Assembly (NCBI GenBank): GCA_943704425.1
Contig: CALSCP010001075.1
Span: forward strand, 1 to 36,645
Reading direction: 5' to 3'
Source of the DNA: Ministeria vibrans ATCC 50519
Lineage: Eukaryota; Protista; Filasterea
Length of the DNA stretch: 36,645 nucleotides
Below, piece after piece: positions 1-36,645 of this stretch. The notes beneath the pieces were generated by a model, which saw nothing but the letters and a program-made list of their open reading frames with translations, did no database searches and was not told where the DNA came from. The translations under genes and the position numbers were made by a program. Position 1 is the stretch's first letter. Each line of letters opens with the position of its first letter.

Positions 1-102
1 GAGGAAACACGAGTTCTCTTCCGAACACTCAAGTTAAGCTCGTGCAAGCCTTCGCAAGTAATATCGTGGGAGACCAGATGTGAACGGGGGGTGTCGCACA
101 CC
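1..102 (+). rRNA. 5S rRNA gene, copy 1 (5'-truncated by window edge)
   Basis: Identical to the 3' 102 nt of the copy at 1045. Contains 5S hallmarks (CCGAAC, AAGTTAAGC box A-like, GTGGGAGACC box C-like) and is followed by an oligo-T Pol III terminator. Confidence 0.9.
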
Positions 103-596
103 TTTTTTTGTTTGGTTTGCATTGTTTTTTGTTTTTTTTTTGGATTTTAGTTGATCATTCATTCACCTGTGTACTTCGGTCGATTCTTCGCTGTTCATCT
201 GAATTAATTATTTTGATGTTGCAAAGCGTGAAGACCACACTTGGCACACTACGGGGCACAGGTTTATCGTTGAGTGAAGAGTGACGACGTCACTATACAC
301 TGTATTGTATACCTTCTTCATTCACTCATAATTGTTGTTGCCACTTGAGATACCTTCTCGTTAATCCCGTTATTTATTCCCGTGCAATCAATTACTTCAG
401 TGTAACATCACAGTCTGTGCCACTAATCACTACATATATATTTTTTTGTTTTGTTGACTTTCTAATTCTTTTCCTTCTTCTGTTTCATCTCACGCCAGAA
501 GACGCAATTGCGTTTCATAAATGGCTACTGCGAGAAGCCGAAAACTGCTCGTTTGACTGTTGACTGTTGAGTTAATGATTTTAGTGCTTATTCAGT

Positions 597-658
597 TTTG
601 GATCATGCGCTCTGCACGTTTTGGACACACACGCGCGGTGCAGAGCGCATGATCCAAA
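597..658. repeat. Perfect 21-bp inverted repeat (hairpin, 20-nt loop) in the 5S spacer
   Basis: TTTGGATCATGCGCTCTGCAC (597-617) is the exact reverse complement of GTGCAGAGCGCATGATCCAAA (638-658). Confidence 0.95.
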
Positions 659-1044
659 TGGGATTGTAAATTTGGAATGAATCTAATTTCTGAATTGAAT
701 GCCAAGTATTCTACAGGATTTATTTACACGCAACAGCTTACAGCAGACAGCTGACTGCGAATTTTACAGATCACGGGCCACGGCAGGGATATCATTTGTA
801 TGATGAACATTATCCACATGTCGTCTCACAGTGATCTTCTCATAATTACCCAAACATTCAACAGCTCACATTAGGAATGCCAGAGCCCAGAAGATCTTAT
901 TTCCGTTACTGTATGATATCTCTTTTGGTTCGATAGGTTCTAATGGTTCTTAAGGTTCTTGCTTGAACATATATTCAAAACTAAAACACACGCGGTGTCG
1001 TTTTAAAATGAGGGTTTGATGCACAAAAGGACGCCTTTGTCCTT

Positions 1045-1162
1045 GTGCGTCCATATTCACGAGGAAACACGAGTTCTCTTCCGAACACTCAAGTTAAGCT
1101 CGTGCAAGCCTTCGCAAGTAATATCGTGGGAGACCAGATGTGAACGGGGGGTGTCGCACACC
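1045..1162 (+). rRNA. 5S rRNA gene, copy 2
   Basis: 118 nt, GTGCGTCCATATT...GTGTCGCACACC. Terminal stem GTGCG/CGCAC, CATA near the 5' end, CCGAAC, AAGTTAAGC, GGGAGACC, followed by a T-run. Confidence 0.92.
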
Positions 1163-1399
1163 TTTTTTTTTGTTTTCGTGTTGACATGAGTTTTTTTTCC
1201 GTTTTTTTTTATCATTAACAATAATAAGACTTAATAAAAGAAGATAAAAAGTCGTAAAACGGGTAATAAGGGTTAGAAATGGGATGAGGCTCAAGACAGC
1301 CGCAAGGACGTGACACATTTTTTTATATAATAAATCATTGTAGTAATTTTACTAGAAAACACTGAATTGGAAATGATGTCTTCTTCTTCTTCTAATATT

Positions 1400-1475
1400 G
1401 AGTTCGCAAGGCGGTCTGGCTGTGTCTTCGCGTGGTGACTGTATCATTGGTAAACTTATTTTAATGGGTTGTATT
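1400..1475. repeat. Dispersed 49-bp element plus AATGGGTTGTATT tail, copy A
   Basis: 1400-1448 matches 7967-8015 at 48/49 positions; both are followed closely by AATGGGTTGTATT. Confidence 0.9.
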
Positions 1476-1559
1476 CTTTTTCTTCTTTATTATTACTTCC
1501 CTTTCTTATTTTTTCCCCTTCTTTTATTTTTTCCCCTTCTTCTTATTATTTTCCCTGCT

Positions 1560-3497
1560 TCACTGTTCCTTTTTCTCCTCCTCTCCGTTGTCGACACTTG
1601 ACATTGGCATCAGTGCAGCAGCTGCAAAGCTTTCCTTGGAACCTTCGTTGCCATCGAGAGCCCGATTGGTAGACGCCACTCGAAACAACGGGCCACCTTG
1701 ATTAAACAGGGAAACATCCATCTCAAGCTTCTTCATCGTTGACGAAGGATGGCTTGAATCAGAGATCGTGAAGAAAGAGAACGACTCGAGGGGCGATTGA
1801 GAACTAGAATGAATTTTCATCATCGGGATGATTAACATTTGACGACGGTGTAATTCAGACGAAACATCGTCGAAAAATTCTTGCCAAAGACTTCTGGAGC
1901 TGGTCGAATAAATTTCTACTGTGCTTGCGACACGATCTTGTGAAGATTTTAGCACAAGAATCGCAGAGTAATTAATTGACGTGGAAACGGAGGTTTCGCC
2001 ATCCTCACGAGTTGTTGTTGTTGTTGTCTTTTTGTAGCCCGAAACCGAAGAATTCACCACAGGGTAAACATGAATGGAAAACCACGATATTTTGATGACA
2101 AACTGGGCAGTCATCAAAAGAGTGGAGGAGAATCGACGGGTCATGGAAGGAGACGTGAGCATGTCGTGCTCGATGGAAGCTTCAACCAGTCGAGCGTTCC
2201 GCGTGAATTGAGTGGCAATGAAATCGAGCCAGGGATAAACAGGTGATCGGCGTGTGTCCGTCCAATCCACCGCCTGGTACAACAAAAAAGCGTTCACGTG
2301 AAAAGAAAAAACCGTACTGAGCAAAGCCGTGTGGCCAATGTAGAAGTAAAAGTTCACAAGGAGAACCACCATTCCAAAACTGACCCAATAAATCGCATGG
2401 TTACGATACCACAAATTTTCCCAGTAAAACTGCGCGGTGTTAAAGCCAGCAAAGAGGGTAAAAGCAAACAGGCATCCTGACGCTAAGAAGGCTCCAAAAA
2501 TAAATTTAGTGGAAGTGGTCTTTGGTTGAATATTCATCGAAGTCCCGTTAAAATTCGAAATTGAAAGGGCGCACCCCTGGCGACCAATCCGCTTTACCAC
2601 ACGCTCTTCAGCTCTCACTGTCAAGCCAATCTCGGAGAAACTGTCTAAAGTGCCAGTGATATTCCGTTTGCCAGTTATAGGAAAATAAATTGAGCGGCAA
2701 GGCGCAAGGTTTGATTTGCTAATCCACCGAGAATCTTGCCAATGACGAAGCTTTGTGCTTAAAGAAAAGCAATCGACTTCTTCGTCACATTCTATTGGAG
2801 TTGAAATGTTATCACATTTAGCCGATTGGACAGAGTGGGATGTGGAGATCTTCGTCACAATGGGAATTGTGTGTGTCTCATTAGACAGCAAGACTATGTA
2901 GGCCAGGTGATCAGTCGTTATGTCAACCGTTTTATCGTATTCATCCAAGTGATCAGTCGTGAATATTTGAATTGGATAGGCATTCGTGCCATCTATCGTA
3001 CCAGCAAAATCAATGTTTGAAAAATTAGCGCAATATAAGCTATTGGTGTATGCAGAGCCGGACGGCAAAATAATATTTGGACCATGGTATCGGTTAAACA
3101 TATCTGCTTGGAAGTTGTCATGAAATCCAAGGAAGACAGTGGACACAACCATAACCAAAGTGGAGATAATAAAGCGTCGAGTGCGGATACAGTGAATAGA
3201 TCGTTTGATTTCAGTGTTCGCCAGTCGAGACGACACGAAATAAGAAGGCGTCAGGATTAGACGAGCAATGTAGGTGAGAAAAATCCACGCCCAAATTGCA
3301 ACGCGAGCCAGGCGCACGGCTGCGACGATGGGAATACGGTCGCCCGGAATTAGCGGCGCTGATGGTACATTCAGTACGGTGTCGATGTCATCACGAATGT
3401 TGCTTGGGCCAATCATATAAAACCAAAGCAGGAAAATGGCAATTTCCAAAATTTGATCTCCAAAATTGCTGAGAAAACTGAGTGTGAAACCTCTCAT
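1560..3497 (-). CDS. Hypothetical multi-pass membrane protein (645 aa ORF)
   Basis: Long uninterrupted ORF. About 3 N-terminal hydrophobic segments, a Cys-containing ~200-aa loop with several N-x-S/T sequons (NFS, NET, NIS, NIT, NGT), about 3 more TM segments, then a Ser/Thr-rich tail. No family recognised; the true start may lie in an upstream exon. Confidence 0.7.
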   Translation of the reverse strand: MRGFTLSFLSNFGDQILEIAIFLLWFYMIGPSNIRDDIDTVLNVPSAPLIPGDRIPIVAAVRLARVAIWAWIFLTYIARLILTPSYFVSSRLANTEIKRSIHCIRTRRFIISTLVMVVSTVFLGFHDNFQADMFNRYHGPNIILPSGSAYTNSLYCANFSNIDFAGTIDGTNAYPIQIFTTDHLDEYDKTVDITTDHLAYIVLLSNETHTIPIVTKISTSHSVQSAKCDNISTPIECDEEVDCFSLSTKLRHWQDSRWISKSNLAPCRSIYFPITGKRNITGTLDSFSEIGLTVRAEERVVKRIGRQGCALSISNFNGTSMNIQPKTTSTKFIFGAFLASGCLFAFTLFAGFNTAQFYWENLWYRNHAIYWVSFGMVVLLVNFYFYIGHTALLSTVFSFHVNAFLLYQAVDWTDTRRSPVYPWLDFIATQFTRNARLVEASIEHDMLTSPSMTRRFSSTLLMTAQFVIKISWFSIHVYPVVNSSVSGYKKTTTTTTREDGETSVSTSINYSAILVLKSSQDRVASTVEIYSTSSRSLWQEFFDDVSSELHRRQMLIIPMMKIHSSSQSPLESFSFFTISDSSHPSSTMKKLEMDVSLFNQGGPLFRVASTNRALDGNEGSKESFAAAALMPMSSVDNGEEEKKEQ

Positions 3498-4247
3498 TGT
3501 AAACTAAATAATATTATTAAAGAAAATAGCAACATTAGTGATCCTTCAGTGATCCCTGGGGCTTTTTTTGGGACTTTAGCTAATCCCCACAAAAAATAGA
3601 AGACGTCGAAGCGCCCATATACCCACCAATAGGCAATATAGCCAGTACACTCTCACATGAATCTCATGAAAGAAAAAAAAGAAAACCTTATCTCCACCTT
3701 ATCGAAACCTTATCCGCCACACAAAATCCAAACCCTTTCATACATCGCCGGTTGCACAAGAAGTGCACAACAATAACACTACACCCAGTCACCCAGTACA
3801 TCGTCTGTGCAGCACGGTAGACCGTGTCAAGCGACGGTTCTCACAACGTGTTTTTTTTCAAAAAAAAAAAAAGAGCCACATTCGACACGGCCATCCAGCA
3901 CACCTCTTACCTCTACAATCGGCAACCCAACGAAGCCACAAAGTCCAATTTACGAGTTGCGAGTGCCGACGCCGATCGAAATTACGAGAAGTGTAAAATA
4001 ATGAAATGTCGTCAACTCGGATCAAACGAACACAATTGAAACTTAAATTGGTCGAAGTACCCACTGACTCACCCAGCCACTCTCCAGTCTCCACTAATTC
4101 ACTTCTTCATTTGGTCATAAACTCGTGATTGGACTGAGTTTTTCAACTTGTGGATTCCTTGTTGTGGACCGAAATTGTAGAACCGAAAAGAAACCGAAGT
4201 ACGTCTTATACGTCTTGTGATTGCTTCTTTATCTCCTTCGCTTGGAT

Positions 4248-4248
<1 letters not shown>

Positions 4249-4282
<34 letters not shown>

Positions 4283-4291
4283 NNNNNNNNN
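4249..4291. other. Poly-C run and N gap (scaffold junction)
   Basis: About 34 C followed by 9 N directly before 5S copy 3. Confidence 0.95.
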
Positions 4292-4292
4292 C

Positions 4293-4410
4293 GTGCGTCC
4301 ATATTCACGAGGAAACACGAGTTCTCTTCCGAACACTCAAGTTAAGCTCGTGCAAGCCTTCGCAAGTAATATCGTGGGAGACCAGATGTGAACGGGGGGT
4401 GTCGCACACC
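4293..4410 (+). rRNA. 5S rRNA gene, copy 3
   Basis: Identical 118-nt unit followed by T12. Confidence 0.92.
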
Positions 4411-4672
4411 TTTTTTTTTTTTGGGTTTCGTTCTGATTATAATAATAATTATGATCGTTTTTTTTTTCGACTTTTTTTGATCATCGAAGCTGCAGTGAGT
4501 CTAAGGCTGGCCAAGACTAGCACAACTAGAGTACTAGTGCTAGTCACTACTAGTTTAACCGACTACTTGCGTTGGAAAAAGACTACTAGACTACCAACAG
4601 ACTCACTACCGCCTCAAAAAATCGAGTAGTTTCCAAGTAGTTTGTTTTCACTTTTCAATCTTACTGTTTGCG

Positions 4673-7600
4673 ATGGATACGCCACATATAGATACCCCAG
4701 AGTCCCTGGAGGTGGCAGAGAGTGTTTCAGTGACGACTACCCCTGCACGACGGGTGGACAGGACGGAGCCAGATGTTCTGTCAACCGAGAAGCACGACGG
4801 TACCGAGTCAAGCCTGACACAGTCCACCAACCCGGCCGCGGACGGCTCAGACGTTGGCGATGAACCGATGGTCGTGGAAGAAGCCCCAAAGCCCAACGCG
4901 AAGCGGTCTCGGGAAGAGATGTCTCGAAAATTGCCGATCGTGACGCTCGAGCGACAGCGCCTCGCTCTTGCTGAAGGCGAGAGCCTTGGAGAGTTCCGCA
5001 AATCGAAGAAAGCGCATATGACGTACTATCGGCGGGTCAAGAAAGGGGTCGCGTTCGCCGAGAAGGACCTGTGCGTCGCTTGTGGAGACCGCCGATCAAC
5101 ACTTCACAAAGTGGAGCCACACACACCCAGCTGCGCCGACGTTTTTACGGCAGGACCGCTGCAGAGAGCGTTTGCCCGTGGCGTTCAAGTGAAATCGTCG
5201 ACCGCCGCCTCGGCCCCTCTTTCGCAGCAGGCGTTGGCGCGCGACCTCAAGACCATGTCGCGCGAGACGCAGGCCACCATGCGTCGGCTCACTGTCCAAG
5301 CTGGTACCAAGTACTTGCTGCCGTACAGTTGGGTCGAGTGGGACGAGATGCGCGAGTTGCAGCAAATGCTGCTCGCCGCCGAACCAAGCCAACTCCGCAC
5401 TTTTTCTCGACACACGTACTGTCGTGACCTCAACGACGCCCTGGTTGTGGTACAACGCGACATTGTGGAGTCCATGGCTCGTGCAGTGCTGCAACACGGC
5501 GAGGGAGCGCTGTCACTTCAGCTGGATGGCGTTGCGACACGACGTGGTGAACTTGTTCCTTTGCTCGTGTCGTTCGTCAACCCAACAACGTCACCACCCA
5601 CACGTGCGATTGTTGTGCTGGATGCAGTCCGCACCGCCGACGAATCTGCCCGAGCTTGTGCCGACGAGTTTATCTCAACTCTGAAGCGCCTCGAGTTTGT
5701 CGAAACGCTCAAGAAGCTAGCGACGGACTCCTCAACTCCACCCTTCCCGGCTGCTACGCACTGTCTTTGTGCCTTAGCTGGAAATCCACTTCAAGCAGAC
5801 GAAGACGTTGACGACCGGAGCGACAACGATGACGACGACAATGACGACGATGACGATGACATCAACAACAACAGCTCTGCCGACGATGACGACGACGATG
5901 GTGGTGGTGGTGGTGTTCTGAGTGGTCGTTTGCGCACACCGCGTACGCCGCAGTCAGCCCCGGGGCGCAGTCGCCCGAAAGGGCTCGATAACCAGTCGGC
6001 GCGCGCCCGCTCCGCAAATGGGCGAGTGGTGCATCGACCACTTGGGCGCGCGCGACGCAGTGGCGCTGGGGACGACGACGACACCGCGACTGCCGTACGC
6101 GCTCGACAGCTGGTGGGTCTTGGTGAGGATCAAGACGACAACGAGCCACATACCGATCTGGACAAGTACCAGGCGTCCACATGCAATGGCGACGCCGCCA
6201 GTACGGAGCTCCAGCGCGCTGTGAGCTACTCCTTTGGCGCGGCGACAACCGACGGAGCCCTTGTCAACCTGCTTCCCTGTGTGGTTGACTCTCTCGGCGC
6301 TTGTACCGTCCACTGCTGCTGTCATCGCTGTAGCCTCGGTGCAAGACTTGCATTCTGCACCAAAGAACACCAGTCGATCTTTCGACCGAGTCAGCGCAGT
6401 CGCAACGCCGTCGCCCGTCTAAACAAGCTGCTCGACGACCTTGCCACTCTCTATGCGTCCGAGACCAACTTTGCCAAGTTGGACTCGCTGGCGACCACGC
6501 TGAAGCAGCCTGCGCCACTCCACATGCACTCCATCTGCGACACCCGCTTCCTTTCACACGTGCAGCTCATTGAGGCCGTGACCCGCAACATCAATTTGTT
6601 TCTCGTGATCTCTATCAAGTGCAAGAGTGAGGCACCACCTGAGGTACAATAATTCATTCATTGAGTAACTGTGGCTCATGAATCGAAAGGGGTACTTACT
6701 TACGTGTTGTGTGTTTGTGTCGGTTCCCCGTTGTAGATTCGGAATCTTTTCGTCGAGCAGACTGGTGATTTCCCGCCGTTTATGCCGTACGAAGCGCTGG
6801 AGGAGTTGCAGCAGGAGGTGTCTTCGAGGACCGAGGAGATCTTGCTGCTGGCCGAGGCCGACTACACAGACATGTTTAGTGTGCACGGTGCAATCAATGT
6901 CTTCATGGGCGAGCTGGCTGCGATTGAGAAGCAGTGTCGACTAACCGACAACGATGATGACACGCGACTGCGCGATGACTTGACCATCACACAAACCGTC
7001 GCTGTCGGTCTCCTCTACGCCTTCGGCTACTACTTCGACCGCACTCTCGACGGCGACTGGGCGAGCTTGCTCTGCTTGTCGCTGAGCCCAATGGCAGCGT
7101 CACCCGATGGTGTCAAGGTGTGCTTGACGAATCGCTGTGCCCATGTGTGGGTGCGTGACGGAACGTACTGGAACCGATTTGATAACCTCGAGCCAGAGCA
7201 ACTGCGACATCAATTGCATTTGTCTGCTTGGAAGATTTTGCGAGAGGAGCTTTGCACGCAGTACACGATTGACAACGCCGAGCACGCACTTCAGGCGAGG
7301 AACCAACTACCGGAAGCAGACGTGTGTGTGCGTGCTTCTCCGGCTACCGACGAGCACGAACCGGCCAAGAAGAAGAGGCGTGTCAAGCCAGGTAGACATG
7401 GCCGTTTATCGCTACTCGAGCAACTACACCAGAACGCGCAAGCGAGCGAGGCGGATGCTGACATCGACGATGGCTCCGCTGGCGCATCAACTTCAACTGA
7501 GACCCCTATCACGTTTGTGAGCAGGCGCGATGCGGCCGTGCAGAGTGCGTTTGAGGAATGGACGACCGGGAAGTTCGTTGGCCTGGCCAACAAGAAAGAC

Positions 7601-7870
7601 AGAACACTCCCCTTGCTCGACTTCTGGGGCAAGCAGAAGGACTGTATGCTACGACGCCTTGCATTGCGCGTCAGTAGCATGACTGTGTCCCAGTGTGCGA
7701 CTGAGAGGGTAAACAAGGTACCGAAGGAGGTGTGGCGGGGTCAGCGCATGAGCACAACGACAGCCTCTGTGGCGCGAGACACCGTGCTACAGAGCAACCA
7801 CGAGCGGCTGAAGCGTCTTGGGGCTGTCGTGGAGGGGGGCATCTTGGAGAAGTCGAAGTCACACACGTAG
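4673..7870 (+). CDS. hAT transposase, 2 exons (4673-6643, 6737-7870), ~1034 aa
   Basis: A phase-0 GT-AG intron (6644-6736) joins the 659-aa and 362-aa ORFs in frame. Motifs: LSLQLDG (D1), TTDGA (D2), CCCHRCSL (CxxH), CDTRFLS (TRW-like), and LLDFW...LRRLALRVSSMTVSQCATER (hAT C-terminal dimerisation domain, catalytic E). Confidence 0.88.
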
Positions 7871-7966
7871 TCTAATAAGACTACCGACTAGTGCGCTACT
7901 CGAGAGACTACCGACTAGAGACTACCAAAATACATTTACTTCCATGTTACCTCTAGAGGTTCGGTC

Positions 7967-8032
7967 GAGTTTGCAAGGCGGTCTGGCTGTGTCTTCGCGT
8001 GGTGACTGTATCATTAATAAATGGGTTGTATT
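7967..8032. repeat. Dispersed 49-bp element plus tail, copy B (inside hAT 3' end)
   Basis: 48/49 identity to 1400-1448. Confidence 0.9.
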
Positions 8033-8189
8033 ATTCTTCTTACTTAATTTAGAGACTATAGTCAGAGACTACAGACTACCAACTCACAAGTAGTCAAACT
8101 ATAGTCTTGACCAGCCTTAACTGCTGCACTACAGTTGATACTGTGACATAACACCAATATATTCGCTCTGGCTGGATTTAAAATTCATG

Positions 8190-8694
8190 TATTATATATA
8201 CTGTTGTCACTTGAGACTTTTCCGTAGTTCGTACAATCGATTGTGCCACTATGCTTCAAGTAGTTTGCTACCCTGTACAATATTATATGATTTTGCTTTG
8301 TTGACTTTCTTTCTTCTCGCCAGAAGAGCCAATCGCGCTTCATGGATATACCCACGAAATACCCACTACCTAGATATTGCGAGAATAGAGCGTTCGACAG
8401 TCACTCTCAGTGGGTTTACCACTCTTAGGGCTGTTCATTGGTTCAAATATTAATACGAGTCAAATTCCCGCGCGGTGCAGAGCATCCAAATAAGAATGTT
8501 TTCACTTTCTGAATCGAATGCCAAATCAATAGCTCAGGTCGAGAATATCACTAGCCACGTCACTGTCGTCAGTCAGTTCACCTTCTTCTGTTCTTGCCTT
8601 CTTGCCTCTTACCTTCTTCTTTTCAAAATTGAAGCACACACACGGTTCTGTTTCAGAATAAGGGTTTGATGCACAAAGGAGCACATTTGTTCTC
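8190..8694 (+). repeat. Diverged 5S non-transcribed spacer, homologous to ~330-1044
   Basis: Colinear shared blocks: CACTTGAGA, TGTGCCACTA, TTTGTTGACTTTCT, CGCCAGAAGA, CGCGCGGTGCAGAGC, TTTCTGAATyGAATGCCAA, AGGGTTTGATGCACAAA. Confidence 0.8.
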
Positions 8695-8812
8695 GTGCGT
8701 CCATATTCACGAGGAAACACGAGTTCTCTTCCGAACACTCAAGTTAAGCTCGTGCAAGCCTTCGCAAGTAATATCGTGGGAGACCAGATGTGAACGGGGG
8801 GTGTCGCACATC
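8695..8812 (+). rRNA. 5S rRNA gene, copy 4
   Basis: Same unit; the 3' end differs slightly (CACATCTATCTC before the T-run). Confidence 0.9.
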
Positions 8813-8910
8813 TATCTCTTTTTTTTTTGTTTCTTGTCATTTCTTTATATTATTTTGATAAAAGTTGTAATGATTGTTATTTTTTGGTTTTTTTTTGGCT
8901 CCAAACTATA

Positions 8911-8957
8911 CTAAGTAGGTAGCGATTAGCGAATAAGCGCAAAAGCTACCTACTTAG
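8911..8957. repeat. 13-bp perfect inverted repeat downstream of 5S copy 4
   Basis: CTAAGTAGGTAGC ... GCTACCTACTTAG. Confidence 0.85.
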
Positions 8958-9345
8958 ACCTTAGACTTCTTAGTCTTCCTATTATCTGTACGTAACTTCT
9001 ACTTAACAATGAGTGTAAGTTATGAATAGTAATACTTTCCGAAAGATAGAGCGCCTACTATTGACCCGTACGAGAAGAATTTAGTCTACGAATAGTCTCT
9101 ACTCGCCAAAATAATACTTTATTATGACTATAGCCTTTTCTGAATTTCATTGTCAAATAATTATAGTGAAATTAATCAAAATTAATTATTTTTTTTGCCT
9201 TTTGGTAGTTTGCATCTTGTTTTTGGGCATTAGACATTGGGCTTTTCTTGCCTGAATATCTCACGCTGTCTTTCATTCCAAAAAACACATAATTATTATC
9301 AACATTACAATACAATAATATTAATTTGCTCTCTGAACTTATTCT

Positions 9346-9740
9346 ATGAACGCCAAAATCAACGTACGGTTGCCTCGCTACTAGTGGGCGTTGAACGAGT
9401 GAGCCTAAAACGCTTCTCTCTGTGTGTCTTTTGTCATACAGGCGGCCAAGGCGGCCATTGAAACGCAGCTGGTGCACGAAGAGGAACCGATGACTCTTCT
9501 CTTTGACATGGACCGCGCTCGACGGGCTGTTCAGCGTCTGCACGTACACCCCACATGCATCAACGGTCTCTGTCTAACGAACGCACTCATGCTTATGCGT
9601 TTCTTCTGTGCAGGAGGCCTTTGGCGACAGCGGTGTCAAATCAGCGGTACGCACAAGGAGATGTGTGTCACTCACCCGCTCTCTCTCTCTCTATCACTAT
9701 GTTTCTTTCTTCCTCTCTATCACTGTGTTTCTTTCTCCCT

Positions 9741-9835
<95 letters not shown>

Positions 9836-11399
9836 CTATGTTTTTTCTCCCTCCTTTCTCTCTATCACTATGTTTCTTTCTCCCTCCTTTTTCTCTCTCT
9901 CATTCCACTCTTCTCTATTTGCAGCTCCACTGTTTTGCAGTCAAAGCAAACCCAGCCAAGGTAGTGGAGGAGTAAGGCACGTGGGGCTTTTGATAACGCA
10001 GCAGGAAACGTGTAGGGTGTGATGAAACTGATGGCAGACGCTGGCTGTGGCTTTGAGTGCGCTTCACCCGGCGAACTGGAACTTTCGTTGCGCGTGGCGT
10101 CACCCGAAGTACCAAAGACACATTGTGTGCTTGATGATGGAAGGACGATAGGCGTTAGTTAACAAGCTGTGTTTTGTCTGATGGTAGAAAATCGTCTATG
10201 ACTCGCCCATCAAGACACGGCGGGAGTTGACCAAGGCACTGGAGCGCGTAAGACACTCTTCTCGATCGTGCTGGGAAGGGAGGGGGGAGTTTGCTCAATA
10301 TTGTTGCTATGATATCTTATATGTCTTATATCTTAGGGTGTGACGGTGAACGTGGACAATTTTCATGAGCTGGAAATGCTACGGGAGGTAACGAATACGG
10401 CGAGAGTTTTCGTTTTTTCGGGGGGGTTTAAATATTTATTTGTTTGCTGAAGATTCGGGGGCAACTGATTGAATCGGGAGTGACTGTATCAAGCAACATT
10501 GGAGTGCGGATCAACCCGCAAGTGGGGAGTGGAAGCATAGCGGCATTTTCAACGGCCACCAAGACAAGCAAGTTTGGCGTGGGACTGAGCGAGTCGCGTG
10601 CGGAGCTCATGCGGCTGTACAAGGAGTGTGCGTGGCTCAATACACTGTTGGTACATGTGGGGTCGCAGGGCGTTGCGGGGGAATTGGCGGCGCAAGGGAT
10701 TGAGGCTGTCGTGGCGTTTGCGGTGCAAGTCAATCGCGCTGTGGGTCACACTCAAATTCACACCATTGACATTGGAGGAGGGTATAAAACTATATTAATT
10801 CATATTGATTGGTCATTACGACTGGACTGTAACTGATGCGTGTGGTGGTTCAGATTGACCGTCAATTTTGCCAGTGAGGAAGACACTCCGTCGCACAGTG
10901 AGTACTGTGCGACCCTCAAGAAACTGATTCCCGATCTCTTTTCCGGTGAGTTTCGCATTGTGACTGAGTTTGGTCGCTCTCTTTCCGCCAAATCGGGCTT
11001 TTTTCTGTCGCGTATTGAGCACACAAAGGTAAACACACAATTATAACTTGTCATCTTTGGCGTGAAAATGTATATCATATTTGTGTGGTGTTGACCTTTT
11101 TTGTTTTTGATTCGTCTATCTCAGTCTCTTGTTAGCTTTCTGACTGTGACTTTCTGCACCTCAATTTCTTATGAGTTTTGCATAGGTTGTGGGATCGCGA
11201 CACGTTGCCTGTCAACACGTCGGAGCGAATCTTGCCATCCGGACGATTTACCATCCGGAGGTCTGGCCATTGCGAGTGAGTGCACTGACTGCCAAAGGGG
11301 AATTGAGGGAGAAGGAGGAGTGTGTGAAGCAAGATGTGTCGGGGCCCTGTTGCTTTGGAGGTGAGAAAGAGAGAACGACGAAGGAGAAAGAACACAGAG

Positions 11400-11434
<35 letters not shown>

Positions 11435-11866
11435 AAAAAAAAAGGGGAGAAAGAACAAATGGAGAGACAAAGACAAGTATGTCCGTGCTCGAGTGTGAAA
11501 TGTTTTTTTTTTTTGAATGTGAAACGTTGATCTCTGTTCCTCCTTTCAGCTGACATCATTGCACACGAACGACCATTGCCACTTCTCAAAGTGGGCGATT
11601 ATATTCTCGTCCACGACGTGGGTGGCTATTATCTCGCTTCCTACAGGTAACGCCTCTTACACTCAATAATATAATACTAATAATAATTATTATTATTATT
11701 AATCGTGTGTCAAACTCTCTTTTGCGTCAGTTTCTACAATGCCATTCCGGCTCCTGCAATGTGGGGATTTACCACTGACAGCCAGACGGGGTCAGTTTTG
11801 TTTGTGTTGCTTCAGCGCAGAGCTTCATTAGACGACGTTGCGCATTTCTACAGCGATGTACAATAG
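9346..11866 (+). CDS. PLP-dependent group IV decarboxylase (diaminopimelate decarboxylase-like), ~12 exons
   Basis: Spliced exons give FAVKANP (PLP lysine), FECASPGEL, YDSPIKT, IGVRINPQ...SKFG, HVGSQ, IDIGGG, TEFGRSL, GPCCF..D, HDVGGY and FYN; stop TAG at 11864-11866. Confidence 0.85.
9680..9900. repeat. (CT)n microsatellite with interspersed CTATCACTATGTTTCTTTCTCCCT units (intronic)
   Basis: Direct inspection; about 42 CT units at 9746-9831. Confidence 0.9.
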
Positions 11867-12190
11867 TAATCTAATGAATAAGACGTATTATTTGTGTTTT
11901 GCTTATTTTGGAGCTGCATTTGAACTCTAACTCCATTCACATACAACTCTATCCTTATGTGTTATTTTTTGTATTACTCCCCTCTCTCCCATCTCCCAGA
12001 CTTCACTTCTCACGGGTTTGACTGAGGTCGTGTGAGTAAGTAAATCCCACCCCCGATCGTCGGGGCGATCGACCGTTGCTCTTTGATCAAAGTTCTAATA
12101 TCAATATTAATTTTTACGTTTGTTTTAACTTTTCACACACACATTTTTCTTTTACTTTTCTGACTCGTATCATTGGTACGTGTATGAACA

Positions 12191-13645
12191 ATGGAATTCT
12201 CGTTCAACATCAACACGCTCCTCCGAGACGAAGTCACGCGCATCGATCGCTCGTCACTGCGACTTGAGACTGACTGCGGTCTCCACCGCCACTTGACGCG
12301 CCGCGCCGCTTCAGCCGTCACACACGCCACGCGAGGTGTCCTGCATGCCTATGAGACCGATCAAAATGCACAGCTTCTTCTCGTATCCATTCTTGCAAGA
12401 TCGTTGTTTTGTCTGTCGCTTAGTGCCAAAGACATATTATTTTCTCTTATACCTTAGATTATAGACACGCTGGGAGAGAACAGCGCCCGAGCCCAAGGAC
12501 TACTATCTCCCGTCACCAACGCCGCGCGCTTAGCCAACTCAGAGCACAGGTGAATGTGGGAACGATAAGTGAGAGGGAAATTCAAAAATTATTAATACAA
12601 TTATGATTGTGTTGTATTGTAGACTGTACATTTTGAAAGATGCACGAAATGCGGGCGGCCAGGGCGCTGTGCTGGGCTTTATGAAGGTTGGCGTCAAGCG
12701 GTTGTACGTCGTCGACAACGAGGAGCAGATGCGCGAAGTGCTGCCGCTCTGTGTGCTCGATTTCTATGTGTCTGAAGCGTGTCAGCGAGCGGGACACGGA
12801 CGGCGCATCTTTGAGCACGTCATGCACCAGGAGAATGTCGTGCACCCTTGCATCCTTGCCTATGACCATCCTTCACCCAAGTACATTGCCTTTCTCAACA
12901 AATACTACGGGCTGCGCGACTACCGCAAGCAAGCGAACAATTATGTTGTCTTTCGTGAGTTTTTTGGTAAGGATAGGTGCTTCTGAAAGAGTGCAATAAT
13001 CCCCTCAATTCAAATTTTGGTGGTATAGAATCAGCTCCTGCGCCTCAATTGACTGGACGCGGTCCTCGTCAACGACTTGCAGCAGCGACCATGGGACAAT
13101 TCGGCGATCCAGGCCATCGTCACGTTGCCATGACAACAGACGAAAGGGAGGAAGCACACGCGACACAGCGCAAGTCAGACGAACATCAAGCAACCGTGCG
13201 CTTTGCGTACGAATCCGTCGCACCACCACACGTCCGCACAATTCTTCCTCCACAGAAACCCAGTGAATTTCAACGGGAACAGCGCACTCTGCATCCAGCG
13301 AGCGCTTATACATACACGACACAGACCGACGAAGCGACCCGCGTCACTCAATCGCGTACACGTCGCAGCACTGAACACAAATGTGAACACACCACGCACT
13401 CCACAAGCGGCGGTCTTGCCCGCACACCCAGTAGCGTGTCCACCCACGTCAACGATAACCCAGCTGCAACAACATATTATGGTGCTCCGTCTTCGTCTTC
13501 AACGCACTATTATCGTGACACGGCGCCTGGTCGTGTCGTCCCGGCACCCCGTTCGACTATGACGCACGCCTCTAGTCATGATCAATCGTACTACATGGGA
13601 ACCAGAACAGCCGATTTAGGTGACACGATTTCTATAGAAGAATGA
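12191..13645 (+). CDS. ATAT1: Alpha-tubulin N-acetyltransferase (MEC-17/ATAT1), multi-exon
   Basis: MEFSFNIN start, SARAQGL, GFMKVGVKRLY, LCVLDFYVSEACQRAGHG, AYDHPSPK, QANNYVVF, followed by a disordered C-terminal exon (~13030-13645). Confidence 0.9.
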
Positions 13646-14007
13646 GACATGAATTAAATATTGTTCTAATGTCTGTGTCGATGAATTTTAGTGCGCGAAC
13701 GAACGCGATTGGGACAGAGCGGCACATTGTCGCAATCACACCTGAGAACTCACTCACATTACATACCCTCTTTCAGTACTACCACTCACTCCTCTACATC
13801 TCACTTGAGACCTTCCACTGCGCACCACTACACTCCCTTCTACTAATACAAACTGTACAAACTATACAAAGCAATTCATATTAATTATTATAATCGTTAA
13901 ATTTAATTCCATCGAGTGAGTTGCGCACCACTGTTTTCACAGTCATCTCAGTAGAGAAATAAACACGCATTTAAACAAAATATGATAGGGTTCATTTCAC
14001 ACACATT

Positions 14008-15808
14008 CTAAATGCTCGTGAGATCAGTCTTAACCGACACCGTCTCATCATCGCTCTCTGTTTCCTTCAACATTTTCGCCAGCTCGTCCTCCATTGGCTG
14101 CAGGCCCTCTTCCTTCAGCGCGACAGAGACCACTTGCGCTGACGTTGACTGAGTTGTCTCAGTGGAGGAAGTCGACTCGGTCGACTCGTCCGTTGCCAGT
14201 GGGATGATCAATGAGTCGAGTTTCGCTTGGATGAGTTCAAACCCACTGGCAGAGGTCCCTGCACGCCCTTCTTCTTCCCTCTCAATACGGCTCTGTGGCT
14301 ATATTAAAAAATAATAATAAGAAAAACAGACGTGCAAAGTGTTAAAGTGTGCGTGAGAGTGAGTGCGTGTGTGTGCGTATTGTATATGGGCAAGTAAGTG
14401 CANNNNNNNNNNNNNNNNNNNNNNNNNNNNNNNNNNNNNNNNNNNNNNNNNNNNNNNNNNNNNNNNNNNNNNNNNNNNNNNNNNNNNNNNNNNNNNATAG
14501 AACAAATACACACAAAAAAGTACGGCGCTCTTTTTTGTTTGGTGTCTTCTTCTTTCTGTCTTACGAGTTGTGAGTTGTATCTCTGATGAGTGTTCCACCA
14601 GAGACGCACGAACGAGAGTGTCTTTGGGTCTGCGGGCGAATCCGCAAAGATGGGCGACACAACGCCACCGGAATCCAATCGATAGTGCCACGGCTTTGTT
14701 TTGCCCAGAAAGTGGATAATTTTGACGGACTGCTGACCGTAGTGCGCATAGGCGGCCGAGTAGGTGTACGCCGCGTTGGCCGTCATGTTGTAGAGGAACG
14801 AGAGACGGTGGTGCGCCGAGGAGACGCGCCATTGCGAGAAGTACTGGTTGAGGAGACCTTGGTCGCCGCCGTCAAACGTGCCGTGCGTCCGTGCGTGTGT
14901 CGTTAGTCCACTGTAGGTCGACTAAAACAAAAATACAAAATATAATAATAATAATTATTATTATTAATAATATCAATAATAATATAAATAATTAGTAGTA
15001 TTATTTTTTGATGTTTTCGCCTTTGTTACCTCCGACGGGACAAAGACAAAGACGCCCGAGTTGAAGCAGTCGGGCCAGCCAATGTCGGGAGCAGCAGAAA
15101 GTTCCGGGTGTGAGAAGAGATCGTCCACATTTTGCACTGCAAAAATAGTCATCGAGTGTCAAATCATCCCGAAAGTGTGTGGTCCCTTGGTTGAATCACG
15201 CCTTACGCACTAATGTGTCTGCGTCGAGAAACACACACTTGGAGAACTCTGTAAGGCGCCATGCAGCCAGCTTGGTCAGGGTCACGCCCAATTCTACAGC
15301 GAGCCACGAGAGAAGAGTCAGCGGGGCGCACACACGCTGCGTGGGGCGGGGGGGGGGAGGAGAGGAGGGGAGAGGAGGGACCTGGCCGGTTGATCAGCGC
15401 CAGATGGTAGCTGTCGTTCGAGTTGAGCTCGTCCACAAGGCGAACATTGTCGTACAGTTCGCGCAGACGGCGTCTGGAGAGAGACGGACGCACAGAGAGT
15501 GAAGAGAAGAGAGAAGAGAGAACAAGTTGTTTTGTCAGTCGAATTTCGTTTTTCTTTTTCGAGTTTCAGGCGCCATGACGCAACGGCGGCGCGCCAGCTT
15601 ACTGCATGAGCGGGGTGACTTCCGAGGTGACAAGGACAGTCAATTTCCGGGTCGTGGTGGACTCCTAAAGCAAAGCGCGAGGCGAGGCGTGATGAGCCCG
15701 TGGGAGGGGGCGCTCGCTGAAGTAATCACGCACCTTCAGCGAAAGCGCCAGAACGAGCGCTCCGTGTCCGTACACATCGTTGGTGACAAGCGTCACGTAT
15801 GATTCCAT
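14008..15808 (-). CDS. GYG: Glycogenin (GT8), multi-exon
   Basis: [64 protein letters not shown]...[13 protein letters not shown], and a C-terminal EEG...FELIQAKLD glycogen-synthase-binding-like motif. An N gap falls in an intron. Confidence 0.9.
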
Positions 15809-16067
15809 TGCAAGTCAACAAGTAGAGACAAAAAGAATTTGGTTTGAGTGGAATCAGTGGATGAGCAAAGGATTTTCAGTGAGTGATCAGCGAATTATTA
15901 GTGTATACACGCCGATCGCACTTGTGTGGCCGTCTGGCCATCGGGATGCTATTTAATCAACTTGTCAGGTGTCTGTCGTCTGAGTTGACTCCATGTGATT
16001 TAGTGCGAAATGTTTCTCTCGACGAAACTCACGACAGCGGATTATTTGATCTCACTTTTTTTTATTC

Positions 16068-17089
16068 ATGGCTGTGGCAACGCAACGACAACTCTTGAGA
16101 CGCGTCTTGGAGGCCCGCGAATCGCACAATTGGTCGGGGGCCGCAAGCGTGCTGGCGACTTTGGAAAGGACGTTACCCGAAGGCTCAAGTGAAGTACATC
16201 GTTCTGTCTCTCTCTCTCTCTCTCTCTCTGACGCTCTCCCTCTCGCTCCAGATTCAATTGGTGCGCGAACAACTGCTAGAATGCAACGAGAACTGCGGCG
16301 ACATGCACGCCGCGCAGCAGGCCGGAAGCCGCTGGCTTCAGGTGTATCTGGAGACGACGTTGGACGAACTGGTCCCTCGCGCGAATCGGCCCGTCGTCGC
16401 TGCAAGTCGCTCGACTGGCGCCGGCTTTGGCAATGGGGTTGCCTACTCTCCATGGAGTGCAGTGAGCGGCCCCCCCGTGGCCCTCGAGCAGGCCAAGCAG
16501 CACCTGCACGCCATGAACATGTTTGTCAAGGTTGCCGTGCTGACGCCAGGCGACGTTGACGTCGCTCTCAAGAGCTACGACCGCGCTTGCATCATCCTTA
16601 GAGCGCTCACAGTACGATGATAAAACCAAAATAATTTCCATGGGGTGTTGTTACTTATCTCTTGGTGTCCAGCTGCGCTGTCGGGACGTGGTCACCTCTC
16701 GCGACTGGCTTCGCGTCTTACTTGGCCGCGCGGCGCTCTCGGCCCAACGCAAAGACTACAACGATGCACTGCGCGACTACAACAAAGCCGAGCGCATCAT
16801 GCACGACGCCAAGCTTGCAGCGGAATTCAACGAAATCGACCGCACCTACATTCTGCGGTACATCTGGCAAGAGCGCGGACTGTTCCACATGCGATTTGCC
16901 CACAACAGCGAAGGAGAGGCTGACCTGGCGCGTGCGGGCATGGCTAGCGCAGCCGCGGAGAGCTTTCCAAACCCGCTGTATGGGTCGCTGGTGCACGGTG
17001 CGCTACCTCAGTCGGTCGTGCCGGTCTCTGCCTGGCCCGTCGAACACGATCCCGAGTTGGCTCGCGAGAAGCTCAATCTTGGGGAGTGA
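16068..17089 (+). CDS. Hypothetical helical/TPR-like protein, 3 exons
   Basis: GT-AG introns at ~16194-16251 and ~16612-16672 join three ORFs in frame; TPR-like segment LGRAALSAQRKDYNDALRDYNKA. Confidence 0.6.
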
Positions 17090-17296
17090 GTGAGTGAGTA
17101 TTGAGTATAGAGTGTTTTTTTCTTCTGTGAGCAGGGCTGTCTGTGTATGGGACACGGCAACGCACACAGAGAAATAAAGCGTCTTACTATTGTATATCTG
17201 TAAAATAATATTAATTTTTTTATTATTAATACTCTGACGTGATTCTGTGTATGTATATACATGAGGTCAAAAGTATTATTATCTGTGTTTCACAGT

Positions 17297-18898
17297 TTAT
17301 ATATTCAACGGGCTACATTTGCAGCACTCCGGCTTGGGGCTACACTCGGGTGAACAGCAGGGAAACCGATCGGGCGAGGAGCCCCTGTCAAATTGAGGTT
17401 GGGCCCAGACCATGGAGTCGAGGTGTGCCTGAGCGGCTCTCGAGAGATCGGCGACAACCGACTTGAATTGAACGCCATTGAGCGGGTACTTCTCGGAGGC
17501 ATCCTCTTGGAGATTGTACAGAAGTGGCGGATCATGCTTGGTGAGCGCGTGGCTTTGCTGGCAGAGTGCATCGCGAGGAATCTGTTCTGGGGTGCCAGCC
17601 CATCCCATAGTATAGAAATGGAGTTTGTGCGTGTGAGAGCGCACCGCCATGAGGACATTGCCACGCCAGTAGAAGAAATGGTCGCGTCCCGACAGCTCAC
17701 TGTAGACATTGTGCGGTTTGCCATGACGATGGTCACGCGCCAGCGAAGCGCTCAGGTCGATCCCGTCAAAGGTGACGTTGGGCGGCAAGGGGACACCGGC
17801 GAGTGCGGAGAAGGTCGGGAAGACGTCAACGAGGGAGCCGACATCCTCAACGACGGTGCCGGGGGATTTGACGACAGGGGCGCCCCATAAAAGAGTAGGC
17901 ACACGCTGGCCACCTTCCCAGGTGGTGCCTTTGCCGCAGCGCAGCAGGCCTGAGGTGCCGCCAAGCTGTTGCCAGTGCAGCGAGGCACCATTGTCGGCGC
18001 TGAAGAGGAAGATGGAGTTGTCGGCGACGTGTGATGCGCGCAGCTGCTCCATGATGCTTCCGGCAGCACGGTCGAGTTCGGCAAGCGAGTCGCCAAAGAG
18101 ACCCCTGCGTGTGGTGTTGATGAGTGACGCACCAGCGAATTGAGGGGCGTGCGTGTGGTGTGAGGCAAAGTAGAGGAAGAATGGCTGAGCGCGTGCGGCG
18201 TGACGTGCAATAAACTCGGTGGCAAAGCCAATGTAGGCTGTGTCCACTTCAAGCATGTCAACGTTGCCCTGGGCCGCAAGGGTGGCGTTGTGGTACAGGG
18301 GGCAGGGGCCGTACGGGCCACCCTGGTGGGCTGACCCGGGCGTGTGGATGTTGGACACACACTCGTTCTGCGTCATGGGCGCCCCAAAGTACTCGTCGAA
18401 GCCATGATGAACAGGGAGGTACTCTTGAACACCGAGGTGCCACTTTCCACAGGCGCCAGTGGCGTATCCGTGAGCGCCGAGCCACTTTGCGAGGGTGATC
18501 TCCGACTGAGGCAGACCGCCAATGCTGAGGGGCGAAAAGACACCGTCTGCTGCGCGTGAGGCGTTGGTGTACACGCCAGCGCGGACGGGAAAGCGACCAG
18601 TCATAAGCGAGGCACGCGAGGGCGAGCACACGGGAGCGGCACTGTACCACTGTAGCATCCTGAGTCCTGTTAGAGTGTTGTTTTGATTGTGATTTAACAA
18701 ACGTTTTGTTGTGTGAGCTGTGCGATCACCTTCGCTGGCCATGCGATCAAGGTGCGGCGTGGACGATGAAGGGTGTCCATAGCAGTTGAGATCGCCGTAG
18801 CCCACGTCGTCGCCGAGGAGCACAACAAAGTTGGGCGGAGGAAAGGACGAAGCAGTCGCACAGAACAGCGCAAAGGAGACGATCCACATCCGCATCAT
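17297..18898 (-). CDS. Arylsulfatase A-like sulfatase, secreted or lysosomal
   Basis: Signal peptide, PNFVVLLGDDVGYGD, CSPSRASLMTGR (formylglycine motif), GKWHLG, FSADNG, GKGTTWEGG and a Cys-rich C-terminus. In-frame 63-nt intron at 18667-18729. Confidence 0.93.
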   Translation of the reverse strand: MMRMWIVSFALFCATASSFPPPNFVVLLGDDVGYGDLNCYGHPSSSTPHLDRMASEGDRTAHTTKRLLNHNQNNTLTGLRMLQWYSAAPVCSPSRASLMTGRFPVRAGVYTNASRAADGVFSPLSIGGLPQSEITLAKWLGAHGYATGACGKWHLGVQEYLPVHHGFDEYFGAPMTQNECVSNIHTPGSAHQGGPYGPCPLYHNATLAAQGNVDMLEVDTAYIGFATEFIARHAARAQPFFLYFASHHTHAPQFAGASLINTTRRGLFGDSLAELDRAAGSIMEQLRASHVADNSIFLFSADNGASLHWQQLGGTSGLLRCGKGTTWEGGQRVPTLLWGAPVVKSPGTVVEDVGSLVDVFPTFSALAGVPLPPNVTFDGIDLSASLARDHRHGKPHNVYSELSGRDHFFYWRGNVLMAVRSHTHKLHFYTMGWAGTPEQIPRDALCQQSHALTKHDPPLLYNLQEDASEKYPLNGVQFKSVVADLSRAAQAHLDSMVWAQPQFDRGSSPDRFPCCSPECSPKPECCKCSPLNI

Positions 18899-19069
18899 GG
18901 AGGGAACATGTACCAGTCAATTATCAAATAAATAAATCAACGGAGATGGAGAATTGAAGATGCGCAGAAGATTGATTAGTGAATAGTGAGTGAGTGAGCA
19001 CTGAGTGAAACAAACAATTTCGCAAATGAACTTGCGAGTGAAATATCAATTTTTCACACAGTTTTCGCC

Positions 19070-20969
19070 ATGTCAGCAAAGATTGCAGGACGTAGCCCCA
19101 AGCCAGTGGATCTCAAGGCAGGCGTTACCTACGAGTGGTGCGCCTGTGGCCATTCGACGGCTCAGCCTTTTGCCAAAGACGGTTGTTGTGAAAAAAACGG
19201 ATTGACAGCGCGCAAGTACACGCCTGAGGCGGACGAGAAGAAGTACTGGTGCATGTGCAAGCAGACAAAGAATGCCGCTGGTTTCTGCGACGGTTCGCAC
19301 GCCAAATTGCCCTCTGAAGGTCAAAATTATATTTTTTATTATTATTATTAGGTTTCTCTTTGTTTATTTTTTTTTCCTTTTCCTTCTGCAGCGCCCACGG
19401 GCGACATTGAGGATCTGGGTGGTGTTGCACAGGTGATTTTAAGTAGCAAGAAGTCGAGTGGCGGCGAGGGCCGGGGCGGGCAGGGGCTGGATGGACCGGC
19501 GACCGCAGCGGAACCGTATACGGCGCAAATCAAGGCGCTTGCGGCACAACCATTGGCATCGCATCATGGCGAGACGGGAGCCATGGGGGTGCCGGGGCCG
19601 ACGCTGCCGCGGTGGGCCGACATCCAGCTGGTGGTGTCGCAGCTGGCAACGCAACCGCTCATGGACGACGCTGCGGTTGGGACTGCGCTGGTGATTGGGC
19701 CGCGCGCGAAAAAGCCGCTGACGCTCAAGATTCCGCTCTTTGTCAGCGACATGTCGTACGGCTCGCTGAGCGAACACGCCAAAGTGGCGCTGGCCAAAGG
19801 CGCCGAGGGGGCAGGCACCGGCATCTGCTCGGGCGAGGGTGGGATGCTGCCGGAGGAGCAGGCTGCCAACTCGCGCTACTTTTACGAGATGGCGTCCGCC
19901 AAGTTTGGCTTTTCTTGGGATAAGGTCAAAAAGTACGACAAAAATTAATCATAACAATATATTTTTTTGTTTTCATTGGTTTTTACGCTCTATAATCAAA
20001 AATTAATATTATACCCAAAATACAATAATAAAATAATTAATAATAATAATAATAATAATAGTGTCGTCTTATTTTTATATTAAAGCTCTCGATTCTCTAT
20101 TATTTATTTTCTTATTTTATTGTTCTTATTCGTATTGTTTTTATTCATTCTGTCTGTTGCACAGGTGCCAGGCATTCCATTTCAAAGGAGGTCAGGGCGC
20201 CAAGACGGGCACGGGTGGCCATCTTCCGGGCAACAAGGTGACGGAGAAGATTGCGGCGGTGCGCGGACTCAAAGTGGGACAGGACGCCATTTCTCCGCCG
20301 ACCTTTACCGACTTTAAGTGTGTGGGCGACTTTAAGAAGTTTGCGGATGAGGTGCGGGAGCACACGGGAGGCATTCCAATTGGGTTTAAGCTGTCGGCAA
20401 ACCACATTGAGGAGGACATCCAGTTTGCGCTTGACGCGAGTGCCGACTATATCATTCTCGACGGACGTGGCGGTGGCACGGGCGCTGCGCCGCTCATCTT
20501 CCGCGACAACATCTCCGTGCCTACCATTCCGGCTCTGGCGCGCGCCCGTCGTTACCTTGACAAGGTGGGGGCCAAGGATGTGACGCTGATCATCACGGGC
20601 GGTCTGCGTGTCCCCGCTGACTTTGTCAAGGCCCTGGCGATGGGCGCCGATGGTGTTGCCGTCTCCAACTCCGCTCTGCAGTCCATTGGCTGTGTCGCTG
20701 CCCGCATGTGCAACACCAACATGTGCCCAGCAGGCATCGCCACGCAGGATCCCTCGCTCTTCTCAAAGTTCAACGTGGACCAGGGTGCCACGCAGCTCAC
20801 CAACTTCTTCAATAACTCGGTGCATCTCATGCAGGTGCTCGCGCGTGCATGCTCCCACTCGCATCTCAGCGAGTTTGCTCGCCGTGACCTCACCACGTGG
20901 AAGCGCGACATGGCCGAGCTCAGCGGTGTGCCCTTCTCGGGGGTGCCCCTATCCTATGCCTACGAATAG
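19070..20969 (+). CDS. CDGSH iron-sulfur domain + FMN-binding glutamate synthase-like protein
   Basis: WCACGHS..QPF and WCMCKQT...FCDGSH, then SDMSYGSLS, SGEGG, GQGAKTGTGGHLPG.KV, DGRGGGTGAAP, and CVAARMCNTNMCPAG (3Fe-4S). Introns at ~19320-19391 and ~19933-20164. Confidence 0.88.
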
Positions 20970-21129
20970 CAAAGGGAAAGAAGTTGATATTATTATAATA
21001 ATAATAATAATAATAATAGAGACTGAAGAAATGAAGAAGAACACTCGTTTCAAAAATTTATTATTTTGTTGCAGAATGACGTGTTCTTCGTATTTTCAAA
21101 TAACAATAAAATAATATTTTAATAGTATA

Positions 21130-23845
21130 CTATTGGGGAAATGCAAAGGGAGCAGTCCACTCGCCATTTGCGCGATTTTGCTCGGGATCGACCGCCTTAT
21201 ACTCTGCGGGAGTGCCCTCTTTGAGGGCGGGCGACCGTTTGGGAACAATGCTAGAGGGATCGCCCGTGAACACTTGATGGTCGGGGTCGGAGGTAGACGA
21301 GGACGGGCCAATGACAACAAGGCGAGGGAGTGCACTGAGTTCCGCTTCTTCTGCCGTGAGAGGACGGGCGACTTTGAAGACGGCCTTTTTCGCGGGAGGA
21401 GGAGCAACTTGTTGTTTCTTTTCTTTTGCTTCTTCTTCTTCTTCCGGTGGGGGTGGTGGTGGGGGTGAGTGTGTGTTGTGGTCCGTGTCGCTGTCACTGT
21501 CGTCGGAAGTGTCTTCATCGTGTTGTTGTGGGGGTGGAGGGGGTGAGACCACAGAAAGGTGACGGAGGGTGTCGTCATCACTTTCGGGTAAGGGAGGTGG
21601 AGGAGGTAGATTGTCGTCCATGGGCAGTGGTACAAAGCTGTCTGCTGGAACGGCAGAGGCGGTGACGGGCACGGGCAGAGTGGGCAAGAGAAAAGCATGC
21701 CCTGCGTCAACATGGTGCACGGTCATTTCACTCGAGGGCTCAGGCGACATAACAAGGTGTTCATCGCCAATAATGTCACCCTCCTCATCGTCGGTGTCGT
21801 CGTCGTCTTCGGACGACGTATAAAAGATCTCTTTGTTGGGATCTTCGGAATCGTAGACGGTCTTGTCGTCGACCGATGGCACAACCGAGTGCGAAGAGGA
21901 TCGCACGGACGGGCGGGTTGTCATGGGTAGTGGAGGCGCATCCGAGTGGGGCATGGTCGCGGCAAAACCTGGTACAACCCCGCCACTGGCAGTCCTCGAT
22001 AAGGTAGCAGTGGCTGCAGACTCATTGGCAGGGGCCTTGAGGCCCGGAAACGAGAAGGGGTTGTCGCTGGGGTTGCACGTGAGGGGCACGGGCGAGCGAT
22101 GGGCGGGAAAGGCGTACTCGGGTGGTGGTGTGGGAGCCGCATTGGGCGGACGAGGAGGAATGCGTTGAGGCAGTTTGGGCGAGAAGGGCGGTGCTGCACC
22201 TCCTGCTGCGCTCGCTGTCGGTATGGAAGCAGCAGTGCGCAGATGACGCGCATGCAGCGTGGCGGGTGTGTCGTCGTAGTTGGGCTCTTCTGCGCCATCC
22301 ACATTGTCACGGTTGGCATAAAGTGGCGACGCAACCGAGCCATCATTTGCTTCCGGATTGAACACAACAACGCACTCGGTGGCGTCCAACAGACGTTGTT
22401 GCGCCGCTGAGCGATACGGAATAGTATCCGTAGTGGAAGCAGACACAGAGGTGACGGCCGTCTTGCTTTTGGTGCGCGCATAACCAGCCGCTGCAATGGC
22501 ACTGTCGTCACTCTCATCACTTGAATGCGGCTCCTCTTCACTGCTTCCTATTCTCCCATGCGCCTTCATCTGCTGGTACCCACCAGACGACACGCCCGAT
22601 CGCGTCTTCTTCTTGTGTGACTTCTTGCGGACCCTTCGTCGGTCCCTTTCCGACATTTGAGGTTCCATATAACGATTATTCTCGTTCTTGTCCAGCGTTG
22701 CTGACGGGTTGTGGTATCGTCGAGAGTCAATCGTAAATGACTAGCAAATTAGGCGAGAGAAAAAAGACAATGTGATTGAGAGAAAAACAAAAAAAAGCAA
22801 AGTAGTCGAAAGAAAGAAAGAAAGTGACAGCAAAAGAAAGAAAGTGACAGCAAAAGAAAGAAAGTGATAGAGAAAGATGAGACGATGCAGACAAAAACTA
22901 TAATCATTATAAATTTTTTTGTTACCTCTGGCTCAACACTCGAGATAAGGTGCTCTTGTTGGGGCGGCTGTGAACGAGGCACAGGCACTCCGTCAATGAG
23001 CAGGGGAGTCGCTTCGGCACGACGACTGTGTGTGGTCGCACCACCACGACGACTCAAGATTGAGTCGGTGGCGTTGCGTCCGCTCGCACGACGGTTCATC
23101 ACCGACTGACGCCCGTGACCCCGTTGCTCTTCGAGCATTGTGTACTGCTGGTGGAGCACACGCTGCACATGGAACGTCGCAAAAATGGCCAAGACAAGCT
23201 CGGCAACTGCGCCCGCCGCACCCACACCGTACATGGACAGCGAGAGTGCCAGGGGCGTCGCAAGGCTCTGCGTCCCGTCGTCCGACAGATACATCAGAGC
23301 GAATTTGGTGCCCACAAAGCCTGCAAGGACAATGGGCACGCTGTAGTAGAGGACAAGGTAGGCAACAAAAACCCCAATGCGGTAGTCGTTGAACAAGAAT
23401 CTGTGCGAGCACAGGCGAGGATGAGCAAAGCAACGGAAACGTTATCAGTGTGTGTGTACCGTGTTTTGCGCATTTTCGCAGTCTTCGCGAAGAGTGCCAG
23501 ATAGCCGACTATGAGGACGATGCTGGTCACGTCGCATATCTAGACGATAAGAAGAGACAAGAGAGTAAGAGTGGCAGCAGAGGAGAGAGAGAGAGCAGAG
23601 AGTAAATGTTGGTTGAACTTTGGGAAAGTAACAAGAGAAAAAAAAAAAAAGAAAAGCAGGGAAACGTAGCGTGATGGACGTACCACCATGATGTCAAAGG
23701 TCGACGTCTGAAAGGTGTAGTGGTTCACTTCCGCCGAGAAGGCCTTGTAGCCAATGGCGAGCGTCAGAAACAGCGCTGTCGACGCAACGGCTACAAGGAG
23801 CGGAAAGAGCACATAGACCCAGCGGCGGGTCGCCGAGGGGGCCAT
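21130..23845 (-). CDS. 4-TM membrane protein (MENTAL/TMD0-like N-terminus) with long Pro/acidic disordered tail, 4 exons
   Basis: Exons splice in frame (approx. 23845-23684, 23540-23460, 23400-22926, 22741-21130). EVNHYTFQTSTFDI after TM1 resembles the STARD3/MLN64 MENTAL motif; the tail has poly-Pro tracts. Confidence 0.6.
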
Positions 23846-24003
23846 GGGTGAACAGGGTGGCGGGGAGGGGAGACAAGAATGAACTCAATGAATCTGAATT
23901 CTGAGGGAAAGGAGATCACAAGATCAAAAGCTAAACTTACTCTCGTTCGAGTCGACTCAACCATCAAATTATCAAATATCAATCAAGTTGCACTTCTTGT
24001 ACA

Positions 24004-27000
24004 ATGAGCAGCCCTCCTCCTGGACCAGTGGGTACGTTGAGTCCGACGTGTGCAATTACCCCCCTTGTCGAATGGGGGTGAAATGGGGATTTTTGCAATT
24101 TGTGTGTTTCTACTGCTCTCTTATCGCTACGAGTCTTTGCTGTGATGGCATTTGATTGGTCGTCGACACGCGTACATTAATTGGTGATCGCTTTCGCTTA
24201 TTATTATTACTATTGTTATTTTTTTTTTTTTTTTGTTATTCTGTAGCAACAGATCGCGATGGGCTGCGACGCCACTACCGCCAGGGCCTCATCCTTGCTC
24301 GGTGCGACTACAGCGACCTTGTCGACCCACTCACTGCGAATACAGCGTCGCCGCAGCTGTACTTTGGCCATTTGCCGGGTGCGTTGATTGCCGCTCGAAA
24401 CACTGCCGTTGGGATGCTCCAAAACGGATACGATATTGTCTCCGTGCTCGCCGACAAGCGCCTTACACCAGACGGATCGGTGCCGTTTGGCAATGATCAG
24501 TCGTTCTTTGGCGAGAAGCCGACCGGGTTGACGCCGGAGGAGGAGGCGGAGGAGACGGCCCGCGCGGAGTACGCTGTCGACTCCATCACCAACGGTCGCC
24601 TCTTGTGGGTCGTTAAGCCCAAAGTCCGTCGGGACGCTATCGTCAAATGCATCAACACCCTTGCAACGGCGACGCCCAAGGTTGACAGCACGCTCAAAGG
24701 ACCGGCCGCCGACGACACTGAGCTGACAGTGTACCTTGTTGGACATGGCGTGAAAAACGCGAGTAAACACTTCGCTCTAGCCTTCGACGACATCCGTCTC
24801 GTCTCTCAAGATGCCGTCGTGCGGGTATTTCATGGATATACCATGTTTCAGCTCCTCGAGGACCTAAAACTTGAGACCCGCTGGAAGCATCTTCTCGTCA
24901 TCGCCGACGCCTGCACCGCTGGTGCGGCACTCACCAAGGACTGCTACGTGGCACACAAGGCAGAGACGTTTCTTGATGATGCGTGGACTCTTGCGTACCA
25001 CACGCCGTCGTACCAGCTCATCGGATCATCTCTTAATGCCACGGAGGCGCTGTCACTGCCACCGTGGCGTGGCACCGTGTTCTCAATGGCGATGGATCTA
25101 GTGCTCTGGCGTACATCTCCAACTGCATTTGACAGTGGGTCTGTGGCTGCGCCCTATAACTGGGCGACGGTGGGCCATGTTGTTGTGAAACTGCGCGAGG
25201 GCATGAATAGCGTCATGAAAAGCCTCTTACCCACCGCTGATTATTGTGCACCACCGTGTCTTCATGGTCGACTTGACCTCGCCCACTACTTGGTCGACCG
25301 TCCCAACATAGGCCAATTTCTCTTTGTTCGTCATGGCGCACCTGCTTTGTGGCCGCGCGGTGTTGTAACAACTCGGGTAAGACGTTTTTTTTTTTCATAT
25401 TTGTGCAGTGTGGCAATTCTAATTTTTCTTCATGTGGTCTGCTTGGCAACAGCCGTTTCTTGTCTTGACAGACAACACAGCGTCAACAAACGAAGCACGA
25501 TCTCTAGAGACGGAAAGTGCTGCCGATTCTATTCCACCCGTCCCCTCGACCATACCTCTTCCGCTCACTCTCACCATCAACCACAACCAGGCGCGCCACA
25601 TCCTCATTGTCGTGCCTCAACTCGACACACTGCGTCCGAACGTCCTCGCCGCTCATCGCTGTGGCCTCGACGAACCTCTCGCACCGTTCCGTGAATGGAC
25701 TGGCTTAGATGACAGATATCTCTACAGCCTCTACTGCCACCCACTCACAGCGTCAGTCACATTCATTCTCATTGTGCGCGCCCCATCGCCCGATTCTTGC
25801 GTTGCTCGTCTCGCGCTCCTCTGGCAACCCGACGTGGTTGAGTTTTACCCTGTGGAGACCGGAGAGAGGCTTCCGAATCGTGTGGTTGTTGTGCGCAATC
25901 TCATCACCAACCCACCTCAATCTACTGCGTCGCATTTGCCCCAGAGTGCCTTCAAGAGGCAGCGCCTCTCGCTTGGTGAGACCACTCAACGTTTGGGCGA
26001 TCTGTCACTTCCATCTGCCCTCAGTTCTCTGCGCGTACAACCTACCACACCCGACGACACAACTGTCCGCATCAATGCTTTTCAGGACATGGGCTCTTGC
26101 TCGTGTGGCTGCTGTGCACGCTGCGGCATCCGCCGAGTAGTGATCCTCACCACCTCTGCTGTGAGCTTGACTGCTGCGGAGCGCGTTGACCTGCTCTACG
26201 CCTGCGCAGCTGCCTCTTCTCGCCTGCTGCCTGTTGACAAGCTCACGCAATCTATTTCCTGTTCCAAAACGGTTCGCTTTGAGGCCCTTTTTCGCGATTT
26301 GTGCTCTGAAAGGCTCGCAAAGGAGCGCGACCTACTGCTGCTCGCTCTGCGCGACACACTGTGGTGCAATTCATGTCCGAGCCAAGACATCAGTGCTCTT
26401 TTTCGCTTGCACCATCACCGTCCTGGCGCAGACAACTCCCTCCAGCTCCACTTTGAGGCCCCACCATCATTGCTCTGGTCTTTACTAACCCCAAGCGTCA
26501 GCGCTCTCGTCGATTTTGGCTTCGACCACATCTGCGAGCCTATACCAACATCGTATCTGTCCGTGGCGTTACGAACCCGCGACGCAACTGTCACACAGCC
26601 GCTCTCTCAGGCCGAAATGAGTGACATTGCCGACTCAGTCATTCGTTATTTTCAGTCCACACCCTTTTCTTCTCGCAATGCCACCCTTGCTCGTCGCTTT
26701 CATGCCTCTACTGCTAGCCAGACGATGTTCGTCACTGTGCAACTACCCGACGTGCTCTCTGACAAGGAATACCGCCCCTTGTGCGAACTCCTCGACGGGC
26801 GCGTGTCACTGCCAGCTTTTCGAGGCCGTGCTGTGATGAGTGTTCGGGTCGTGTACGAGGGTGAAGACGAGCATGTGCGTTCCATCGCTGAGGACCTGTC
26901 ACAGTACGCTCGGTCTGTACCTTGCCCCTCCTCTCATAGCCTCCTGCAAGAAGCCTCGGTCATGTACACTTTGGACGACGAAACTGTGCGCCGCGTTGCG

Positions 27001-30000
27001 CTTATCGATGCACTTCGATTTGACCTTGTGGCCACAGTCAAAGTGCTCGCGTTACACATGGAGAACGACTGCCGTCTCATTGATATCGTGACTTACAACG
27101 GTGACGGTGCTGCCGCTATTGCCGCGCGACATGGTGCGTCAACGACTCTTGCTTGGCTGCTCAGCAGTGAATGTGGGGTGCGGCGGGATGTTCAACAGCT
27201 TTTTGAGGCGGCCTTTGATGGGGACTCGGAGAGTGTTGTTGAGTTTATGTACGACCAGTGTGGGCTTGGTCGTGTCTTGACGAGCGACACTGTGAAGGAT
27301 TTGGTGGGTCGTAAGAAGTTTACCGTTGCTGCGTGGGTCTGTACCAAGCTCAAGTTGGAGCTGACTGACTTTGCTGTGGCGACGCTCAAGTCAGTGATGG
27401 ACACCACTCTTGCTGCTCATCGTTGGTCCGACTGGCACGCAGTGCTTGCGCAGCAGTACCTCAAGAAGGCCACGGGCTTGGCGAGGGCCAAAGCGCTCGA
27501 ACACGCGAAAGAGGCACTGCAGTTTGCCTTTGACGATCGTCGGCGTCTGCTTCCCCTCCGTGTGCTTGCCGAACTCAACGAGTGGGACACCATTGTGAAG
27601 TGTTTCAGGTCGGTGATTCGCCGTGTGCACGATAGGGAAATTCGCTTGATTTACGCGTGTGGTCTTTATTGGTCTGGTCAAGGAGAGCGAGCTCTCTCAC
27701 ATCTGCTAGATTTTTTTTCACCGAACAAGCTCGTTGATGATCATTTTGACTCAGTCAAGCCGTGTGACGTGCTTTCTTTGCTCTCACTGGCGCTCTTTGG
27801 GCGCGCAGTTTTGCGGCATGTACCGTTGAGCATGAAAGTGTTTGTTTTGGAGCTGATAGAGGAGGGATTGACGGACGACATGCGTCAGGGCTGCACACAG
27901 TGGCTGTCTGGTGATAAAGGGTCGATGTCTCAGCTGTCTTGGCTTGATTGGACACATCAAGAGCAGATTGCACTTGCTGCTGCGCTCCGTGCAGGGCAGG
28001 ATGATTGGGAAGCCCTGTGTGTTGAGAATGCCACGGCCGATGTGGAAGGCAAATCGATTGTTGCTTGCCAACTTGCGCTTGAGTTGAGTGCGCGCGTTGC
28101 GCAGCGGGAGCATGATGCGAACGGTGTCAAGGGAAATATCTTATCCATGTTGAGTGACGGACTTCACATTGACAATTTACAAGTGCTTGATCTTTCTGGT
28201 GCATTGAGTGGCTCTTTTCCAGCGTGTCTGCTGAGTAACGGTGTGCAGCAACAGCTCAAGATTTTAAATTTGAGCAACAACCAGCTTCGGGAGTTGCCCG
28301 CTGCACTGTTTCAGCCAGCTCAGCAGCTGCTTTGCCTTACCCTCGACAACAACCAGCTTACCCGGTTGCCAACGTCCCTTGGGTGCTGCACCAATCTTAT
28401 TACACTCTCTGTGGCCAACAACCCGCTACTGTCGTCGTTGCCTGAGTCTCTCATACAGCTCAAGTATCTGCGCGAGATCAACTTGGGTGGTGACGTTCTT
28501 CTCGTCGACGTGCAATTGAGTGCTCTTGCGCGCCTGTACGAGTCGTTGCAGATCCTTGTGATGCCACACGAGGAAGGCATGGTTGACGCGGATCCACGTC
28601 TGTGGTGTGCTGAGCAAGCCAGCCACGCTCGTGCGAAATTGGATCATCTTGCACATGGTATGCGCGATTGATGCGAGTGCATGTGTTTCTCACATTTGTC
28701 TAATCTAGATTTGTACACGAAGGCTCAGCGTGATGGGTCATTGTTGATTGGAATCGGGATGACCGTTGTCATTGGTGGCGAGGGGGCATCTGGCAAAACA
28801 ACTTTTTTCCGTGGGATGCTGGGCAAGGACTTTGTGGAGTCACATCGCAAGACGTGGTATGCGTCAGTGTCCTATTGCGACTCGGTTGTCGAGAGGGAAG
28901 GTGAAGTGTCGCTTGTGGAGCATTTCTCTCTTGGGCAACCAAACGGGCGTGTGAACAAGGATGGTCTGGCGGAGCAGTCATGGGAGACTTCTGCTGTGAA
29001 GCGGAAGCTCTTTTTGGATGCACAGCGACGAATTGAGCAAGAGGAGGAAAACGAACGGGAACCTCGAGTTGCTGAGCAGCGTAGCGCACCTCTGTTGACG
29101 ACGGACATGCTCTCAGACAGGTCGATTGGCGTGGAAGAGCGACGTGAACCGGTGGAATCAGAGGCCGAGCCATCACGTGCGTCCGCGCCTTTGGTATCAG
29201 CGGGAAGCGACAGCGTGGGCGGCGACGAGTCGTCACACAACCCCAATGACACTCAGCCACATTCTGTCCCAGCTACAATTTCACAGTCTGAGGTTCCCTC
29301 GAGTGCTGGTGACATGGACGATGATCGTCTCGTGTCATTTTTTGATGGGTATGGCCATGTTGTTGCTGGTGCGCGTCACGCACGTTTGCCCCGCCTGGCG
29401 TTTATTGACTTGGGCGGTCAGAAGGAGTTTCGTGCGGTGCAATCGATCATTCCATTTACATCGTCACTGTACATTGTCGTTGTGGATCTCGAGAAATTGC
29501 ACGCGACACCTACCGAGGAAATGAGCAAACTGGAGAAGTGGTTCTTACTTCCGGCTGCGAAACGTGCACTCACCGTCATGGTCATTGGGACGCACGCAAG
29601 CAGCAGTGGCTACAACTTTGATGCGGTTGATTCTTTTGCGCCTGTTCAAGAGTCTGTCTCTGAGATGCTGCGTCAACACGAGCTGCGGTGGTGGGGGGAT
29701 AAGCCAGTGTGGCCTGTGGACTATGCGAGAGATTTCCGTGTTGACGAGCTGCGTGTGGAGGTGTTGCGTGCCGCCAAAGACGTTGGTGAGCAAGTGCGAT
29801 CGTCGTCTGAGATGGCCAGGGCAGTAGACTCGGTCCAAGTGTGTGTTGCACCGGGCGCTTTGAGTGTGTCTCGTGAAGAAGTGCGGCGGTGCTTGCAGGC
29901 GGAGCACCCGCAGATATCGTTTGGGGGATACGTCCGCGAGGCCAAGCGATTGGGTGCCGCCGTGTTTGATCCGCGTGTGCCAGATCGCGTCTTTGTCGAT

Positions 30001-32384
30001 GTGCCTGGGTTAGTGGATGCTGTGGGGCGCGTGTACAGTCGTGTCCTTGAAGACAAGTCTGTGTTGTCGCCTGTTGACCCTGCTCTTGCGGTGGATGTGG
30101 ACACGTTGCGTGACACTGGTGTGTGGACTGAGGCGCTTGTGGACTGGGCGCTGGGTCACACTGCCGTGCCAGATGGCGAGAGTTTGAAAGAGCTTCTTTT
30201 GAAGTGCCAGGTGCCTCTTGCGCTTGAAGGTTAGATATATGCAAAAAAAAATAGAAAAAAAATAACGAATTTTTCTTTGCAGACCTCCAGCGAGGAAGCG
30301 GGAGCGTTTTGGTGCTGAGCCAGTTTCGGTTTGACTTTCCAGCATTTTCAGAATGGAGGAATCTTTCTGGTGCTATGGGGAGTTTCATTGTCAAAAGCTT
30401 CGCCAAAAGGGGTTATAATTCTGTCGTGGTGTGTGATCAAGCCCCTGTGGACTTTGACCCTGCGACGCATGAGCGACTGGAGTGGTTCACCCTGCCTGCC
30501 ACTCGCCAAAACATTCGCGTGGCCATTGCGAAACTTGCCGAGATGAACCGTGCTGGCGGGTCCACGTCTGCGGTGCACGATGAGCTCATTGTGTATATGA
30601 TGTGTGCGTCTGTCCGGCCGTGGGAGATGGATGTATATGGGGCGTGCATGGGTGATGCTACTTTTGATGGCACTTTGTACAGTGGTGCGTACACACTCGA
30701 CATGCTGCGCGACGATCTTGATGGCGGGAAGGGACCCGATGGGCGATGGGGCAAGACACTGGTGGTGCTGGACACGTCCGACTCTGCGTCAGTATTTGAT
30801 GCTGGCATGCACCCGCGCGTGTGTGAGAGGCTTGGTGGGAGTGTGATGACGGCGGAGGCGAAAGAGCTTTACTCAGAGGAGTCCTTTCAATGTCTTGTTG
30901 CTGCTGGCAGATATAGCTCGGCTTATTTAACCCACGATGAACGTTCAACACACCTTTTTCGCTCTCTAGTCGGTGCTCTGACGAATCCAGGTGTGTGTTT
31001 CACTACGAGTGATTCTTCCGATGCATGGTTGTCGATTGGCGCTTGTTTGGCCTCGATTCGAGAAGTCAACCCGATTCGAGATTTCGGGTACGATCGAGAA
31101 GCCGGGTACCCCATTGTTCCCCAATCTCCAGAACTGCAACGTCTTCCTTGGCATGAATCCACCAATACGGGCGAGTTTCTTATGTTTCATGAGGAGTGGG
31201 ACATTGGTGCTCGCCGTGACGGCGCGGATTTTGATCATCAGTTTACAATGGTGCCGGTATTGTTGCACGAAGTCAAGAATCCTGCTTTTATTTTTCGCCC
31301 TCTTGTACCTCGTGCTGACTCTCCCACGAGCGAGCCCCTGTGCAAGTGGGTTTCTGGCCCTTGTGGTACTGGCAAGACTGTGTGGGTTGCGATGTCCGTT
31401 CGTCGAAGCGAGCAGTTTAAATTTGTTTTGTGGGTCAATGCTGAGTCCGAAGTGACCATCATGCAGTCGTTCCGTGAAGGTGCATGGCTGTGTGGCTTCC
31501 GTCACGGTGTGGAATTTGGGGAGAGTGGTGACTATCAGTTGGGCGATCGCAGCGTGATTGAGTTTATGTTTGAGAAGTTGCGTGAGCATGCCGATTGGTT
31601 GCTGGTGGTGGACGGGTGGGATGATGATTCTGTGGATACGGTGTGGCCTGAGAATGCGTTTGTCAACATCAAAGCGGGTGTCATCTTTACGTCGTGTCGA
31701 CGAAGCATTCCTTTGGTCATTTCGGAGGCCGCTGAGAGAGAGACTGTCACAACTCTAGAGGAAGCAGTTACTCGGGATATGCTGCCAAGCAACACCAATC
31801 CAGATGTGGCACAACTTCTTCAAGAATCGGGACTTACTTCGTTTGCGCAGTCTTTCGCAACGGTGATGGAGTGGTGCCTCTACGAACCTGTGGAGCAGGT
31901 TAACTCACTGCTTCGCGAGATGCGTCGTGGCCGCAATGACACCCACCATCGTGACATCATCGAGCATGCTCGCGAGGTTTGCAATAGTATTGCGTCCCGC
32001 CCACTGCGCTATGCCTTCCGCCTCGGTGGCGAGGCAGCAGTTTTGGCGGTGATGCGAGTGGTTGTGATGCTGCGCGTTCCGTCTGTTCCCGTTGCATTTC
32101 TACGCTTTGCGGTGACAGGGGACGTGCCAGCGCGCATTGTAGAGTTTGACGGTGCCTGCGCGGCACTGGTTGAATACCATGTTTTGGATGAGACAGAGGA
32201 CGATGCGACGTCTGGCACGCACTCCTTCTTCATCCACCCACTCGTGCAACGGCTGTGCTTTCCGCTGGTGTTTGAAGAAGCGGGCTCAAAGGACGCCACG
32301 GTGCGTCAGTTGCGCACCCACTTTGAAGGAGACGAAGTGGACGAGGCACTGGCGCGCGACTGGGCGGACCGGTTTGCTTTGTAA
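24004..32384 (+). CDS. Giant caspase-like / ANK-TPR / LRR-Roc-COR / pseudo-caspase / NB-ARC protein (~2661 aa, 5 exons)
   Basis: Exons 24004-24031, 24247-25376, 25453-28657, 28709-30229 and 30283-32384; all introns GT-AG with matching phases (7986 nt total). Motifs: YLVGHG and IADAC; AAAIAARHG; LxxLxLxxN repeats; GEGASGKTT, DLGGQ, VIGTHA; SGPCGTGKT, LLVVDGWDD, IFTSCR, IHPLVQ. Confidence 0.8.
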
Positions 32385-32738
32385 CTTTTCTGATTAAAGA
32401 TATTAATGTTATTCTATTTTGTGAGGGAAGTATGGAAACCCAGAATCATTTTACATTTGCTTCGGGTCGTCGGCCGTGTGAGATTACACATAAGATTAAG
32501 GACTTGTTGGTATATTTTGTCAATCGCACAAATGCACTTCACACAAACAACCCTACCAACTCAGTGACAAGTGACAATGGACTCACAACTTCAAAGTAAA
32601 AAGTTCAATCACTTCAAACTCATTTAAACTTTACCTTTTTGACACTTGGGCCACTTTGCGTTCCCCAGTCATTGCCCGAGACACACGAGTCTTCCCTGGA
32701 AGCGCAGAAAAAAAACCCCCACAGACCACAAAAGGGCG

Positions 32739-34783
32739 ATGCAACTCTTACTCCTTCTCACGTGCGCCCTCCTCGCCACCACTCGCTCTCAACCGGCGCA
32801 AGTCTTCAGCAGCGACGGAAACTTGACGCTGGCACCGGCGCACAACCGCTCGGTGGTCGTGCACGGCGAGCTTGTCGTTAAGGGCTCCAGGGCGATGACA
32901 TCCGCCGACGTCGACGCCGCCCTGGCCACGCTGGAGGCGCAGATCGGCGCGCTGGAGGCACAGACGGCAGCATGCTCGTGTGCCGCCCCCTCTGCAACGA
33001 CGTCTGCGGTGTTTAACACGACGTGGGACACGACCAAGGTCACCGCAGGCTCAAGCGCACTCGATCAAATTCGGTTGCCGCTCGAAGCAACCGGGTCGTA
33101 CAACTTCACGGTCGTGTGGGGCGACGGGACGCAGGATCGCGTCACGGCACACGATGACGCTGCAGTGACGCACACGTACAGCCAGGAGGGCGTCTATGCG
33201 GTGGTGATTGAAGGCTCGATTGAAGGATGGCGCTTTAACAATGGTGGCGACAAGGCAAAATTGCTGTCGGTGACGCAGTGGGGACCGCTTCGTCTGGGAA
33301 ACAACGGCGGCTATTTCTACGGCACATCGAACATGGAGATTGTCGCCACAGACCTGCTCGACCTGACGAACACAATGGACCTTTCTAGAGCATTTACAGA
33401 TTCGGGCATTGGTGGAGAAGGCAATCTCAACGATTGGGATGTGAGCAAAGTAACAACACCTCCCCCCTCAAACAAAAAGAAAAACAAAAAGAAAGAGAAT
33501 ATGTAGCCAATAAGAATACTGTTGTGATTTAGGTGACGTCGATGACGTGGATGTTTTCGGATGCGAGTTCGTTCGATCAGCCGCTCAACAAGTGGAATGT
33601 CAGTCAAGTAAGATTATTTAATCTTAGTTTTTTATGAACTTGTCTGTTGTCACATTTTGTTTAAAAACTTGTTGGGGTTGACTTTCCCCCTGCTATTTTA
33701 TATATATATTTTTACTGCGTTTAGTTATAAACTCTATCTCTTAATCTGTTCCTGTTTCATCTCACTTTGTTTTATTCCATCTCTTTTATTATTGTTTTTA
33801 AAAATAATAATAAACTCTATCTCGTGTTCTCTTAAAATGTGCCCCTGTTTGTCTCACTCTGTTTATTCCATCTCTTTTAGGTTAGTTCTATGTCTCAAAT
33901 GTTCTTATTTGCTTCCAAATTCAATCAACCACTCAACGATTGGGACACAAGTTCGGTAACAGACCCAAAGAAAAAAACATGTCATTCTTCCTTCAGCAAC
34001 AATAATAATATTAATTTATTAATATTAATTGTACCAAATGGAAACGATAATCACCCAATCAATAATCCATCCAAATACAATAATTATGCAACCACGTATA
34101 ATACGGCACTCAAACTTTCACCCAATAATTCAACAAACCACCCATCAATTTCTACTCTCTTGCACATTTTTCACACTCTCGTGTTGAATTTCAGGTGACG
34201 GAGATGGTTAGTATGTTTTCTGCTGCGTCGTTGTTCAATCAGCCGCTCGACTATTGGAACACTTCTAAAGTACGCAACAGATTATTATTTTGATTAATAT
34301 GATGTTGTGTGTGTATGTGAGAGACTGATTGCTTTTTTTTTTCAGGTTCTTTCGATGAACTCCATGTTTCGACTTGCCTCTGCGTTCAACCAGTCCCTTA
34401 ACAATTGGGACACAAGTTCGGTCAGCACTCACAAACTGGAGAGAATATTATTAATAATTATATTATTTTAATGTTTTTTTTTTGGCTTAGGTCACTGGAA
34501 TGATCCGAATGTTCAATGGTGCGTCTTTGTTTGACCAGCCACTCGACAATTGGGATGTCAGCAAAGTACGACTGATTTTAACACAATTATTGTTAATTAC
34601 TGACTTTGTAACTCCCATTCTTCAAAGGTTTCGGGCATGGACAACATGTTTGAGGGTGCAACTGTGTTCAATCAGGATCTATCGCCGTGGTGTGTCGCTG
34701 GGTTTGGTGCTGCTCCGGTTGATTTTGATACGGATGCTTTGGGGTGGTCTCGGCCGCGACCAGTTTGGGGGACGTGTCCTTGA
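32739..34783 (+). CDS. Secreted DUF285/BspA-type repeat protein with PKD-like domain, 7 exons
   Basis: Signal peptide MQLLLLLTCALLA, short coiled coil, VVWGDGT...THTY, 25-aa repeats VxxMxxMFxxAxxFNQPLxxWDxSx, and C-terminal PVWGTCP. Exons 32739-33449, 33533-33607, 33881-33955, 34195-34269, 34346-34420, 34491-34565, 34628-34783. Confidence 0.9.
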
Positions 34784-35079
34784 GCTGGCTTGTTGTGTGT
34801 GTGTGTGTGTGTGTGTGTTTTGTGTGCAAGGCGGCGTTCTCTTGGAGACGAACCATCCTAGTGCGTGTCGCGCTCAGAAAGCACTCAATGCCCATACTAA
34901 CACACACCCTCACCCAATAACACTCACACGTTCTTCTTTCCTCACTCAAACCATCATTTCTATTGCTTTTGATTTTGTCAATTCATAAGGTATCTATGCT
35001 TACTTTTTCTTTCGCTCCTTCACTTTCCTTGGATCTAATCTTAGTCACTCCTTAAGTTCCTCGACGCTAATCATCTTCA

Positions 35080-36187
35080 TTACATTCTTTCCTCAACGGT
35101 TGCGCTTGAGTTTTCTTCGTCTTTCATCCAATGTCCTATTCTACATCGCACAGCTTTCCAGAAGGGTGTCTCTCGTGACAAATAGTCTATGCCTTGATGA
35201 TAGGAACGACGAAAAATCCCCCTTGAACTTCTTTTTTCAAATTTTTGAACAAAATCAACTAAGAAATAATACACTTCGAAATTAAACACCAAAAAAAAGT
35301 CAAAGGCTAATGGGCAGCACACTCTTAACCTGCAGGGCCGTGCCACGACGACTTGTCTCCCACTGCAGCGACAACTGGACGGCATAAAGGAAGGCGCGGT
35401 GCGTGGTATAATGGGAGTGGGTGGGGCTGACTTGGGTGTAGAAGTTGAGTGGTTTACAGGTGCTCTCGACATGCGTGATGGTGTCGAGAATGTCGGACGA
35501 TGTGCCAACGGGCCAAGTGAGGCCTACAAAATCGACGAGAAAGGAAGGGGTCAATGAGAAACCGCAGGGGTACACGGCACAATTCTTACGCATATGCGTA
35601 TTGAAGTAGGACTTCTTTTTGCAGCGAGCCACGAGCGAGCAGGGCATGAGACCCACCACTCGCTCCATCATGGCCATGTGTTCCAGGTTGTCGTGAGTTT
35701 GGAAGAGTACTCGACCTAAAACAAAAGAAAGAGTGAGACAAAACGAGTGAAGTCCCACCTGAAATGAATATAAAAAAGGTTTGTGTTTCGATACCAGTGT
35801 ACAGTTCAAGCAGAATACACCCAACACTCCAAATGTCACACGGATGGGACCACCCGATTTCTATAAGACACAGAGTTTAGTTGGAGTTACACATAGACAC
35901 ACACAGTCGTACCTAAAATGACTTCGGGCGCGCGATAGTGACGCGTGGAGACAACCGTCGTGTGGCGGCCTGTCTCCCATGTGGCACTCCCAAAATCAAT
36001 AATGCGAATGGAATTGTTTGCGAGTCGTTTTGAGCTCTATAGAAAATAAGGAAACTTAATTTACTTCATTGTGTGTGTGTGTGTGATATTGTGCTTACTG
36101 AGTCAGCGCGCAGCATGGCGCCGCTGACAAGGACAATGTTCTCTGGCTTGAGATCTGTGTGTGTTAGTCGACATGTGCGATGCAGAA
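35080..36187 (-). CDS. LAMMER/CLK-family dual-specificity kinase, 3' part (5' exons beyond the window; last exon uncertain)
   Basis: [30 protein letters not shown] and [17 protein letters not shown] (LAMMER motif variant). Confidence 0.85.
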
Positions 36188-36261
36188 CTGCAAGAAGAAC
36201 AGGGGGAGCGAGTGAGTGTTTTATATCTCCATCCCAACAAAAAAAAGTCGAATAAAGACAC

Positions 36262-36645
36262 ACAAATCAATCGACTACAATTAATCCCATTCAAATCTAT
36301 TAAAATCAATCCCATTCAAACACAAATCAATCTATTAAGATTACTCCCATTCAAACACAGAGTACAATCAATCCCATCCAAACACAAATCAATCTATTAA
36401 GATGAATCCCATTCAAACACAAATCAATCTATTAAGATTACTCCCATTCACACACAAATCAATCTATTAAGATTACTCCCATTCAAACACAGAGTACAAT
36501 CAATCCCATTGAAACACAAATCAATCTATTAAGATGAATCCCATTCAAACACAAATCAATCTATTAAGATTACTCCCATTCAAACACAGAGTACAATCAA
36601 TCCCATCCAAACACAAATCAATCTATTAAGATGAATCCCATTCAA
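36262..36645. repeat. Intronic minisatellite with 35/27/35-bp subunits (97-bp higher-order unit)
   Basis: A=CCCATTCAAACACAAATCAATCTATTAAGATTACT, B=CCCATTCAAACACAGAGTACAATCAAT, C=CCCATyyAAACACAAATCAATCTATTAAGATGAAT; order ABC AA'BC ABC from 36311. Confidence 0.92.

Follow-up and report, generated by a model that had tools for sequence, protein, structure and literature searches.

Gene structure and transcript evidence

The window, i.e., the whole stretch of 36,645 nucleotides of Ministeria vibrans DNA that was analysed, contains at positions 24004-32384 of the forward strand one spliced and expressed gene, in which the domain order runs from a caspase-type protease at the N-terminus to an NB-ARC module at the C-terminus. 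The first-pass annotation had linked four open reading frames (ORFs) of 512, 1079, 517, and 691 aa by phase-matched GT-AG introns into a polypeptide of about 2661 aa. This model held upon recomputation from the sequence, which placed the four ORFs at the same coordinates and yielded a spliced frame (24004-32384, +) of 2661 codons without internal stops, with introns that are all GT-AG, all in frame, and in order of phases 1, 0, 1, and 1. The features of the gene are as follows.

24004-24031, +, proposed exon 1: ATG, 9 codons, and 1 base (28 nt)
24032-24246, +, proposed intron 1: ends GTACGT...TGTAG, phase 1
24247-25376, +, exon 2: contains the N-terminal clan CD (caspase/metacaspase-like) peptidase domain (fold model, Foldseek, VIA, family alignment)
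25377-25452, +, intron 2: 76 nt, GT-AG, phase 0, skipped by transcript contigs
25453-28657, +, exon 3: middle region followed by leucine-rich repeats (LRRs)
25453-28100, +, middle region: about 880 codons, conserved in paralogs
28120-28657, +, 5-6 LRRs (Pfam LRR_8, profile A5)
28658-28708, +, intron 3: 51 nt, GT-AG, phase 1, skipped by transcript contigs
28709-30229, +, exon 4: Roc GTPase followed by possible COR-A
28709-29710, +, divergent Roc GTPase (Pfam Roc, profile A2, VIA)
29711-30229, +, helical region of about 170 residues, possibly COR-A (feature search, Foldseek)
30230-30282, +, intron 4: 53 nt, GT-AG, phase 1, where the Roc and caspase-NB-ARC portions meet
30283-32384, +, exon 5: second caspase-like domain followed by NB-ARC, stop at 32382-32384
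30283-31274, +, second caspase-like domain without catalytic dyad (BLASTP, alignments A1 and A6)
31275-32384, +, NB-ARC-type STAND NTPase (BLASTP, profile A3, motifs in the A3 alignment)

Exon 1 and intron 1 are proposed from sequence only; a counterpart exists in paralog C2822, where an ATG exon of 19 nt and phase 1 is followed by an acceptor at the homologous position, and exon 2 lacks an in-frame ATG upstream of the first strand of its fold. The three other introns are skipped exactly, at the junctions that had been predicted (25376/25453, 28657/28709, and 30229/30283), in transcript-like contigs of the public runs X1 and X2, and they are retained in run X6, which is DNA-like in behaviour. 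Contigs of X1 and X2 are continuous from 24561 to beyond 30283, with these introns as the sole gaps; excision of intron 3 is carried by 2.2-kb contigs of both runs, and excision of intron 4 by contigs of both runs with 65 letters on the short side. All these contigs are unitigs of 0.5-2.2 kb that each cover part of the exon set, none of them all exons. When left unspliced, intron 3 leads to a stop 4 codons on and intron 4 to a TAG directly past the donor, and exon 5 has no Met upstream of the first strand of its fold.

Domain composition

The sequence motifs of the catalytic sites, LRRs, GTPase, and Walker boxes were all recovered at the positions where the first-pass annotation had placed them. 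The C14 caspase-like domain with intact His and Cys that had been proposed for the N-terminus is supported by an AF2 model (pLDDT 85.7, pTM 0.90) with MALT1, PIGK, caspase-7, metacaspase-9, and legumain as best Foldseek matches, and with VIA Z-scores of 16-17.4 across 206-244 aligned residues. The His (GHG, 24744-24746) follows strand 158-164 and the Cys (DAC, 24912-24914) follows strand 214-221, and the family alignment A1 shows conservation of both. These data confidently predict a caspase/legumain (clan CD) fold in which His and Cys occupy their canonical positions. None of the caspase or NB-ARC segments of this gene reached the Pfam threshold, so that their assignments rest on fold and on the clearer paralogs in the same genome.

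The middle region, which is lineage-specific, shares 72% and 48% identity with its counterparts in two paralogs. It has no match in Pfam even at E 10, which leaves the ankyrin-like and TPR-like helices suggested earlier unconfirmed, nor any match among PDB profiles outside the LRRs, nor relatives in searches of 5.8 billion proteins or of metagenomes. The five to six LRRs, located at about 28177-28560, are firm: Pfam LRR_8 was matched at 27.6 bits (cut-off 27), and profile A5 over positions 890-1040 had SHOC-2, LRRD1, and FLS2 among its matches (E 1e-38 to 1e-30).

The Roc GTPase is likewise supported, by Pfam Roc on the Roc-only piece (27.1 bits; cut-off 27) and by profile A2, of which the best PDB matches are the Roc domains of LRRK2 and LRRK1 (E 3e-4 to 8e-3); VIA against LRRK2 Roc gave a Z-score of 10.4 on a low-confidence model. 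The domain contains G1 (GGEGASGKTT, 28774-28803), G3 (DLGGQ, 29407-29421), and a G4-like motif (GTHA, 29587) that lacks the guanine-specifying Asp, and it is split between G1 and G3 by an acidic, low-complexity insert of about 140 residues that is present in the transcript contigs. The partial COR domain that had been assigned behind it stands less firmly. COR-A was found in 30 of the 30 nearest named clusters of an ESM Atlas feature search with residues 335-506 (top score 0.93), and Foldseek aligned 260-300 columns to the Roc-COR of LRRK1/2 and MbRoco2 with a model of pLDDT 45; both are soft leads. For the same region, Pfam gave no COR match at E 10 and hhalign gave no match to the canonical Roco genes of the same genome. 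The helical tail is possibly COR-A-like, and there is no space for COR-B.

The second caspase fold was borne out by BLASTP to the caspase-like domain of paralog C2844 (1e-30) and by alignment A1, and has lost both catalytic residues: the place of the His reads MMCAS (30594-30614) and that of the Cys LDTSDSAS (30762-30791). Peptidase_C14 of Pfam is matched by 10 of 21 family members, the internal domain described here being unmatched. The NB-ARC-like module with Walker A and B, as it had been described, is supported by BLASTP to the NB-ARC of paralog C519 (8e-9 across 343 residues), which itself scores 51 bits in Pfam, by profile A3, which matches AfsR, Roq1, Apaf-1, NRC1, MLA13, and ZAR1, and by aligned motifs (Walker A GPCGTGKT, 31356-31379; Walker B LLVVDGWDD, 31599-31625; MHD-like IHPLV). 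The GLPL motif is degenerate, no repeats were found C-terminal to the NB-ARC, where the downstream ORF is PKD-like and not TPR, and the module is extremely diverged, its end branch measuring 5.59 substitutions per site against a paralog median of 0.07. Because of this divergence and the missing GLPL and sensor repeats, a working switch may be lacking, and together with the odd composition of the module these properties suggest that it may be a relic.

Paralogs and distribution

Two paralogous loci in the genome carry the identical module set, making this a family of three members, and NB-ARC follows the Roc part in all three. Paralog C837 has an intron that matches intron 4 in both position and phase; its caspase-like domain, middle region, and LRRs lie in a single ORF of 1468 aa with no equivalent of intron 2 between them, and a single ORF of 958 aa among the paralogs holds both Roc and NB-ARC. 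One copy on another contig, probably C837, shares the order of modules with the gene described here (caspase-like, LRR, Roc, caspase-like, NB-ARC) but retains TPR repeats as well as the His in its internal domain, and its NB-ARC shares 87% identity with a stand-alone paralog, whereas the C-terminal module studied here is far more diverged and repeat-less. The genome contains about 20 copies of a caspase-NB-ARC-TPR family (at least 20 paralogs), of which the C-terminal half of this gene is a fast-evolving offshoot. It also contains at least six canonical Roco genes, in which Roc, COR-A, and COR-B are all strong; the gene described here has no profile similarity to them past the P-loop. Relatives or orthologues outside this genome were not detectable, including in the 5.8-billion-protein and metagenome searches.

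Proposed origin and function

With chances that are judged to be about even, the locus represents a joined Roco-type/caspase-NB-ARC gene that works as an NLR-like conflict or cell-death protein. An LRR-Roc-COR gene of the Roco type with an N-terminal protease would have been joined to a caspase-NB-ARC gene via an intron that takes out the upstream stop. Oligomerisation of STAND NTPases (Apaf-1, NLRs, bacterial caspase-STAND fusions) is known to activate their N-terminal effectors, and proximity-induced activation is the natural model, as with the Apaf-1/CED-4 apoptosome. In the cytoplasm, the LRRs, with the middle region perhaps contributing, would keep the molecule shut until a trigger elicits nucleotide exchange in Roc and/or NB-ARC and self-association, upon which induced proximity would switch on the N-terminal protease; the internal caspase-like domain, being dead as an enzyme, would instead provide a surface for regulation or pairing. 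The expansion to at least 20 paralogs, the divergence of paralogs (48-72%), and the variants between runs (11 nonsynonymous versus 6 synonymous, a small count to which paralog cross-mapping could contribute) would be typical of conflict systems. That the protein acts as a 'self-contained apoptosome' and is an 'immune or cell-death receptor', as the first-pass annotation suggested, goes no further than an inference.

Less probable, yet the strongest alternative, is a Roco-regulated protease with a decaying passenger, in which the caspase-like domain, middle region, LRRs, and Roc(-COR) form the working part with one functional switch only, and the dead-caspase/NB-ARC half would have been captured recently from a neighbouring caspase-NB-ARC-TPR gene, as a copy that is now degenerating and offers no more than an inert scaffold or a surface for dimerisation. 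The loss of His and Cys, the degenerate GLPL and missing TPR sensor, the long branch, and the NB-ARC score below Pfam significance all agree with such decay, and bacterial LRR-Roc-COR-effector proteins function without a STAND module (PMC8195603). Decay is opposed by the 699 codons that are still open (chance expectation roughly 1e-15), by the conservation of Walker A, Walker B, and the MHD-like His, by the in-frame splicing of exon 5 at an expression depth similar to that of the rest of the gene, and by the position of NB-ARC after Roc in three of three paralogous loci.

The eukaryotic Roco proteins that have been studied have roles in the cytoskeleton, in trafficking, and in development, and non-death roles are common among metacaspases and paracaspases. 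These precedents, and the conservation of the 880-residue middle region among paralogs, count for a signalling scaffold in the cytoplasm, comparable to LRRK2 and the Dictyostelium Roco kinases, in which the caspase-like domain would be a limited-proteolysis or non-catalytic module in normal cell regulation instead of defence or death. This reading is considered improbable, since the expansion and shuffling of caspase-like, NB-ARC, and LRR modules in the genome fits the pattern of conflict systems (PMC8195603, PMC7159879), and since the lack of a detectable orthologue elsewhere is unlike a conserved housekeeping regulator. Finally, it is very improbable that two or more separate genes, with transcripts that overlap or were joined by short-read assembly, are present and no 2661-residue protein exists, as the unitig lengths might allow, because three exact in-frame GT-AG excisions each lie on a contig that continues for 65-255+ letters to either side, retention of introns 3 or 4 gives immediate stops, exon 5 has no start codon before its fold, and paralogs hold the same joints within single ORFs.

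Comparison with known systems

Apaf-1 recruits a separate caspase via its CARD and senses via WD40 repeats. Like the Apaf-1/CED-4 apoptosome, the protein described here ties an NB-ARC NTPase, for which profile A3 matches Apaf-1, to a caspase-fold protease; unlike it, the protease is present in cis, a CARD or other death-fold adaptor and post-NB-ARC repeats are missing, and an extra GTPase switch is present. With LRRK2/LRRK1 and the Dictyostelium or prokaryotic Roco proteins it shares the order of LRR then Roc, the LRRK2 and LRRK1 Roc domains being the best solved-structure matches, and its G4 region, GTH-, resembles the LRRK2-type 'THxD' motif but lacks the Asp; it differs from them in having no kinase, no WD40, no detectable COR-B, and a 140-residue insert in the G-domain. 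Exon 5 has the domain order of caspase/metacaspase-NB-ARC-TPR (or WD40) STAND proteins and matches the same-genome family by BLASTP (1e-30 and 8e-9), but it has lost the catalytic His and Cys, GLPL, and the entire TPR sensor, and it is spliced, without a start of its own, to the Roc-containing upstream part.

Bacterial proteins composed of LRR, AP-GTPase (Roc), COR, and an effector, caspase effectors included, have been described as conflict systems, in which the AP-GTPase is treated as displacing a STAND NTPase and not as accompanying one (Kaur, Burroughs, Iyer, Aravind 2021, PMC8195603). The protein resembles these in its LRRs directly N-terminal to Roc, in a caspase-like peptidase within one polypeptide, and in the proposed role as a nucleotide-switched conflict or cell-death device. 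It deviates in that the active-type protease lies about 1,300 residues ahead of Roc, at the extreme N-terminus, that COR is at most a short COR-A, that an NB-ARC STAND module is added, and that the host is a eukaryote (a marine protist) with spliceosomal introns. In agreement with the first-pass annotation, which named no described protein of this architecture, no protein combining Roc-COR and NB-ARC was found in the literature. LRR-Roc-COR-caspase proteins in bacteria (PMC8195603) and caspase-NB-ARC-TPR proteins in bacteria, fungi, and this genome are each already known; the novelty therefore lies in the junction of two known architectures rather than in a new kind of system.

Gene structure and transcript support

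The fusion gene at 24004-32384 on the forward strand is real and expressed and is built from known kinds of module, whereas its function is a proposal. The four open reading frames (ORFs) of the first-pass annotation were found at the same positions when rechecked on the sequence, and recomputation of all junctions yielded a frame that is open throughout, in agreement with the total of 2661 codons that had been claimed. The spliced model, which was searched exon by exon, consists of the following parts.

Exons and introns of the fusion gene
24004-24031, forward strand, exon 1, ATG plus 9 codons plus 1 base (putative, from sequence)
24032-24246, forward strand, intron 1, GTACGT...TGTAG, phase 1 (putative, from sequence)
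24247-25376, forward strand, exon 2
25377-25452, forward strand, intron 2, 76 nt, phase 0
25453-28657, forward strand, exon 3
28658-28708, forward strand, intron 3, 51 nt, phase 1
28709-30229, forward strand, exon 4
30230-30282, forward strand, intron 4, 53 nt, phase 1
30283-32384, forward strand, exon 5

For the RNA check of junctions 25376/25453, 28657/28709 and 30229/30283, four public runs were compared with window positions 24420-30400. Contigs from two transcript-like runs of a single study (X1 and X2) skip exactly the three intervening stretches, all of which have GT..AG ends, and tile the gene from 24561 to past 30283 with no further gap. Run X6 contains the same region with introns 2, 3 and 4 present, and thus behaves as genomic DNA. 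The transcript contigs retain the 140-residue low-complexity insert of the Roc domain, which is therefore coding rather than a missed intron. The exact skips, the stop codons encountered within 1-4 codons when intron 3 or 4 is retained, and the lack of a Met in exon 5 before the first strand of its fold together rule out that exons 2-5 represent separate genes, although contigs of this length cannot demonstrate a single full-length molecule. Support for the putative intron 1 comes from a single source, the paralogous locus on contig C2822, in which a 19-nt ATG exon is followed by a phase-1 junction with the acceptor at the homologous place.

The stops lie almost directly after the donors of introns 3 and 4 (28658-28674 and 30230-30237), so that retention would truncate the protein after the leucine-rich repeats (LRRs) or after the Roc/COR-like part, and intron retention is a possible way to make isoforms with fewer modules. 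Another apparent joint, 24739>25161, which skips 421 bases with TG..AC ends and matches 21 letters on each side, was rejected as splicing because it also occurs in the DNA run. In the RNA-like runs as well as the DNA run this joint (24715-24739 / 25161-25181) has loose ends on both sides, and it most likely reflects a paralog contig sharing two short identical stretches. Moreover, the runs differ at 17 variant sites, 11 of which are nonsynonymous, and there is a weak hint that the gene may be under relaxed or diversifying selection. Eight variants within 122 bases (25834-25955; 4 nonsynonymous and 4 synonymous) are common to X2 and X6 and absent from X1; these could mark another haplotype or a tract converted from the 72%-identical paralog.

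Caspase-like domains

The N-terminal domain had been annotated as a C14 caspase-like domain with His and Cys in place, and the analysis supports the fold as well as both residues. A search by fold was needed because the caspase-like family profile gave chance-level matches only against PDB sequences (metacaspase-4, E 2.1). The AF2 model of exon 2, based on a 21-sequence family alignment, has a pLDDT of 85.7 and a pTM of 0.90, and its top Foldseek matches are MALT1, PIGK, caspase-7, metacaspase-9 and legumain, with E down to 1e-5. Structure alignment by VIA gave Z-scores of 16-17.4 and an rmsd of 3.1-3.8 Å over 206-244 residues against PIGK, metacaspase-4, legumain, MALT1 and caspase-9 and -6. 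As modelled, the exon 2 domain has the alpha/beta caspase-hemoglobinase fold of clan CD, including the catalytic pair of that clan, with His166-Gly167 following the strand at 158-164 and Cys222 following the strand at 214-221, both conserved in the family, and peptidase activity is predicted. The paralogs carry the motif LDTCHSG, which we take to resemble the metacaspase motif.

Neither caspase-like domain of the gene gives a match in Pfam, where the Peptidase_C14 gathering cut-off of 21.4 bits is not reached, and the paralogs score 15-21.7 bits with this profile, two of them just at the cut-off. Within the family of 21, 10 members match Peptidase_C14 (E<0.1; best E 1.6e-5), 4 weakly match C13, and 1 matches CHAT. 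The fold does not tell C13 from C14, and on the basis of these family matches, with the window's own domain missed by Pfam, the N-terminal domain was assigned to clan CD, with C14 as the nearest family.

The second caspase fold proposed earlier was confirmed by BLASTP against the corresponding paralog domain (1e-30), and in this internal domain the catalytic His and Cys are replaced (MMCAS and LDTSDSAS). When compared directly by BLASTP, the N-terminal and internal domains give no significant match (E 0.23); their kinship is transitive, through the paralogs.

Elsewhere in the genome, four further caspase-like copies of the exon 2 (active) type were encountered, which are 55-62% identical and located at C2854:788-1888, C334:4132-5241, C2457:8634-9740 and C2170:13130-13714. 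The ORFs that follow these copies have no Pfam match and no likeness to exon 3 of the window, so that this protease type is attached to other partners as well.

Middle region, LRRs and the Roc-COR part

The middle region of ~880 residues is conserved across the three paralogs, and no relative was found in Pfam, PDB, protein-database or metagenome searches; a metagenome scan with an exon 3 profile returned nothing. The ankyrin-like and TPR-like helices that had been assigned to this region were not confirmed in these searches. The 5-6 LRRs of the annotation have firm support.

The Roc GTPase assignment holds by a marginal score, the Roc-only piece reaching 27.1 bits in Pfam vs a cut-off of 27, and the Roc domain of the C837 paralog scores 28.3 bits. 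A four-sequence Roc profile (A2) has the Roc domains of LRRK2 and LRRK1 as its best PDB matches among all solved chains (E 3e-4). G1 and G3 are intact and canonical, and G4 reads GTHA, without Asp; the domain is narrowly a small GTPase of the Roc type found in Roco proteins. A phmmer search with exon 4 against 1.84 billion representatives retrieved nothing beyond a fragment of this gene.

The partial COR that had been placed after Roc is at most a candidate COR-A. In an ESM-Atlas feature search with the post-Roc residues 335-506, all 30 of the 30 nearest named clusters carry COR-A (best score 0.93), and Foldseek aligns exon 4 to the Roc-COR of LRRK1/2 and MbRoco2; these fold matches are leads only, because the AF2 model of exon 4, built from four sequences, is poor (pLDDT 45). 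Pfam, however, yields no COR at E 10 in the ~170 residues after Roc, and hhalign comparison of window-type Roc/COR profiles with the canonical Roc-COR genes of this genome, of which there are at least six, aligned nothing but the P-loop. Only ~170 residues separate the Roc core from the next domain and no Pfam COR-B was obtained; judged by sequence, COR-B is absent.

The canonical Roco genes are located at C837:73236-74240, C2679:4780-5781, C1569:2599-3606 and C1613:93352-94383, and on C1711 and C945. They have Roc scores of 62-85 bits (28 bits for C945) and COR-A scores of 35-63 bits, several have LRRs upstream, and COR-B (39 bits) was found in the one canonical gene checked, that on C1569. 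By profile comparison, the window-type Roc is a separate and much more diverged lineage than that of these genes.

NB-ARC module

The Walker A and B motifs claimed for the NB-ARC module are intact and the family profile matches NB-ARC proteins, but the window segment itself is without a Pfam match: exon 5 gives none at the NB-ARC gathering cut-off of 23.5 bits, and the paralogs score 30-51 bits. BLASTP aligns the window segment with the paralog NB-ARC that scores 51 bits in Pfam (8e-9 over 343 residues), and profile A3, with the window included, matches AfsR, Roq1, Apaf-1, NRC1, MLA13 and ZAR1. Walker A (GPCGTGKT) and Walker B (LLVVDGWDD) align with the family motifs and conform to GxxxxGK[ST] and hhhhDD. 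The ARC motifs of the paralogs read GMPLAL and MH.LVQD, and those of the window read SGLTSFAQ, in which GLPL is lost, and IHPLVQ, in which the His is kept. GLPL is thus lost and a Pfam match is missing, while the Walker motifs and the His are kept; the main alternative reading of the protein, which we consider less likely, takes this half to be a degenerating passenger and Roc to be the sole working switch.

An NLR-type C-terminal repeat sensor is lacking, as the frame stops ~45 residues past the MHD-like motif, and the LRRs, ~900 residues upstream of the NB-ARC, are the only repeats. The ORF directly downstream (32643-33503) has weak PKD-like hits (19 bits) and is part of the neighbouring surface-protein gene rather than a lost repeat sensor.

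Paralogous loci and evolution of the fusion

At two further loci of the 29.7-Mb genome, this set of parts recurs in identical order. On contig C837, the caspase-like domain, middle region and LRRs lie within one unbroken 1468-aa ORF, and the caspase-like domain matches the family with an hhalign probability of 99.7% (E 4e-26; motifs YIMGHG and LDCCQAG). A 59-nt GT-AG phase-1 intron, which shares place and phase with window intron 4, joins the Roc part of this locus to a caspase-NB-ARC-TPR ORF. On contig C2822, Roc, NB-ARC (34.9 bits) and DUF7779 are encoded within a single 958-aa ORF, and the Roc-NB-ARC fusion there consequently needs no intron model. At the latter locus (L029:558-6673 = C2822:46557-52672), a candidate 61-nt GT-AG phase-2 intron (L029:3407-3468) would link this ORF, in frame, to one of 1075 aa that contains another Roc (GSTGAGKS, canonical GTHLD) as well as a Peptidase_C14 match of 21.7 bits. 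The combined product may reach ~3,500 residues and would then carry two GTPases, one ATPase and two caspase-like domains.

The caspase-NB-ARC(-TPR) family from which exon 5 derives has at least 20 genes, and the branch of exon 5 measures 5.6 substitutions per site. The three Roc-linked copies do not group in the NB-ARC tree; the very long branch of the window copy makes its placement unreliable, and no call is therefore made on one fusion vs several. The NB-ARC module at C837 (L030:334-9159 = C837:26333-35158) shares 87% identity with a stand-alone caspase-NB-ARC-TPR gene on C2824, whereas the Roc part of this locus is only 48-58% identical to that of the window, a pattern suggestive of gene conversion or of a recent exchange of modules between family members.

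Single-sequence searches of PDB sequences with exons 2, 4 and 5 gave nothing meaningful, and word-indexed searches with exon 2, the C2822 Roc-NB-ARC ORF and the middle region retrieved only P0001, a read-through ORF of a near-identical strain. Outside this genome, no relative was encountered.

Discussion

From bacteria to animals, proteins of cell death and innate immunity repeatedly contain one of two nucleotide switches, the Roco GTPases (LRRK2, DAPK1) and the STAND ATPases (Apaf-1, NLRs). In the literature searched, the two are treated as interchangeable alternatives. By analogy with how STAND and Roco proteins behave, the N-terminal protease would be activated by induced proximity in a nucleotide-switched, NLR-like manner, and the dead internal domain could serve as a regulatory surface. 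A more far-reaching reading, which we regard as improbable, is that the Roc GTPase and NB-ARC ATPase in one chain would control a caspase-like protease in cis, either as an AND gate or in successive licensing and oligomerisation steps, with the dead internal domain as a cFLIP-like built-in pairing partner. This would amount to a self-contained death machine that is eukaryotic and without a described counterpart. If this two-switch reading were true, wiring in series would be possible for the Roco and STAND switches, which have until now been viewed as alternatives.

An expressed protein with both switches and with one live and one dead caspase-like domain offers a natural system to ask whether the switches cooperate, and bears on how pseudo-caspases regulate active caspases as well as on the building of immune-type receptors by exon-level fusion in unicellular eukaryotes. 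Moreover, it shows that a diversified caspase-NB-ARC repertoire, which is being recombined with other modules, exists in a protist lineage separate from plants, animals and fungi.

In line with the lack of a described counterpart noted at first reading, the literature search found no paper with both switches in one protein. In brown algae, LRR-ROCO and NB-ARC-TPR proteins are treated as separate families (PMC11378527, PMC3341825). The present analysis contributes transcript support for the combined architecture together with the intron-free joints in the paralogs. LRR-AP-GTPase-COR proteins with caspase and other effectors are known from bacteria, where the AP-GTPase reportedly takes the place of the STAND NTPase (PMC8195603); in contrast to these bacterial systems, Roc and NB-ARC occur together in the protein described here.
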